Shown here piece by piece: positions 1 through 64,000 of a stretch of 64,000 nucleotides of DNA. The first letter of the stretch is position 1; every line of letters begins with the position of its first letter. A program made the translations under genes and the position numbers. The DNA comes from a virus (Duplodnaviria; Caudoviricetes): the IMG/VR virus record IMGVR_UViG_3300010352_001202; one strand, written 5' to 3'. A model generated the notes under the pieces. It did not search any database, was not told where the DNA came from, and saw nothing but the letters and a program-made list of their open reading frames with translations.

Positions 1-95
1 ATCTGTATATTATTACCGATCAGGAAGATATGGCGACCGAACTCTCTCAAATCATCACAAGGGAAAGCTTGTCTAGATGATGCTGAATTCTGCTG

Positions 96-124
96 TTGAC
101 ACACCTGCTGTGTCATAGTAAAAT
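96..124 (+). promoter_or_regulatory. sigma70-like promoter (TTGACA-17-TAAAAT)
   Basis: TTGACA 96-101, TAAAAT 119-124, 17-nt spacer, upstream of ORF 155. Confidence 0.65.
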
Positions 125-154
125 AGTAACTCAACAACCTACAGAAAGTGTAAT

Positions 155-415
155 ATGAACAAGGCAACTACTCCTCCGGTCAACCTGAAGGAACAGAACG
201 CGGCTCATACCTTCCGTGTTACGATTCGTGATCGTGACCATTTCTACAAGCTGGTCAACTGGCTCAATACCAATGTTGGTAAGGGCGAAGACAAGTGGAC
301 GATGGAAGGCCGTGTGCTGAAGACGCTGAAGCAAGGCAAGACTGTCGCTCCGAAGATCTACATCTTCAAGGAAGACTTCGATCCGTCGTCGTCTCTGTAC
401 CTGAGCCTCCTGTAA
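155..415 (+). CDS. hypothetical protein
   Basis: 86-aa ORF after promoter, biased codon usage, abuts next gene. Confidence 0.75.
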   Translation: MNKATTPPVNLKEQNAAHTFRVTIRDRDHFYKLVNWLNTNVGKGEDKWTMEGRVLKTLKQGKTVAPKIYIFKEDFDPSSSLYLSLL

Positions 416-700
416 ATGCTCTTTACGAAGGATTTCCTATACACCGACAACAAGGCAGCAATTGCGCTAAAGTTTGTCGAGAGTATGCGTTATCCTTCGG
501 AAGACGAAGATTTAACAGTCGCAAAACTAAAAGACGATCTCTTGATTGAGGTTGTTATGACCTCTGGTAGGGAATACACCATTTCCACCCGGGCGCAGTT
601 TAGCGATTCAGATTGGAGAGTAAAAGACGAAGGCATCGACGGTGCCCGTTCTTCCATCTTCGAAAAATGGTGTCGCATTTTAACAGGGAAATCAACATGA
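416..700 (+). CDS. hypothetical protein
   Basis: ATG directly follows previous TAA; ATGA overlap with next gene. Confidence 0.75.
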   Translation: MLFTKDFLYTDNKAAIALKFVESMRYPSEDEDLTVAKLKDDLLIEVVMTSGREYTISTRAQFSDSDWRVKDEGIDGARSSIFEKWCRILTGKST

Positions 701-939
701 GACTGCAAGGAAAGTGTATTGTCGGTGATCCGATTCGTATTACCAGTTTTACTGCTGACTGGATGTCTGTCCGTTTGCACCCTACAACCTTCTATCGCAG
801 AATGGAAGAATTTCAGGAAGGCTTTGGAAAAACCAAGGGCCTATACACCGAGCTTGATCTTGGGCAGTTCATCCTGATTCGATTCTCCGAGAAGGAAGAC
901 CTAACTGCCTTCCACAGAAGGCATCACGAAGTCCTTTAA
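697..939 (+). CDS. hypothetical protein (F-x-x-x-x-D-x-x-x-F family)
   Basis: Start moved to ATG 697 (ATGA overlap); ends RFSEKEDLTAFHRRH. Confidence 0.7.
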   Translation: MRLQGKCIVGDPIRITSFTADWMSVRLHPTTFYRRMEEFQEGFGKTKGLYTELDLGQFILIRFSEKEDLTAFHRRHHEVL

Positions 940-1373
940 TGGCAAAACTGTTGCACACCAGAGTAAAAGTACCGTTCGCGAATCCGTATGTGGTTCGCGT
1001 TCAGTATGAGAGTGATGTAACAGAAGAAGCGGCTCACGCAATGTTTAGAAAGACTATGCGGACCGCTTATAGACTAATCGAAGGTTCGTGGGGTTATTCG
1101 TCTTTAGAGTACGAAGAAGTGAAAGTAAAAGACGAGTTTAACCACCCTGCGCCGCCCGGTCCAGGGCATTTTGCTGGTATGCATCAGCAAGTTCAAATAG
1201 CATCCTTATTCAATCCCGATTATCAACGCAGACTGCGTGCTTACATTGTCTTTACGGATGAGCTCGATGCACTGCAATTTAGATTGTCTATTGATACAAA
1301 TTCCGTGCAAGTAAAAATGTGGCCGCAGCGTTGGTTCACTATCCATGAGGTAGTAGAAACGGATGAATCTTGA
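939..1373 (+). CDS. hypothetical protein
   Basis: TAATG overlap; contains VFTDELDALQFRL. Confidence 0.75.
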   Translation: MAKLLHTRVKVPFANPYVVRVQYESDVTEEAAHAMFRKTMRTAYRLIEGSWGYSSLEYEEVKVKDEFNHPAPPGPGHFAGMHQQVQIASLFNPDYQRRLRAYIVFTDELDALQFRLSIDTNSVQVKMWPQRWFTIHEVVETDES

Positions 1374-1971
1374 TCTATATACAGACGAATTTAGGGACTT
1401 CAAGTTCCTAAAGTGCAATGCATGGCAAGTCGAATATTATAAAAAGACAGCCGCACAACTCAATAAAATACAACCATGGGCACAGACAAATGATCCTAAT
1501 TTTGTCTGGCCCCATCGCCTTGAGTTCTTAGAACAATTGTTTGATTTAAGAAACGATACGCTTTATATTGTCGAACCCGGGACGCTCTACAACACGCATA
1601 AGGATAGATATTCTTACGACTTTGAGCAGGCTCGTCTAAGCGAAATTGTAAATCCTGTTGTGTTTAAAGGACATCCAATGATGCCGGGCGAAGGCTGGAT
1701 AGCACAACCGGAAGACATACCGGAGATAGAAGATTCAACTGAGAATCACGATTGGTATATTTGTTCCAAGGAATACTTTATAGCAGATCCAGACAATCAC
1801 AGAGATGATAGAGTTTTTAAATTCTTTGAAAATTCGTTAGTTCCGAGCGATTATCCCAGCTATATGGCTCTATTCTATAATAGGGAAACTGCCGTAAAAT
1901 ACCAGGAAGCCATAACAAGTTTCCTTCGTAAGAATAATGATTCAATTTCAGCAATTAGCAGGCTACTCTAG
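1363..1971 (+). CDS. hypothetical protein
   Basis: 202-aa ORF in operon. Confidence 0.75.
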   Translation: MNLDLYTDEFRDFKFLKCNAWQVEYYKKTAAQLNKIQPWAQTNDPNFVWPHRLEFLEQLFDLRNDTLYIVEPGTLYNTHKDRYSYDFEQARLSEIVNPVVFKGHPMMPGEGWIAQPEDIPEIEDSTENHDWYICSKEYFIADPDNHRDDRVFKFFENSLVPSDYPSYMALFYNRETAVKYQEAITSFLRKNNDSISAISRLL

Positions 1972-1978
1972 AGCCGAC

Positions 1979-1985
1979 ATAAATA
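1979..1985 (+). promoter_or_regulatory. T4-late-like promoter ATAAATA
   Basis: Motif recurs in intergenic gaps before genes throughout the window; followed by AAGGAG RBS. Confidence 0.6.
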
Positions 1986-2005
1986 CATTGTACTAAGGAG
2001 TATTT

Positions 2006-2254
2006 ATGCACCCATTTTTGGATGTGAGTAAATTATCAGACGAAGAAATTATTGAGCGCCTTGGAAAAGCATATACATATATGAATGCTCAAGTAGCATT
2101 AGGACATAATCCTACCGTATTAAGTATCAAGGAAATAATTCAATCTCTAGAAGATGAAAGAAGTTTGCGCATGCGCAAGAATTTTGACGAAGAATATAAA
2201 AGAAAATACCCCGATGAGCTTAAACCCATCGAATTAGGTAAATTAGAAGATTAA
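2006..2254 (+). CDS. hypothetical protein
   Basis: AAGGAG RBS, 82 aa. Confidence 0.8.
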   Translation: MHPFLDVSKLSDEEIIERLGKAYTYMNAQVALGHNPTVLSIKEIIQSLEDERSLRMRKNFDEEYKRKYPDELKPIELGKLED

Positions 2255-2265
2255 GGAAAAGTCTC

Positions 2266-2979
2266 ATGATGAAAAGGGGAAGACATTTAATCAAAAGCCA
2301 TATGACAATGGAGTATGCGTTTACCGGGATCAGAATTCAATCAGCATGCTTAACTCCGGTTGAATGGCATCTAACAGTAGACCTTGTAGCCACTGAGAAG
2401 AAAGGTAAAACAAAGACAGAAATCGAATACAATGCAGGTGTCACATATCAGAAGCTTTATTTTTGGTTAGACACAAATTTACCTAACATTGTGCTAGTTG
2501 ATGTCACTAATGAAGACGACTTGTATATTGCAAATTTATCAGCTAATATAGCACTGTATTGCCCGGCAAATCCCGGAGATGATTTGTTTGCACAGTTACT
2601 GCACTCTAAATTAACAGCATTGGCTGGTGAAGATTTACTCATAGGCGAAATACACCTAAAGGGTAGTGATATGTCACTTCAGTACACATTTGATTGTGTC
2701 GATGGTGCATATGACTTACCGATTGCAACAGCAGATTATTACACCGAAGGTACCACAAGAGATGAAATACCTTGGTGGACCAGAGATGATGGATTCTGCT
2801 TTGAATTTGTAAAGCCTGCAGATTCCGAAGTTAGCGATGAAGAATTGTTTAAAGACATTTTTGATCCTATGGATGAATTTGAAAGAATAATGAAAGAGGC
2901 TTCTGAGACACATATTGGTGTTGTTCGGGAACCAGCAAGGATAGTTCAGGTTGAAAAATGGAAACCAAAAACTGTATGA
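2266..2979 (+). CDS. hypothetical protein
   Basis: AAGGA RBS, 237 aa, acidic. Confidence 0.8.
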   Translation: MMKRGRHLIKSHMTMEYAFTGIRIQSACLTPVEWHLTVDLVATEKKGKTKTEIEYNAGVTYQKLYFWLDTNLPNIVLVDVTNEDDLYIANLSANIALYCPANPGDDLFAQLLHSKLTALAGEDLLIGEIHLKGSDMSLQYTFDCVDGAYDLPIATADYYTEGTTRDEIPWWTRDDGFCFEFVKPADSEVSDEELFKDIFDPMDEFERIMKEASETHIGVVREPARIVQVEKWKPKTV

Positions 2980-3593
2980 CAGTCCCGTTTACCTATAGAA
3001 TTATATGCCCCAACGGCACTAAATATTACGGTGTAAGATATGCTATAGGGTGTAAACCCGATGATCTATGGAATACATATTTTACATCATCCAAAGAAGT
3101 TAAGGCTTTATTAACAATATTTGATAAAGAATTATTCATCTGCGATATAAGAAAAGTATTTAATAATAAGATAGATGCACTTAGTCATGAAGGTAGGGTA
3201 TTAAAAAGAATTGTAGATAAGCCGGGATGGTTAAATAAGCATAAGGGCGATTTAAAATTTCATAACTCGTCCCCGCATTCAGAAGAGACAAAAAGAAAGA
3301 TTAGTATTGCTATTACCGGAAAGAAACAATCATCCGAGACTATAGAAAAGCGAGTTAAAAAGAATACAGGTAAGAAAAGAATTAATCCACAAGGTCATGC
3401 TCAAACAGAGGAAACAAAGAAAAAAATTTCCAAATCTCGTAAGGGTTTACCGGGGCCTATGTTGGGAAAAATTCATTCAGAAGAAACAAGGAAAAAGATA
3501 TCTATAGCTAATTCTGGAAAAATTCATAAGCCACATTCAGAAGAGACAAAAGCAAAGATGAGAGAAGCATGGATTCGTCGAAAAACGGTGTAA
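2976..3593 (+). CDS. GIY-YIG-like homing endonuclease with NUMOD3 repeats
   Basis: FTY...YYG N-terminal motif; repeated HSEETKRKIS-type NUMOD3 motifs; start at ATGA overlap 2976. Confidence 0.8.
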   Translation: MTVPFTYRIICPNGTKYYGVRYAIGCKPDDLWNTYFTSSKEVKALLTIFDKELFICDIRKVFNNKIDALSHEGRVLKRIVDKPGWLNKHKGDLKFHNSSPHSEETKRKISIAITGKKQSSETIEKRVKKNTGKKRINPQGHAQTEETKKKISKSRKGLPGPMLGKIHSEETRKKISIANSGKIHKPHSEETKAKMREAWIRRKTV

Positions 3594-4105
3594 AAGTTAA
3601 CATGTATGGTCAAGCCATACTATCTAGTGAAAATTTAAGGGATCTGCTGCTACAAGGAAAAAATATAAGTCACTTGAATGTTGTGTTTGATGATGAGATT
3701 GAGTTATTCCAGAAATATCAATCGGAACTATTACACGACACAATTACATTCCTTGATGCACCAGAGGAGAAGTTATCCTTTGATGAGTTTCATCAACAAT
3801 GTGCCGAAGAATGGATTTTTCCCGAAATTTACCAGCAAATCGATGTTTTAAAATGGTTACTTGATAAATGTAAGACGCAGCAGGAAAGAGATCGTGTAAA
3901 CGAAGAATATAAACTGTATGAAGAGCGTGATTTAATTATGCTTCTAAGATTGTTTATATTTCTTGTAGATTACATGAGAAAGAATAAGTTTTTATGGGGT
4001 GTAGGAAGAGGCTCAAGTGTAGCATCCTATGTCTTATATTTAATTGGTGTACACAGAGTAGATTCGTTAAAATACGGTCTCGAAATTAAAGATTATCTAA
4101 AATAG
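3569..4105 (+). CDS. truncated DNA polymerase III alpha (DnaE)-like protein
   Basis: GVGRGSSVASYVLYLIGVHRVD matches the DnaE GxGRGS palm motif; only ~170 aa; start may be 3602. Confidence 0.75.
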   Translation: MDSSKNGVKVNMYGQAILSSENLRDLLLQGKNISHLNVVFDDEIELFQKYQSELLHDTITFLDAPEEKLSFDEFHQQCAEEWIFPEIYQQIDVLKWLLDKCKTQQERDRVNEEYKLYEERDLIMLLRLFIFLVDYMRKNKFLWGVGRGSSVASYVLYLIGVHRVDSLKYGLEIKDYLK

Positions 4106-4116
4106 GGAACAAGAAT

Positions 4117-4497
4117 ATGAGTAGACATGTATCATATAGAGGAGTTGCAATTGATATGGACTCTTTGAGCAGGGAGAACGAAAAAGTTCCTGCGATTGGC
4201 AATATGCGAGTAAACGCAAAAGGCGATCAAATTTCGGGCGGCAAGGTAACAAAAACCGCAGATCAGATTGCTAGAGAAAATCACAGAGTTCAGTCTGCTG
4301 TAGTTAATACTGGTCTAAAGGGAAAGCAACCTGTTGCTCCTACTCCTGTATTAGAGGCACCTAAGGCTACTCCTATTCAGACAAAGCCTGCTCCGTCAGC
4401 AGTTGCAGCACCAGCAAGGGCTGCTCCTAAGATGGTCGAGCGCGAATTGCCAAACGGCGACATCGTAATGGAAGAAGATTCAACTAAGAAAGAATAA
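4117..4497 (+). CDS. hypothetical protein, Pro/Ala-rich linker
   Basis: 126-aa ORF in operon. Confidence 0.75.
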   Translation: MSRHVSYRGVAIDMDSLSRENEKVPAIGNMRVNAKGDQISGGKVTKTADQIARENHRVQSAVVNTGLKGKQPVAPTPVLEAPKATPIQTKPAPSAVAAPARAAPKMVERELPNGDIVMEEDSTKKE

Positions 4498-4499
4498 GT

Positions 4500-4856
4500 A
4501 TGAAAGCTAAAGCACTCAAAGGAAAAGTTCTTGTTACAGATTTAGAACGCGGTAGTCGCGTTCTAAGGGGTATTATTTTACCTGACGACAATGGCAAGAG
4601 CGAAGGTATCCGTCCCCGTTGGGGAAAGGTCTATTCTGTCGGCGAAGACATTACCGATATTGTACCCGGGCAGTGGATACTTGTTGAGAACGGCCGATGG
4701 ACCAGAATGCTTAAGGTTAAGCAGGATGACGGTTCAGAACTTCAAATGTGGGGCGTTGAGTGGCCCAAGTCTGTAATGCTTGTTTCGGACGAAGATCCCG
4801 AAGTAGAAATCTTCTCTGAGTTTGTACAAGCAAACGAACGCGGCCAAGTTTACTGA
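4500..4856 (+). CDS. groES: GroES/Cpn10-like co-chaperonin
   Basis: ALKGKVLV...GIILPD...GKVYSVGE pattern typical of Cpn10. Confidence 0.75.
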   Translation: MKAKALKGKVLVTDLERGSRVLRGIILPDDNGKSEGIRPRWGKVYSVGEDITDIVPGQWILVENGRWTRMLKVKQDDGSELQMWGVEWPKSVMLVSDEDPEVEIFSEFVQANERGQVY

Positions 4857-4870
4857 TTGTTTTGCGAAAA

Positions 4871-4898
4871 TATTGCATATCCTCACAGATATGCAATA
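4871..4898. repeat. perfect 11-bp inverted repeat upstream of clamp loader
   Basis: TATTGCATATC-ctcaca-GATATGCAATA. Confidence 0.7.
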
Positions 4899-4933
4899 CA
4901 CTTGCCTTAACACTAGTTACGAAAGAATAACGA

Positions 4934-5869
4934 ATGAAACAGCTTTGGACTGAGCAATACCGACCTACCTCTATTAAAGACTATGTCTTTAAAGACGGAA
5001 AACAAAAGAGACAAATCGAGCAATGGATTTCTGGCGGAGCACTTCCGCATATGCTTTTATCTGGTGCTCCTGGCACAGGTAAAACAACCCTTGCTAAAGT
5101 TCTATTAAACGAACTAGGTGTTGATCCATTTGATATTAAAGAAGTGAACGCTTCTAAAGATAACAATGTAGACTTCATTCGTGATAGTATTACACGGTTT
5201 GCTGAAACAATGGGCGTAGGCGAAATCAAATATGTATTACTCGACGAGGCAGATTATCTAACTATTAATGCGCAGGCTGTATTGCGCAATACCATGGAAA
5301 GATATGCAAGCACGGTTAGATTTATTCTGACTTGCAATTATCCCCACAAGATTATTCCTGCGATTCAGTCACGCACTGAAACAGGGCGCATGGACATTAG
5401 CAAGCTAGACAAAGACGAGTTTACTCTGCGGCTTGTTAACATTTTAACACTGGAAAACATCGAGTTCGACATGGACATTGTCGACACTATGGTCCAGGCA
5501 GCTTACCCAGACCTGCGTAGGGGAATTAGCTTGATTCAGGCGAACTCCTTTAATGGTCAGCTTCAATTACCTGACAACAGCGAGACCGTTAGCGATTATA
5601 AGATCGATATGGTCGCTTTATTTAAAGCAGGCAAGTATAAAGAAGCACGACAGCTTATTTGTACACAAGTAGGCCAAGAAGAATACGAAGACATCTTTAA
5701 ATTCATGTATCAAAACCTTGAGATTTGGGGTGACGACGATGTTAAGGAAGGCAAGTGTATTCTTGCAATTAGAGATGGATTGGTAAAGCACACAAGTTGT
5801 GCGGATGTAGAAATTAACCTTTCAGCTACACTGTGCGAGCTGGAAATGATCGCAAAGGGCGTTTTATGA
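4934..5869 (+). CDS. clamp loader subunit (RFC small / T4 gp44-like AAA+)
   Basis: WTEQYRP, GAPGTGKT Walker A, NAS, LLDEAD Walker B, FILTCNY, IQSR. Confidence 0.92.
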   Translation: MKQLWTEQYRPTSIKDYVFKDGKQKRQIEQWISGGALPHMLLSGAPGTGKTTLAKVLLNELGVDPFDIKEVNASKDNNVDFIRDSITRFAETMGVGEIKYVLLDEADYLTINAQAVLRNTMERYASTVRFILTCNYPHKIIPAIQSRTETGRMDISKLDKDEFTLRLVNILTLENIEFDMDIVDTMVQAAYPDLRRGISLIQANSFNGQLQLPDNSETVSDYKIDMVALFKAGKYKEARQLICTQVGQEEYEDIFKFMYQNLEIWGDDDVKEGKCILAIRDGLVKHTSCADVEINLSATLCELEMIAKGVL

Positions 5870-6225
5870 GCAAAGAAAAAGTATTCATCGTTTTATCACA
5901 CAAGCATAACCTTAAGAAGGGTACTCGTGATGAATGGGAAGTTACGGAAACTGTTGAGTTTGTAAACCAACTCCGTAATAAGCACACAACAATGTCCAGT
6001 GCCATCGGCGATTATTTGAATAGAAAGATGTTGTCGGGCTCCCGCGTAGGAATGGGCGATTACGAAAAGTTCGAAGAGTATATTCGTAAGAAGTATCCTA
6101 AGCAATTGGGAGAACTCGATGCAGCTTATCGTGAAAAACAAGTTGTCATTGAACAGCCGGTATCTGATCTTATTACAGATGAGTTTGGCAATCTGCGTCC
6201 CAGAACGGTTTTTGACACAGTATGA
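5866..6225 (+). CDS. hypothetical protein
   Basis: Start at ATGA overlap 5866. Confidence 0.75.
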   Translation: MSKEKVFIVLSHKHNLKKGTRDEWEVTETVEFVNQLRNKHTTMSSAIGDYLNRKMLSGSRVGMGDYEKFEEYIRKKYPKQLGELDAAYREKQVVIEQPVSDLITDEFGNLRPRTVFDTV

Positions 6226-6824
6226 AACAAAAAATCATACTAACAGACGCCGATGGCGTTCTTGTAGACTGGAACAACGGATTCCGTAGATTTATGGAAT
6301 CCAAGGGCCATCCGCAATTACCGGACACCGATAATGATTATAGTATGGCTGTTCGACACGGAATTACAATTCCGCAAGCGCAGGCATACATTAAGGAATA
6401 CAACGAAGGACCGATGATTGCCGAACTCGATGCATTTGCTGATGCAATTAAAGGTGTTAAAGAATTAGCATCTTTAGGTTTCAGGTTCACTGTTGTTACG
6501 AGCATTAGCAGCCATCCGGATGCTAAGGTTTATAGAACACAAAACCTAAAGGCTTTATTCGGCGATGTGTTTGATGAGATCCATTGCATTGAAATGGGCG
6601 CAAGCAAAGCCCACATTCTGTTAAGCAACTGGGCCGGTACAGGATATTTCTGGATCGAGGATCATATGCGTCAGGCAGAAGCAGGATGGGAAGCAGGACT
6701 GAAAACTGTGCTGATTAATCATCCCTACAATGCACACTATAAGACTGATTTGTTTCCAAGGGTTAGTTACGAAACGCCCTGGGCAGAAATAGTTCAAATG
6801 GTTAAAAAAGAATATAACCTATAA
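6222..6824 (+). CDS. HAD-family phosphatase / 5'-nucleotidase-like
   Basis: ILTDADGVL motif I, VVTS motif II, WIED motif IV. Confidence 0.8.
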   Translation: MKQKIILTDADGVLVDWNNGFRRFMESKGHPQLPDTDNDYSMAVRHGITIPQAQAYIKEYNEGPMIAELDAFADAIKGVKELASLGFRFTVVTSISSHPDAKVYRTQNLKALFGDVFDEIHCIEMGASKAHILLSNWAGTGYFWIEDHMRQAEAGWEAGLKTVLINHPYNAHYKTDLFPRVSYETPWAEIVQMVKKEYNL

Positions 6825-6826
6825 TC

Positions 6827-7321
6827 ATGGCAAAACCTTATGTGTATCGGTGTGAGCATAAGGAAACTAAGCGATTCTATATAGGATATAGAGAAGCCAA
6901 CCATTTTCCTGCATATTTAGATTTCGGAACACACTACTTTACAAGTTCTATTGAAGTTAGCAATAATTTCAAAGATTATACATACGAAATACTTGCAGAA
7001 TTCACTGAGCCAAAGACAGCATTTGAAATTGAGCAAATGCTTATATACAAATCAAGAAACAATCCATTGCTAATTAACCAGCATTGGAAAACAACTGTTG
7101 TATCTATCGATGAATTAAAAACTCTAAGATATTTTAAGGAACATGTAGTCAAATATAGTAAGGTTAATGGAAATCCTTACCTTGCCAGAAAGAAAAAGAA
7201 AAAGAAAAAACTGCGCATACTAACCGAGGCCGAAAGGTTAGGACGGTCTGATGCCGAATGGATGCAAAGAAGGAAAGAAAAAAGAATTAGAAGAGAGCAA
7301 AAGAAATTACTCTCTAAATAA
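6827..7321 (+). CDS. GIY-YIG-like nuclease domain protein with Lys/Arg-rich C-terminal tail
   Basis: PYVY...FYIGYR...YFTSS...E.EQ.LI...N pattern; RKKKKKKK run and basic tail. Confidence 0.7.
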   Translation: MAKPYVYRCEHKETKRFYIGYREANHFPAYLDFGTHYFTSSIEVSNNFKDYTYEILAEFTEPKTAFEIEQMLIYKSRNNPLLINQHWKTTVVSIDELKTLRYFKEHVVKYSKVNGNPYLARKKKKKKKLRILTEAERLGRSDAEWMQRRKEKRIRREQKKLLSK

Positions 7322-7325
7322 TTAT

Positions 7326-7780
7326 GAAGCTGTAAGGTTGGTGCGCCTAATTAAAATTGCACTGGCGCATAGCTCGGAATGGAGCTCGATGGTCAAGCCG
7401 AACTTTATTGGTACGGTTATCCCGTGGGCTTCCACGATTAGGGCATGGTGTTATCAGAGTACATAACTCTGATCATCAAAGTATGTGGAATCCACAGAAA
7501 TTAACACCAGATAAAAATAAGTTCGCTATCGGTATGTGAAAGAAAGGTATGGCCGATAGATTGCGTTACAAGCGACTGAAATGCGAGTAACATATGCAAT
7601 GACTCGAAAGAGCCCATCAACGATTTCCATATGGTTGCAGTTAGACATAATCAATCCGACACTGCGTAAAGTTGTTTTTCAGTCTGTGGCGATGCCTGTC
7701 AGGTGAGTTGAAATTCCAAATTTTTATTTGGGTGTTTTGACGATACCCTTTCTGTGGACTCCACCGTCAGGTACCAAATA
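7326..7780 (+). ncRNA. candidate large structured non-coding RNA
   Basis: ~560-nt gap without a credible ORF; more than ten stems including long-range pairings; TAAATA at 7315-7320 just upstream. Strand is inferred from that hexamer. Confidence 0.6.
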
Positions 7781-7854
7781 CTCTCATATTCCGCATTATG
7801 CCACATATGCAATGTTCTGATTTATGTGCATACACAATATTGTTCACTCTCATA

Positions 7855-7861
7855 ATAAATA
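7855..7861 (+). promoter_or_regulatory. T4-late-like promoter ATAAATA
   Basis: Upstream of GAGGA RBS and ORF 7883. Confidence 0.6.
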
Positions 7862-7882
7862 TATCATTCAGAGGATTATATT

Positions 7883-8200
7883 ATGGCAGTCATGCAAACA
7901 GTCAAGGACAACCCAGGGAAACTTCTACTAGGATCAGCCGGATCAGTTATTGCTATTGTGACCGCATTATTTGCAGTAGATGCACGATACGCTCACGCAG
8001 CGGATGTTGAGAAGAACAAAGCGGAAACCCACATAATTATTAGAGAAACGACTGCCAATTTACGAAAGCAGATGCTTGAAGACAAACTATTCGAAATTGA
8101 TGTAAAAGAAGCACAAACAAAACTATCTCCTGTCGAGATGGCTATGAAAGAAAGATATAAGCGTCAAATAAAAGAAATAACAAGAGACAGCAGCAAATAA
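7883..8200 (+). CDS. membrane-anchored coiled-coil protein (possibly lysis/virion related)
   Basis: N-terminal hydrophobic helix, GAGGA RBS. Confidence 0.75.
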   Translation: MAVMQTVKDNPGKLLLGSAGSVIAIVTALFAVDARYAHAADVEKNKAETHIIIRETTANLRKQMLEDKLFEIDVKEAQTKLSPVEMAMKERYKRQIKEITRDSSK

Positions 8201-8202
8201 AC

Positions 8203-8228
8203 AAAAAGGGCCTATACGGCCCTTTTTT
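8203..8228. terminator. bidirectional intrinsic terminator
   Basis: AAAAAGGGCC-TATAC-GGCCCTTTTTT between convergent genes. Confidence 0.85.
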
Positions 8229-8244
8229 ACTGTATCACCCCTGT

Positions 8245-9000
8245 TTAATCATCTTCCCCGTAAATCTCTAGAACTTCAGCAACAAGCGGATCACGCTCAA
8301 TGTGTTCGCGTTTGAACACACATACTGCCATTGATCTCTTATTGTTTAATGCTAGTCTTTCTAGAAAGTCCTTAAGTCCGTTTTTATCAAAGCCACGATC
8401 ATGTTGCTTTAAGTCACCAGTGATAACCATGCTACTATTCTCACCGATACGAGTTAATAGCATTTTGGTTTGGTCTGGTGTAGCATTTTGCATTTCGTCA
8501 GCAATGATGTACGAGTTCTTAAATGTTCTACCACGCATGAAGCCTAATGGTGCAATTTCAATTGAACCTTCTTCTAGCATACGCTTTGTTTCTTGTAATC
8601 CATAATATTCTTCGAACACGTCAAAAATAGGTCTTGTCCAAGGTTCCATTTTCGCATTCAAATCGCCTGGTAAAAATCCGTGCTTCTCGTCTACGCTAAC
8701 AGCTGGTCTTGTTAGAATAATTTTAGTAATTTCCCCTTCTCTTAGTGCCTTGATTGCTCGCAGAACTGCTAGTAATGTCTTGCCTGTACCTGCAGGTCCT
8801 ACTGCAAATACCATGCGTTTTTCTAGCAATTGTTCTACATAATTTTCCTGTGCTGTATTACGAGGGATCATCTCAACTCTCTTGTAATTTCTATTTCCCA
8901 ACTTGACTACATTAGTAGTCTGCTGATCATCATGCTGATATTGGCGTGGTGAACGAGATTGTGGCGAAGACTTAGCCGCCATTTTGCGATTTTTGCTCAA
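8245..9000 (-). CDS. phoH: PhoH-family ATPase
   Basis: GPAGTGKT, LTRPAV, GFLPGD, MRGRTF, DEMQN, GDLKQHD; start set at TTG 9000 behind AAGGAG. Confidence 0.92.
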   Translation of the reverse strand: MSKNRKMAAKSSPQSRSPRQYQHDDQQTTNVVKLGNRNYKRVEMIPRNTAQENYVEQLLEKRMVFAVGPAGTGKTLLAVLRAIKALREGEITKIILTRPAVSVDEKHGFLPGDLNAKMEPWTRPIFDVFEEYYGLQETKRMLEEGSIEIAPLGFMRGRTFKNSYIIADEMQNATPDQTKMLLTRIGENSSMVITGDLKQHDRGFDKNGLKDFLERLALNNKRSMAVCVFKREHIERDPLVAEVLEIYGEDD

Positions 9001-9182
9001 GGTTATGCTCCTTACTGAGTTGTTTTTTTGGTGTGATGGATTGCTGAACAGGAATTGTTCATCCGGAGGAACGACGATAGATCTATCGCGTGTATTTGTC
9101 ATACCAGATATTTATGTGATTGCGATAATATTGTACTGGAAAGGCGGGTCTTTCAAAACTTTAGAAATCTTATTGAATACTG

Positions 9183-9189
9183 ATAAATA
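9183..9189 (+). promoter_or_regulatory. T4-late-like promoter; a divergent copy at 9109-9115 (-) faces phoH
   Basis: GATAAATA on +, CATAAATA on -. Confidence 0.6.
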
Positions 9190-9206
9190 ATCAAAACGAG
9201 GTGAGA

Positions 9207-9779
9207 ATGAGTACCGATTTAGACACCATTAAGCAGACGCTAGTAAACATTTCCAAGGGTAACGATATCCTCGACACCCTACTTGAGTTTGAAAGAACAC
9301 TAGACAATGCTGAATTATTTGCATATAAAAATTGGATCTTGGGCGAACTCGTCGAAGGTCCGACTATTAGTCGTTACTGGTACAAGACTGTATGGATGTA
9401 TCCATATGCTATGATGCCAGATCCAAACGGCGGTTTACGCCTACGCAAGATCGGAGCTAATGTTAGCTTCAAGAAGGGCGTGTTTAAGAAGCCTGTAAAA
9501 GTGGAAGGACCACAGGACTGGGTTAACCCAGAATCAAAGAGGGCCAAAATGGCCGAACACGAAATTTGGCTCGTGACAATTGAATTGCCATTAAAGTATA
9601 TTAATCGTGGGCTGGAACAAACCGACGATATTATTCAAAGAGACATCGAAGATACGAATGCGGAAATTGCAGATGCTTATGAGGAAGAAATGCCAGAAGA
9701 GTCAGTTGATGATGGCACAGGCGGTGATATGTCCGCTGGTCCTACAAGTGAAATGCAGCCTCCAGAGGAAGAAGTATGA
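9207..9779 (+). CDS. hypothetical protein, acidic C-terminus
   Basis: GAGGTG RBS before ATG 9207. Confidence 0.8.
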   Translation: MSTDLDTIKQTLVNISKGNDILDTLLEFERTLDNAELFAYKNWILGELVEGPTISRYWYKTVWMYPYAMMPDPNGGLRLRKIGANVSFKKGVFKKPVKVEGPQDWVNPESKRAKMAEHEIWLVTIELPLKYINRGLEQTDDIIQRDIEDTNAEIADAYEEEMPEESVDDGTGGDMSAGPTSEMQPPEEEV

Positions 9780-10531
9780 GCTTAAAGAATGGCGATCTAG
9801 CAGGTACTATCTTGCCTGATGTTTCTATTGACGAGTTTGAACCAAAAGCCGGCAGTAATGAAGATGTTATAGTAGTGGCTTTTTATCTCAACGACGAGGA
9901 ACCGGCGGAAGACCTTAACACATTCATCCAAAGAGGGTTTATCGACACCCTGGATGTTGAAGTAAGTCCCAATACAGATGAAGAAGGGCGCTATCTCGTC
10001 TTTGTCGAAATGTCGAGAGATGATACTTTTCCTCAAAAGTTCCAAGCGTTACTAAAGGACATTAATAATCTGGCAGGAGACAACACAGAGTGGAAGGTTA
10101 AAACCTACTTCTCAGAAGGTCAGTCTTTCTCGCCCGATGATCCTGCGCTATACAATTATGTTATTATTGATCCGGGCGACTATGTCCCAAAGGAAGACTT
10201 TAAAATGAAAGATATGACTGAAAACATCCAACATTTTTTTAGTGATTCCTATTTGGCTGGCTTGACTATTGATGGTAATATCGTTACACTAAGAGGTAAT
10301 AGTAAAAAGGTGGTCGCTGAAGTCGTTGACATTGGTGACTACGATACAGTGATAGGCAGAAACTTCTTAAGCGAATCTGCCTTTGGAATTAGTAATATAC
10401 CCATTGAGGCTAAAGTATTAAGCAGCATCTTAGGGAATTGCGATGTTCTACCACTTGGAAAATATCTTTTTGTCAATAGGGACGAGAGGGTAATGTTGCT
10501 TAAGAATACACAAATTGAATACGGGAAATAA
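9776..10531 (+). CDS. hypothetical protein
   Basis: 251 aa, ATGA overlap. Confidence 0.8.
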
Positions 10532-10535
10532 CAAC

Positions 10536-10757
10536 TTGGCTAAAGACAATAATGACATGATTATCACTAAGGGTCGCGTAACTGATACCGCCCCTGGCGC
10601 TCGATTTAAAGTTAAACTGGAAAACGGGCATGTCTTGAATGCAGTTGTTAGTGGAAAAATCCGTAAGAACAATATCCAGATCATTCTCGATGATCTGGTT
10701 GAGATTGAGATGAGTCCATACGATCTAACTCTAGGTCGCATCACATATCGCTTCTAA
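10536..10757 (+). CDS. infA: translation initiation factor IF-1
   Basis: FKVKLENGH...[11 protein letters not shown]...[17 protein letters not shown] closely follows IF-1; probable TTG start 10536. Confidence 0.92.
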
Positions 10758-10769
10758 TAGAAAGCACAC

Positions 10770-11594
10770 ATGAGCGAACGAAATTTCTACGAGATTCTCG
10801 GTGTCCCAAAGTCTGCATCGGAAGATGACATCAAGAAAGCTTATCGCAAGCTAGCAAGTAAATACCATCCCGATAAACTCAGCGATGCCGAGAAGGTATC
10901 AGGTGAGGCAAAGTTCAAAGAGGCTAAAGAAGCCTACGAGACTTTATCCGACGAACAGAAGCGTGCCGCATACGATCAGCACGGGCACGCATCTACAGAT
11001 CCCAATTTTGGTAGATCTCACTTCCACGATTTCGAACAAGGTTTAAATCCAAACGATATTAACGAAATCTTCAGCACTATCTTTGGCGGTAGGAGCTTTA
11101 ATTTTGGTACAGGCGCACAAACACAACAGCGCCAACCTATGTACCAATTAAACATTTCGTTAATGGACGCATACATTGGCAGAACTGTAACACTAGAGGG
11201 CAACCTGACGGTAAATATCCCGAAGGGCGTTCGCTCTGGTACTAAGTTCTATGCCGGTGGCAAGCTGATCAGGATTGAAGTTGCACCGGATTCTAAATTC
11301 AAGCGTGCTAACGACGATTTGCTGGTTGATGTTGAGATCAGCGCAATCGAAGCCATACTAGGTGCCGAAGCAGTTCTTGAACATTTAGACGGCTCTAAAT
11401 TACAGTTTGCTATCCCCGGTGGTATTCAGCCCGGGCAGATAATCAAGTTGGGTGGCAAGGGGATGAGAAACCCCGAGAATGATAGATATGGCGATTTGTT
11501 AGTGCGCATCGCAATTACCATACCAAGGACACCAACACAGGAAGAAAGAGTTGCACTTAAATCTCTGAACCACAGAGCATCAATTACAATCTAA
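10770..11594 (+). CDS. dnaJ: DnaJ/CbpA-type co-chaperone (no zinc finger)
   Basis: J-domain with HPD, G/F-rich region, C-terminal GKGM...GDLLV. Confidence 0.9.
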
Positions 11595-11602
11595 GGAAAA
11601 CA

Positions 11603-13825
11603 ATGAGTACAAAAAAAGTTGAGAAGATGGTTGAGCGGGCAGTTGCCATTGCAAATGATAACAATCATGAGTATGTAACACTCGAGCACATTCTTCTGTC
11701 ACTACTGCACGAGAAAGAGATCGATGCCCTGGTTCAGGCAATTGGCGGACAACCTGCAAAGATCAAAACAGATACAATTCAGTTCTTAGGTGATCCTGCG
11801 CTGAAGAAGCCAGATGCACTGAAAGAAGTTCCTGCCAAGCGCACCGCAGTACTGAATAGAACATTCCAGCGTGCCCTTACACAACTTGTGTTTAGCGGCA
11901 GGAATGAACTCAACAACGAGTCGGTGTTGCTCAGTATTTTGAGCGAAGAAACCAGCCACGCATATTACTTCCTTGGTAAGAACGGTGTTACCAGAGAAAA
12001 GATTATTGCCTATATGCGTAAGGCAGAAGAGAAGGCAGGCGATGCAGAGGAAACTCCGCTTGATTTGTTTGCACGCAACCTGAATAAGGAAGCATCAGAC
12101 GGTTCCATCGACCCTGTTATTGCACGCGAACGCGAAGTTATCGATACCATTGAAATCTTGGCTCGTCGCAAGAAGAACAATGTCATTTATGTGGGCGAAC
12201 CTGGTGTTGGTAAGACCGCACTTGCAGAAGGCCTTGCATTGAAGATTGTCAACAAGGATGTTCCTAAGGCGCTGCAAGACAAGGTTGTTTACAGCCTGGA
12301 TTTGGGTGCATTGCTTGCCGGAACTAAGTTCCGCGGTGACTTTGAAGAGCGTTTGAAGGGCGTACTTGATCAAGTCAAGAAGCTTGGTAACTGCATTATG
12401 TTCATCGACGAAATCCACATGATCCTTGGTGCAGGTTCTACAACCGGTAGCCAAATGGATGCTGGTAACTTGCTGAAGCCTATGCTTGCCAAGGGGCAAC
12501 TCATGTGCGTTGGTGCAACGACATACGACGAGTTCCACGAACACTTTGAGAAGGATAAGGCACTGTTGCGTCGTTTCCAGAAGTACGACATTCTGCAACC
12601 CAGCGCAGCTGATACCAAGCTTATCCTTAAGGGCATTGCGTATCAATACGAGAAGTTCCACGGCGTTACATTTGCCGAAGGTGCTACCGACATGTGCGTA
12701 GATTTGGCAGATCGTTACTTGAAGTCTAAGTTCTTCCCTGACAAGGCTATTGACATCATGGACTCGGCCGGTGCAATTGCCAAGCTTCGTGAAATCAAGG
12801 AAGTTAGTTGCGATATCGTTGTTGAACAGGCAGCTAAGATTGCACGCATTCCTGCAGCAATGATTGACATGAAGGAAAACGACCAACTGGAAAATCTTGC
12901 ACCGCGTGTGAAGAACAAGGTTTACGGTCAGGATGTTGCAATCGACAAGCTTGTGGAATCTATCTACATGTCTAAGGCAGGATTGCGTAACCCAGCCAAG
13001 CCCATCGGCAGCTTCTTGTTTACTGGTCCGACTGGTACTGGTAAGACATACACTGCAAAGAAGCTTGCAGAAGCACTCGGCGTACATTTCCAGCGTTTTG
13101 ACATGTCGGAATACATGGAAAAGCACACTGTATCCAAGTTCATTGGTGCTCCTCCGGGATATGTCGGACACGGCGAAGGCAAGATGGGCGAAGGTCAGCT
13201 TATTCAAGCAATCGATACCAACCCGAACTGCGTATTGCTGCTCGACGAAATCGAAAAAGCCAATCCAGATGTTATTACTGTGCTATTGCAGGTAATGGAT
13301 GACGGACGACTCACTTCTGCTAAGGGCAAGACTGTTGACTTCAGCAATGTGATTATCATCATGTCTGCCAACCTTGGCGCTGCTGATGCCGAAAAGCTGA
13401 AGATTGGCTTCGGGGATCAAGACAACGGTGGTGCAGTGGATGCAGAAATCAAGAAGTTCTTCAGCCCTGAGTTTAGAAACCGCCTTGATGCAGTCGTTAA
13501 GTTCAACAAGTTGACAATGGTCGAAATGAACCTTATTGTCAACGCTGAAGTTGAGAAGACTGAAGCAATGCTTGCTCCTAAGAACATTACACTGAATGTT
13601 ACTCAACAAGCACGCGACTGGTTGGCTAAGAGCGGCTACGATCCCAAGATGGGTGCAAGACCGTTCGAACGCTTGTTTGAAGCAAGAGTCAAGAAGCCGT
13701 TGTCAACAGAAATCTTGTTCGGCAAGCTGAAGAATGGTGGCCGTGCAAATGTCGACTACGATGTGGTTTGCGATACGATTACTGTTAATGTGTTGGATCC
13801 GATTCCTGTACAGACACTGATCTAA
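11603..13825 (+). CDS. clpA: ClpA-type AAA+ unfoldase
   Basis: Clp N-domain, two NBDs (GEPGVGKT, GPTGTGKT), RFDMSEY, IGF ClpP-docking loop, no ClpB middle domain. Confidence 0.92.
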   Translation: MSTKKVEKMVERAVAIANDNNHEYVTLEHILLSLLHEKEIDALVQAIGGQPAKIKTDTIQFLGDPALKKPDALKEVPAKRTAVLNRTFQRALTQLVFSGRNELNNESVLLSILSEETSHAYYFLGKNGVTREKIIAYMRKAEEKAGDAEETPLDLFARNLNKEASDGSIDPVIAREREVIDTIEILARRKKNNVIYVGEPGVGKTALAEGLALKIVNKDVPKALQDKVVYSLDLGALLAGTKFRGDFEERLKGVLDQVKKLGNCIMFIDEIHMILGAGSTTGSQMDAGNLLKPMLAKGQLMCVGATTYDEFHEHFEKDKALLRRFQKYDILQPSAADTKLILKGIAYQYEKFHGVTFAEGATDMCVDLADRYLKSKFFPDKAIDIMDSAGAIAKLREIKEVSCDIVVEQAAKIARIPAAMIDMKENDQLENLAPRVKNKVYGQDVAIDKLVESIYMSKAGLRNPAKPIGSFLFTGPTGTGKTYTAKKLAEALGVHFQRFDMSEYMEKHTVSKFIGAPPGYVGHGEGKMGEGQLIQAIDTNPNCVLLLDEIEKANPDVITVLLQVMDDGRLTSAKGKTVDFSNVIIIMSANLGAADAEKLKIGFGDQDNGGAVDAEIKKFFSPEFRNRLDAVVKFNKLTMVEMNLIVNAEVEKTEAMLAPKNITLNVTQQARDWLAKSGYDPKMGARPFERLFEARVKKPLSTEILFGKLKNGGRANVDYDVVCDTITVNVLDPIPVQTLI

Positions 13826-13835
13826 GAAATCACAG

Positions 13836-13861
13836 TCAAGAGAAAGCAAGCTTTCTCTTGA
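13836..13861. terminator. hairpin between convergent genes
   Basis: TCAAGAGAAAGC-AA-GCTTTCTCTTGA perfect inverted repeat. Confidence 0.7.
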
Positions 13862-13869
13862 GTTTAATA

Positions 13870-15924
13870 TCACAAAGTAGGGAAGGATGCAGTAGGTGCT
13901 GTGAAGTTTGATATATAACGAGCAACACCCTTTGTAATGCGAAGTTGGCTAATAAATCCTGTTACTGGATATGCGGTATGTAATGCATGGTCGGTACCTA
14001 TTGTAAATGGTTCAGTCAATGATGTTAGATCGGTACTATTTGTAGTTGTCGAACCGACCTGAGTGCCGTCAATAAACATTTTAAATGATGTTCCGTTTCG
14101 TGCAAATGCAATATGGTGCCACGAACCTGTTGTGAATGCTGCTGCTGCCGATGATACTATTGTTGTTCCTAGATTAAAAGTAAGAACTCCTGTATTACTT
14201 AGGGAGCATGACCATCCTGCTACATCAGCAGCAGTTGATGTGGTTCCCCCCTGCGCACAGAGAACGCATGAAGTATTTACATACGAGGTAATATTAACCC
14301 ACATTTCAACTGTGAAACTACCTGTACTAAAATTAAATGCAGGATTATTAGGTGCCCACAAGTAATCACCGGCTGCTGCTAGTGATAGGGAACCCGAGCC
14401 ATACTTTACTATAGATGTCGAGACTTTGGCATTTCCGCGCGTTTCGAGATTGAGCTTAGATGAATTATCATATATACCTGAATTTGTAAAATTCAATAAT
14501 AGTTTTGTATTACTGCCTGTTGATGTAGATGGCATCGCAGGAACAGAAGATATAGCAGTCCCGTCTACAAGTCTTACATCACTAATATAACCGGTAAATG
14601 GTTGGGCAGAGTTGTTGCTATTTCCAATTACTATAGTTTTTGCCGGATCTCCCACTGTTCCCGAGAATGTATACTGACTACCAACAGCTACACCGTTTAC
14701 ATATGCTGTTATAGTCGAGCCAGAGCGTGCTACAGCAATATACATCCACTCGTTTGTTGATATAACACCAGCAGATGATACTATTCTAGCAGTTGAGCCA
14801 TTTATGTATACTCGTAAGACACCACCTGTAAATATTTCAATCATCCAATCGGTTGTATTATTTCCTGTATAATTCCCCATAATAGCATTTGTTGGCGTCG
14901 GAGCAGTTAATGCTGTTGCATATATCCACACCCCTATTGTGAAATCACCGGTTGGTGTAAATTGTCCGGATGTTGGAGTTGTAAGATAATCACCTGTTCC
15001 ATCGAAATATCCGCTTCCACCAACACTAGGTGTAGAATAGCTTATAGGAGGAACATATGGGCCGAATGCAGAAATTACAGGGCTTGATCCATTATTACTC
15101 GATGGGGTTATGGTATAATGTGTAGGTCCATTATCTACAAATCTATTACTCTGTGCAGTTAATAGTGTTGTATTAGCGTCGGATACAAATGCCGATGTCT
15201 GCGGAGTAAATGTTGATGAGTATCTAGCCACATTTGAGAATCGAATATTGCTCATATTACCGATAAATCCTGCAACGCCATTTCCTGTGCCAGATCCGAG
15301 AAATGCCGTAATACCGGTACTACCGGCATAAGTCGTATTATCTGTTGTTGAACCGGCGGCCACCCCATTGACATATACAGTTATACCCGAACCACCATTA
15401 GAGACAAAAGCAAGATGAAACCATACATTCGGTGTTAATGCCGATGATAATGTAATGCTTATATATGATATATGATCTCGTGTACTTAAATAAACAGTTG
15501 TAGAATTACTAAATCCCCAAGTTCTGATATTAGAATTTGCACCGGTACCCGATGATGTACACATAATAGCTCTGTTTCCGGACGATCCTGCAGCACCACT
15601 GCCGAAATCAGGCATCATAAACCAGCCTTCTAATGTATAAACTGATGCCATATCTACAGCAGCAGCTGAACCGGCACCGAATCCTAAATTTTGTCCATTG
15701 GCATTATAATATAAGCTCCATCCTGTCTGGCTATATGGAGAAAAAGATCCTTGTGTTGTATTTCCGCTTCTTGTAATAGTCCAATTCTGCGGACCGCTAT
15801 CAACAAATGAATTATTTTGAGCATTATTTGTTCCGGTTGTAGATAAAAGAAGAGAAATATTCTTAAAACTTGAATCCACTACTGTTCCCGAAAATGATGA
15901 AATGATTTGTTGTATAATCGCCAT
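13870..15924 (-). CDS. LamG/concanavalin-A-like repeat virion/tail protein
   Basis: Three LamG-like units (FTVEMW, W.H.A..R, YVNG, IS..RI), S/T/G-rich. Confidence 0.85.
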   Translation of the reverse strand: MAIIQQIISSFSGTVVDSSFKNISLLLSTTGTNNAQNNSFVDSGPQNWTITRSGNTTQGSFSPYSQTGWSLYYNANGQNLGFGAGSAAAVDMASVYTLEGWFMMPDFGSGAAGSSGNRAIMCTSSGTGANSNIRTWGFSNSTTVYLSTRDHISYISITLSSALTPNVWFHLAFVSNGGSGITVYVNGVAAGSTTDNTTYAGSTGITAFLGSGTGNGVAGFIGNMSNIRFSNVARYSSTFTPQTSAFVSDANTTLLTAQSNRFVDNGPTHYTITPSSNNGSSPVISAFGPYVPPISYSTPSVGGSGYFDGTGDYLTTPTSGQFTPTGDFTIGVWIYATALTAPTPTNAIMGNYTGNNTTDWMIEIFTGGVLRVYINGSTARIVSSAGVISTNEWMYIAVARSGSTITAYVNGVAVGSQYTFSGTVGDPAKTIVIGNSNNSAQPFTGYISDVRLVDGTAISSVPAMPSTSTGSNTKLLLNFTNSGIYDNSSKLNLETRGNAKVSTSIVKYGSGSLSLAAAGDYLWAPNNPAFNFSTGSFTVEMWVNITSYVNTSCVLCAQGGTTSTAADVAGWSCSLSNTGVLTFNLGTTIVSSAAAAFTTGSWHHIAFARNGTSFKMFIDGTQVGSTTTNSTDLTSLTEPFTIGTDHALHTAYPVTGFISQLRITKGVARYISNFTAPTASFPTL

Positions 15925-15949
15925 GATTAAAATTCCTTTTTAGTTTATC

Positions 15950-15979
15950 TATTTATCTATCTAACCGATTTGATAAATA
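15950..15979. promoter_or_regulatory. back-to-back late promoters
   Basis: ATAAATA on - at 15950-15956 and on + at 15973-15979. Confidence 0.6.
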
Positions 15980-16005
15980 CCTATAACTTATTTGGAGAAA
16001 CAATC

Positions 16006-17550
16006 ATGGGTGTTCAATTTGCTGGTAATATTTTAGTTCAATCAAACGGTGGTCCGCTTCCAATCGCACAAGGTGGCACAGGACAAACGAGCGCCACATC
16101 GGCTATTAATGCATTACTTCCTTCACAAGGTGGAAATGCAAATAAGGTTTTAAAGACAGATGGTACAAATGTTTCATGGGTTGCCGCAGCTGGTACACCC
16201 GGTGGAGCAGATACACAAATTCAGTACAATGACGCCGGGAGTTTTGGTGGAAGTGCTAATCTAGTTATCAACAAATCAACTGGTGCTGTAACTGGTCTTT
16301 CGACTATTACGGCCCTTGGATTAAATGCAAGTGGTGCCGCAGCATCTTCGCGCCTTGTAAAATTTCAAACAGCTGGCAGCGATCGTTGGTTCTTTGAAGC
16401 AGATGCAACTCCAGAATCTGGTAGTAATGCAGGATCGAATTTTGCCTTTACCCGTGTGGCAGATAACGGTTCTACAACTAATCAGGTATTCACAGTATTG
16501 CGCTCGTCTGGTGTGGTTGACTTCAAGACAACACCAACGGTAAATGGAACACCAGTTGGGGCAAACCCATCGGGTTCGAATACACAAATTCAGTATAATG
16601 ACAGCGGTGCTTTTGCAGGCTCGTCAAAATTCACATGGACAGATAGCTCAACCACATTGCAATTAGGTGCAGACGGTGGTACATCTCCATCAACTATCAC
16701 AACAGGTGCAGGTTTTACACTAAACATTGTTCCTGCTCCGATTATCAGTACAAACCCCGGCGGTGCAGTAAATGTCACCGGTGGTACATCTTCCCGTACT
16801 GGTGGAGCAGTAAACTTAACAGGTGGTGCTGAAAATACAAGCGGTTATTTTGGTGGTTCGGTTGTACTTCGGGGCGGTAACGGTGTTTCTAATGGTGCCG
16901 GCGCTAAGGTAGTAGTTGAAGGTGCATTTGGTTCAGGATCGTCAGGAGCAGGTAACGGCGGTTCTTTTGTAGTTTCATCGGGACCAGGTACATCGCTTGT
17001 TGAAAGATTCCGTATTCTAAACGACGGTTCATGGTCCGTGGGTTCTACAGGAACAGCATTCGGCACATCAGGGCAAGTTCTAACTTCAAACGGAACTGGT
17101 GCTGCACCTACATGGCAAACAACTCCAGCTGCCGCAGCAGGTTCATTAACTGGTTCAACTCTAGCAGCTGGTGTAACATCATCAAGTTTAACAACTGTTG
17201 GTGCAGGTGTAACTGACGGAACATATGCACTTGGTTGGAAGATTATTCCACAAAATGCAACTGGTTCCACAACACTAACATTGTCGGATTCCGGTAAGCA
17301 CATTTTCAACACAACTGCTGCGCAGACTTATACAATTCCTGCAAACAGTTCTGTAGCTTATCCAATCGGAACAGCCCTTACATTTATTAACCAAGGTTCG
17401 GGTACTTCTACTATCGCTATCACTACAGATACAATGTATCTTGCAGGTGCCGGCACAACAGGTAGCAGAACACTTGCTGCGTATGGTGTGGCAACAGCTA
17501 TCAAGATTACTTCAACATCTTGGATTATTTCAGGAACAGGTCTAACCTGA
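16006..17550 (+). CDS. tail fibre / virion protein
   Basis: G/S/T-rich, repeated TQIQYND.G.F.GS motifs; start ATG 16006 behind GGAG. Confidence 0.85.
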   Translation: MGVQFAGNILVQSNGGPLPIAQGGTGQTSATSAINALLPSQGGNANKVLKTDGTNVSWVAAAGTPGGADTQIQYNDAGSFGGSANLVINKSTGAVTGLSTITALGLNASGAAASSRLVKFQTAGSDRWFFEADATPESGSNAGSNFAFTRVADNGSTTNQVFTVLRSSGVVDFKTTPTVNGTPVGANPSGSNTQIQYNDSGAFAGSSKFTWTDSSTTLQLGADGGTSPSTITTGAGFTLNIVPAPIISTNPGGAVNVTGGTSSRTGGAVNLTGGAENTSGYFGGSVVLRGGNGVSNGAGAKVVVEGAFGSGSSGAGNGGSFVVSSGPGTSLVERFRILNDGSWSVGSTGTAFGTSGQVLTSNGTGAAPTWQTTPAAAAGSLTGSTLAAGVTSSSLTTVGAGVTDGTYALGWKIIPQNATGSTTLTLSDSGKHIFNTTAAQTYTIPANSSVAYPIGTALTFINQGSGTSTIAITTDTMYLAGAGTTGSRTLAAYGVATAIKITSTSWIISGTGLT

Positions 17551-17568
17551 TATAAACTGAAACAAATT

Positions 17569-17590
17569 AGCCCCGCAAGGGGCTTTTTTG
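17569..17590 (+). terminator. intrinsic terminator
   Basis: AGCCCC-GCAA-GGGGCT then T-run. Confidence 0.88.
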
Positions 17591-17645
17591 TGGGATATAA
17601 TATTCGCCAACTTCTGATAAATAATAGAGAACAAGAAGGAAGGCT

Positions 17646-18218
17646 ATGGCAACTGGGATTATCTACAAAACCACTAACCAGATAAATGGTAAGTGGTATA
17701 TCGGAAAATATCAGGGAAACAGACCCGGATATATCGGTAGTGGAAAAGCTTTAACAAATGCTATAAAAAAATACGGTAAAGAAAATTTTATAAGAGAAAT
17801 CATAGATGTGGCCGAATGCGGAGTTCCGTTAGCCGAATTAGAGGTGCAGATAATTAAGGAAACAGGGGCAGTAAATAATCCAATGTCATACAACATTGCA
17901 GCAGGTGGTCAAGGCGGCAGGACATGGAATTATCCGCCAAGAACAAAAGAACATTGCGATAGAATATCTAAGGCACTGAAAGGGCGTAGTGGCGGAAAAC
18001 GAACAAATGAAACTAAGAGTAAAATGTCGATATCCCGCAGAGCTCGCAATGACTTGTATAAAATAATACTTATAGACACCGGTGAAGAAATTATAACAAA
18101 TTGCCTTGAAGAATTTTCTAAAAAATATAATGTATCTGGTAAAACTTTAAGATATTCGGCAAAAGAAAATATTGTAGTAAAGGGGAGATTTCTTGCTACA
18201 AAACAAGGAGTAGAATAA
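17646..18218 (+). CDS. GIY-YIG homing endonuclease (Seg-like)
   Basis: IIYK...WYIG...YIGSG...YNI..GG plus NUMOD-like tail; ATAAATA at 17617-17623. Confidence 0.85.
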   Translation: MATGIIYKTTNQINGKWYIGKYQGNRPGYIGSGKALTNAIKKYGKENFIREIIDVAECGVPLAELEVQIIKETGAVNNPMSYNIAAGGQGGRTWNYPPRTKEHCDRISKALKGRSGGKRTNETKSKMSISRRARNDLYKIILIDTGEEIITNCLEEFSKKYNVSGKTLRYSAKENIVVKGRFLATKQGVE

Positions 18219-18655
18219 TGGCAATTAGAAAAAGTGTTCTAATGCTTACAAACACCGGTACACACTGGAATGTCTTTGGTGAGCCCATCAGAGCTGATGC
18301 GTACTATGGTTATACCGACGGAATACACACAGTTCAGGTAATTTACCAGAATTTTGTAGGTGGTTTTGGCCTACAAGGAACTCTTGCACTAAAACCCGAA
18401 CCAGAGGATTGGTTTTGGATTAAGCTAAACCCGATGGGCGATGTTTATACACCATTTATTCCATTCCCAACTGACCCTTATGCACCAACAGGGGCTAATG
18501 GTGGTGATACAGGTTCGATAGCAACAACTTTTATAGGAAACTTTGTTTACCTAAGAGCTGTTCTAACAAGAGATTATATTCAACCACCACCGACAAATCC
18601 CCAATGGCAGACATGGCAATGGGGACAAATCGATAAAGTATTACTGAGCTTGTAA
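18218..18655 (+). CDS. putative virion structural protein
   Basis: 145 aa in late structural operon. Confidence 0.7.
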   Translation: MAIRKSVLMLTNTGTHWNVFGEPIRADAYYGYTDGIHTVQVIYQNFVGGFGLQGTLALKPEPEDWFWIKLNPMGDVYTPFIPFPTDPYAPTGANGGDTGSIATTFIGNFVYLRAVLTRDYIQPPPTNPQWQTWQWGQIDKVLLSL

Positions 18656-18667
18656 GGAAAATATATA

Positions 18668-19792
18668 ATGGCAATAGTAGGACAAAATGCACTGTTAAAC
18701 CAGTACATGCCCACCTTTTTTATTAAGGACCTTAGGGACGGTCAAACAGTTCGTTATGACTCTGTTAGAAAAGCATTTGTTAATGCAGAAGGTGGTGGCG
18801 GTGGTGGTGTTGATAGACTAGGCGAATTACTTGATGTTTCAGATTCAGTTGATAACCCGCTAAGTCTACAAAATGGCCAGGCTCTTGTTTACAATTCATT
18901 TACAAGTCTATGGGAAAATAAATTCATAGACTATAATACATTATTGAATAAACCAACAGTTGGTTCGGGTTCAGTAACAAGCGTTTCTGTTGTAACAGCA
19001 AACGGAGTGTCTGGTGTAGTTGCTAATCCAACCACAACACCTGCAATTACACTTACCTTAGGAAATATTACACCTTTAAGTGTTCACGCAACAGGTACTG
19101 TTCTAGGTTCAAATTTAAGTGGAACAAATACCGGGGACCAAACAATTATTCTTACCGGTGATGTCACTGGTTCTGGCACAGCAAGTTTTCCTACAACGCT
19201 ATCTGCAACAGGTGTTACAGCAGGCACATATGGAACAAGCACAACAGTTCCTAGAATTACAGTAGATACGAAGGGTAGAATCACAGCGGTAACAAATGTC
19301 CCAATTTCAGAATCTGGATTAGGTACAGTCACTTCTGTTTCTGCAAATGGAACACAAGGTGTTACAACTTTAGTTACAAATGCTACCACTACGCCAAATA
19401 TTACAGTCGGCTTAGGTAATATTACTCCTACTTCTGTAGCAGCAACAGGCACCGTAAGCGGTTCTAATTTATCCGGTACAAATACAGGCGATCAGACCAT
19501 TGTACTTAGTGGTGACGCAACAGGTTCGGGAACTGGAGCATTAACATTAACACTTAATACAGTGAACTTGACACCGGGTGTTTATGGTGATGATCACTTC
19601 GTACCGACAATAACTGTTAATAATAAGGGTTTGGTAACTTCGATAACTACACAGCATGTCGACACAACTGTTCGTGATTTAGTTCCAGAAACAGAAACAT
19701 TTGTAGTTGCACCAAGGCACCAATATATAGTAACCGGAGTTCTTGAAGTAGACGGTTATATGATCAACAACGGAGTTATAGCTATATTATGA
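18668..19792 (+). CDS. tail fibre-like repeat protein
   Basis: Internal ~120-aa duplication (TNTGDQTI.L.GD.TGSGT; ITV..KG). Confidence 0.8.
   Translation: MAIVGQNALLNQYMPTFFIKDLRDGQTVRYDSVRKAFVNAEGGGGGGVDRLGELLDVSDSVDNPLSLQNGQALVYNSFTSLWENKFIDYNTLLNKPTVGSGSVTSVSVVTANGVSGVVANPTTTPAITLTLGNITPLSVHATGTVLGSNLSGTNTGDQTIILTGDVTGSGTASFPTTLSATGVTAGTYGTSTTVPRITVDTKGRITAVTNVPISESGLGTVTSVSANGTQGVTTLVTNATTTPNITVGLGNITPTSVAATGTVSGSNLSGTNTGDQTIVLSGDATGSGTGALTLTLNTVNLTPGVYGDDHFVPTITVNNKGLVTSITTQHVDTTVRDLVPETETFVVAPRHQYIVTGVLEVDGYMINNGVIAIL
18983..19053 (+). repeat. 71-nt module repeated at 19957-20027
   Basis: Both copies encode VSVVTANGVSGVVANPTTTPAIT and differ at synonymous sites. Confidence 0.8.
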
Positions 19793-21405
19793 GCACACCA
19801 GCAAGAATTTTAATGGTCGAGGGAGATACCGTTCCTCCAGCACCGACGAACGGACAAATTCTGTTCTATGCTAAAACAAGCGGTACATTCTATTCGTTGA
19901 ACTCGTCGGGAGTTGAAACACCTTTAGGCGGTGGCGGCGGTGGCGGAGTTTCCTCTGTTTCTGTTGTAACAGCAAACGGTGTCTCTGGCGTGGTTGCTAA
20001 CCCGACTACAACACCTGCAATTACACTAACTCTTGGTGCAATTACACCAACAAGTGTAGCAGCAACAGGCACTGTAACAGGTAGCAATTTCAGCGGATCG
20101 AGTTCGGGTACAAATACCGGCGATCAAACAATTACATTGACAGGCGATGTTACCGGTTCGGGAACAAGTTCGTTTGCAACAGCATTATCAGCAACAGGTG
20201 TAATTGCTGGTTCGTACACCAATGCAAATATTACAGTTGATTCAAAAGGTAGAATTACTTCAGCAAGTAACGGTGCAGCAAGTGGTGTTTCTTCCTTTAA
20301 TACAAGAACAGGTGCAGTTACCCTAACAAGCGGTGATGTAACAACAGCATTAGGATTTACACCGGGGCAAGGAACAGTAACATCTGTTACCGGTTCGGGT
20401 GGTACAACTGGATTGACACTAAACGGTGGTCCAATTACAGGTTCTGGAACACTTACTCTAGGTGGGACATTAATTGCAGCAAACGGCGGTACTGGTATTT
20501 CGACATATGCAGTCGGTGATATTCTATTTGCCAGCACAACATCAGCACTTTCAAGATTAGCAGATGTAGCAACAGGAAATGCATTAATTTCCGGTGGTAC
20601 AAACACAGCACCAAGTTGGGGTAAGATTGGACTAACAACTCATGTTAGCGGAACATTACCTATTGCCAACGGTGGTACCGGAGCAACAACTCAGGCTGGT
20701 GCAGCAAATGCAGTTCTTCCAACACAGTCTGGCAATAACGGCAAATTCCTAACTACTGATGGTACAAATGTTTCTTGGGCAACCGTAGGCGGTGGTTCGG
20801 GAACAGTAACATCTGTTTCTGCAACAGGTTCGTCGGATATTTCAGTTGGTGGCTCACCAATTACAACTTCCGGAACATTAACATTTGCATTGACAACAAC
20901 AGGTGTAACAGCAGCCACATACGGTAGTGCAACTCAAGTTCCTGTATTTACAGTAGATTCCCGTGGTAGAATTTCAAATGTTACAAATACCACAATTACA
21001 GGTGGCTCAAACACACCAGAAATCGTTGTATTTCACTATAGTGCGGGCGGCGCAGGAACATTTACGCCAGTTGATGCAATCTTTTCGCAGACATCTGGTG
21101 TTACAGCAACAGTAACAGATGGCGCAAACTGTATTGCAACATATGCATTTACTGGTAAATCTAATCCACCAAAGTCCATTACAACTTATGGACAGAATTT
21201 TGCAGCTAACACATTCAACATTAAAGATACCACAAGTTTACCATCGGCAAGTATCGTTGGTGGTGGTACATCTGCTTCGCCAGATCTTGCTAATGGAATT
21301 TTTAGTGCAACCAATGTAGTAACATTGCAAACAAGAATGTCAGACACAGGAGCATCGTCAACAGTCGGCAATAGAGCCTGGTTAATTGTTGTTTTTGGAT
21401 TCTAA
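19789..21405 (+). CDS. tail fibre-like repeat protein
   Basis: G/T/S-rich; VSSFNTRTGAVTL, GTVTSV, LPIANGGTG motifs. Confidence 0.8.
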   Translation: MSTPARILMVEGDTVPPAPTNGQILFYAKTSGTFYSLNSSGVETPLGGGGGGGVSSVSVVTANGVSGVVANPTTTPAITLTLGAITPTSVAATGTVTGSNFSGSSSGTNTGDQTITLTGDVTGSGTSSFATALSATGVIAGSYTNANITVDSKGRITSASNGAASGVSSFNTRTGAVTLTSGDVTTALGFTPGQGTVTSVTGSGGTTGLTLNGGPITGSGTLTLGGTLIAANGGTGISTYAVGDILFASTTSALSRLADVATGNALISGGTNTAPSWGKIGLTTHVSGTLPIANGGTGATTQAGAANAVLPTQSGNNGKFLTTDGTNVSWATVGGGSGTVTSVSATGSSDISVGGSPITTSGTLTFALTTTGVTAATYGSATQVPVFTVDSRGRISNVTNTTITGGSNTPEIVVFHYSAGGAGTFTPVDAIFSQTSGVTATVTDGANCIATYAFTGKSNPPKSITTYGQNFAANTFNIKDTTSLPSASIVGGGTSASPDLANGIFSATNVVTLQTRMSDTGASSTVGNRAWLIVVFGF

Positions 21406-21408
21406 TAA

Positions 21409-23442
21409 ATGGCTTTTCTAAATATACCACTAAAATCAATTCAGGTTAGTATCAACACGGTTGTTGGTACTGAAACCATGCCTTGGTATAATCCTTTAAG
21501 TTTCCCAATTGGTCCCGGCGATCCTATGCCTGCACCTATTCAGAAAGATTTTAGATGGCGTGTGGTTATGAATGTTTCTAATCAAGAACAAAGTTCATAT
21601 ATCACAAGAGATCCGGGAACATACAATGGACAGGATATTACTGTTGGGCAATGGATTGCTAATTTAACAACAGGTCAGGCCTGGCAGATTATTTTAATTG
21701 AATCTAAATCTACAACTTCTGTAACAGCTATTGTACAGGATATCTATAGATACAATACTTTTAGAGATCCTGCACAAGTTGGTAACGGTGGTCCTGCCAC
21801 AGGAACATATGTTGTATTCAACATAGGTGATGGCGGCCTGCCACAGATTGATCCTATTCCTCCTGCAGGTGCATCGGCACAATTTTCTCAAAATATTCAA
21901 AGTAGATTTGAATACATAAATTTACAATATGATTATCCGTTATATCAATCGGGTAATACTTTTGTTGTAAATGATACGATTGCAGCAGATTCGGACACAA
22001 ATCAATTTGTATTATCAGATTCAACAAACAGAATTGTTATTGGTAGAGTAACATCTATTTCTGATACAATATCCGGTTGGTTCACTATTAACCCTGTTCA
22101 GAAGATTGTCGATAATTTAGATTATCTCCCCGGTGGCGTTGGCGACATTATCTATTCATCTTTGACTGTTCCGGGCGGCATAACAACAACCCCCGGCGGT
22201 TCTCAACTTTATATTAAGTTAAGAAATAATACATCTTCTATTTCCCTTAGTACAGCACCTGGGCCAACAACAGCAGGCAATGTTTTTCAGCTCAACGGAG
22301 AAAATATTACCGTTGGTGGTGCAGGAACCGCAGCAAATGTTATTTCTGCAACAAATGCAGTTTCTGGAACAACAGGAGTATCGGCATTATCTGTTCTTTC
22401 AGCATCATCTGTGCAGACAAACAATGGATTAATTTCTCCTACATACGGTGAACCTGTTCTATGGGCATCGAGCTCACCGGCAACGGCAGTTATTAATGGA
22501 ACAACTGTAATATTTAACATTGTTTCAACTGATCCAGGATATGAAGATTATTCCAGACCTGCGCAGATGGCGCAGGCCATCAACAATGCAAACATTTCTA
22601 ATATTGTTGCATCTACTCCCAGCACGCTTGTATTAAAGATAACCAATACATCAGGGGGTAGTATTACCATAACAAACGGTTCGTCGGATGTTAATGGAGT
22701 TCCATTTGGTGGTGCAAATTCTGGATCTGGTTTAGCCCTTTTCACCCCAGCAAGTACATCGTATCAAATTCAATTTACTGCTGTGGATGCTCGTCCTATT
22801 AATTTCTTAGATGTTATCGGAACTACTGTAGACGACTTTGGTTTAATTTCAGTAGAAAATGGCGTTAAGGCGTGTGGTTTATACATCGAAGAAGGACTAA
22901 GAACAGCAACATCTACCGTTGTTACTAATCTCACACAACTGAATACACTTAGCCCATTAATTGGTGACCAAGCGTATGTTATCGATAGCGGCGATGCCCA
23001 AGGCAACAATGCTAATGAATGGAGTTTATGGTTATTTGATGGAACTAACTGGATTGAAACAAGCAATCAAGATAGTGCTTCAACTGATGCGAAATCTCTC
23101 GAATATACCGTTACAACGGCAAGTCCATCCTCGATAAATATCGGTGAAATAAGCACAGGAAGAAGAGTAACATTGATCACTGTCGAAGTAATGACTCCGT
23201 TTGATCAACCAGCAGCATTATCAATTGGCTATCAAGTCAATAATACCGTCCCGCCTCCGCCTGTCCCATCTGGATTAATGATTAGTGGACTAATAGATTT
23301 AACAGTTTCCGGTACTTATACAACCAGCACAGACATACTTTTCGGCACAGACACAGTACAAGGTGATGTAACTATAACAGCAGATTTTCAAAATAACGGT
23401 GCATCCACCGGTACTGCTCAAATTATAGTCTCTTATGTATAA
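21409..23442 (+). CDS. virion structural protein
   Basis: 677 aa, beta-rich, in structural operon. Confidence 0.75.
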   Translation: MAFLNIPLKSIQVSINTVVGTETMPWYNPLSFPIGPGDPMPAPIQKDFRWRVVMNVSNQEQSSYITRDPGTYNGQDITVGQWIANLTTGQAWQIILIESKSTTSVTAIVQDIYRYNTFRDPAQVGNGGPATGTYVVFNIGDGGLPQIDPIPPAGASAQFSQNIQSRFEYINLQYDYPLYQSGNTFVVNDTIAADSDTNQFVLSDSTNRIVIGRVTSISDTISGWFTINPVQKIVDNLDYLPGGVGDIIYSSLTVPGGITTTPGGSQLYIKLRNNTSSISLSTAPGPTTAGNVFQLNGENITVGGAGTAANVISATNAVSGTTGVSALSVLSASSVQTNNGLISPTYGEPVLWASSSPATAVINGTTVIFNIVSTDPGYEDYSRPAQMAQAINNANISNIVASTPSTLVLKITNTSGGSITITNGSSDVNGVPFGGANSGSGLALFTPASTSYQIQFTAVDARPINFLDVIGTTVDDFGLISVENGVKACGLYIEEGLRTATSTVVTNLTQLNTLSPLIGDQAYVIDSGDAQGNNANEWSLWLFDGTNWIETSNQDSASTDAKSLEYTVTTASPSSINIGEISTGRRVTLITVEVMTPFDQPAALSIGYQVNNTVPPPPVPSGLMISGLIDLTVSGTYTTSTDILFGTDTVQGDVTITADFQNNGASTGTAQIIVSYV

Positions 23443-23508
23443 AATAAAATCTTTTGGATAAATAAAGCGTAGAAGGCCAGTGCGGCCCGATAAATTAGGA
23501 GAAAAACA

Positions 23509-26500
23509 ATGTCAAATGTAAAGAATTTCGGTCTCATTGGCGTAGGTGCAGATCTACAATTTGGTAAGGCCGGTACACGCCTTGTCAACAATGCAGGCAC
23601 ATTCAATTTCAAGGCAGCAAACGGTTCGACCGATGCAGCTTTAACAGCAGCAGGAATTACATCCTCTGCAGGTAACGTAACACTTACCACAGGTGATTTA
23701 GTATTAACTGATACTGCCGGTGTTCTTACCGTTGGTACAGATACAACACTTAGCCGTGCTCAGGCAGGCGTCTTCCGTTTCAATGGAACAGCAGCCGTTG
23801 TTATGCCAGCAGGTACAACAGGACAAGAACCAGGAACACAAATTGCTGGTATGTTCCGTTATAACTCGACACTCGGTGCTATGGAATACTCAAACGGAAC
23901 ATCATGGTTCCCATTGAGTTCGTCTGCAGCATTACAAACAGAAATCGATAACATCGAAACTTCGTTAGGTGGCGCTATTGATTCATCGGGTAACTTTATT
24001 CCAGGTGGATTCACTGGTGCAGTTATCGGCACAGTAGCAAGCTTCACAGAAGCTATTCAGAATGTAGCTAACTATGCATTGTCGAAAGACACTCTAGATG
24101 AAATTTTCCTACAAACGGGTGCTGGAAAAGTAATCTATTCTAACGGTACAAGCTGGCAACAAGCACTCCCGGGTTCGACATCCGGTGTTCAGAAATGGGA
24201 TGCAGGTCTCGATAACCTTGCAGCACTCGCAGGAACAGGTATTGTTGTTGAAACAGCCGACGGTGTCTTCGCCAACCGTACTTTAGTAGCTCCGGCAGCC
24301 GGTATCACAATTACCGATGCCGACGGTGTAGCAGGAAATCCAACATTTGCTCTTGCTAATGACTTAGCAGCACTCGAAGGTCTTACAACAACTGGATATA
24401 TTGTTCGCACAGGTGACGGTACAGCAACAACACGCTCTATGAATGTTGTTTCGGGTGATTTAGTTATCACAGGCGATGCATCTGGTGTTTCTACAGATAC
24501 AACTTTCGGTCTTGCTACAGTTACTCAAGCAGCAACCGGAAACTTTGTTAAGGTCACACTCGATACCAAGGGCCGCGTAACTGGTAATACACCGGTAGTC
24601 GCAGCAGACATTACAGCACTTGTAGATGCAACATATGTAAACGTAACCGGCGATACAATGACTGGTTCGTTGACAATGGCCACAGGTACTCACATCACTC
24701 TAACTGATGATCCTGTAAACCCAACAGACGCAGCAAACAAGAACTATGTTGATAACGCAGTTACTGGTCTAACATGGAAGACAGCCGTTCTAGCAGCAAC
24801 AACAACTAACGGAACTTTTGCTACAGCTTTCGCTAACGGCCAAGTTATCGACGGTGTTACACTTGCTACAAACGATCGTATCCTTATCAAGAACCAAACA
24901 GACCAAACACAAAACGGTATCTATATTGTTCAGGCTTCGGGTGCTCCAGTTCGTTCTTCGGATGCTAACACTGGTCCAGAACTTGACAGCGCGGCAGTTT
25001 TCGTTCAGACTGGTACAGCAAACGCTGATTCTGGATGGGTACAAGTAACATCCAATGTAACAATTGGTACTTCGAACATCGTATGGCAACAGTTCTCTGG
25101 TGCTGGTGCTTACACAAGCGGTGTTGGTATTGACATTACAGGTAACGTGATCAGTACAAGGCTTGGAGCAGGTATTGGTGAACTTCCAACAGGCGAAATT
25201 GGTGTTGATCTTTATGACCCAACAAACGGTGCAGTTATCCTTACAACAGATGGCACAACACCATCGACAGCAACCGGTGCTCAACTTTACTTGAAGCTTG
25301 ATGCTGCTGGTGCTCTAGCACAGACATCGTCTGGATTAAAGATTAACGCAAATTCTGTAACCAATGCTATGATTGTTAATGACACAATGGTTGTTAATGG
25401 TGATACAGGTTCGGGATCGTTGGCATTAGGTGGAACATTAGAAGTTAAGGGTACATCTACTCAGGGTATCGTTACATCTGTTAACGGAACAGGAACATTT
25501 ACCGTTACTGCTAGCAATGCTTCTTCTTCACAGAAGGGTGTCGCAACATTTGATGCTACTGAATTTACAGTAACAACAGGTAATGTTGTTCTTGGAACAG
25601 TTCCTATCGGCAAGCTATCTGCAAGTACAATTACATTTGCAGGTAACACAGGTACACCGGATGCAGTAGCTCTCGGTGAAACAGTTACAATCTCGAGTGC
25701 AGATTCTGCTATTACAACAACAGCAGGTGCAAACAGCATTTCAATTCAGCTTAACACGGTTGATGTTCCACACGGCGGTACTGGTGCAACATCGTTCACA
25801 GCTAACCAGATCCTATTCGGTAACGGTACATCGGCAATCCAGTCGGATGCAGGCTTAACATTCACACCTGGTTCACCAGTTGCCACATTGGCAATGGGTG
25901 GCGCTACTGGCTTAACATTGACAACCAATGCTACATCACATGATGTTACATTGACAGCAGCAGGTTCGAATGCTGATATCGTTCTTGTTCCAACTGGAAC
26001 AGGCTCGGTTGTTGTTGGCCCAGTTGGTGCTGGTTTAATCCAGTCGGATGCAGCTACAGCATTAACAGTTCGTGGTAACACAACATTGACACTTGAGTCC
26101 GGTACAGGCAGCACCACAATGGTTCTACCATCCGGCACAAGCAACAAGGTTACAGTTTCTGGCCCAACAGCAGCAGATTATGCTACTGGCTTGGCAGCAG
26201 CAGATCTCGTCAACAAGCAATATGTTGATGGTGCTATTGCTACCGGTGCTTCAGCTGGTTCTGTTAAGGCAGTTACAGCAACAGTTAGCTTGGCCTCCGC
26301 AGGAACAGTTAACGTTGGTGCAGCTCTCCCAGCAGGTGCAACAATCCTTTCTGTTAAGGTTAATGTTACAGCAGCTGACACAGCAACTGGTACACTCCAG
26401 ATTGGTAAGTCAGGTGGCGGTCAGTACATGGCTACAACAGAAAACGATACACAAACAACTGGTCTATACCTTGCAGAAACATATGTTGTTGAAGCAGGTT

Positions 26501-26586
26501 CTGTACAAGTACAGGCAACAGTTGGCGGCACACCAGGTGGTTCTGGTTCCGCACAAGTATTCGTTGAGTACAAGGTTGCAGGTTAA
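23509..26586 (+). CDS. large tail fibre / virion protein
   Basis: 1025 aa; DAANKNYVD, RILIKNQT..QNGIY and KGVATF fibre motifs; own late promoter 23458-23464 and AGGAG RBS. Confidence 0.85.
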   Translation: MSNVKNFGLIGVGADLQFGKAGTRLVNNAGTFNFKAANGSTDAALTAAGITSSAGNVTLTTGDLVLTDTAGVLTVGTDTTLSRAQAGVFRFNGTAAVVMPAGTTGQEPGTQIAGMFRYNSTLGAMEYSNGTSWFPLSSSAALQTEIDNIETSLGGAIDSSGNFIPGGFTGAVIGTVASFTEAIQNVANYALSKDTLDEIFLQTGAGKVIYSNGTSWQQALPGSTSGVQKWDAGLDNLAALAGTGIVVETADGVFANRTLVAPAAGITITDADGVAGNPTFALANDLAALEGLTTTGYIVRTGDGTATTRSMNVVSGDLVITGDASGVSTDTTFGLATVTQAATGNFVKVTLDTKGRVTGNTPVVAADITALVDATYVNVTGDTMTGSLTMATGTHITLTDDPVNPTDAANKNYVDNAVTGLTWKTAVLAATTTNGTFATAFANGQVIDGVTLATNDRILIKNQTDQTQNGIYIVQASGAPVRSSDANTGPELDSAAVFVQTGTANADSGWVQVTSNVTIGTSNIVWQQFSGAGAYTSGVGIDITGNVISTRLGAGIGELPTGEIGVDLYDPTNGAVILTTDGTTPSTATGAQLYLKLDAAGALAQTSSGLKINANSVTNAMIVNDTMVVNGDTGSGSLALGGTLEVKGTSTQGIVTSVNGTGTFTVTASNASSSQKGVATFDATEFTVTTGNVVLGTVPIGKLSASTITFAGNTGTPDAVALGETVTISSADSAITTTAGANSISIQLNTVDVPHGGTGATSFTANQILFGNGTSAIQSDAGLTFTPGSPVATLAMGGATGLTLTTNATSHDVTLTAAGSNADIVLVPTGTGSVVVGPVGAGLIQSDAATALTVRGNTTLTLESGTGSTTMVLPSGTSNKVTVSGPTAADYATGLAAADLVNKQYVDGAIATGASAGSVKAVTATVSLASAGTVNVGAALPAGATILSVKVNVTAADTATGTLQIGKSGGGQYMATTENDTQTTGLYLAETYVVEAGSVQVQATVGGTPGGSGSAQVFVEYKVAG

Positions 26587-26610
26587 TAGTTTCTAACTAA
26601 CCTAAAATCC

Positions 26611-26637
26611 AAAGCCCCTCCCCGGAGGGGCTTTTTT
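26611..26637 (+). terminator. intrinsic terminator
   Basis: AAAGCCCCTCC-CC-GGAGGGGCTTT then T-run. Confidence 0.88.
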
Positions 26638-26679
26638 ACGGCTATTTCGTATAAATATAGGTATATTAGGAGATTTCCA

Positions 26680-26973
26680 ATGTTTAGAGAACTTTGCAGA
26701 CTCTGTAGAGAGTCATTACAGGATAATGCTACTGGCAGATATTCACATGCCCGCGTTATTGCTATGTTGGTTGCATTCGCTGCGACTATTTTTATGTGGA
26801 AACTTATACTGCTAGGTGGTATGAGTTTGGATTATTTTGTTGCGTATCTTGCATACGGAACTGGCCACCAAACACTTAATAAGTTTTTAGAAACAAGAGA
26901 CAAGGCCCGACCTGTTGCTGTACCACCTGCTAAGGAAGAGGAAGATCCTCCACCAAAGCCTCCAAAGCCATGA
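26680..26973 (+). CDS. holin-like small membrane protein
   Basis: Two hydrophobic segments, charged Pro-rich tail, TATAAATA at 26650-26657 and AGGAG RBS. Confidence 0.6.
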   Translation: MFRELCRLCRESLQDNATGRYSHARVIAMLVAFAATIFMWKLILLGGMSLDYFVAYLAYGTGHQTLNKFLETRDKARPVAVPPAKEEEDPPPKPPKP

Positions 26974-27009
26974 TTTGACATTCAAATGTAACTATGTTAC
27001 TCTATAAAA

Positions 27010-27558
27010 ATGACGAGTATTGTTTTTACATTTGGCCGAATGAATCCTCCAACAAAGGGGCATGAACGGTTAGTAAAGAAGGTAGTAGAAACTGCCAAAA
27101 AAATCGGTGGAGACCATGCAGTGTATCTGTCACATACACATAGGGCACCCACCGATCCTCTTGAGTGGAATTTCAAGCGCCGTGTTTGCGAGAATGCATT
27201 CAAAGGTGTAAATATATCGAAAGATGAATCAATCCGAAATCCCTTTATTGCACTCGAGTCTTTTATAGGCAAGTACGATCGTGCTATCTTTGTTGTTGGT
27301 AGCGATCAATTACCTGAATTTACACAAAGAATGTTACCTTACGGCCCGTTGTGGGGTATAGATTTAGAGATTATATCTGCCGGTGAAAGATTGGCTGAAT
27401 CGCGTGGCATAGCAGGTATGAGTAGTACCAAAATGCGCCAATATGCATTAGAAAATAACAAGGAAAAGTTCTATGAAGGACTTGCTGGTAATCTAAGTGC
27501 ATCACTAAAGAAGCTTGTCTTATCTAATACCCAAAAAGGTATGAAAAAGCCTAAATAG
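27010..27558 (+). CDS. cytidylyltransferase-like (HIGH nucleotidyltransferase fold) protein
   Basis: FGRMNPPTKGH and MSSTKMR motifs; TTGACA-17-TACTCT upstream. Confidence 0.8.
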   Translation: MTSIVFTFGRMNPPTKGHERLVKKVVETAKKIGGDHAVYLSHTHRAPTDPLEWNFKRRVCENAFKGVNISKDESIRNPFIALESFIGKYDRAIFVVGSDQLPEFTQRMLPYGPLWGIDLEIISAGERLAESRGIAGMSSTKMRQYALENNKEKFYEGLAGNLSASLKKLVLSNTQKGMKKPK

Positions 27559-27883
27559 GATATTTAGTGTGAGTCTTTTTCTTTCCAAATAATTTTTTAA
27601 TTCTATCTTGATTTATTTGTAAATCAGATTTTGTTTCTTTTGATAACACCGACTCGAAAAAATATGCTGATTTCTTATCGAAAAATTCAGCAACGATATA
27701 ATGATCAAAATTATCAAAGTTTTCTTTTACATACGCATTTGATGTAAAATATATTTTTCCAAAATCCTCAGATGACGGTAGATAGTTTTTATATCTATAA
27801 CCGATATAAAATCTTCCTGTATTCTTTTCAATGCACATATAAACATATGGCATCTTTTTTGTAGATTTTTCAAAAATTAACAT
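27551..27883 (-). CDS. small GIY-YIG-like protein, paralogue of 6827-7321
   Basis: PYVY.C..K.T.RFYIGYR...DFG..YFTS shared with 6827 protein. Confidence 0.7.
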   Translation of the reverse strand: MLIFEKSTKKMPYVYMCIEKNTGRFYIGYRYKNYLPSSEDFGKIYFTSNAYVKENFDNFDHYIVAEFFDKKSAYFFESVLSKETKSDLQINQDRIKKLFGKKKTHTKYPI

Positions 27884-28005
27884 CTAATATTTACCGATAA
27901 AATTGTGCGGTCGCAGCAATTCTGATAAATAAGTTACACTACAAAAACTATGCTCATGGTGAGATAGTTCAATCAGTGGCTTAACTGCACTAAGGAAATA
28001 ATATC

Positions 28006-28368
28006 ATGTTTACAACATCAACACCACAAGAATTTTTCAACTTAACCCAAGACTACCTAAAGCTCTTTCCAAAGAATGAGCACGATGTAAGAGAAGTAGC
28101 AAGCAAGGTTAAGGGAGTTTACATTTCTGAGACAAAGAAAGCACTCGAAATGCTAAAGACTTATAACAAGGCAACATCGGGAGATGCTTCCCCTAATGAA
28201 ATTGCTTCTGCAAATAAGCTAGCACAGGAACTAATGGTAACAGCACGATTTGCTGCATTCATGGCAATTCCTGGATCTATTTTTGCATTGCCAGTTGTTT
28301 CAAAGGTATCGAAGGAATTTGGCGTAGACTTTGTACCACAAAGCGTAGCTAAGGAATTCAACCTTTAA
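28006..28368 (+). CDS. hypothetical protein
   Basis: AAGGA RBS, ATAAATA at 27925-27931. Confidence 0.75.
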   Translation: MFTTSTPQEFFNLTQDYLKLFPKNEHDVREVASKVKGVYISETKKALEMLKTYNKATSGDASPNEIASANKLAQELMVTARFAAFMAIPGSIFALPVVSKVSKEFGVDFVPQSVAKEFNL

Positions 28369-28385
28369 TTTATTGATGCATTTAT

Positions 28386-28408
28386 AAAAGGGCCTTCGGG
28401 CCCTTTTT
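28386..28408 (+). terminator. intrinsic terminator
   Basis: AAAAGGGCC-TTCG-GGCCCTTTTT. Confidence 0.88.
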
Positions 28409-28425
28409 CAATAAATATGTACATT

Positions 28426-28932
28426 ATGCAAAATTTACCAAAATCTAAAGAAGAAGCACTATTGCAAAATTCAAATCTTTATTTTACCGGAATTCCATGC
28501 TGCAGAGGACATATATGCGAGCGCAGAACATCGACCAATAAATGTATTTTGTGTGCTAAGGAAATAGGATTAAAATTCACATTAAAAAATAAAGATAGAG
28601 TAGCACAATATCATATCGATAGGAAAAAAGAAAATCCAAAACAATACCTATTGCATGGCGCCAGAGTGCGATCAAGAAAATATAATATACCCTTCGCTAT
28701 TACATTAGATGATATTATAATTCCGGAATATTGCCCCATACTAAATATAAAACTAGAAATAAATACAGGTGGTTATAAAGACAATAGCCCGAGCCTTGAT
28801 AGAACTATACCAGAACTTGGATATATTCCTGGTAATGTAATGGTTATCTCAATGAGAGCAAACATGATTAAGAATAATGCCACCGTTGAAGAACTTGGAA
28901 AAATTTATCACTATCTTTTATCAATAAAATAA
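28426..28932 (+). CDS. HNH-like (His-Me finger) endonuclease
   Basis: C..GH...R...C..C N-terminus; CPIL...SPSLDR...GY.PGNV.VIS..AN..KN. Confidence 0.75.
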   Translation: MQNLPKSKEEALLQNSNLYFTGIPCCRGHICERRTSTNKCILCAKEIGLKFTLKNKDRVAQYHIDRKKENPKQYLLHGARVRSRKYNIPFAITLDDIIIPEYCPILNIKLEINTGGYKDNSPSLDRTIPELGYIPGNVMVISMRANMIKNNATVEELGKIYHYLLSIK

Positions 28933-28955
28933 AGATTTTTTAGATAAATAGTAAT

Positions 28956-29528
28956 ATGAGAATAATTGAAATTCTATTACCGAAGGGCATTGACAGAAGT
29001 TTATCACCGCAGACTGTGCGTAAGATAGATAATCTCCAGACACGCATGGACAAATATGTTGATGCTATCCTTGATCCTTCGACCACACCCAACGGTAGAG
29101 AATTTCTAAAAACACGCCTACGCGACGATTATTATGAACTTAGAAGCATTATGCCTCATATTCATAAAGTTGCAGAAGCAGTTCATAAACTTCCATTATC
29201 TAATGAAGATTTTGATTTGATAAAGGAAGTAATGAGCAGGCCAATTCCTGCTGCTATTGCACCTATCTATATTTCCGAGATTATCGATGATGACGAATTC
29301 AACGGCATCTTACTAGAACTAGAAGATTCCGATCCAAACCTAGACGTTCGCCCGCTCATTGTAGAATGGTTCAACCGCGTAATGCCAGACCAAATGTATC
29401 GTTTCGCCGATAATCAAGATGGCGAAAATCAAAAGAAAGGACTCCTATCCCCGATACACGGATATGATCCTCATATGTATAAGGGCGCCAACGACCCACT
29501 AACGGGTAACGCATTCGGCCGCCGCTGA
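28956..29528 (+). CDS. hypothetical protein
   Basis: 190 aa; ATAAATA 28944-28950 five nt before ATG. Confidence 0.75.
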   Translation: MRIIEILLPKGIDRSLSPQTVRKIDNLQTRMDKYVDAILDPSTTPNGREFLKTRLRDDYYELRSIMPHIHKVAEAVHKLPLSNEDFDLIKEVMSRPIPAAIAPIYISEIIDDDEFNGILLELEDSDPNLDVRPLIVEWFNRVMPDQMYRFADNQDGENQKKGLLSPIHGYDPHMYKGANDPLTGNAFGRR

Positions 29529-29533
29529 AACTT

Positions 29534-29562
29534 TTGACTTTCAGAAACAATATTGCTATACT
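29534..29562 (+). promoter_or_regulatory. sigma70-like promoter for the DNA polymerase operon
   Basis: TTGACT-17-TATACT with TG extension. Confidence 0.7.
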
Positions 29563-29603
29563 TGCAACAAAGCTAAGTATTAGCATAAAGCTCAAGGAGT
29601 CAC

Positions 29604-29855
29604 ATGGCTAAGTTATCCCCAGAAAATGTCTCACGATTGAAACAACTCGTTGCAGACGGTGTACAAGTATTACAGGAATGCGAAGATCTAAAGCAAGGTC
29701 TAAGCGAAACGGTAAAAGCCATCGCTGAAGAACTCGAAGTCAAGCCAGCCCAGTTGAATCGTCTAATCAAGGCTGTACAAAAGGGCACAATGAACGATCA
29801 ACGCGAAGCTTTTGACGAGTTAGAGGAACTATATAAGGCCGGGGGTCTCGGCTAA
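29604..29855 (+). CDS. small helical dsDNA-binding protein (T4 DsbA/GapR-like)
   Basis: 83 aa, DLKQGLSETVKAIAEEL...LN.LIK pattern, AAGGAG RBS. Confidence 0.55.
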   Translation: MAKLSPENVSRLKQLVADGVQVLQECEDLKQGLSETVKAIAEELEVKPAQLNRLIKAVQKGTMNDQREAFDELEELYKAGGLG

Positions 29856-32806
29856 TGTATGTAGACTGCCTCTTCAAACGTGGCGGTGATAGTGAAGTAA
29901 TCAAGGTTGTAGAAAGAGTAAACGGTAAACGAGTTTACCGTGAATTTCAGCCTGACTATCACTTCTTCATGAACGATCCACGCGGATCGCACAAATCCAT
30001 CTATGGCGACACAGTAAAGAAAGTGGTTCCACGATCTTTTACTGAAAAGCAAAAATTGGTAAAATCAATGTCGGGTAACGTAAAGAAATGGGAAACAGAC
30101 GTTGATCCCATTTTTCGTTGCCTTGAACAAAACTATCAGCATATTGATGCACCACATCTAAATATTGCATTTTTCGATATTGAAACCAGCTTTGATAAGG
30201 AATCAGGCTGGTCAGAAGCATCCGACGCAGATAACTTTATTACCTCTATTTCTATTCATCTACAATGGTTAGATGAAATCATTTGTTTGGCACTTCCACC
30301 AGAGACGCTTACGTGGGATGAGGCACAGGCTATTGCGGATGAAGTGGGTAATGTTGTATTGTTCAAGTCAGAAGGCGAAATGCTTCAGGCATTTATGGAT
30401 GTTGTAGAAGACGCAGACGTTCTTAGTGGTTGGAATAGTGAAGCATATGATATCCCGTACGTGGTAAATCGTATCAAGAAAGTCTTAGGTAAACACGAAG
30501 CAAGGAAACTATGCTTGTGGGAACAAGAGCCAAAGGTTAGAGAGTTTGATCGTGGTGGAAAAGTTCAAAACACATACGACTTGATTGGAAGGGTACACGT
30601 AGATTACCTCCAGCTTTACAAGAAATACAACTACGAAGAACGTCACTCCTATGCGCTGAATGCTATTGCAGAAATTGAGCTTGGTGAAAACAAGGTCCAG
30701 TACGAGGGAACACTGGACGAGTTGTACAACGATGACTTTAAGAAGTTCTTAGAGTACAACATTCAAGATACACGATTACTTGATAGATTAGATAAGAAGC
30801 TTGATTTTATTAGCCTGGCAAACTCTATTGCGCATTCCAGTTGCGTGTTAATTCAAACAACAATGGGTGCGGTAGCGGTAACTGACCAAAACGTACTAAT
30901 GGAAGCACACAGTAGAAATATGGTGTGTCCAGACAAGAAGCATAGCAAAGACGAAACGTCTACAAGAGCAGCAGGCGGCTGGGTTGCAACACCCAAAAAG
31001 GGATTTCATAAGTGGATCGCATCTACTGACATGAAGTCGCTATATCCATCTGTCATTAGAACGTTCAACATGAGTCCTGAAATGATTGTAGGGCAGATTA
31101 GACTTGATAGAACAAATCAAGCAATCAAAGATTGGGAAGCTAAGGGAGCGAAATATACATTTGCATCTTGGTGGAACGATAGATTCAATGTGCTCGAAAT
31201 GGAAGATTTTTACAATCAGGATATTGGCAACAAGCTTATTCTTGATATGGAAGATGGGCAATCATTTGAAGTTACAGGTAAGGAGCTATATGAACTAATT
31301 TTCAATAGTGGCCAACCTTGGTGTATTAGTGCAAACGGCACAATCTTCAAGACAGATACAGACGGTGTGATTCCGGGTCTATTAACTCGCTGGTACAGTG
31401 AGCGTAAGACACTACAGGCAATCATGACAAACTATCAAGACATCGAAGATAATGCTAAAATCGAAGGTATACAAATACCCGAAAGTTTGTTTACTAATGC
31501 AGATATTAGTGATGTTGAGACAAAGGCTAATCCCTATCTCGAATCTGAGGCATATAAGCCGAAAAAGCTAAAGGAACTAATTACAGAAGGGCATAAAAAG
31601 CGTGTTGTTCAGTACATGAATCAACACAACCTTATGGTTAAGGACGGTAAAGCTATCCACAGGGATCAGAAGGACCTAAAGCGTATTATCGGATTCTGGG
31701 ATAAACGCCAGCTGGTAAAGAAGATCAACCTGAACTCTGCATATGGCGCTTTGTTGAATGCAGGTAGCAGATTCTTCGATCAAAGATTAGGACAATCGAC
31801 TACATTGTCTGGTAGAACTATTACCAAGCACATGGCAGCTAAAACAAACGAAATGATGACGGGGGAATATGATCATTACGGTAAAGCCATCGTCTACGGG
31901 GACACCGATTCCTGCTATTTCTCTGCGTACCCTATTCTTAGAGAAGAAATCGAGCGTGGAGAAGTTGAGTGGACAAAGGAAAGTATTATTGAAACTTACA
32001 ACGCATTAGCGAAAGCAGTTTCAGCAACATTCCCGGAGTTCTTGCTGCAAAAGCTAAATGTTCCTATCAAGCGTTCAACTGGTGTTATTGCTAGCTCACG
32101 CGAAACAGTATCTGAATCTGGTATCTGGATGGTTAAGAAGCGTTATGCTTGCTTGATGTATGATAAGGATGGCATTAGATTAGATGTGGGCGGAAAACCT
32201 GGCAAGGTTAAGGCTATGGGTCTTGACTTGAAGCGTGCAGACACACCTAAGTTTGTTCAAGAGTTCTTATCTGAAATCTTATTAGATACACTTACAGGTA
32301 AGGGAGAAGCGGCTGTTATTGAAAAGATTCGCTTATTCAAAGAACAGTTTGAGGGTATGAAGCCATGGCAGCAAGGTACACCGAGAGCTGTCAATAAGTT
32401 ATCACATTATCGTGATAAGCTGGAAGATGCAGGATTCAAGAAGGCAAAGGGTATACAAGTAGGAAATCTGCATGTTCCTGGACACGTTACAGCAAGTCTA
32501 AATTGGAATCGCATGAAAGAAATCAATATGGATCAACATGCGATGAAGATTATCGACGGGCAGAAAGTGATTGTTTGCAAACTAAGAGATACACCCGAAA
32601 ACAAGCTTACAAGCATTGCATATCCTGTAGACGAAGTTCACTTGCCAGACTGGTTCCTGAACTTACCATTCGACAGCGAAGGTATGCAAGCAGGTATTGT
32701 AGACCAAAAGGTAAAAAACTTACTTGGTGTTCTAAACTGGGATCTTAGCAGAACCAATAAAGAACATGCACACTTAGAGACTCTGTTTGACTTCAGCGCA
32801 GTCTGA
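29855..32806 (+). CDS. family B DNA polymerase
   Basis: ExoI FDIET, ExoII GWNS..YD, ExoIII YN..D, motif A DMKSLYPS, motif B K...NSAYG, motif C YGDTDS. Confidence 0.96.
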   Translation: MYVDCLFKRGGDSEVIKVVERVNGKRVYREFQPDYHFFMNDPRGSHKSIYGDTVKKVVPRSFTEKQKLVKSMSGNVKKWETDVDPIFRCLEQNYQHIDAPHLNIAFFDIETSFDKESGWSEASDADNFITSISIHLQWLDEIICLALPPETLTWDEAQAIADEVGNVVLFKSEGEMLQAFMDVVEDADVLSGWNSEAYDIPYVVNRIKKVLGKHEARKLCLWEQEPKVREFDRGGKVQNTYDLIGRVHVDYLQLYKKYNYEERHSYALNAIAEIELGENKVQYEGTLDELYNDDFKKFLEYNIQDTRLLDRLDKKLDFISLANSIAHSSCVLIQTTMGAVAVTDQNVLMEAHSRNMVCPDKKHSKDETSTRAAGGWVATPKKGFHKWIASTDMKSLYPSVIRTFNMSPEMIVGQIRLDRTNQAIKDWEAKGAKYTFASWWNDRFNVLEMEDFYNQDIGNKLILDMEDGQSFEVTGKELYELIFNSGQPWCISANGTIFKTDTDGVIPGLLTRWYSERKTLQAIMTNYQDIEDNAKIEGIQIPESLFTNADISDVETKANPYLESEAYKPKKLKELITEGHKKRVVQYMNQHNLMVKDGKAIHRDQKDLKRIIGFWDKRQLVKKINLNSAYGALLNAGSRFFDQRLGQSTTLSGRTITKHMAAKTNEMMTGEYDHYGKAIVYGDTDSCYFSAYPILREEIERGEVEWTKESIIETYNALAKAVSATFPEFLLQKLNVPIKRSTGVIASSRETVSESGIWMVKKRYACLMYDKDGIRLDVGGKPGKVKAMGLDLKRADTPKFVQEFLSEILLDTLTGKGEAAVIEKIRLFKEQFEGMKPWQQGTPRAVNKLSHYRDKLEDAGFKKAKGIQVGNLHVPGHVTASLNWNRMKEINMDQHAMKIIDGQKVIVCKLRDTPENKLTSIAYPVDEVHLPDWFLNLPFDSEGMQAGIVDQKVKNLLGVLNWDLSRTNKEHAHLETLFDFSAV

Positions 32807-32809
32807 AAT

Positions 32810-32838
32810 TTGACTAAGTCAACACCGCACTGTATAAT
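32810..32838 (+). promoter_or_regulatory. sigma70-like promoter
   Basis: TTGACT-17-TATAAT. Confidence 0.75.
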
Positions 32839-32857
32839 AATCAGAATAGGAGAAGTT

Positions 32858-33061
32858 GTGGAACAATATTTTTCAAAACAAGATAAAACAATCAACGGAG
32901 TAACTCAGTTACTTCATTATATTCTTGAAGATAACAGTTCTGGTGTTATTAGGAATATTGTCAAGAACCTAAAACAAGATCAATTAGATGAGTTTTTAGA
33001 TAAACACACCTATGTAACACATGCTACAGAAAGCATGCCCGTATTTAAACCTAAGGAATAA
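32858..33061 (+). CDS. hypothetical protein
   Basis: GTG start behind AGGAG, downstream of promoter. Confidence 0.65.
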   Translation: MEQYFSKQDKTINGVTQLLHYILEDNSSGVIRNIVKNLKQDQLDEFLDKHTYVTHATESMPVFKPKE

Positions 33062-33063
33062 AC

Positions 33064-33798
33064 ATGCTATTAGACGCATTCAAAGACATTATCAAGCACA
33101 CAAGCAGTCTCGGCATTATCGAGATGGTGAAGCTTATGGGCACAGCAGCAACAACCAAGCTAGAAACAAAAGATATCGATAATACCGTTATCATCTACGG
33201 TGAAATGTATCAACCAATTAGCGGTGTTGATACAACATTAGGACTATCGCGCCTTGCAGTGCTGAAGGGCTATATCGGCATGCACGAAGAATCAACTGTG
33301 ACTATTTCAACAGAAACACGCGCAGGGGTTACAGTTCCTACAGAGATTGTATTCGACAACGGCGATGGATTTGTATCAAACTACAGATTTATGTCCGAGT
33401 CCATGATCAACGAACAAATTAAGGTTCCGCCTTTCAAGGGTGCAACATGGGATGTTGTTACGGTTCCGTCAAAAGCAGCTATTTCAATGCTTAACGACAA
33501 CTTTGGTGTATTAGGTACATTCGAAAAGCGTTTCATTGTTAGCGTAGACAAGGGAACACTGAAGTTTAGTATCGGTACAGGACCGACAGACAGAACAACA
33601 GTTCCGTTTGCTAAGAATGTTACAGGCACACTAAAGCACCAGTGGTCTTATCCGTTGGCACAAGTTCTTTCTATCCTGAAGCTTACAGATAATGCATCGA
33701 GCTCGACTATGAGTTTCTCAGATCAGGGTGCCCTTAAGATTGACATCGATAGCGGCATTGGCAAATATTCATACATCGTACCTGCAGGCAAAGCGTAA
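33064..33798 (+). CDS. probable sliding clamp (gp45/PCNA-like)
   Basis: 244 aa with a two-domain beta-rich pattern, next to the polymerase; clamp loader present in window; fold inferred. Confidence 0.55.
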   Translation: MLLDAFKDIIKHTSSLGIIEMVKLMGTAATTKLETKDIDNTVIIYGEMYQPISGVDTTLGLSRLAVLKGYIGMHEESTVTISTETRAGVTVPTEIVFDNGDGFVSNYRFMSESMINEQIKVPPFKGATWDVVTVPSKAAISMLNDNFGVLGTFEKRFIVSVDKGTLKFSIGTGPTDRTTVPFAKNVTGTLKHQWSYPLAQVLSILKLTDNASSSTMSFSDQGALKIDIDSGIGKYSYIVPAGKA

Positions 33799-33799
33799 T

Positions 33800-34069
33800 A
33801 TGGAAGATGAGCCGGAGTTCAACGAAGTTATTTTAGCGTTGAAATATCCGGATTATCACAAATGGCGTGATTTAAAGGCTGCCAAGGCACGCGGCGGTTA
33901 TTGGCCCGATGGGTCTATAGTGCGCCTTAGTGATCCGGAAATGAAACCATATATGGATTACGAGATGGATCGTATTAGAAACGATCCAGAATATGCACGC
34001 AAGATCCTGAATAACTTAGGCCTTTATAAACAAAAATTACACGATACTGACGACGATTTGCCTAAATAA
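33800..34069 (+). CDS. hypothetical protein
   Basis: ATG 33800 right after previous stop. Confidence 0.65.
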   Translation: MEDEPEFNEVILALKYPDYHKWRDLKAAKARGGYWPDGSIVRLSDPEMKPYMDYEMDRIRNDPEYARKILNNLGLYKQKLHDTDDDLPK

Positions 34070-34072
34070 AGT

Positions 34073-34273
34073 ATGGACGACATAGACCGCACTTTTGAAA
34101 AACTCAAGAAACAAGATTATAAGACTGTCGAAGGTCTAGTAGGTAATCGTCTTACAGTTAATCCATATACATTTGAACTACACCTTCATAAGCTTTATCA
34201 CCGCATCGTTATAGATTGTGGTTGGACAGTAGAAGAATTCCTAGACGAACTAAACAACAGAAAATTCACATGA
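34073..34273 (+). CDS. hypothetical protein
   Basis: 66 aa, ATGA overlap with next gene. Confidence 0.65.
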   Translation: MDDIDRTFEKLKKQDYKTVEGLVGNRLTVNPYTFELHLHKLYHRIVIDCGWTVEEFLDELNNRKFT

Positions 34274-35841
34274 CAAATAGCAGAGTAAATTTCACAGAAA
34301 GACACGAAGAAGGTGGCTGGGCTAAGTATTTGCCTGCTATCAGCGGATTCTACACTACACATTTAGGTAAGGATTTGTCTGACGAAACATTCGTTCCTGC
34401 AGATCGCCTACCTAAAAAGTTCGAGTTCGGGTTGCAAGGACTAAACTTCTTAGATCCGGAATATAGTTATTTCAATTATAAGTATGGATTGTATTCAGCA
34501 GGACACGCTGAACGTAAGCTAGATAAATGCGATGATCGCGAACCCATGATACACAAGCGTGACCGAAAGAACACTGTACTTGTTGGTGACTCAGGGGGCT
34601 TTCAGATCGCAACCGGCGTTATTAAGCTTGATTGGGCTACGGTTAAGACACCCGCAGGCGACAAGCTAAGAGAAGAGATCTTGCGTTATTTAGAGCATAC
34701 AGCCGATTGGTCAATGACGCTCGATGTACCAGCATTTGCTGCACTGCCACCACTGAGCGAAAAGACAGGACTTACAAAGTTTGAAGATTGCTTAGATGTG
34801 TCAATCTACAATTTAGATTATTTCATGAAGAATCGTGTGCCTGGTGCAACTAAGTTCTTGAATGTAATGTCTGGTAGTAGCAATGAAAACTCCAAGCAAT
34901 GGTATGATGCAGTAAAGAAATATAGTATTCCTGCAGAAGTAGAGAAAATGGGATATACTGTAGATCGCACATTAGAGGGTTGGGCGTTCGCTGGTATCAA
35001 TATGAAGAACATGAAAACTGTTCTTGAAAGAATGTTGGATCTGCGTCGTGACAACCTACTTGGTGGTAAGGATTGGATCCACTTTCTGGGTATTGGCAGA
35101 CTTGATTGGGCATGCTATCTATCGTCTATCGAACGCCTGTTAAAGAAATATGATAATCCTAACATCAATATTAGCTTTGATGCTGCATCACCGTTTGTTG
35201 CTGCAGGCGGATATGCTCTGTCGTATAATTATAACTATTTCAAGCCAGATCAACTTACATATGCAATGGGCAGAGGTATTGATGATAAGGGCCTGAAAGG
35301 TAGTAATAGGGCGATGCCGTTCCAAGGACCTATTATGGAAAGACTTACTGCCGGCGATATGTGCGTTATGGGTCCCGGTGATCTAAATAAACACGGCAAA
35401 GAAGGTAAGACAAGCTGGGATACAACTACGTATGCATTGGTAATGGCACATAATGTGTATAACCATATTCAGGCAGTACAAGAAATCAACAGGCTGGCTG
35501 ATATCGAATATGCGGTTCGTAAAAATGTGGATTATAGGGACTGGTATCAAATGCGCGACAGGAAGAAGCAAACAAATCTTAGCGACTTTGTTCCTAACTC
35601 TATTTTATTCTTCAACAACTTTGTGGAGGTATTACTTGATCCTTCCAATAAAGATCCGTATAATATGTTGAAGGAGAATCAAGCTTTCCTTGACTACGTT
35701 AGCTTTGGTGATAAGAAAGCAACAACAACGTTTAGTTCGTTGTTTGGAGAAGAAGACAACCACAGCAACGACGAGCATACGCCAACAGGCGAGGAGCTTG
35801 CAGGTCTTGATAAGGAAGACCTAATAGACTTAGATGAATGA
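34270..35841 (+). CDS. TGT-fold guanine transglycosylase-like protein (DpdA-like)
   Basis: GDSGGFQ, MTLDVP, GWAFAG, IHFLG and SFDAAS correspond to TGT/DpdA motifs; QueE and QueD-like genes nearby. Confidence 0.75.
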   Translation: MTNSRVNFTERHEEGGWAKYLPAISGFYTTHLGKDLSDETFVPADRLPKKFEFGLQGLNFLDPEYSYFNYKYGLYSAGHAERKLDKCDDREPMIHKRDRKNTVLVGDSGGFQIATGVIKLDWATVKTPAGDKLREEILRYLEHTADWSMTLDVPAFAALPPLSEKTGLTKFEDCLDVSIYNLDYFMKNRVPGATKFLNVMSGSSNENSKQWYDAVKKYSIPAEVEKMGYTVDRTLEGWAFAGINMKNMKTVLERMLDLRRDNLLGGKDWIHFLGIGRLDWACYLSSIERLLKKYDNPNINISFDAASPFVAAGGYALSYNYNYFKPDQLTYAMGRGIDDKGLKGSNRAMPFQGPIMERLTAGDMCVMGPGDLNKHGKEGKTSWDTTTYALVMAHNVYNHIQAVQEINRLADIEYAVRKNVDYRDWYQMRDRKKQTNLSDFVPNSILFFNNFVEVLLDPSNKDPYNMLKENQAFLDYVSFGDKKATTTFSSLFGEEDNHSNDEHTPTGEELAGLDKEDLIDLDE

Positions 35842-36058
35842 GAGACTTCAGAAGCACCTATCGACTTTAGAACAGTTGATAGGTTTACAGAAAGAATCCG
35901 TATGCCGCGGTGACCCTGCGGTGCAATATATGCATGGTATGCTAAATGGATTAATATGTGCCCATGCTATATTTTCTGATTCCTCTCCAGTATATCATAG
36001 TCGTCCTTTTAGAAAAAGACATACAAGAGTAAGACATAAAGTAAAACAAGGAAGTTAA
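35834..36058 (+). CDS. hypothetical protein
   Basis: 74 aa, overlaps neighbours. Confidence 0.65.
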   Translation: MNERLQKHLSTLEQLIGLQKESVCRGDPAVQYMHGMLNGLICAHAIFSDSSPVYHSRPFRKRHTRVRHKVKQGS

Positions 36059-36888
36059 TGACAAATAAGGTATGTATATATCACGGTAATTGCGCAGATG
36101 GATTTACAGCAGCATGGGTAGTTAGGCAAGCACAAGGATCTGAGGTTGAGTTTATCCCGGGATTCTATCAAACAGAGCCTCCCGATGTTACAGGTAAAAT
36201 CGTCTACATGGTAGATTTCAGCTATAAGCGTCCAGTTATGGAGAAGCTTATTGCGCAGGCAGAAAAATTTATTCACATTGATCATCACGATACAGCAATT
36301 AAGGATATGGAGGGCTTTGATGCCCCTAATTTCTTTACAATGTATTCCCCGGATAATTCGGCCAGCGGAGCAATGCTTACCTGGCTTTATTTTTATCCAG
36401 ATATTGCTGTGCCTGAATTTATTAAACACATCGATGATAGAGATCGCTGGCAATTTAAATTACGTGGTACACGCGAAATTCAGGCAAATGTATTCAGCTA
36501 TGAATATACGTTTGAAAACTGGGATATGCTTGTAAATCAAGCATTGGATGAGCAAATCAGAGAAGGCTCTGCCATTGAACGCAGAATGGCAAAGGATGTT
36601 AAGGAATTGATTGGTGTGGTAGTGCGCAGAATGAACATTGCAGGTTATAACGTGCCTGTAGCTAATGTGCCATACCAGTACGGTTCGGATATATGCCATG
36701 CACTCTGTAAAAATGAGCCTTTTGCGGCGTATTACTACGATAAACCTACAGGACGCGAGTTTGGCCTAAGGTCAGAAGCTGGCGGCGTACATGTAGGCGA
36801 AATTGCTACAAAATACGGTGGTGGAGGTCACGAACACGCCGCCGGTTTTAGAATCACTTACGGTGGTGCAAAGCACTTTGAATTATGA
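36058..36888 (+). CDS. DHH/DHHA1 phosphoesterase
   Basis: YHGNCADG, VDFS, IDHH, GGGGH..AAG. Confidence 0.88.
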   Translation: MTNKVCIYHGNCADGFTAAWVVRQAQGSEVEFIPGFYQTEPPDVTGKIVYMVDFSYKRPVMEKLIAQAEKFIHIDHHDTAIKDMEGFDAPNFFTMYSPDNSASGAMLTWLYFYPDIAVPEFIKHIDDRDRWQFKLRGTREIQANVFSYEYTFENWDMLVNQALDEQIREGSAIERRMAKDVKELIGVVVRRMNIAGYNVPVANVPYQYGSDICHALCKNEPFAAYYYDKPTGREFGLRSEAGGVHVGEIATKYGGGGHEHAAGFRITYGGAKHFEL

Positions 36889-37058
36889 AACCTTGGTTTG
36901 CATGGTATCCTGTAAACATTGATAATAAGTGGGTATGGCTAAGGACAGTCGAAAGGGAGCGGCATCATGCTTTCTTAGATGCACGTCCGTTTGGTGATTA
37001 TCCTTCCTATCCTGTTTCGGGTTATTGGGTATATAAAAATGTCAAAGAAAAATCCTAG
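36885..37058 (+). CDS. small hypothetical protein (not in ORF track)
   Basis: MKPWFAWYPV...WVWL..VER, 57 aa, ATGA overlap, fills gap. Confidence 0.65.
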   Translation: MKPWFAWYPVNIDNKWVWLRTVERERHHAFLDARPFGDYPSYPVSGYWVYKNVKEKS

Positions 37059-37467
37059 AGATTCTGATAAAAAGCCATCTGAAATGTTTATGAGGGCTGT
37101 ATCCGGCTTTGGTGTCGGTTCACCGGATTTAACATGTGGATGGTGCGGTAGATTACACCTTTGCCCCACCTCCGAGTCCTATACACAGGACGAAGACGAA
37201 GGAGTGGGATGGAGAGAAGATTGCGAAAGGCAATATAAAGAAGATCCAGATAATGTTGTATTGCATTGGGAATGGGATGCTATTTCGGGGCACGAGCTTA
37301 ATGGTATACTTTTTGTAGATGATTGTCCGTGTAACGGTATTACAAGATACGAAACATTTATATGGAAAGAGCGGGAAACAATCCGCAGATACCTAAAGGC
37401 GCGCATTGAACAAGAGTATCAATGGGCACAAGAAGAACTCACACTTAACAAACTTGCAGGAATATAA
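37039..37467 (+). CDS. hypothetical Cys-containing protein
   Basis: CGWCGR.H.C and CPC motifs; start ATG 37039. Confidence 0.7.
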   Translation: MSKKNPRDSDKKPSEMFMRAVSGFGVGSPDLTCGWCGRLHLCPTSESYTQDEDEGVGWREDCERQYKEDPDNVVLHWEWDAISGHELNGILFVDDCPCNGITRYETFIWKERETIRRYLKARIEQEYQWAQEELTLNKLAGI

Positions 37468-37468
37468 A

Positions 37469-37762
37469 ATGATCGGAAAGAAATTATTTGTAGTCGATGT
37501 AATCTCAAGCTTTCACAATCGTTATGTAATTGAGGCCGAAAGTCTCGAACATGCGTATGACGAAGTAACAATGATAGACTCGGGGAATGAAGAAGATTCC
37601 TTTGAGCCATTCTCGCAAAAGTTCTTAGGTGAGCAGATTATTGACGGTAGAAAGATTTCACCTAGAAAATTTCAAAAGTTACTTGTCGAATTAGAAAAAT
37701 CCGGCGATGGTTCATATTGGATGGGCGAACAACTTATTAGAAAGATCGATTATAACAGATAA
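37469..37762 (+). CDS. hypothetical protein
   Basis: ATG 37469 behind AGGA. Confidence 0.7.
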   Translation: MIGKKLFVVDVISSFHNRYVIEAESLEHAYDEVTMIDSGNEEDSFEPFSQKFLGEQIIDGRKISPRKFQKLLVELEKSGDGSYWMGEQLIRKIDYNR

Positions 37763-37765
37763 AAT

Positions 37766-38020
37766 ATGGCGAAAGAAGTTGAACATAAAGACCTATTAGG
37801 CAACCCTATAACAGAAAGTTCTAAGCTAGCGGTATCTCATCATAATAGCTTGAAAATTTGCTCTATCGTTAAGTTAAATCCTAAAATGCTTAGGGTAGTG
37901 CCTATTAACAGTAAGCGTAAATGGGCTGAAGGTGACGGATATTTAGTTTATCCCAGTCAGACTGTTGTGGTAGACGGACCGGATGTAATGGCTTACATAT
38001 TGCGTGGCGATGGAACGTAG
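37766..38020 (+). CDS. hypothetical protein
   Basis: 84 aa in operon. Confidence 0.7.
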   Translation: MAKEVEHKDLLGNPITESSKLAVSHHNSLKICSIVKLNPKMLRVVPINSKRKWAEGDGYLVYPSQTVVVDGPDVMAYILRGDGT

Positions 38021-38237
38021 TAGAGATGAAGAAGCGGAAGAGATAATCCGCAGACTAAAGGCACCACCGAAGCCGAAACATAGGATGCTGACAGCAACCT
38101 GGGATTTTGTAACAACGGCGGACCTGCAGGTTACACACGGCATAGATTTAGAAAAAGAAATAACAGAAGCATTATCAGCAATGATAGCTGCCGAAATTGA
38201 TCAAGAACTATTAGGAAAAATAAGGAGCACAAAATGA
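38010..38237 (+). CDS. small protein resembling a gp23-type major capsid protein segment
   Basis: R.LTATW....ADLQ..HGIDLE.EI..ALS..IAAEIDQELL resembles the conserved gp23 core segment. Confidence 0.65.
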   Translation: MERSRDEEAEEIIRRLKAPPKPKHRMLTATWDFVTTADLQVTHGIDLEKEITEALSAMIAAEIDQELLGKIRSTK

Positions 38238-39412
38238 GAAAACTGTATTACATGGGTCTCGAATCGTACGAAGCCCGTTATACCTTACAACTGCAAGACT
38301 GGAACGAAAGAGTATTCAAGCTTAGAGGCATTGATTACGAGTGCGTTACAGGTACAGAGCTTGCAACAGATAAGAAGATTGTTACAGGTAGCGTTCTCGA
38401 TGCTCACGGCCGTACATATTACAGTTTGATGCAGACAGCAAATCTTATCAAGCTTATGAAAGAAGGCAAGGTAACAAACGAAGATGTTATCTTCTACGAA
38501 GATATGTTTACACCCGGTATTGAAAGTTTGCCTTACATTCTAGAACAAGTCCCGGCAGCATATCGTCCGAAGGTATATGTTCGCTGCCTGGCACAAAGTA
38601 TTGATCCGGACGATTTTGTCAATCGCGAAGGCATGGCACATTGGATGCGTAAGTTTGAACAAATGGTTGACGAGTTTGTTGATGGTATTTTAGTTGCAAG
38701 CGAAGAAATGGTTGCACACCTGCGTATTGCAGGAATGGATGCACCTATCTATGTTACAGGCCTACCGTTTGGTAAGGCTGAAGTGTTGAGCCGTGTTCCA
38801 CTTCAACAGCCGCTTGTCAACAGAACAAAGCGTGTAGGATTTGCTGCTCGGTGGGATGACGAAAAGCAACCTGATTTTTACATGGATTTGGCAGAGGCTG
38901 TTTATAAGGATGCACCAGAAGTAGAGTTCGCTGTGTTCTGCGGACATCCGGAACTGAAGAGCAATCGGCAAGCATATGTAGATCGAGCAAGAAAGCTAGA
39001 AAAGGGTAACCAAGCCAACTTTAAAGTGTATACTGGCCTGAAAAAGGATGATTACTACCGGCTTTTAGCAGATTCTACCGTTTTATTCAACTGCGCACTT
39101 CAGGACTGGGTAAGTAATACAGTAAGCGAAGCTGATACGTTGGGAACTCTTACCTTATATCCCGCCTATCGTAGCTTCCCCGAAGTGTTTGCTAATAATG
39201 CGAAAAACATGTATATTCCGTGGAGCATTGAAGATGCTAAAACAAGGTTGCTAGATATGCTTGCAGCACCATGGAAATACGAAACAGGACTTATTAGCGC
39301 ATGGCAGAATGGTACTATTGATCGCACTATCGATATTTTAGAAGGTGGTGGCAATCAATGGGCAAGAAATAGCAATGACTACAGAAAGTATGTAGCCAAG
39401 GCAAAATACTAA
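38234..39412 (+). CDS. GT-B fold glycosyltransferase
   Basis: FAARWDDEKQPD...YY.LL....V..N.ALQD.....V.EA...G....P...SFPE, GT4-like C-terminal lobe. Confidence 0.75.
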   Translation: MRKLYYMGLESYEARYTLQLQDWNERVFKLRGIDYECVTGTELATDKKIVTGSVLDAHGRTYYSLMQTANLIKLMKEGKVTNEDVIFYEDMFTPGIESLPYILEQVPAAYRPKVYVRCLAQSIDPDDFVNREGMAHWMRKFEQMVDEFVDGILVASEEMVAHLRIAGMDAPIYVTGLPFGKAEVLSRVPLQQPLVNRTKRVGFAARWDDEKQPDFYMDLAEAVYKDAPEVEFAVFCGHPELKSNRQAYVDRARKLEKGNQANFKVYTGLKKDDYYRLLADSTVLFNCALQDWVSNTVSEADTLGTLTLYPAYRSFPEVFANNAKNMYIPWSIEDAKTRLLDMLAAPWKYETGLISAWQNGTIDRTIDILEGGGNQWARNSNDYRKYVAKAKY

Positions 39413-39425
39413 TCAAGGAACAAAG

Positions 39426-40253
39426 ATGAATAGAGATGGACATAAAGACGTAGTGTATTTCATTGGACCAGAAGTCGAACATACACCTGCATATTCGAAG
39501 AGAACATTGTTTGTCGTAGGCAAGCAGGATGTTGAACAGATTGAACGCATGGCAAGGGAATATAGGACTCCTCATATTTTCTTAGGTGCTAATCATTCCT
39601 TCAGTGTAGATCCAACAGATGGAACACTATACTGGGATAAGACAATTACTGCATTGCTAGATAAGGGATTTTGGGTAACTTTAGATTACCAGGCACATGA
39701 ACACAAGTCAGTTCTGCTAATGCTTAACAAGGGTATTTGGCAGTGCCGTACTTTCGTACCATTACTGAGTGTTCGCATTCCTAATGTACAGACATCAAGT
39801 ACCAATCTTACAATCAAGATTGACGATGTAGACTTCAAGGCAACAAATGCAGGTGTATGGTGTCTAAACCATCACGAAATTACAGATAGTAATCGTTTCA
39901 CAGACTGGAATGATTATACAACTGATGAGGTTGTTGCTCCACTAGCAGGTCCTGTGCCTAATCCTGTTTTGCGTGTACCGGTTCCGACACCCGTGTTTGC
40001 AGATAACAACAAGCCCGAAGTAAACCTAGAGAAGGCTAAGGAAGTTGTTGAAGCTGCAAAGAATGATCAATCAATTGGATTAGATACATCTGCTGTATCA
40101 CAATTGAAGCCGGAGGAAAATGCGCAAGAAACAGAAATTTCAACCCCGGCTGTGGCTAGCGTTAAGGACGCTGCTGAAGCTTATGCGGATGGAGCCACGA
40201 AGGATCCCCTCTCGTCGAAAGAACCGTCGAAGAAAGCTAAAGGCAAGGCATGA
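39426..40253 (+). CDS. hypothetical protein of the modification cluster
   Basis: 275 aa, FIG.EVEHTP...GANHS, low-complexity C-terminus. Confidence 0.75.
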   Translation: MNRDGHKDVVYFIGPEVEHTPAYSKRTLFVVGKQDVEQIERMAREYRTPHIFLGANHSFSVDPTDGTLYWDKTITALLDKGFWVTLDYQAHEHKSVLLMLNKGIWQCRTFVPLLSVRIPNVQTSSTNLTIKIDDVDFKATNAGVWCLNHHEITDSNRFTDWNDYTTDEVVAPLAGPVPNPVLRVPVPTPVFADNNKPEVNLEKAKEVVEAAKNDQSIGLDTSAVSQLKPEENAQETEISTPAVASVKDAAEAYADGATKDPLSSKEPSKKAKGKA

Positions 40254-40630
40254 TAAAAAGTAGAACTATTTTTATTACTTTCCAGAAGGAAGGTATTCAT
40301 CGCTATCCGGATGCACCTGCAGGAGTTGAGTTCCTGCAACATCCACATAGGCATATTTTCCACTTTAGGGTTACTGTAGATGTTTTCCACAACGACCGTG
40401 ACATCGAGTTTATCCTTTTCAAACGCGAACTTGAGGCTCTTTATTCTGCGGCAACTTTAGAGGTAGATTACAAAAGTTGCGAAATGCTCGCAGAGGATCT
40501 TATTGGCTATATTTCCACAAAGTACCCCGGTCGCAACATTTCTGTAGAGGTTAGCGAAGATGGGGAAAATGGCGCAACTCTTCAATATGTTCCGCAGGAA
40601 AAAAGTTGTGGCGGATGTTGCGGTAATTGA
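40250..40630 (+). CDS. QueD-paralogue T-fold protein (DpdL-like)
   Basis: H...LQHPHRHIF (LxxxHRHxF, not CxxxHGH), SCEMLA, VSEDGENG. Confidence 0.7.
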   Translation: MIKSRTIFITFQKEGIHRYPDAPAGVEFLQHPHRHIFHFRVTVDVFHNDRDIEFILFKRELEALYSAATLEVDYKSCEMLAEDLIGYISTKYPGRNISVEVSEDGENGATLQYVPQEKSCGGCCGN

Positions 40631-40835
40631 GGATCCGCATGCTAAAGAGTTTGGAGACAAATATAAAGTAGTCTTCAAACTCGAAGGACACACACATCGG
40701 CATTACGAAATGTTAGAATGGGTTAATAATAATACCGTTGGTTCTGCCGATGTAAGATTTATAGATAGTTCGGTATATTTTGCTTTTGAAAACGAAAGCG
40801 ATGCAACCTTTTTCAAGATAAAATATTCAGTATGA
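40608..40835 (+). CDS. hypothetical protein (F-x-x-x-x-D-A-x-x-F family)
   Basis: Ends FAFENESDATFFKIKY; start uncertain. Confidence 0.65.
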   Translation: MADVAVIEDPHAKEFGDKYKVVFKLEGHTHRHYEMLEWVNNNTVGSADVRFIDSSVYFAFENESDATFFKIKYSV

Positions 40836-41164
40836 GTGATAATATGAGTTCAACTTCAATGGCAGCTGGTGATCCATGGATTTACCAGTCTAATACTATT
40901 CCGACTTCTACATTTACAGCTGGTTCGGGGCTATTGGTATCTTCATCAGCGACAGCGACCTGGCAAAATATCGAACTTGATCTTCCTGCCAATAAAGATT
41001 TCAAAGAACTTGCAGATAGGATTGGCGAGATTGAAAAACAAATGATGGTTCTCAGACCTGATTTAGCAATGCAAGAAAAGTATCCTGCGCTAAAAGAAGC
41101 ATACGATGCCTATCAGGTAATATTAGCTATTGTGAAAAGTAAAGGAACAGATGAAAAGCCATAA
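40832..41164 (+). CDS. hypothetical protein
   Basis: S/T-rich N-terminus, helical C-terminus EKYPALKEAY. Confidence 0.7.
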   Translation: MSDNMSSTSMAAGDPWIYQSNTIPTSTFTAGSGLLVSSSATATWQNIELDLPANKDFKELADRIGEIEKQMMVLRPDLAMQEKYPALKEAYDAYQVILAIVKSKGTDEKP

Positions 41165-42119
41165 AGTTTTGATCACAGGTGGTGGGGGATTTATTGGAAC
41201 ACAAGTTGCGTGGGAATTAGCCCTTCACGGACACGATATCACTATTGTTGACAGAGAACTACCAAAACATCGTTATCCGGGAATCTACCGTGTAAGCGAC
41301 TACCTGGAATTTTTTGAGAAAAACGAAACTCATTATGATACTATCGTTCACCTTGCTGCTGAACATATTGTTCCTGTTAGTGTAACAGAACCGGAGAAGT
41401 ATTACACAAATAATGTGATAAAAATGAAGGCTATGCTTGACTATATGGTCGAGCGTCGCATCAAAAATATAATCTTTAGTTCTAGCGGTAATACATACGG
41501 CAGGCAAGGTGGCAATGGCGCTCTTATCGAGAACTTGTATTATGATCCGGAAAATCCATATGCAAGTACAAAGGTAACAGGCGAACTTCTTATCAAAGAT
41601 TATGCAAGGGCATACGGATTGAAGTATGTAAACTTTAGATACTTCAATGCTGCTGGTGCAGATCCGCTATGCAGATTTGGATATGTACAACGCCCTGCAA
41701 CACATGTTATTCCTATTCTTTGCAATAAGGTACTAAATGATGAAGTATTTCAAATCTACGGTAATGAATATTTTACGAAGGACGGGACTTGTATTAGAGA
41801 TTATGTACATGTCGCAGACCTGGCAAGAGCACATTCAAAAGCAATAGAATATTTAGACGCAGGAAATGAAAACGACACATTCAATATCGGCGGCGGCAGT
41901 AGCGGTATCAGTGTCAAAGATTTAGTAGATGTTGTAGGTAAGGTAGTAGGCAAAACACCGTTGGTAGAATATGCACCACGACGAGAAGGTGACCCGGGTA
42001 TTCTTGTAGCTAATATTCACAAAGCCAAAGAGAAGTTGGATTGGGAACCTATGTACAATATCGAACATATTGTGCAACATGCATGGGATTGGGAGAAGAA
42101 ACTTGAAACAAGTGAATGA
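41151..42119 (+). CDS. galE: UDP-glucose 4-epimerase
   Basis: GGGGFIG, HLAA, FSSS, YASTK, FRYFNAAG, DGTCIRDYVHV.DLA, RREGD. Confidence 0.9.
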   Translation: MKSHKVLITGGGGFIGTQVAWELALHGHDITIVDRELPKHRYPGIYRVSDYLEFFEKNETHYDTIVHLAAEHIVPVSVTEPEKYYTNNVIKMKAMLDYMVERRIKNIIFSSSGNTYGRQGGNGALIENLYYDPENPYASTKVTGELLIKDYARAYGLKYVNFRYFNAAGADPLCRFGYVQRPATHVIPILCNKVLNDEVFQIYGNEYFTKDGTCIRDYVHVADLARAHSKAIEYLDAGNENDTFNIGGGSSGISVKDLVDVVGKVVGKTPLVEYAPRREGDPGILVANIHKAKEKLDWEPMYNIEHIVQHAWDWEKKLETSE

Positions 42120-42399
42120 ACATCAAGAAGAGTGTCTGAATATTCTGCAAGAAGAATGTGCGGAAGTTATACAGGCAGCTTCTAAAATCAAACGATTTGG
42201 ATTAGTAGGTAAACGATTAGACTCGGATACTAATCTAAATAATTTAGAAACTGAGTTAGGTGATGTCCTAGCAATGGTAGAGTTAGTTATAAACTCCGGT
42301 TTAGGAGTTACACAAGCGGGTATCGAAGAAGCAAAGCGTGCTAAATTTGAAAGACTATCGAGGTATATGCACACATGGGACCAAACATTAGAAAGCTAA
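42112..42399 (+). CDS. MazG-like nucleotide pyrophosphohydrolase
   Basis: EECAEVIQ...ELGDVL motif. Confidence 0.75.
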   Translation: MNEHQEECLNILQEECAEVIQAASKIKRFGLVGKRLDSDTNLNNLETELGDVLAMVELVINSGLGVTQAGIEEAKRAKFERLSRYMHTWDQTLES

Positions 42400-43019
42400 A
42401 AGAACTGTTCTCAAAACCAAAACAACCTATAGAGGAACCTATTGAAGATTCCATGTTAGGTACTAAAGATTTCACTATAGAGTCATATATCTACCCAGCC
42501 TCAACTGCGTCCGCGGCACAGATGACTAGCCAGACAGTAACTGCCGGAACAGGTGGTTCGTATATGTCTACCTCTACGAGCGGTTCGTATACATACACAA
42601 TTCCCAGCACTGCAACTGCTGGTGCAGGGTATGTGAATATATCCGGTGGCGGTGGTGGAATATCAATTAGTAATCCTTTCTCGATAGGATCAATAGGTGC
42701 AATGAAAGGCCCTGCAGCCAATGTTCTTAAATTATCAAATGCAGGAAAAGAAATAGTCACACTGAATAAAGATGGGTCTGTTACTTGGCATGACGAAATT
42801 AATATAAATGAAGCGGCAGACGCATTTGCTAAATCATTGAGTTTAGGTGCAGAGCACATGGCAGGTATTACACAAGGTGTAAAGCAAAGGATGCGCGATA
42901 GTGTCTTTAATGATTTGATTGAGATTGCTAAAGAGAAAGGTTCTCTATCTGCAGATGACTTGACTTATCTGTTATCTGCTGCTAAAATAATGGAAAAACT
43001 AAAAGGACCGAGGGACTAA
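42375..43019 (+). CDS. hypothetical protein with S/T/G-rich region
   Basis: 214-aa ORF; start uncertain. Confidence 0.65.
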   Translation: MGPNIRKLKELFSKPKQPIEEPIEDSMLGTKDFTIESYIYPASTASAAQMTSQTVTAGTGGSYMSTSTSGSYTYTIPSTATAGAGYVNISGGGGGISISNPFSIGSIGAMKGPAANVLKLSNAGKEIVTLNKDGSVTWHDEININEAADAFAKSLSLGAEHMAGITQGVKQRMRDSVFNDLIEIAKEKGSLSADDLTYLLSAAKIMEKLKGPRD

Positions 43020-43020
43020 T

Positions 43021-43896
43021 ATGTTTGGAACAAATGAAATTGTCGGAAAGAAATATTTTAAGGATGCACCAAAGGATAGCTTGTTTGTAACAAGTATGTT
43101 CTTCACATTGCAAGGCGAGGGTCCCTTTGCCGGCCAACCTGCAATCTTCATTCGTTTGACAAAGTGTAATCTCGATTGCAGTTTTTGTGATACATTCTTT
43201 GATGATGGCGACTGGCTAACATTCAAAGAAATTGAAGCCAAGGTATATCACACAATCTGTGATTATTGGAATTCAAAGGGACAACCCGTCCCGTTGTGGG
43301 CATTACCGGCCGGCGGCGGCCCTTTGTATCCTAATATTGTAATGGTAATAACAGGCGGAGAGCCTTTACTTCAGGATAATCTTTCAGAATTTATGCGTCA
43401 ACAAGCCGGTGACTTCAAGGCAATACAGATTGAAAGTAATGGTGTACTTGATACCGAAGTGCCGGAAGAAGTGGTGCTTGTTTGCTCTCCCAAATGCGGT
43501 GAGAAAGATGGCAAGCCTACAAAGTATCTGCGTCCAAGCAAGACTATTCTAGAGCGTGCTGATTGCTTGAAGTTTGTAATGAGTGCAGATCCTAATAGCC
43601 CATATCACACAGTGCCCGAGTGGGCTATTGAGTGGTCGCAGGTAAAGGGTGATGTATATTGCAGCCCAATGAATATTTACAATACCTTCCCGCAGAAGAT
43701 TAAGTTACTTCGTGCAGAGAAGGGTAACATTACAATGGCTGAACGCAGCACTGTAGATGAAGTTATTAGCTTCTGGGAACCGGGTTTGCTGAACTTAGCA
43801 GAAAACCAAGCTAACCACGAATATACAGCAAGATACTGCATGGATAACGGCTTTAAGCTCAACCTGCAAATGCATTTATATGCGAGCCTTGCCTAA
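43021..43896 (+). CDS. queE: 7-carboxy-7-deazaguanine synthase (radical SAM)
   Basis: F.TLQGEG...G.PA.FIRL..CNLDCSFCDT, ITGGEPLLQ, IESNG, SPK, QMH. Confidence 0.88.
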   Translation: MFGTNEIVGKKYFKDAPKDSLFVTSMFFTLQGEGPFAGQPAIFIRLTKCNLDCSFCDTFFDDGDWLTFKEIEAKVYHTICDYWNSKGQPVPLWALPAGGGPLYPNIVMVITGGEPLLQDNLSEFMRQQAGDFKAIQIESNGVLDTEVPEEVVLVCSPKCGEKDGKPTKYLRPSKTILERADCLKFVMSADPNSPYHTVPEWAIEWSQVKGDVYCSPMNIYNTFPQKIKLLRAEKGNITMAERSTVDEVISFWEPGLLNLAENQANHEYTARYCMDNGFKLNLQMHLYASLA

Positions 43897-44119
43897 AGAA
43901 TATCCTTACAGAGTTATATCTTGTAGTGAAAACAGATCTATACACGAATCTAAAAAAGCGTGGTTAGGTACACAAGGTATTCATTTTGGGGATTACGCTA
44001 TAAGAGATCTTCCCAAGGATTATACAGGTACTAAATACTGGGGTGGACTAAATTTTTATTGGTGCTTTGCAGACGAAGAAACTGCTACTATGTTTAGACT
44101 AAGATGGAATAAAGAATGA
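43880..44119 (+). CDS. hypothetical protein (F...A..F.L family)
   Basis: Ends WCFADEETATMFRLRW. Confidence 0.7.
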   Translation: MRALPKEYPYRVISCSENRSIHESKKAWLGTQGIHFGDYAIRDLPKDYTGTKYWGGLNFYWCFADEETATMFRLRWNKE

Positions 44120-44355
44120 ATCCGGAGAAACTAAGCTGGGATATGTCCAAGACAGATTCTATGGTTATCGTAATCAGTTACGAAGGAAAGAAAGTAATGA
44201 GTCTTTCTTTACATGAAGCAATTGAATCTGCAGGTCGTAAAGCAATCATGAAGCATGTTCGCGAATGCGATAGGACACCGTGGTTGAAAAAATGGCACGA
44301 CGATAAAATGGAACAGGAAATAGAAATCCTAAAGGGCAATGAAGTTTCTAAATAA
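44116..44355 (+). CDS. hypothetical protein
   Basis: 79 aa, ATGA overlap. Confidence 0.65.
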   Translation: MNPEKLSWDMSKTDSMVIVISYEGKKVMSLSLHEAIESAGRKAIMKHVRECDRTPWLKKWHDDKMEQEIEILKGNEVSK

Positions 44356-44551
44356 AAAGAAGAAATACAGAGAGACATGGAAAACATCTCCACCACCACC
44401 AATACATCAAATGAAGGATGCTAAGAAATGGTGTCAACAAAATGTCAGCAAAGGTAAATTCTATTTCCACTATACAAACACTAGATGGTGGTTTGAATTT
44501 GAAGACGATGCTCTAGTATTTGCACTAATTTGGGGTAGTGGTTCGAGATGA
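44339..44551 (+). CDS. hypothetical protein (F...DA..F.L family)
   Basis: Ends WFEFEDDALVFALIW. Confidence 0.7.
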   Translation: MKFLNKKKKYRETWKTSPPPPIHQMKDAKKWCQQNVSKGKFYFHYTNTRWWFEFEDDALVFALIWGSGSR

Positions 44552-44763
44552 ATATTCCTGCAGAATTTATCAACCGAGTTTACAAAACCAGATTTTCTGG
44601 CCTACTTAGCTCAGCCAGGGAACTAGATCAGATTCAGAATCTTGCGGAAGGTTCTGAGATAGATGTTATATATGAAAATGGTAGGGCAGTTGTTGTTCTT
44701 GTTTTTGAGACACAAGAGGATTGTCTTGCTTTTACACTAAAATATGGAAATAAATATGCCTAA
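44548..44763 (+). CDS. hypothetical protein (F...D...F.L family)
   Basis: Ends VFETQEDCLAFTLKY. Confidence 0.7.
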   Translation: MNIPAEFINRVYKTRFSGLLSSARELDQIQNLAEGSEIDVIYENGRAVVVLVFETQEDCLAFTLKYGNKYA

Positions 44764-45388
44764 ATTACCATTCGGGATTTTACCCGGACATTGGGGTCTT
44801 GCAGGAAAGACCAGAGAAATTGCACAAGCTGAATATGAGCTTACAGGTTACGACCTTGAAAAGCGTATCCTTGAAATCAATCACGATGATCCAAATTCAG
44901 CAGACTTCAAAAGAAAGTCACTGGAGATTGATCTAAGATATAATAAGATTACAGAACCTTTTTATCATCGTTCACTTGCCGATCTAATTAGCGATCCAAA
45001 ACAGAAGGCACTAGCTACTGCGGAGTTAGATTACCGCGAAGGTATAATTACAGACTTGGAGTACCAAAAGCAGACTGCCACCCTAAACAACGAACCCTGG
45101 GTCACTGTAATTAATATGGACTTTGGTAAGAAGACTGCCCTGGAAGGTAGCTTTGAACTCGACTGGAACGAGCAGTTTGTTGACAAACTAAAAGCAGAAG
45201 GCTATACTGGCCCTACACCAGACAACATTGTAAATCAGTGGTTTATGGAAGTATGTCGAAATGTTGCTATGGAAGAGTTTGACGGTACTGGAGACTTTAC
45301 CGCTGACTCGGAAGCCAATTTGGAAGCCGTGAAACGCTGGCAAGGCGGAACGGAATCCTTTCCTAAAGGTCGAAAAGGTTATAAGTGA
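44756..45388 (+). CDS. hypothetical protein
   Basis: EPWV.VI...G.FELDWN..FV..L...GY motif; start ATG 44756. Confidence 0.75.
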   Translation: MPKLPFGILPGHWGLAGKTREIAQAEYELTGYDLEKRILEINHDDPNSADFKRKSLEIDLRYNKITEPFYHRSLADLISDPKQKALATAELDYREGIITDLEYQKQTATLNNEPWVTVINMDFGKKTALEGSFELDWNEQFVDKLKAEGYTGPTPDNIVNQWFMEVCRNVAMEEFDGTGDFTADSEANLEAVKRWQGGTESFPKGRKGYK

Positions 45389-45648
45389 ATCCATCCTACT
45401 ACGCAATGAAACGCAGGCTCGGCGGTGAAAAATGGACTGTCCGAGACAAACTTGTTGGAACCCATTCGTGCCATCAGTGTCCGGGGCATATAGCCCACGG
45501 ATTAGTTATCGGCGAACGCCGTGCTGAAATCCTTTTCGACCACTATCAAAAGAGACCACGCATTGCCTATCGTGTCTACTGGAGAATGCATCCGGAAGAA
45601 TTGCGTCTTGTACAAGAAATCTACAAGAAAAAGAAATCCTCTAAATAG
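45385..45648 (+). CDS. hypothetical protein
   Basis: GTGA overlap, CxxC motif. Confidence 0.6.
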   Translation: MNPSYYAMKRRLGGEKWTVRDKLVGTHSCHQCPGHIAHGLVIGERRAEILFDHYQKRPRIAYRVYWRMHPEELRLVQEIYKKKKSSK

Positions 45649-45660
45649 TCAACGCCCCTG

Positions 45661-45689
45661 TTGACTATCCAACTACCCACTGTTATAAT
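45661..45689 (+). promoter_or_regulatory. sigma70-like promoter
   Basis: TTGACT-17-TATAAT with extended TG; ATG 6 nt after the -10. Confidence 0.8.
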
Positions 45690-45695
45690 AAACTA

Positions 45696-46739
45696 ATGCA
45701 CACCTATATCCATACTGACGGCCATAACCTATTCCACCGCCAAATCCGCATGACTAATCCGGCGCTGGGGCTGGATAGCATGATAGGCATGGCTCTTCAT
45801 CTCATCCTAAACAGCATGAAGAAGGAATATGTCAAGTGGGGCGGAACCCATGTCGTCTTCTATCTCGAAGGTCGTAGCTGGCGCAAGGATGTATATCCCG
45901 GATATAAGGCAAACAGAAAAGTAGCCTTTGCGCAACAGACTCCAAAAGAACAAGAAGACCACCACATCCTTGTGGAGGCCTTTGACGATTTCGTGCAGTA
46001 CCTTGATGAAAAGACAAACATCACAGTGCTTCAGAATCCAAAGGCCGAGGCAGATGACATGATTGCTATCTTCATCGATGCACATCCCGATGATAAGCAT
46101 ATTCTGATTAGCTCCGATTCGGACTTCTTTCAACTACTCCGCTATCCCAATGTAACAATATACGATCCTGTCAAAGATATCCTTATCAAGCAGGATGGAA
46201 TCTATGATGATGACGGTAATAAGCTTGAATTTACTGTTACATCTGGTGCCAAAATCAAAGCAGGGAAAAAGAATCCTGATTTTGTTTGCGATCCGGATTG
46301 GTTTAACTATGCACTGTTCCTAAAATGCATTCGTGGCGACGACACTGATAACATCTTCAGTGCATATCCGGGTGTACGCGAGAAGGGCACAAAAACCACT
46401 GTTGGTATTCGTGAAGCATATTCCGATCGCGAGGGCAAAGGGTTCTCGTGGAACAACTTCATGTTGCAAAAGTGGGTTGACGAAAATAAGGTTGAGCAGC
46501 GAGTAAAAGAAAAATACGAATTCAATAGATCACTTATCGACCTTGGCCAAATTCCCGATGATGTAAAAATCGGATGTCTTGAAATCATTGCATCACAGAC
46601 TGGCAGAAAGAGTGTGCCTGCAATGGATATAGGAACAGGGTTTATGAAGTTCTGTGGTAAATGGGCACTAAAGAAGATCGGCGATAATGCCAACGCTTTT
46701 ATGCCAATGTTGAAAGCTAAATACAGCGAGCACCAATAG
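45696..46739 (+). CDS. 5'-3' exonuclease / T4 RNase H-like flap nuclease
   Basis: DGHNL, SWRK..YPGYKANR, EADD, SSDSDF.QL, GDDTDNI. Confidence 0.9.
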   Translation: MHTYIHTDGHNLFHRQIRMTNPALGLDSMIGMALHLILNSMKKEYVKWGGTHVVFYLEGRSWRKDVYPGYKANRKVAFAQQTPKEQEDHHILVEAFDDFVQYLDEKTNITVLQNPKAEADDMIAIFIDAHPDDKHILISSDSDFFQLLRYPNVTIYDPVKDILIKQDGIYDDDGNKLEFTVTSGAKIKAGKKNPDFVCDPDWFNYALFLKCIRGDDTDNIFSAYPGVREKGTKTTVGIREAYSDREGKGFSWNNFMLQKWVDENKVEQRVKEKYEFNRSLIDLGQIPDDVKIGCLEIIASQTGRKSVPAMDIGTGFMKFCGKWALKKIGDNANAFMPMLKAKYSEHQ

Positions 46740-46927
46740 TCCGTGGTTTCCGATTGTATTTTCGGTGGTGTTTACAGCCTATACCTGGGTTTTTGTTGAA
46801 GTTGTCATTCCTAATGGCGAAGCACAAAAACAGAGGGAAATAGATTGCAAGAATAAAAACGGAATTTTGCTGGAACACAAAGACGCAGGACCACTCTGCA
46901 TTAAACGAGAAATGATAATAACATAAT

Positions 46928-47425
46928 ATGTCTATAAAACTAAAACCCATTACAGAAACAAGCTGGCTCGTTATTGGTGACACCGACGATACAAGAATTG
47001 GTCTGTTAACAGAAATTCGTAATCAGTATGTCCTAATGGTTAAGGGCGAAAAGCAACAGTTTGTAAACAGAAAAGCAGTAAACATATATTTCAACGAAGA
47101 TGTTTTCAAGAATGTAGTTGAGCCTACGGAAGAGGCTCCTGTAAAGAAAACTTACTTCATCAACGGTTTCCCTGTGGACTTTGATAGTCCAAATGAGGTG
47201 TTGCTAAAAGGTAACAAGTTGCCTCTCTTTAGCAAAAAAGCGACAAGCGATGTGTATTATAGTGCAGGATATTATTGCTTGCATTTCCCTAAGAATTGGA
47301 TGCCTGCATATTGTCCAAAGCTATCCACCCTTGAGACATACGAATATGCAGGTCCCTATAAGACAGAATTAGAAATGCGTAGTTCGCTAACTAAGCTACG
47401 CAAGGAAAAGAATGCAGGCAAGTAA
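46928..47425 (+). CDS. hypothetical protein
   Basis: 165 aa, LPLFSK...YY.AGYY...CPKL.TL..Y.Y.GP. Confidence 0.75.
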   Translation: MSIKLKPITETSWLVIGDTDDTRIGLLTEIRNQYVLMVKGEKQQFVNRKAVNIYFNEDVFKNVVEPTEEAPVKKTYFINGFPVDFDSPNEVLLKGNKLPLFSKKATSDVYYSAGYYCLHFPKNWMPAYCPKLSTLETYEYAGPYKTELEMRSSLTKLRKEKNAGK

Positions 47426-47721
47426 TGAGCGGTTGCGATATTTATTTTGTAGGATATGACAATGCACGAACTGATCGTGTGTGGGGATATCTATTAGAAG
47501 ATCTTAATGATCAAACTGCACCCTGGAACAGAAAATACCATACATTCTGGGGTAGCAGAAAAGGAAAGATTTATTTCCAAGGTGCAAAAAATTTCAACTC
47601 TGTAAAAGGCAACTACAGAGAGAAAATGAAAAAATATACAAGGGATGACACACTAAAAGATAAAGTGTTGGCAGACTTCGGTCAATTACTTCTAGTGCGT
47701 AAGCTAAAATATGGCTATTAA
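47425..47721 (+). CDS. WGR-like domain protein
   Basis: DRVWGY...FWGSRKG. Confidence 0.6.
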   Translation: MSGCDIYFVGYDNARTDRVWGYLLEDLNDQTAPWNRKYHTFWGSRKGKIYFQGAKNFNSVKGNYREKMKKYTRDDTLKDKVLADFGQLLLVRKLKYGY

Positions 47722-47723
47722 TC

Positions 47724-48059
47724 ATGGAAGACCTTATTACCGTTCACTGGTGTGGATTCAAACGCGATAGCGGCCGGGGGCAGGTGTGGGGTTATTTTAC
47801 TCCCAAGAATGTGGAACTTAGAATTCTAAATCGTTGGGAAGATCGTCCTCCTGTCGAATGCTGCGTATTTCGCGGTAAGATTGGTAAGTCATTATATCTT
47901 GAAGATGCCGATTATACCACAGTATTCCAACAAGAAGTTAGCACCAGGATGAAAAACTATAAAACCATCGATCCTGCCAAGATCCTTCCTAACTGGACTG
48001 CATTCAAGGAAGAGATGCGTCTGTATATGCTGTTCAGGAAACTAAGCGTAAATGAGTGA
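47724..48059 (+). CDS. WGR-like domain protein
   Basis: QVWGYF...FRGKIG; resembles 47425 and 62025. Confidence 0.6.
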   Translation: MEDLITVHWCGFKRDSGRGQVWGYFTPKNVELRILNRWEDRPPVECCVFRGKIGKSLYLEDADYTTVFQQEVSTRMKNYKTIDPAKILPNWTAFKEEMRLYMLFRKLSVNE

Positions 48060-48246
48060 AATAACTAAACTAAGAGCACGCCTGAAGAATGTACAGAAGA
48101 ATGTAACAGAATACAGGATGACTGTTGCAGAAGCCAAAGAACTATTGCGAGAGATAGATATATTACAAAAAGAAAAACCACCTCAAGTGGTTGTCAGTGA
48201 AACTGCCGTTAGAACAACTCAAATATTAGACGGCGGCGTTTTCTAA
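48052..48246 (+). CDS. hypothetical protein
   Basis: 64 aa, ends LDGGVF. Confidence 0.65.
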   Translation: MSEITKLRARLKNVQKNVTEYRMTVAEAKELLREIDILQKEKPPQVVVSETAVRTTQILDGGVF

Positions 48247-48268
48247 GGGACCTTCGGGTCCCTTTTTT
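48245..48268 (+). terminator. intrinsic terminator
   Basis: AAGGGACC-TTCG-GGTCCCTT then T-run. Confidence 0.88.
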
Positions 48269-48329
48269 AATGCTTCGATAAATAGGTGTTTTTGATAAAT
48301 ATATACACATTTATTGGAGAACAGAAAAT

Positions 48330-48623
48330 ATGGCAAGACCTAAGCCTACCATAATTTTAGAAAATGTTAATTCGAAAACTTATAAGGCCGAACAAGTTCT
48401 TGATGCAGAAGCGATTTACGCGGTGTTCTATAAAGAGAAACCTATCAATCTACGCACCCTGAGTCACTTGGTTTCGTATCCAGGACCTAAGTATAAGAAG
48501 GTGAGCTTTTCTAATTCGGGGCATGCGTTCAATCTAGCTGAAAGATTGAATAAGATGTTCAAAACAACAGATTTTTCAGTATTCAAATTAACTACAGGCG
48601 TGCCCTGTACTGAAGACGATTAA
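48330..48623 (+). CDS. hypothetical protein
   Basis: Tandem ATAAATA (48278, 48295), GGAG RBS. Confidence 0.8.
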   Translation: MARPKPTIILENVNSKTYKAEQVLDAEAIYAVFYKEKPINLRTLSHLVSYPGPKYKKVSFSNSGHAFNLAERLNKMFKTTDFSVFKLTTGVPCTEDD

Positions 48624-48985
48624 GGCAATGTATCCACAAAATACTGTGGATACATCTGACCAAACTTCCTCATAATAACACCAGCAATAGCATTAGCCTG
48701 ATTTTCAGTTTCACTTCCATCAGACCCGTCTAACTCCATCCCGGAGATTCTTTGCTTCCAGTGTACCAACTCGTGAGCAAGGGTTCTCATAACATCCATA
48801 GGATGTCTTCCCTTAGTTACAACATGAACTGTATTGTTGCTAAACTCTCCAAAAGAAGTGCCAGCACCTACAGTATCATCATCAACAAGATTTATTTCTG
48901 GCATCTCTGAAAGATCCAGTTCATGCTTGCACAACTGTAACAGGTGTGTTATCATATGTTCTTGTACTGCTTCACGAATTCTCAT
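48620..48985 (-). CDS. HExxH zinc-metallopeptidase-like protein
   Basis: RTLAHELVH...E..ANA.AG; start set at ATG 5 nt after ATAAATA (48991-48997, -). Confidence 0.7.
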   Translation of the reverse strand: MRIREAVQEHMITHLLQLCKHELDLSEMPEINLVDDDTVGAGTSFGEFSNNTVHVVTKGRHPMDVMRTLAHELVHWKQRISGMELDGSDGSETENQANAIAGVIMRKFGQMYPQYFVDTLP

Positions 48986-49003
48986 AACACTATTTATCAC
49001 ACA

Positions 49004-49231
49004 ATGTCACAATCATTTATAGAGAAGATTTCCTTTTGGGGTGCAATCATTGCCTCTATATTATTGGCATTGCATATACCGGTAAGTGGTTGGGCATACA
49101 TTTTGTTTCTATTCTCAAACTTTGCATCCTTGTATCTGCTAAGAAATACTAATGCACCGAAGGTTATTTCTCACCAGATTATCTTTTTTATTGCTATAAA
49201 TCTGCTAGGCATCACCCAATGGTTGTTATAA
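49004..49231 (+). CDS. small membrane protein (3 TM)
   Basis: Hydrophobic 75 aa. Confidence 0.6.
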   Translation: MSQSFIEKISFWGAIIASILLALHIPVSGWAYILFLFSNFASLYLLRNTNAPKVISHQIIFFIAINLLGITQWLL

Positions 49232-49239
49232 ATATTGCT

Positions 49240-49581
49240 ATGTCTCCACTAAAGAAAGCAATCTTCACCGAAGTAAGGGAACACCACGAAAAGGCTGCTT
49301 CATTTGACGATGAACAGCTAAATAAGCTCATGTTCCATCATCCGGACGGTTTGAGACTTTCCTATTCTGGATTTGTAATACTCAAGAATATATTCACTGT
49401 TTATAGTTTTGCTATTCCGGAAACAATAAAATCTAGACACCAATATGGTATGTCCAAAATGGAATACCCATACTTCTTTACAAAGAGAAGGTTGATTCTA
49501 TTTTCCGAAATGGATTCGATGGTGATAAAACTGCATGGTGGTATAGAAGGATTCTTAGAGACTTGTAGTCAGCTTGACTAA
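49240..49581 (+). CDS. hypothetical protein
   Basis: ATG 5 nt after TATAAATA 49227-49234. Confidence 0.7.
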   Translation: MSPLKKAIFTEVREHHEKAASFDDEQLNKLMFHHPDGLRLSYSGFVILKNIFTVYSFAIPETIKSRHQYGMSKMEYPYFFTKRRLILFSEMDSMVIKLHGGIEGFLETCSQLD

Positions 49582-49602
49582 GTAAGGAATCCTCTATATA
49601 AT
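49574..49602 (+). promoter_or_regulatory. sigma70-like promoter
   Basis: TTGACT-17-TATAAT. Confidence 0.75.
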
Positions 49603-49608
49603 AGAGGT

Positions 49609-50052
49609 ATGAATCCGAACTCTGAAGACGCACTATTTGAAACTCTTTCTCTGAACCGCGATATCATCGAAGGTTCAGGTCCTGCCTATGGAGGATATGG
49701 TGGTGCGCATTTACGCTGGAGTTGGGGCTATGGTATGCCTACCAAACTAGAAGTTTGGACAAACGAAAAAGGGCAGAAACATCGTATCTACGGCCCTGCT
49801 GTTAGATGCCTTCGCAAGTATAAACTAGAAGAATGGTGGAAGGAAGATAAACTCCACCGCATTGGTGGTCCTGCACGCATTCATAAGGACAATATGTTCT
49901 GGTATAAAGAAGGCGTGCTTCACAATCTCGACGGTCCTGCTGTTGTCGAAAGAGCTGGTCCCAAACAATATTGGATTGACGGCGCTAAACTGTCACCCAA
50001 AGAATACAAAAAAGAAATTGCGCGTCGTAAGCGCAAAGGTTTGATAAAGTGA
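49609..50052 (+). CDS. hypothetical protein with three (L)HR..GPA repeats
   Basis: HRIYGPA, LHRIGGPA, LHNLDGPA. Confidence 0.75.
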   Translation: MNPNSEDALFETLSLNRDIIEGSGPAYGGYGGAHLRWSWGYGMPTKLEVWTNEKGQKHRIYGPAVRCLRKYKLEEWWKEDKLHRIGGPARIHKDNMFWYKEGVLHNLDGPAVVERAGPKQYWIDGAKLSPKEYKKEIARRKRKGLIK

Positions 50053-50819
50053 AAATAAGATTATGGTCAGATCTACATTTGGAATTTTCCAATCACAAAT
50101 GGGATCACATCTGGACACCTGCGCCGGAGGATAAGGAAACAACACTTATCCTTGCCGGAGATATCGATGTGGGTACCTGTGCTCAAGAATGGATGAATGT
50201 TCTATCAGATTCATTTAGGACCGTAATAAGAATCTGTGGTAATCACGAGTTTTACGACAATGATTACGACAAGGTAATACGCGATTGGCGCGACTTTGAA
50301 CAGTCGGGTCCGAGTAACTTCCATTTTTTACACAATGATTGGCGAATTATAGACGGTGTCAGGTTCCTTGGCGGAACTATGTGGACAAGCTTCGATGACG
50401 GGGATCCTATTGCTATGGGATACGCACATCGAGTAATGAATGACTACAGAAACACAAAACAGAATGGAAAGCTTATTACTCCCGATTTCATTCTGTCGCA
50501 ACATGAGTTGTTTATAGATTTTCTATTAAGGAAGTTTGATGAACCGTTTGAGGGTGACACTGTTGTAGTTACTCATCACAGTCCCGGTAATGCCCTAAAG
50601 AGAAAAGGGCATCGCGGAGATAGGAGCGATACAGCATACTTTGCAGACCTGGAACATATGATTGGACACCATAATAAGGCCAAGTTGTGGGTTCACGGCC
50701 ATACGCACAGGAATTGGGATTACATGATTAATGAAACTCGTGTAGTTTGCAACCCTTACGGTTACCATGGCAAAAGCACAAATGGTGGATTTGATAAAGA
50801 CCTAATCATTGATCTTTGA
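50049..50819 (+). CDS. calcineurin-like metallophosphoesterase
   Basis: SDLH, AGDI, GNHE, THH, HGHTH, NPYGY. Confidence 0.9.
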   Translation: MKIRLWSDLHLEFSNHKWDHIWTPAPEDKETTLILAGDIDVGTCAQEWMNVLSDSFRTVIRICGNHEFYDNDYDKVIRDWRDFEQSGPSNFHFLHNDWRIIDGVRFLGGTMWTSFDDGDPIAMGYAHRVMNDYRNTKQNGKLITPDFILSQHELFIDFLLRKFDEPFEGDTVVVTHHSPGNALKRKGHRGDRSDTAYFADLEHMIGHHNKAKLWVHGHTHRNWDYMINETRVVCNPYGYHGKSTNGGFDKDLIIDL

Positions 50820-51025
50820 TTATGTACCACAAGCACGAAATACCGTTTCCGGAATATCTGTATACCTCATTGACCGGTAACCGGTATTGCCCTGTGTTTG
50901 ATACAGAAGTAGGGCGATGGTTTCTTGTTAACCCTAACAATGTAATGTCAATTGAGAAGATTGCAGCATTATGCAATATTCCCGACGAAGATGTGACTCT
51001 TCTAAAACTTCGTTACGGCAGCTAG
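50816..51025 (+). CDS. hypothetical protein
   Basis: 69 aa; start uncertain. Confidence 0.55.
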   Translation: MIMYHKHEIPFPEYLYTSLTGNRYCPVFDTEVGRWFLVNPNNVMSIEKIAALCNIPDEDVTLLKLRYGS

Positions 51026-51057
51026 ACCTAACCCTAAGAACTAACATACAATAAGGT

Positions 51058-52053
51058 ATGAATACACAAATCTGGGAAAATACCCGCTGCATTCCCAGCA
51101 GCGACTCCAATGTGCGCAAGTATGTCTTCACCAACGAAGGCGCCAAAGGTGCTGTTGCGGAAGCGGTGCTGTACAAATATCCGACCTACGAGGATCGCAC
51201 TGTTGTATGTTGCAGCACGCAATCCGGCTGTCCGATTGGATGCCGTTTCTGCGGTACTGGTGAGTTCTTCATCCGCAGCCTGACTGCCGATGAAATCGTT
51301 GCGCAGGTGCAGCATCTATTCGCAGATCAAAATATCGATCACACAAAGGTTGATCGAATGCAAATTATGTTCATGTCGATGGGCGAACCCATGTTGAACA
51401 AGCAAGGGCTGGAAGGTGCATTGCGTCGTTTGCATGTTATGTACCCTCGTGCAGCGTTGCTGATCAGCACTTCTGCACCGGATGTGGATTACAACTGGTT
51501 GGCTGACCTGTCAGTGGAGATTCCTACCATTGGCCTGCAATTCTCTGTACACGAATCGACTGACGAAGCACGCAATAAGCTGATTCCGTTTGCGAATAAG
51601 CTGTCTTTGTCTGAGATTTCAATTGAGGGTGCATACTGGTTTTCACAGACCGGCCGTCAGCCATTCTTTAACTATTGCGCACACGAAGGCAATACTTCGC
51701 AGGAGGATGCAGATCGCTTGATGCAACTCTTCAATCCGCAAATCTGGCAAGCAACCGTGTCTGTTATTTGTGAGCAGGACGAATCCGTTGCTGCTGCAAA
51801 TCAGCGCCAACGCCAATTGGCTACCGACTTTATGGATAAGCTCCTGAGCCGTGGCTTTTCCGTTCGCTGCTTTGATCCTGCCGGTCAGGATGATATCGGG
51901 GGCGGATGTGGCCAACTTTGGTTTGTGCAAGATTTCGCCAACACTCACCCGGAACTTACTCGTAAGTCGTGTGGTGCTGGCAAAGAGAAAGTACACGCGC
52001 CGCGTGTTACTGATGAATGGATGACAATCGGGTTTCACAAGGGAGATTTCTAA
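51058..52053 (+). CDS. RlmN/Cfr-like class A radical SAM methyltransferase
   Basis: CCSTQSGCPIGCRFC, MSMGEP, SVH, DIGGGCGQL. Confidence 0.85.
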   Translation: MNTQIWENTRCIPSSDSNVRKYVFTNEGAKGAVAEAVLYKYPTYEDRTVVCCSTQSGCPIGCRFCGTGEFFIRSLTADEIVAQVQHLFADQNIDHTKVDRMQIMFMSMGEPMLNKQGLEGALRRLHVMYPRAALLISTSAPDVDYNWLADLSVEIPTIGLQFSVHESTDEARNKLIPFANKLSLSEISIEGAYWFSQTGRQPFFNYCAHEGNTSQEDADRLMQLFNPQIWQATVSVICEQDESVAAANQRQRQLATDFMDKLLSRGFSVRCFDPAGQDDIGGGCGQLWFVQDFANTHPELTRKSCGAGKEKVHAPRVTDEWMTIGFHKGDF

Positions 52054-52577
52054 TGATTACACTAAAAGACTTTATGGAAGCTATCCAGTACAAGGTTACG
52101 GATGGCAGCAAGTATGAATGGCATTGCTATGGTCCCGATGCGTATTCAATGGATTACTGGAACGGCCTGCATGACGACGGTGGCGTGAGTGTTACCTGCG
52201 TGTTCGATACCGGTGATCAGACCGTCTACGAAATGCAGGCATGGGACTATGGTACCAAACGCTACTACCGTTGGATCAATCCCGATTACATCGACGAAGT
52301 CGCTGCCGAATCTGAGGAACGCGGCGTTAGCTTTGAAAATGCTATCGACGATATCAACTTCATTGATCTGGATGTTGCCGACGATATCCTGGAAAAGGCT
52401 TCAGCAATGGTTGCAGGCGAAGAGTACGATACTCGTGTGCAGATTAGCATTGTTATCGACGATGATCTGCTTTTCTCTGCAATGAAATTTGCGCACGAAG
52501 CAGATATCACCCTGAACGAATACATCGAGGAAATCCTTAGGTTGGAGATTGCTCGCGTAGCTGCAATGGGTGCGTAA
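52053..52577 (+). CDS. hypothetical protein
   Basis: TAATG overlap, GGGAG RBS; C-terminal AH..DITLN RHH-like segment. Confidence 0.75.
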   Translation: MITLKDFMEAIQYKVTDGSKYEWHCYGPDAYSMDYWNGLHDDGGVSVTCVFDTGDQTVYEMQAWDYGTKRYYRWINPDYIDEVAAESEERGVSFENAIDDINFIDLDVADDILEKASAMVAGEEYDTRVQISIVIDDDLLFSAMKFAHEADITLNEYIEEILRLEIARVAAMGA

Positions 52578-52846
52578 TGGCTTGGCCGGATATGCTGGGC
52601 CGGCATATCGAACCCGGCCAATATGTAGTCTACTACAGCAACATCTATCAGGTGGTAGATTTGCTTGGTGCAGGGGACGGTTGTGATTTTCGAACATGTG
52701 CAAGAGCACGCATCGGGTCCGGCCTAGTAAGGATCAAGTTGGTCGATGCTTCAAAAACTACTAAATCCGTTAAGAAAAATAGTCACGAGATGTGTATAAT
52801 AGACACAGACGATGTACTCGTCTGGAAATTAAAACGAGGATACTAA
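52577..52846 (+). CDS. hypothetical protein
   Basis: 89 aa, TAATG overlap. Confidence 0.7.
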   Translation: MAWPDMLGRHIEPGQYVVYYSNIYQVVDLLGAGDGCDFRTCARARIGSGLVRIKLVDASKTTKSVKKNSHEMCIIDTDDVLVWKLKRGY

Positions 52847-52847
52847 A

Positions 52848-54041
52848 GTGGAAATCGATAATGTAAAAATGTGGGTGGGTTCTATGGAAGTAGAACAAGC
52901 TGCCCTGGTTCAAATCATGAACATCTCGCAACTGCCTATCCTTGCGGGTCATATGGCTATCATGCCTGATGTCCACATGGGTAAGGGTGCCACTGTTGGT
53001 TCCGTTATTCCTACCCGTTCTGCTATCATTCCTGCTGCTGTTGGTGTTGACATCGGCTGCGGTATGGTTGCTGCAATGACTAATCTGAGGGCCGAAGACC
53101 TTCCAGATTCGCTGTTCTCTTTGAGAAACCAAATTGAACGCGACGTCCCTGTGGGCTTCAACGAGCACGCAAAGGGCATTCCTTCTGTTTCCGGCCCGTA
53201 TGCTGATGTTCTACGAAAGAATCTCAACAAGACTATGGATGCTTTCGAGCACCTAGCCCTGAAGGCGAAGCTTGGCCGCGCTGACGAGAAGAAGATCGGT
53301 CGTCAGGTAGGTACGCTGGGTGGTGGTAACCACTTCATTGAAATCTGTCTTGATGTAAATGGTGCAGTGTGGGTAATGCTACACTCAGGTTCACGCGGCA
53401 TCGGCAATCAAATCGGTACCGTTGCTGTGGAACTTGCTAAGGAGCAGGCTGCAAAGCGCGGATACGGCTTGCCAGATGAAGATTTGGCTTGGCTGGAAGA
53501 AGGTACTCCGGAATTCGATGCGTATATTGAAGCAATGCATTGGGCGCAAGACTATGCACGTTTCAATCGTGATACCATGATGAATTTGGTACTTGCCGGC
53601 CTGCGTCACCGTATTCCGAAGATGCAGGTGGTTGGTGAGGTAATCAACTGCCACCACAACTTTACTTCTTGGGAAGAGCACAACGGATCCGGAATGTGGG
53701 TTACCCGCAAGGGTGCTGTATCCGCCAACGAAGGTCAGCTTGGCATTATTCCGGGATCGATGGGCGCGAAATCTTTTATTGTGAGGGGGAAGGGCAACCA
53801 TGACGCCTACTGTTCGTGTTCGCACGGCGCAGGACGTAAGATGAGCCGGAACCAGGCGAAAAAGCTCTTTACTTCTCTTGACTTGGCTGAGCAGACTGCT
53901 GGTATCGAATGTCGCAAGGATGACGCGGTGATTGACGAAATCCCGGGTGCATATAAGGACATTGATGAAGTTATGGCTGCACAGGCTGATCTTGTGGATG
54001 TTGTTACCACCCTGAAGCAGATTCTCTGTGTAAAGGGTTGA
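52848..54041 (+). CDS. rtcB: RtcB RNA ligase
   Basis: MPDVH.G, VGVDIGCG, GTLGGGNHF.E, HSGSRG, HHN, RKGA, PGSMG, SHGAGR, DE.P.AYK. Confidence 0.95.
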   Translation: MEIDNVKMWVGSMEVEQAALVQIMNISQLPILAGHMAIMPDVHMGKGATVGSVIPTRSAIIPAAVGVDIGCGMVAAMTNLRAEDLPDSLFSLRNQIERDVPVGFNEHAKGIPSVSGPYADVLRKNLNKTMDAFEHLALKAKLGRADEKKIGRQVGTLGGGNHFIEICLDVNGAVWVMLHSGSRGIGNQIGTVAVELAKEQAAKRGYGLPDEDLAWLEEGTPEFDAYIEAMHWAQDYARFNRDTMMNLVLAGLRHRIPKMQVVGEVINCHHNFTSWEEHNGSGMWVTRKGAVSANEGQLGIIPGSMGAKSFIVRGKGNHDAYCSCSHGAGRKMSRNQAKKLFTSLDLAEQTAGIECRKDDAVIDEIPGAYKDIDEVMAAQADLVDVVTTLKQILCVKG

Positions 54042-54042
54042 C

Positions 54043-54228
54043 ATGAGAACAGAAAGAGACATCAACGAACGCTACGATGGTATTGAACAAGGTATCATGC
54101 TATATGCACACTGGAAGGATGGAGTGCAATATGTTGGTACCTGCGGCAAAACACTTGAACAGGCATTAGCAGATATCGACAAAGAACGAGAGAAAGAACT
54201 CGCCGATATAAGGTACTATAATGGATAA
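54043..54228 (+). CDS. hypothetical protein
   Basis: YAHWKDGVQYVGTCG, 61 aa. Confidence 0.65.
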   Translation: MRTERDINERYDGIEQGIMLYAHWKDGVQYVGTCGKTLEQALADIDKEREKELADIRYYNG

Positions 54229-54628
54229 CAATAACACACTAAAATTCGTCTGGGCTCATATGATTGAGCGTGGCAAGCTCACTACTGGCGAATGGAGCTA
54301 TTATGGCGGCGACTGGGAATCTTCTCCTTCGACTTGGAAATGGGAAGAAGTCGATGCTGCCAACAAAGCATTCAAGGAAAAAGTAAAGTCGGTCGGGGTG
54401 GATTGGGACAAGACCAAAGAGCCAGAATCATCTATGGAGTCTGCCTTTACTGATACCTTCCATGACTCAGATACAGTTGAGACCTTACTTGGTACAATTG
54501 TACTAAAGGATGGTTCGGAATATTTGGTAGGTGTCGGAAACTCCGATATCAATTTTGGCGAATACATCAAACTCATTCGCAGGCAACTGGAAGACCAACA
54601 ACGCATGAAAGACATCTTCGGAGACTGA
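54221..54628 (+). CDS. hypothetical protein
   Basis: 135 aa in operon. Confidence 0.7.
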   Translation: MDNNNTLKFVWAHMIERGKLTTGEWSYYGGDWESSPSTWKWEEVDAANKAFKEKVKSVGVDWDKTKEPESSMESAFTDTFHDSDTVETLLGTIVLKDGSEYLVGVGNSDINFGEYIKLIRRQLEDQQRMKDIFGD

Positions 54629-54629
54629 T

Positions 54630-54812
54630 ATGGAAAAACTAACTTTTGATGAATTGTACGCATTACTTGAGGATATGCCCGAGCAGGTATTCCTTGATAT
54701 GGTAGCATCCGATGAATCAAGGCAAGCCTGGTTGTCACAATACGGCTGGACTATCAATGAATACGAGGCCGCCGTTGTTGAGATGTTCGATTTCGACGGC
54801 CCAGAAGAATAA
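54630..54812 (+). CDS. hypothetical acidic protein
   Basis: GGAG RBS, 60 aa. Confidence 0.65.
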   Translation: MEKLTFDELYALLEDMPEQVFLDMVASDESRQAWLSQYGWTINEYEAAVVEMFDFDGPEE

Positions 54813-54878
54813 GCCAGTTGCACTCTGCAGAGCAGGGTGTATAATTATGACTGCTGCATAAGCACAAGGAGAGAACGC

Positions 54879-55121
54879 ATGTTTTTTATTGATCTATTGG
54901 CATTCCTGGTTGCGATTGGCGTGATTGTTTTCTTTGTCACGCAGGTCGCACTTCCTTTCTACCAAGGGACTCCGTTTTTCCCGTGGTTGCGTGGTACCCC
55001 TGCGCATCAGAAGGTAGTTCACATCCAGGAAGAACTTGCCGAAACTGAAGAGGAGATCCAAGCAAAGGCTCTCCAAGATGAACTCAACCGCCGGAAGGCA
55101 CAACTGAAGGAACCCGAATGA
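54879..55121 (+). CDS. small membrane-anchored coiled-coil protein
   Basis: AAGGAG RBS before ATG 54879; promoter TTGCAC-16-TATAAT 54818-54845. Confidence 0.7.
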   Translation: MFFIDLLAFLVAIGVIVFFVTQVALPFYQGTPFFPWLRGTPAHQKVVHIQEELAETEEEIQAKALQDELNRRKAQLKEPE

Positions 55122-56365
55122 ACGCTACCCGAATGATTGCACTGATTGTCGGTGCAGTCCTCACCCTTGCTGTGGTGATTTGTCTCCCGATGATGTTTGA
55201 AGATCTGGATTCGAGCCAGATCATGGTCATCCAACACCCGATTTCGGGTCAACTGGATGTGATTACCGAGCCGGGCATTGCATGGCAGGGCTTTGGTTCC
55301 GTTACGAAGTATCCGCGACGTAACGAATTCAAGTTCAGCCTGGGTTGCGCTGCCGGCACTGTTGCTGCTAAGGACGTCCAGGTCGGCGACCATACCAGTG
55401 CAGGTCTTGGCATTCGTTTCTATGACGGTGGTAACGCAACTCTGTGCGGTTCCATCTCCTGGATGATGCCACTGGATCCGAAGAGTGTTGTGGAAATCCA
55501 TCGAGACTTCCACTCAGCCGAAGCATTCGAACTGCAAGCCATTCGACGCTCAATGGAATCGTCTTCGACGTTCTCCGGTCCTACTATGACGTCGTTTGAA
55601 TCGGCTGCTGGTCGAAGAAACGAGCTCCTGCAAATCCTGAACGAGCAAACCCTGCACGGTGTCTACAAGACTACGAGCAAGACTGTTCGCGCCAAGGATG
55701 TGGCTGGTGTGGAAAAGGACATGCAGATCACCGAAATCGTCAAGGACGAAAAGGGCCTGCCGATCCGAGCACAGGAAAGCTATGTGAACAAGTATCACGT
55801 CACTATGCTTCCGATGACCATCAGTTCCTTCAAGTATGAGGACCGTGTGGAAGCGCAGATCAAGGCGCAGCAGGAAGCTACCAACGCAGCGGTTGTTGCG
55901 ATTGCGAATGCCAAACGTGCCGACCAGGATGCAATTACGGCAGAAGCTCAAGGTCGAGCCAACGCTGCAAAGGCTGAATGGGAACAGAAGACCCTGAACG
56001 CGAAGACGATTGCGGATGCACAATCCAAGGTCACGATTGCGGATGCAAGCGTCAAGGAAGCTGAAGCGTTCAAGAAGGCTGAAATCTTGCGCGGTGAAGG
56101 TGAAGCGACTCGCAAGAAGCTGGTGATGGAAGCTGACGGTCAGTTGGACAAGAAGCTGGAAGCCCTGGTCAAGATGAACGACCGATACGCTACTGCAATC
56201 GAGAAAGCCCAACCCGGTGCCTGGTCTCCCGCAGTGCAAATGGGTCAAGGTGGTGCTAGTGCAGGCTCGCGTGCTACCGAACTGGTGGACCTGATGACTG
56301 CCAAGACTGCCAAAGAACTTGGCATTGACATGGGCGTAGTCCGCGGAGCTACTGCCAAGAAGTAA
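55118..56365 (+). CDS. SPFH/Band-7 family membrane protein
   Basis: N-terminal TM, PG..WQ.FG.V..Y, C-terminal AE/AK-rich coiled coil. Confidence 0.75.
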   Translation: MNATRMIALIVGAVLTLAVVICLPMMFEDLDSSQIMVIQHPISGQLDVITEPGIAWQGFGSVTKYPRRNEFKFSLGCAAGTVAAKDVQVGDHTSAGLGIRFYDGGNATLCGSISWMMPLDPKSVVEIHRDFHSAEAFELQAIRRSMESSSTFSGPTMTSFESAAGRRNELLQILNEQTLHGVYKTTSKTVRAKDVAGVEKDMQITEIVKDEKGLPIRAQESYVNKYHVTMLPMTISSFKYEDRVEAQIKAQQEATNAAVVAIANAKRADQDAITAEAQGRANAAKAEWEQKTLNAKTIADAQSKVTIADASVKEAEAFKKAEILRGEGEATRKKLVMEADGQLDKKLEALVKMNDRYATAIEKAQPGAWSPAVQMGQGGASAGSRATELVDLMTAKTAKELGIDMGVVRGATAKK

Positions 56366-56372
56366 GTGAAAT

Positions 56373-56390
56373 ACAGGCGGCAACGCCTGT
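56373..56390 (+). terminator. hairpin after SPFH gene
   Basis: ACAGGCG-GCAA-CGCCTGT, weak T-tract. Confidence 0.55.
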
Positions 56391-56418
56391 TGATCAACAT
56401 AGGGCTATGCACTATAAT
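56390..56418 (+). promoter_or_regulatory. sigma70-like promoter
   Basis: TTGATC-17-TATAAT. Confidence 0.65.
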
Positions 56419-56448
56419 GGTGTATAGCCCTTACCTACGAAAGAGACT

Positions 56449-57234
56449 ATGTCAAATATTCACAACTTCGCTAATCGTCAACTCTGCGAATACGCATCGA
56501 TCTTTCCGACTGTTGCTTCATTGCTTGATCATCTGCTGTTTACAAACGGCAATGGTTATAGTGTACGCAACGGAATGATCGTCGACGGCAATAGAGTTCG
56601 CATCGACGAATATCCGGAAATGACCGATGCAGAATGGGATGCACTGATTGCTGCATGTCACGCCAAGGAACGCCGTTTCGCCGAAGAATATGCGCGTGAT
56701 GGCAAACCGGTCGATGAAGCAGCCCTGGCAGAAGATTGCTCCATCTATCAGCGTATGTCGGTTACCGACTCTGATTTTAGCATGCCTTCGCTGGCGGCCG
56801 ATTTGTTCGTAAAGATGGAAGCACGCCAAGAAGAGCGCGGCATGTTTGCCGGCGAATACTATCTTCGCCCGTATCCCTTGTCGAAGGGCTATGCAGATGT
56901 GTTCCGTTTGAATGAGAAGACGCCAAAATGGTTTCTGCAGATTGCATTCAACTTCTGCGCTGTTTGGACGGAATTCCTGACAAACGAAATCAATACCGGG
57001 CATGTGTGGCTGCCGCCTTCGCAACGTCCTAAGGTTGAACCTACACCGGAACAGGCTGCCAGAGCCGATGGTATCAAGGCACTGCTTGACATGCTCAAGT
57101 CGGGCGACGACTACGACGGCTGGCTGGATAAGCCGGAGCCTACGTCAGATTATGCAGATCTAACCTGGACCACAACGCACAGGGACCTGCTTGCTGCAGA
57201 GACGGTTCGCCTGAAGGCTTTGCTGGAAAAGTAA
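56449..57234 (+). CDS. hypothetical protein
   Basis: 261 aa after promoter. Confidence 0.75.
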   Translation: MSNIHNFANRQLCEYASIFPTVASLLDHLLFTNGNGYSVRNGMIVDGNRVRIDEYPEMTDAEWDALIAACHAKERRFAEEYARDGKPVDEAALAEDCSIYQRMSVTDSDFSMPSLAADLFVKMEARQEERGMFAGEYYLRPYPLSKGYADVFRLNEKTPKWFLQIAFNFCAVWTEFLTNEINTGHVWLPPSQRPKVEPTPEQAARADGIKALLDMLKSGDDYDGWLDKPEPTSDYADLTWTTTHRDLLAAETVRLKALLEK

Positions 57235-57516
57235 ATGGGCAAGCTTCGTGTATTATCTGTTGCCGAAGCTAAGTGGGATTCGGATGCCCTTGTCTGCGAG
57301 CAGGAATCTGGCTACGGCATCAATAAAGGGACATTGAGGATAAGGATCGGTACAGATGCCAGTCTGGTTGTTACTCAGTTCAATCACGGAATGCAACAGT
57401 GTGGAGTAGTGGTGCTAAAAGACCTTGACATAGATGGTCTGCTACAATACTTGCAAGATGTCAAGCAACTGATTTCAGAAGAACAACTGGCTTTGAAGCT
57501 AATGGGGAAAAAATGA
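57235..57516 (+). CDS. hypothetical protein
   Basis: 93 aa in operon. Confidence 0.7.
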   Translation: MGKLRVLSVAEAKWDSDALVCEQESGYGINKGTLRIRIGTDASLVVTQFNHGMQQCGVVVLKDLDIDGLLQYLQDVKQLISEEQLALKLMGKK

Positions 57517-57785
57517 GCAATATTGATATGATGAGCGGATTTATGGTTTACTGGATGGATATGTCCGGTGGCGAATTTTTCCCGTTCCATTCACACTTTA
57601 CGATGGACGAAATGACCGAAGCACTGGCCTTCATGGAAGACCTGCGCAGGAAGCCAGAAAATGCCTTTGTGGGTATGGTTTCACAAAATCCGGATCATGT
57701 TGGCAAGCCCGGCGCTAGCACCATACTGCCGGAAGACTATACGCCTGCAATCGTTGTAGTTCCAGCAATCGTGGAGAAAGTGTAA
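57513..57785 (+). CDS. hypothetical protein
   Basis: 90 aa, ATGA overlap. Confidence 0.7.
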   Translation: MSNIDMMSGFMVYWMDMSGGEFFPFHSHFTMDEMTEALAFMEDLRRKPENAFVGMVSQNPDHVGKPGASTILPEDYTPAIVVVPAIVEKV

Positions 57786-57916
57786 TGGACTTTTGGCTTA
57801 TCCTGCTTGTATTGTGCTTTGCAGTAAACCTATACGGCCTTATCATGGGCGGTGGTTTCCTAAGCCTGATCTTTGTTGGTCTCAGTGGTTACTTCTTGTA
57901 CGAAAGATTCAAATGA
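57785..57916 (+). CDS. small two-TM membrane protein (not in ORF track)
   Basis: MDFWLILLVLCFAVNLYGLIMGGGFLSLIFVGLSGYFLYERFK; TAATG and ATGA overlaps on both sides. Confidence 0.65.
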   Translation: MDFWLILLVLCFAVNLYGLIMGGGFLSLIFVGLSGYFLYERFK

Positions 57917-58398
57917 AAATCAAAACACAAATCGGTAATCTGATGCATGTCACAGCCGGCCATATTGTGCATGGCTGTAATGCACAAGGCGTGATGGGTT
58001 CGGGTGTTGCACTTGGTGTGAAACAAACCTGGCCCAATGTTTACCACGACTACAAATCTATCTACGACAGCGAAGGCCTGCGCCTTGGTGTTGCATATCA
58101 GGTGGTAGTCAGCGACGAAATTGTCGTGTGGAATGCTATTACGCAGAATCTGTACGGAACTGGTAAACGCCTTACCAGTTATGATGCCGTCCAGACCTGC
58201 TTTGAGCAGATCAACTGGCACATCAAGGAAGGTGGTATCAACAACAAGAAGTTCACACAACCTGCTGAACTGCACATTCCGCTAATTGGTGCTGCACGCG
58301 GCGGCGGCAATTGGGAAATCATCCGTGAAATCATCGAGCAGACCGTAGAGTATCCTGTTACTCTGTGGCTTCCCGATTCAACTGTTACAACGAGGTAA
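57913..58398 (+). CDS. macro domain (ADP-ribose processing) protein
   Basis: IVHGCNAQGVMGSGVA, NAITQ, PLIGAARGGGNW; start ATG 57913. Confidence 0.88.
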   Translation: MKIKTQIGNLMHVTAGHIVHGCNAQGVMGSGVALGVKQTWPNVYHDYKSIYDSEGLRLGVAYQVVVSDEIVVWNAITQNLYGTGKRLTSYDAVQTCFEQINWHIKEGGINNKKFTQPAELHIPLIGAARGGGNWEIIREIIEQTVEYPVTLWLPDSTVTTR

Positions 58399-58402
58399 GA
58401 CC

Positions 58403-58594
58403 ATGCTGAAAGTACATCAAGCCCCTTCTAAGGAACACCTCGATGTGTTCATCAACGCCTTCATGAACGGCGCAAACCGTAAAGGTGATTGGGCAGTAGC
58501 ACAACCCGATTGCGGCGCCGTGGTTTTTCCTGCACAATTTGTAGTTGTTGCAGATAATAGGATTAGCCTGGCAACAATTCAATTCCTCAATTGA
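58403..58594 (+). CDS. hypothetical protein
   Basis: GAGGT RBS, 63 aa. Confidence 0.6.
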   Translation: MLKVHQAPSKEHLDVFINAFMNGANRKGDWAVAQPDCGAVVFPAQFVVVADNRISLATIQFLN

Positions 58595-58606
58595 AGAAAG
58601 ACATAC

Positions 58607-59704
58607 ATGAGCTATTATCTGAAAGACGGCGAGCTGCTTTGGCCTACCAAAGAAGGCATGTACGATGTGCGCGATAAGCTGCCCGTCGGTACCTACACCG
58701 TTTGTGCCCACCCGATGAAGGGCTGGTACCTGAAGCCGATCTCCGACTTCGACATCAGCGGCAAGATCTACGGTAAGGCCACCCGCCACGCCGAGCGTAT
58801 CCTGAACACGTTTGCCGATCGTCCCTTTACCACCGGCGTGCTGTTGAACGGTGAAAAGGGTAGCGGCAAGACCATGCTGGCGAAGCGTGTTTCACAGCTG
58901 GCTGGCCAACGCGGTATTTCCACCCTGGTGATCAACACTGCGTACTGCGGCGATTCCTTCAATACCTTCATCCAAGAAATCGACGAACCGTGCGTTATCG
59001 TGTTCGACGAATTCGAGAAGGTGTACGACGACAAGGAACAAGAAGCCATCCTGACGCTGCTCGACGGTGTGTTCCCGACCAAGAAGCTGTTCCTGCTGAC
59101 TGTGAATGACAAGTACAAGGTCAATTCGCACATGCGGAATCGCCCGGGTCGCATCTTCTACATGATCGAGTTCAAGGGCCTGGACGCAGATTTCATTCGC
59201 GAATACTGCGAAGACAACCTGAACAACAAGGGTTACATCGACCAGGTGTGCCGTCTGACGCTGCTCTTCGTCAGCTTCAACTTCGACATGCTGAAGGCGC
59301 TTGTCGAGGAAATGAACCGCTACGAGGAAAGCCCGAACCAGGCCATGGAAATGCTGAACGCGAAGCCATACGATGCCGGCAGCGTGCGCCACAATGTGGA
59401 AGTGTTCATGGAAGGCAAGAAGTTGGAAGCTGAGCGTGTTCACCCGTGTGCCATCCGTGGCAACCCGATTGCGCACGAAGAGCTCAACTTCTGGGTTCGT
59501 CCGACTGTTGCCGAAGGGCAAGACCCGGATGATGTTGACCAGGTCGAACTCGAAGTGACGCAGGACATGCTGAAGAAGATTGATGCTGATTCCGGCAAGT
59601 TCACGTATGTGATCAACGAAGGCCAGCCGAACATGGCGGTGCTGGTGATCACTCGTGAAAGCTACAGCAACAAGACGCCTTACAGCTGGCTGGACGCATT
59701 CTGA
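58607..59704 (+). CDS. AAA ATPase
   Basis: GEKGSGKT, VFDEFEK, LLDG, NRPGR. Confidence 0.88.
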   Translation: MSYYLKDGELLWPTKEGMYDVRDKLPVGTYTVCAHPMKGWYLKPISDFDISGKIYGKATRHAERILNTFADRPFTTGVLLNGEKGSGKTMLAKRVSQLAGQRGISTLVINTAYCGDSFNTFIQEIDEPCVIVFDEFEKVYDDKEQEAILTLLDGVFPTKKLFLLTVNDKYKVNSHMRNRPGRIFYMIEFKGLDADFIREYCEDNLNNKGYIDQVCRLTLLFVSFNFDMLKALVEEMNRYEESPNQAMEMLNAKPYDAGSVRHNVEVFMEGKKLEAERVHPCAIRGNPIAHEELNFWVRPTVAEGQDPDDVDQVELEVTQDMLKKIDADSGKFTYVINEGQPNMAVLVITRESYSNKTPYSWLDAF

Positions 59705-59711
59705 GCTGAAT

Positions 59712-59984
59712 ATGCCTGAGCCGATTGAGCAGAAATATTCATCGGCGTATTATGCCTACAAGTCCCCTGATTATCACTATGTGATTTTTCAGGGGATACG
59801 ATCAAGGCATAGTTCGCAGGATGAAGCACTTCAACTGTGCGAGCAGTTGAATGAGCGATATGGACTTCCGCATGTGAATGTCTATAAAAGCTCGATGTTT
59901 GGAGATATCAAGCTCAGGCAGAAAAAAAATCAACGAAGAGAGAAAGAAAAATGTTTCGTAAACTACTTGTTATCTGCACCCTAG
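59712..59984 (+). CDS. hypothetical protein
   Basis: ATG 59712 after previous stop. Confidence 0.55.
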   Translation: MPEPIEQKYSSAYYAYKSPDYHYVIFQGIRSRHSSQDEALQLCEQLNERYGLPHVNVYKSSMFGDIKLRQKKNQRREKEKCFVNYLLSAP

Positions 59985-60565
59985 CTATTGCCTCGTTGGG
60001 TGTGAATGCTGCAACAATCGACACCAGCGGTCTATCCGAAGCACAGGTTGCCGAGCTGAAAGCGCATGCTGCACAAATTGTTGCCAATGCTGCAAAGGCT
60101 GCTGCTGAGCCTGCTAAACCGGCAGAAGTTACTGCAATGGTTTCGTTGGCTTCTACATGGGGTCAGCAGGCTGCTGCCGCTGCTGAAGGTTTTGCCAAGG
60201 CGATGGGCATTGCGGCAAAGGAACTGAATGTCACTATCAACGACTTCCTGAAAAGCGATGCCGGTAAGCTTACTGCAATGCTGATCATCTGGAAGGTGGC
60301 TGGTGCTGCATTTGTGAAGGCTCTGTACGGCATTTTGTTCGTTACTGTTGGCCTAACTATGGTGCGAGTTATCTACACTCGTCTGTTCACCAAGGGCTAC
60401 GAGAAGGTTGAGTACAGCCGATTTGGTGGATTCTTCAAGGGTACCCGGATGGTTCGTATCCCTAAGAGCTTCCACGATCTGGAGAACGACGGCGAATGGC
60501 TTGCATTCTGGGTGATGATCATCCTGACTGTAGCTGTGATGATCTTCGGTGGAATGTTTTTCTAA
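59951..60565 (+). CDS. exported/membrane protein
   Basis: Signal-peptide-like N-terminus, C-terminal TM helices. Confidence 0.75.
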   Translation: MFRKLLVICTLAIASLGVNAATIDTSGLSEAQVAELKAHAAQIVANAAKAAAEPAKPAEVTAMVSLASTWGQQAAAAAEGFAKAMGIAAKELNVTINDFLKSDAGKLTAMLIIWKVAGAAFVKALYGILFVTVGLTMVRVIYTRLFTKGYEKVEYSRFGGFFKGTRMVRIPKSFHDLENDGEWLAFWVMIILTVAVMIFGGMFF

Positions 60566-60571
60566 CACCGC

Positions 60572-60627
60572 TTGACATAGCCCTACGCGGGCATACAATA
60601 GGGGTAACAAGGGATTGTTACCCCTAT
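60572..60627 (+). promoter_or_regulatory. sigma70-like promoter with overlapping 13-bp inverted repeat
   Basis: TTGACA-16-TACAAT; ATAGGGGTAACAA-GGGA-TTGTTACCCCTAT at 60598-60627. Confidence 0.65.
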
Positions 60628-60641
60628 ACCTATAGAATAAT

Positions 60642-60875
60642 ATGAGATGCTACGATTGTAAAATGTGGGGAGACGGTAGTGGTACCGGCATTCCCTATGA
60701 TGCAGGCCATGTGAATTATTGCAAACATCCGCAAATTGACGGAGATCAGCATCCTTCCTATGGTGCTTGCGGTGAACCCACTTCCATGGTGATTGTGGAA
60801 AATCACTACCCACAACATCTAATGACACGCGGTAAGTTTGGCTGTGTCTTATTCGAACAACGAAAAGTAAAATGA
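60642..60875 (+). CDS. small Cys-rich hypothetical protein
   Basis: CxxC...C...FGC. Confidence 0.65.
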   Translation: MRCYDCKMWGDGSGTGIPYDAGHVNYCKHPQIDGDQHPSYGACGEPTSMVIVENHYPQHLMTRGKFGCVLFEQRKVK

Positions 60876-61522
60876 AAGTCCAAGTCCGCAAGTGCCGCTT
60901 CACAGGTAAAATCTTCGAGGAGAAAGACCTCAAGAAGTATGCCCTTCACCTGAAGAAGCTGCGGATCGAGATGAAAGAAAAGCGCGAGGAAGATCGCGTA
61001 AAGAAAGATTGGATAAAGTGGCTCAAGGCTGAACGCAAGCGCATCAAAACAATAGATGAAATTGTTCCCTGGTTCCTTGCCAATCAAAAGAGAATCATGT
61101 ATGCTGCGAATGCAATGGGGCATCGTTTCAGTTCGGATAAGTTTTATCCGGAAACTGATAGCTTTACCAAAATGGTCCTTGGCGTAAGATATAATCCGCT
61201 TGCATCTAACTCGCATCGGTGTCCCGATAACGGCATAACTAATTGGTGTGGTAAGAATCCTAATCCTAGTGATCCCACATCCTATAAAGGGTGGACTGGA
61301 AACATTGCAGGTACGCTAACACGCGCCAAGAAGAATAACTATTCATATCCCTACGGCGAAGCACTAAAGATTGTCGGGCTGAAAACGGGATCCGGTGGCG
61401 GCGGTAACGAAAATTGGAACTATGGTGTAACTATCTTCCTTGATGATTGGCCTGGTCTGAAGCATGAGATTGATTTGACGGAACAAGAGTTAGTTGTTAA
61501 GAAACTGAAGGGCATAGCATGA
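60872..61522 (+). CDS. hypothetical protein
   Basis: 216 aa, ATGA overlaps. Confidence 0.75.
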   Translation: MKVQVRKCRFTGKIFEEKDLKKYALHLKKLRIEMKEKREEDRVKKDWIKWLKAERKRIKTIDEIVPWFLANQKRIMYAANAMGHRFSSDKFYPETDSFTKMVLGVRYNPLASNSHRCPDNGITNWCGKNPNPSDPTSYKGWTGNIAGTLTRAKKNNYSYPYGEALKIVGLKTGSGGGGNENWNYGVTIFLDDWPGLKHEIDLTEQELVVKKLKGIA

Positions 61523-61785
61523 ATGCGCGGATGAAAGAACTCTTGGCTCAATCCAGACTCTTTTGCTATAATGATGGCACAGTGAGCTTGTTGGGCGAAT
61601 CCTATGCAGGACAACCCGAAATTGAAAAGTTTGCCGAGTTGATTATTCAAGAGTGTATGCAGTGTTGCACCAAAGTGGAAGAAGACAGGGAACTGTCGGA
61701 CTACCAAGGCGGTTTCAGAGATGGTGCATTGCTGTGTCGTGAAGAGATTAAGTCACACTTTGGAGTCAAAGATGAGCCCAGGTAA
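61519..61785 (+). CDS. hypothetical protein
   Basis: EKFAELIIQEC...IKSHFGV. Confidence 0.7.
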   Translation: MNARMKELLAQSRLFCYNDGTVSLLGESYAGQPEIEKFAELIIQECMQCCTKVEEDRELSDYQGGFRDGALLCREEIKSHFGVKDEPR

Positions 61786-62023
61786 GAAGAAAGATGTAGC
61801 ATTGGCATGTTATGCCATTGTGAGTGGAATGTTTGCTATGATGCATAATCCACGATACTGCGGCCCTAACTTCAGATGGGATGAGTTCGCCGAGTCAATG
61901 GGAGAACGATGTGAGGTAGATATCTTCATCTATGTTTATCCCTGCACCGAAGAAATGAAGAAGTACGCAAAGCAATGCGGTTCGGAAATTGCAGAGCGCC
62001 TTGTTGCACGCATGAAGGAATAA
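61772..62023 (+). CDS. hypothetical protein
   Basis: GGAG RBS before ATG 61772. Confidence 0.65.
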   Translation: MSPGKKKDVALACYAIVSGMFAMMHNPRYCGPNFRWDEFAESMGERCEVDIFIYVYPCTEEMKKYAKQCGSEIAERLVARMKE

Positions 62024-62024
62024 C

Positions 62025-62351
62025 ATGAGCATCGAAAGTCAATTCGGATTCATCGGTTGGTGTAATGATCCCAAAGAGAATCACGATAAGATTTGGGGCT
62101 ATTTCTACAGACCTACGCCCGAAGGGCAATGGCACAAAAACTGCTGCATCTTCTGGGCACGACGTGGCAAAGCCATGCAATTTAAGGCGGATATTGCTAG
62201 TTACGAGCTTACGGAAAAGCTCGTAAGAAGTAAGCTCAAGAAGGGCTATGTCAAAATCAGCCAGGCCCGTTTGTTTGAGATTTGGCCCACCTTCGTTGAA
62301 GAGGCCGAAGCCAAACTGATGTGGGAAGTTCTTGCAGGAACAATCAAATGA
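62025..62351 (+). CDS. WGR-like domain protein
   Basis: DKIWGY...FWARRG...KLKKGY. Confidence 0.65.
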   Translation: MSIESQFGFIGWCNDPKENHDKIWGYFYRPTPEGQWHKNCCIFWARRGKAMQFKADIASYELTEKLVRSKLKKGYVKISQARLFEIWPTFVEEAEAKLMWEVLAGTIK

Positions 62352-62635
62352 CCAAGATGCAAGTACAAGCTATGCCTTGGAAAATGACTCCTGCGGATTT
62401 CCACAAGAAGCTCAGGAATTTTGGGCTAAATAATACTAACCATATGGAAAGACTTAAGATATTTCCATCGGTTCGTATCTCAAAAGATCACAGAGATGCT
62501 GCATACACATGGTGTCAGCAGAATCTCCGTCACAAATGGATTTGGTCCGACCCCACTCAGACCGACTACACTGACATCTACTTTAAGCAGGAAGCAGATG
62601 CAATTGTTTTCAAACTCACATTTGATACCATTTGA
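62348..62635 (+). CDS. hypothetical protein (F...DA..F.L family)
   Basis: WC...YFKQEADAIVFKLTF. Confidence 0.7.
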   Translation: MTKMQVQAMPWKMTPADFHKKLRNFGLNNTNHMERLKIFPSVRISKDHRDAAYTWCQQNLRHKWIWSDPTQTDYTDIYFKQEADAIVFKLTFDTI

Positions 62636-62660
62636 CGCAGCCTGCTAGTCGCTACATAAT
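62632..62660 (+). promoter_or_regulatory. sigma70-like promoter
   Basis: TTGACG-17-CATAAT. Confidence 0.65.
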
Positions 62661-62701
62661 ACATATACACAAACTTTAACCCCAACTGGAGAAAATACAA
62701 A

Positions 62702-63796
62702 ATGGCAAGTCTTGACACCCACCGCGTTGAACGCCCCCGTGATGTCCGTACCCTTCTGATGCGCTGCTTCAAGGTCGGTCGTCCTGCAATGATCTGGGGC
62801 CCGCCCGGTATTGGCAAGTCGGAACTGATCGCCGAAATCGGCGCAGAAACCGGCCGCCCCGTGATCGACATGCGTCTGCTCCTGCTCGAGCCGACTGACA
62901 TCAAGGGCATTCCGTATTACGACCCCGACACCCGGACGATGAAGTGGGCACAGCCTGCCGATCTGCCGACCGAAGGTGCGATGGCCAACGCTATCCTGTT
63001 CCTGGACGAAATCAACGCTGCCCCTCCGAGCGTTCAGGCTGCGGCTTACCAGCTGATCCTGAATCGTCGCGTTGGCGAGTACCACCTGCCGAAGGGTGTG
63101 TCGATGGTTTGCGCAGGCAACCGCGATAGCGACAAGGGTGTTACCTACCGTATGCCCAGCCCGCTGGCAAACCGTCTGGTTCACATCGAGATGGCGTCGA
63201 ACTTCGAAGACTGGCAGAAGTGGGCGATCGGCGCCCGCGTGCATGCTGATGTGGTTGGCTTCTTGTCGCACCACAAGCAGAAGTTGTTCAACTTCGACCC
63301 GAAGAGCCCGGACAAGGCGTTTGCTACTCCGCGTTCGTGGGTGTTCGTTGGTCAGCTGATCACGGACGATCTGCCCGAGTCGATGAACACGGCGCTGGTG
63401 GCTGGTACGGTTGGCGACGGTCTGGCAACGGAATTCAGCGCACACCGCAAGGTTGCTGCTCGTATGCCGAAGTCGGAAGATGTGCTGATGGGCAAGGAAA
63501 AGCAGCTGAATGTCAAGGATCTGAGCGCGATGTACTCGCTGACGATCTCCATGTGCTACACGCTCCAGGAATGGACCACCAAGGCCAAGGCCAAGGAAGA
63601 TGGGTTCGATATGAACACCTGGCACGAGTGCGTGGATCACTTCTTCACCTTCATGATGGACAACTTCCAAACGGAAATGATCGTCCTGGGTGCGAAGACT
63701 GCGCTGCGCGACTACGCTCTGCCGATCAACCATCGTCAGCTCAAGACCTTCAAGGGCTTCCACGACAAGTACGGCAAGTACATCCTGGAAGACTGA
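62702..63796 (+). CDS. MoxR-like AAA+ ATPase
   Basis: GPPGIGKS, LFLDEIN.A, AGNR, PLANR, TPRSW. Confidence 0.88.
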   Translation: MASLDTHRVERPRDVRTLLMRCFKVGRPAMIWGPPGIGKSELIAEIGAETGRPVIDMRLLLLEPTDIKGIPYYDPDTRTMKWAQPADLPTEGAMANAILFLDEINAAPPSVQAAAYQLILNRRVGEYHLPKGVSMVCAGNRDSDKGVTYRMPSPLANRLVHIEMASNFEDWQKWAIGARVHADVVGFLSHHKQKLFNFDPKSPDKAFATPRSWVFVGQLITDDLPESMNTALVAGTVGDGLATEFSAHRKVAARMPKSEDVLMGKEKQLNVKDLSAMYSLTISMCYTLQEWTTKAKAKEDGFDMNTWHECVDHFFTFMMDNFQTEMIVLGAKTALRDYALPINHRQLKTFKGFHDKYGKYILED

Positions 63797-63808
63797 TAGG
63801 AAGGCTTT

Positions 63809-64000
63809 GTGGCAAGATACACTCTAAGAACATACTGTGGTGGTAAGCAGCTAGAACGCTTCGACCACAGGACACCTGAGAGGCTACAAAGCATCCTTGA
63901 GCATCCAAGACACCATCGGGCCGGGACAACCGGACCCTTTGGTGAGGATGAGAAGCACGCAGATAAGTTTGAAATCATCGATTCACACCAGGAGAAGTTA
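63809..64000 (+). CDS. hypothetical protein, partial (runs off window)
   Basis: GTG after AGGAAGG, frame open to window end. Confidence 0.5.
   Translation, partial: MARYTLRTYCGGKQLERFDHRTPERLQSILEHPRHHRAGTTGPFGEDEKHADKFEIIDSHQEKL

What the first reader, a model, noticed from the sequence alone, without database searches (positions are those of the whole stretch)
7326..7780. Candidate large, multi-domain non-coding RNA with long-range and pseudoknot pairings
Seen: the only long gap in a wall-to-wall coding window. Local stems: GTGCGCC/GGCGCAT (7341-47/7364-70), AGCTC/GAGCT (7371-86), CGTGG/CCACG (7423-36), ATCAGAGT/ACTCTGAT (7453-60/7466-73), CTATCGGT/GCCGATAG (7526-33/7552-59), CTC-GAAA-GAG GNRA loop (7603-12), GCAGT/ACTGC (7637-41/7661-65), CCAAAT/ATTTGG (7716-31). 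Domain-closing stems: TGGTGTTA/TAACACCA (7446-53/7502-09) and GACTGAAA/TTTCAGTC (7574-81/7677-84). Long-range: CGAACTT/AAGTTCG (7399-7405/7519-25), TTGGTAC/GTACCAA (7408-14/7771-77) and a 15/16 match 7485-7500/7749-7764, some of which cross other stems. TAAATA at 7315-7320 would start a late transcript near 7326. I cannot match it to RNase P, tmRNA or a group I/II intron. Inference: a phage-encoded structured RNA in the size class of ROOL/GOLLD/OLE-type RNAs, possibly a new class.
Basis: partly seen in the sequence, partly recalled or inferred. Interest (0 to 1): 0.85.

Follow-up and report, generated by a model that had tools for sequence, protein, structure and literature searches.

The report
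New four-pseudoknot jumbo-phage RNA family
This gene-free stretch encodes an elaborately folded, roughly 445-base RNA from a family I could not find described anywhere; it is confined to one uncultured clade of giant phages, often in two copies, and its two short repeats near the 3' end almost always mutate together, which hints at a two-step, ribozyme-like RNA machine.

Summary
Confirmed, and extended into a family. Window 7326-7769 (+) is one member of a 370-470-nt RNA family: 55 non-redundant homologues, found only in an uncultured PA5oct-related jumbo-phage clade. There are two paralogues, and 3 of 4 complete genomes carry both. No Rfam 15 family matched, and no paper was found.

In the core (48 sequences, 63 pairs), 93% of cells pair against 34-42% in slid controls, and 39 pairs show double changes. 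G-U pairs outnumber A-C 69:2, so the + strand folds. The fold has four covarying pseudoknots and a near-invariant 12-nt loop. Three pairings and the promoter are not conserved, and the upstream GIY-YIG gene is an occasional passenger.

New here: two 17-nt repeats, X (7685-7701) and Y (7753-7769), each follow a loop-held strand. Their flanks change on the same branch in 18 of about 24 changes (control 2.0), and no compensating partner was found. Best guess (about 0.35): a two-state RNA that docks X and Y in turn and processes itself. Expression is not shown.

The scan's first readers probably saw a paralogue-B copy in another genome; the scan's RaK2/121Q RNA family did not match my model.

The parts
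7326..7769 (+). Whole conserved RNA (paralogue A), about 445 nt
   Evidence: 55 non-redundant homologues; both ends set by conservation and covariation
7326..7330 (+). 5' end GAAGC; pairs with the P3 loop (7428-7432) as pseudoknot PK3
   Evidence: Compensatory variants in both paralogues (GCAG/CUGC, AACAG/CUGUU, CACA/UGUG, UCUAC/GUAGA, UCCAC/GUGGA, UACAUU/AAUGUA); own-partner score 4.83 against 3.51+/-0.19, maximum 4.23 in 2000 shuffles
7335..7363 (+). H-type pseudoknot PK0: 7335-37/7346-48 and 7340-45/7358-63
   Evidence: second stem 95% paired; 4 of 6 pairs with double changes
7364..7394 (+). P2 hairpin with internal loop and GGAAUG terminal loop
7396..7418 (+). Paralogue-A-specific small hairpin P2c
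   Evidence: Seen in the aligned homologues; count is lowered by misalignment
7421..7442 (+). P3 hairpin; its loop forms PK3
7446..7509 (+). P4 multiloop with P5a (7454-7472) and P5b (7484-7496)
   Evidence: P4 pairs read per sequence because MAFFT misaligns this stretch (only 47% paired in the column count)
7526..7559 (+). P6 hairpin; loop AGAAAGG (7541-47) pairs with CCUUUCU (7747-53) as pseudoknot PK2
   Evidence: P6 98% paired, PK2 86% with 4 double-change pairs; loop-strand duplex beats shuffled loop in 48/48
7560..7600 (+). P7 hairpin; loop GACUGAA (7574-80) pairs with UUCAGUC (7678-84) as pseudoknot PK1
   Evidence: P7 93-99% paired, all 11 pairs with double changes; PK1 84%
7603..7612 (+). 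P8 hairpin (GAAA tetraloop here; length-variable), flanked by conserved GA and CCC
7619..7676 (+). P9 multiloop including P9b (7637-7665)
   Evidence: P9 94%, P9b 100% paired
7645..7656 (+). Near-invariant loop ACAUAAUCAAUC
   Evidence: 9 of 12 positions identical in 48/48; five variants among 55 sequences; no complementary site elsewhere in the held 48% of the genome
7685..7701 (+). Repeat X: YNUG, about 8-nt middle (RYGAHRCY), GUCA; directly follows the PK1 strand
7702..7748 (+). P10 length-variable hairpin; in many homologues its 5' strand copies the P6 loop and sequesters the PK2 strand
   Evidence: Local pairing probability of CCUU >0.5 in 27 of 48, 0.36 in the window
7753..7769 (+). Repeat Y: YNUG, about 8-nt middle (RCUCYWCC), GUCA; directly follows the PK2 strand
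6827..7321 (+). SegE-like GIY-YIG endonuclease ORF just upstream; passenger, not part of the RNA family
   Evidence: PHROG 314, E 4e-6; Atlas GIY-YIG/SegE clusters; present beside 2 of 11 paralogue-A copies

Best explanation
SHOWN: a stand-alone, + strand, four-pseudoknot structured RNA gene family of one jumbo-phage clade, with many invariant unpaired nucleotides and two co-evolving repeats, X and Y. INFERRED (mechanism): it is a two-state RNA machine, probably ribozyme-like. The adjacent hairpins P7 and P6 act as guide arms. The P7 loop holds the strand just 5' of X (PK1) and the P6 loop holds the strand just 5' of Y (PK2), much as exon-binding loops hold sequence next to splice sites in group II introns. 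X and Y are equivalent substrate-like modules presented in turn to one conserved core (the invariant P9b loop plus the GA, CCC and AA joiners). The P10 hairpin switches Y in or out by competing for the PK2 strand. The likely outcome is self-processing at matching points of X and Y: cutting, or excision or circularisation of the roughly 50-85-nt segment between them (68 nt here), possibly with ends sealed by the clade's RtcB ligase. I put a real structured RNA at about 0.95, an undescribed family at about 0.8, and this mechanism at about 0.35.
For: Covariation of all core helices and pseudoknots. G-U 69 against A-C 2. GNRA or UNCG loops cap 16 of 49 tetraloops in variable hairpins, their reverse complements only 1. 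33 unpaired columns are conserved in at least 45/48 sequences although core identity falls to 47%; PMC5737381 associates this profile with riboswitch- or ribozyme-like biochemistry. X and Y flanks change on the same branch in 18 of 24 (X) and 23 (Y) changes, against 2.0+/-1.2 (maximum 7) for control columns, and 33 of 39 X deviants carry the same letter in Y; the middles are only 27% identical. The two paralogues within one genome carry different flanks, so the constraint acts within each molecule. X and Y each directly follow a loop-held strand. The PK2 strand has two alternative partners of equal mean strength, -8.7 and -8.7 kcal/mol against about -4 shuffled. RtcB was found in 7 clade genomes (all 4 complete ones, this genome and two 55-62% fragments) and in 0 of 10 complete or near-complete outgroup jumbo phages.
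Against: There are no transcript or activity data. No element inside the RNA, or in its flanks as far as I could read them, changes to compensate when X and Y change, so the docking site is not identified; a fixed pocket explains paired change only if equal affinity is what is selected. No known ribozyme core was found. The P10/PK2 switch is not universal: local sequestration in 27 of 48. The RtcB link is a single clade, i.e. one evolutionary event, and RtcB has tRNA-repair roles of its own (own knowledge). Paralogue A is optional: 7 of 26 syntenic loci.
Confidence: 0.35

Rival explanations
1. A static architectural RNA that assembles into a homo-oligomer or cage, as ROOL and GOLLD do. X and Y would be two equivalent bridge modules and the pseudoknots purely structural.
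For: Same size class, phage origin, several multiloops and pseudoknots; ROOL and GOLLD form RNA-only cages (PMC12286853). Paralogue B has its own promoter-like element and an unstructured A/C-rich linker. The same slot holds another unknown large RNA in two relatives.
Against: The only loop that looked palindromic (P3) is explained by pairing with the RNA's own 5' end. No conserved self-complementary kissing loop was seen. There are more invariant unpaired positions (33 at >=45/48) than ROOL's 10 highly conserved nucleotides (>=97%; PMC5737381), though the thresholds and sampling differ.
Confidence: 0.28
2. A protein-binding scaffold or decoy: X and Y form a two-fold pseudo-symmetric helix-loop-helix (X5':Y3' and X3':Y5') bound or cut by a homodimeric host or phage protein, like the bulge-helix-bulge of tRNA splicing.
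For: Identical repeats on opposite strands give two-fold symmetry. UGRY/GUCA pairs vary only on one side and keep pairing in 90% of cells. The cross-paired fold is favoured in some homologues. RtcB is present in the clade.
Against: Paralogues in the same genome have different flanks, which one shared protein would not be expected to allow. No neighbouring gene is common to both loci.
Confidence: 0.17
3. The X/Y co-variation is a DNA-level by-product: templated mutation or slippage across the P10 palindrome copies short flanks between the repeats. The RNA would be real but the repeats functionally independent.
For: No compensating partner was found. The repeats flank a palindrome, 31-68 nt apart. 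Templated mutation between repeats is known in T4 (own knowledge).
Against: Identity is split into two 4-nt blocks around a middle that stays different and separately conserved. No X-Y deletion form was seen among the 48 aligned copies. Conversion would have to keep pace with substitution over 4-nt homologies.
Confidence: 0.12
4. A guide or partner RNA of the adjacent GIY-YIG nuclease (an RNP), as earlier first-reader notes proposed.
For: The ORF stops 4 nt before the RNA; the pair recurs in one related phage.
Against: Only 2 of 11 paralogue-A copies with readable upstream sequence have it directly upstream; the rest follow the HAD gene or a kinase gene, and no paralogue-B copy is preceded by it. 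The protein is an ordinary SegE-like homing endonuclease. No variable guide segment exists in the RNA.
Confidence: 0.03
5. A replication primer or origin RNA (R-loop type), or a cis-acting 3'-UTR or terminator element at a point of convergent transcription.
For: Both loci lie at the end of a transcription unit facing a convergent gene, directly or after one small gene. P10 followed by U's scores as terminator-like in the window.
Against: No GC-skew turn in the held contig. The U tract is absent in most paralogue-B copies (CCUUGGUCU). Four pseudoknots and an invariant loop far exceed what a terminator needs.
Confidence: 0.05

Closest known systems
ROOL RNA (average 581 nt, six multistem junctions, three pseudoknots; PMC5737381) and GOLLD RNA (many >800 nt; PMC12286853)
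   Same: Large, phage-borne, multi-junction, multi-pseudoknot RNA of unknown function; variable 5' half and more conserved 3' half, as in GOLLD.
   Different: No Rfam match even at E<=10; smaller (370-470 nt); not beside tRNA genes; confined to one lytic-type jumbo-phage clade; carries twin co-evolving repeats that I did not find mentioned for either; oligomer state unknown.
Group II introns, including circularly permuted group II RNAs (PMC8637638)
   Same: Hairpin loops pair with strands that abut two putative reaction sites (resembles EBS-IBS); alternative conformations.
   Different: No D5 hairpin with AGC triad and AY bulge, no six-domain wheel, no Rfam hit, not inside a gene, and no reverse transcriptase in four complete genomes.
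tmRNA
   Same: Four pseudoknots, similar length, CUCCACC near the 3' end, and an AUAAUC resembling the resume-codon context.
   Different: ARAGORN and Rfam negative; no T-arm, no 5' GGGG acceptor strand, and indels break any tag frame after the invariant loop.
Undescribed 450-610-nt RNA family of RaK2/121Q-like jumbo phages
   Same: Large pseudoknotted multi-copy RNA in related jumbo phages.
   Different: Model R1 finds nothing in RaK2, 121Q, GAP32 or SCTP-2 (best E 1.7). Copy number 1-2 rather than 3-5; no copy among the bacterial-genome pattern hits. A remote structural relationship is not excluded.

Membership tests
ROOL / GOLLD / OLE | Match to the Rfam covariance model | tested here: not met
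   (window and 13 homologue loci)
ROOL / GOLLD | Often located near tRNA islands of phages or prophages | tested here: not met
   No tRNA in the window or in eight homologue loci
ROOL / GOLLD | Forms RNA-only homo-oligomers | not testable with these tools
   Needs mass photometry or cryo-EM; no conserved palindromic loop seen
Large ornate phage ncRNA (descriptive kind) | Long, several multistem junctions and pseudoknots supported by covariation, many highly conserved nucleotides | tested here: met
Group II intron (canonical or circularly permuted) | D5 hairpin with AGC triad and AY bulge; six domains | tested here: not met
   No such hairpin in the consensus; Rfam negative; definition from PMC8637638
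Group I intron | P3-P7 pseudoknot core with P4-P6 domain, interrupting a gene | tested here: not met
   The GACUG/CAGUC helix is a hairpin-loop pseudoknot; helix order differs; the element is intergenic; Rfam negative
tmRNA | tRNA-Ala-like domain (T-arm, G3:U70 acceptor) and an open tag frame | tested here: not met
RNase P RNA | P1 joining both ends, P4 pseudoknot with CR-I and CR-V motifs | tested here: not met
   Rfam negative; the ends do not pair in homologues
Retron, DRT or telomerase-like template RNA | Associated reverse transcriptase | tested here: not met
   PF00078 absent from four complete RNA-bearing genomes
Y RNA / Ro60 | TROVE-domain partner | tested here: not met
   PF05731 absent
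OMEGA/HEARO-type nuclease RNP | Obligate linkage to a nuclease gene and a variable guide | tested here: not met
   GIY-YIG directly upstream in 2 of 11 A copies and no B copy
Self-processing ribozyme (any class) | Cleavage or splicing activity | not testable with these tools
   Needs an in vitro assay

The most novel reading that the evidence does not exclude
A new class of large natural ribozyme: a phage RNA that uses two guide loops to present two matched sites to one catalytic core in turn, excising or circularising the hairpin between them, with no relation to group I, group II or RNase P RNAs.
Probability: 0.25. Interest if true: 0.95.

Novelty: new variant of a known kind. Interest (0 to 1): 0.8.

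Why it matters
Bacteria and phages have only a handful of large, intricately folded RNA classes, and several of those with a known function are ribozymes or core machinery. This adds a family with a detailed covariation-supported fold, two paralogues and an unusual signature: two repeats that mutate together with no visible partner. That signature gives a sharp and cheap test (mutate X alone, then X and Y together, in a 400-450-nt in vitro transcript). If it self-processes it would be a new large ribozyme class; if it oligomerises it extends the RNA-cage principle beyond ROOL and GOLLD. A second unknown large RNA in the same genomic slot suggests that these phages keep a dedicated locus for such RNAs.

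Tried and rejected
Rfam (gathering and E-value) on the window and homologue loci: nothing. ARAGORN: no tRNA or tmRNA. blastn of both paralogues against cultured phages: nothing significant. Pattern scan of GTDB genomes: 17 hits, none homologous. Model R1 on PA5oct, Atu_ph07, RaK2, 121Q, GAP32, SCTP-2 and four near-complete outgroup metagenomic jumbo phages: nothing. Search for an internal or flanking partner of X and Y: none compensates. The UGAC beside the invariant loop and the local UGRY both fit GUCA in 31-33 of 40 paralogue-B sequences, but neither tracks the GGUR, GGCA or GUCC variants. A palindromic kissing loop at P3 was rejected in favour of PK3. Reverse transcriptase and TROVE partners are absent. 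The convergent 190-aa neighbour of paralogue B is limited to the clade and folds weakly like an ATP-grasp domain (E 3.5e-4, TM about 0.4); no link to the RNA is shown. One search had an off-by-one error and was redone. Literature searches found no description of this family; the library lacks most subscription journals. R-scape was not available; shuffle, slide and tree controls were used instead. X/Y registers of three sequences were set by hand.

Full report
SETTING. The window comes from a 184-kb, about 48% complete contig of an uncultured jumbo phage. Its PhoH is closest to Pseudomonas phage PA5oct and Atu_ph07 (50-56%), and the local gene order matches PA5oct. The flagged stretch lies in the longest ORF-free gap of the window, 7322-7882, between a SegE-like GIY-YIG ORF (6827-7321) and a 105-aa ORF. 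Rfam 15 gives nothing at gathering thresholds and only chance hits at E<=10. ARAGORN finds no tRNA or tmRNA.

THE OBSERVATION. Single-sequence folding is suggestive but cannot pick the strand, so the test had to be comparative.

HOMOLOGUES. Synteny searches gave one homologue and five empty sites in which the HAD gene directly precedes the 105-aa gene. Pattern scans on the conserved motif and iterated profiles over viral and metagenome contigs gave 106 loci, which collapse to 55 non-redundant sequences; core identity is 47-99%. They sit at two loci. Paralogue A (428-469 nt, includes this window) follows the HAD gene, sometimes with a kinase or GIY-YIG gene in between, and is optional (7 of 26 syntenic loci). 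Paralogue B (369-453 nt) follows a GH108 lysozyme gene and faces a clade-specific 190-aa gene. Three of four complete genomes carry both, and the fourth carries B. None was found in cultured phages, in four near-complete outgroup jumbo contigs or among the GTDB pattern hits.

STRUCTURE. On 48 core sequences, 63 named pairs are 93.0% paired, against 80.2% when shuffled and 34-42% when slid; 39 pairs have changes on both sides. The structure was read from these same sequences, so the slid control flatters it; the double changes are the stronger evidence. The 5' domain of paralogue A is supported too, on a rough alignment (72% paired, 35 of 53 pairs with double changes). The top mutual-information pairs in paralogue B are almost all canonical. 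G-U outnumbers A-C 69:2, fixing the + strand, and GNRA or UNCG loops cap variable hairpins, which points to RNA. In window coordinates: the 5' end 7326-30 pairs with the P3 loop 7428-32 (PK3), an H-type pseudoknot spans 7335-63, then come P2, P2c, P3, and the P4 multiloop 7446-7509. P6 (7526-59) has a loop that pairs with 7747-53 (PK2), and P7 (7560-7600) has a loop that pairs with 7678-84 (PK1). P8 and the P9 multiloop follow, the latter with the near-invariant loop ACAUAAUCAAUC (7645-56), then X, P10 and Y. Thirty-three unpaired columns are conserved in at least 45 of 48 sequences.

THE UNUSUAL FEATURE. X (7685-7701) and Y (7753-7769) share 4-nt flanks (YNUG and GUCA) around different, separately conserved middles of about 8 nt. 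On a tree built from the other columns, 18 of the 24 flank changes in X and 23 in Y fall on the same branch, against 2.0+/-1.2 (maximum 7 in 2000 draws) for control columns; 33 of 39 deviant X letters are matched in Y. No position elsewhere in the RNA or its flanks compensates. Paralogues within one genome have different flanks, so the constraint acts within each molecule. X directly follows the PK1 strand and Y the PK2 strand. The PK2 strand also has a local competitor in the 5' arm of P10, of equal mean strength, which wins locally in 27 of 48 sequences.

MECHANISM (inferred). The simplest reading that uses all these features is a two-state RNA in which P7 and P6 are guide arms that bring X and then Y to one conserved core, with P10 as the toggle, leading to self-processing between matched sites. 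The loop-holds-the-strand-next-to-the-site arrangement resembles EBS-IBS pairing in group II RNAs (PMC8637638), but no D5 is present. RtcB, which joins the ends that such cleavage leaves (own knowledge), was found in seven clade genomes, including this window (52848-54041), and in none of ten complete or near-complete outgroup genomes. That is one evolutionary event and only a lead. I give this mechanism about 0.35. Rivals are a ROOL/GOLLD-like oligomer (0.28; PMC12286853), a symmetric site for a protein dimer (0.17), DNA-level templating of the repeats (0.12), a primer or terminator role (0.05) and a GIY-YIG RNP (0.03; the gene precedes 2 of 11 A copies and no B copy). There is no reverse transcriptase or Ro60 in four complete genomes.

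COMPARISON AND NOVELTY. It works like a large ornate phage RNA in the sense of ROOL and GOLLD (PMC5737381) but fails membership of every family tested. Literature searches found no description, with the caveat that most subscription journals are not covered. Within this scan, first readers flagged this same stretch as a possible nuclease RNP (contradicted here) and what is probably a paralogue-B copy in another genome (not checked). Follow-up notes describe a different multi-copy RNA in RaK2/121Q phages, which my 3'-domain model does not detect.

LIMITS.

VERDICT. A real structured RNA (about 0.95) of an undescribed family (about 0.8), with a testable and unusual twin-repeat signature. Interest 0.8; new variant of a known kind, and categorically new if catalysis is shown.

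Noticed in passing
L045:3380-3760 and L053:3330-3720: In two relatives the paralogue-B slot (after the lysozyme gene) holds a different large conserved non-coding element. The two copies are about 77% identical by column and match neither this family, Rfam nor cultured phages. Probably a second undescribed RNA family.
   Followed up: partly
L023:3130-3300 and equivalents upstream of paralogue B: A conserved promoter-like element (TCAA...TAAAAT), a short hairpin and a small pseudoknot-like motif (GCGGG...UGACGCG...CCCCG...GCGUA, with compensatory changes), then a 60-130-nt A/C-rich linker before the large RNA. The B transcript may be about 650-750 nt.
   Followed up: partly
40-110 nt downstream of paralogue B (e.g. 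L030:3780-3830): A conserved element with repeated GCGAAGC/ACGAAGC mini-hairpins (GCGNAGTTTACGAAGCGAG) followed by a GGTC..GACC hairpin; also present after the alternative RNA in L045 and L053.
   Followed up: no
window 52848-54041 (+): RtcB RNA ligase gene; found in 7 genomes of this clade and in none of 10 complete or near-complete outgroup jumbo phages.
   Followed up: partly
L015:3396-3968 (-): Clade-specific 190-aa protein convergent on paralogue B, with a weak ATP-grasp-like predicted fold; absent from cultured phages.
   Followed up: partly
window 4500-13825: Gene order shared with Pseudomonas phage PA5oct (GroES-like chaperonin, clamp loader, HAD hydrolase, PhoH, structural protein, DnaJ, ClpA), plus an IF-1 gene at 10515-10757.
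   Followed up: partly
window 2958-3593 and 6827-7321: Two free-standing GIY-YIG (PHROG 314) endonuclease genes, typical mobile passengers in this clade.
   Followed up: partly
genome-wide (G000): TAAATA (commonest form GATAAATA) is enriched 7-fold upstream of ORFs and is the likely late-promoter motif.
   Followed up: partly
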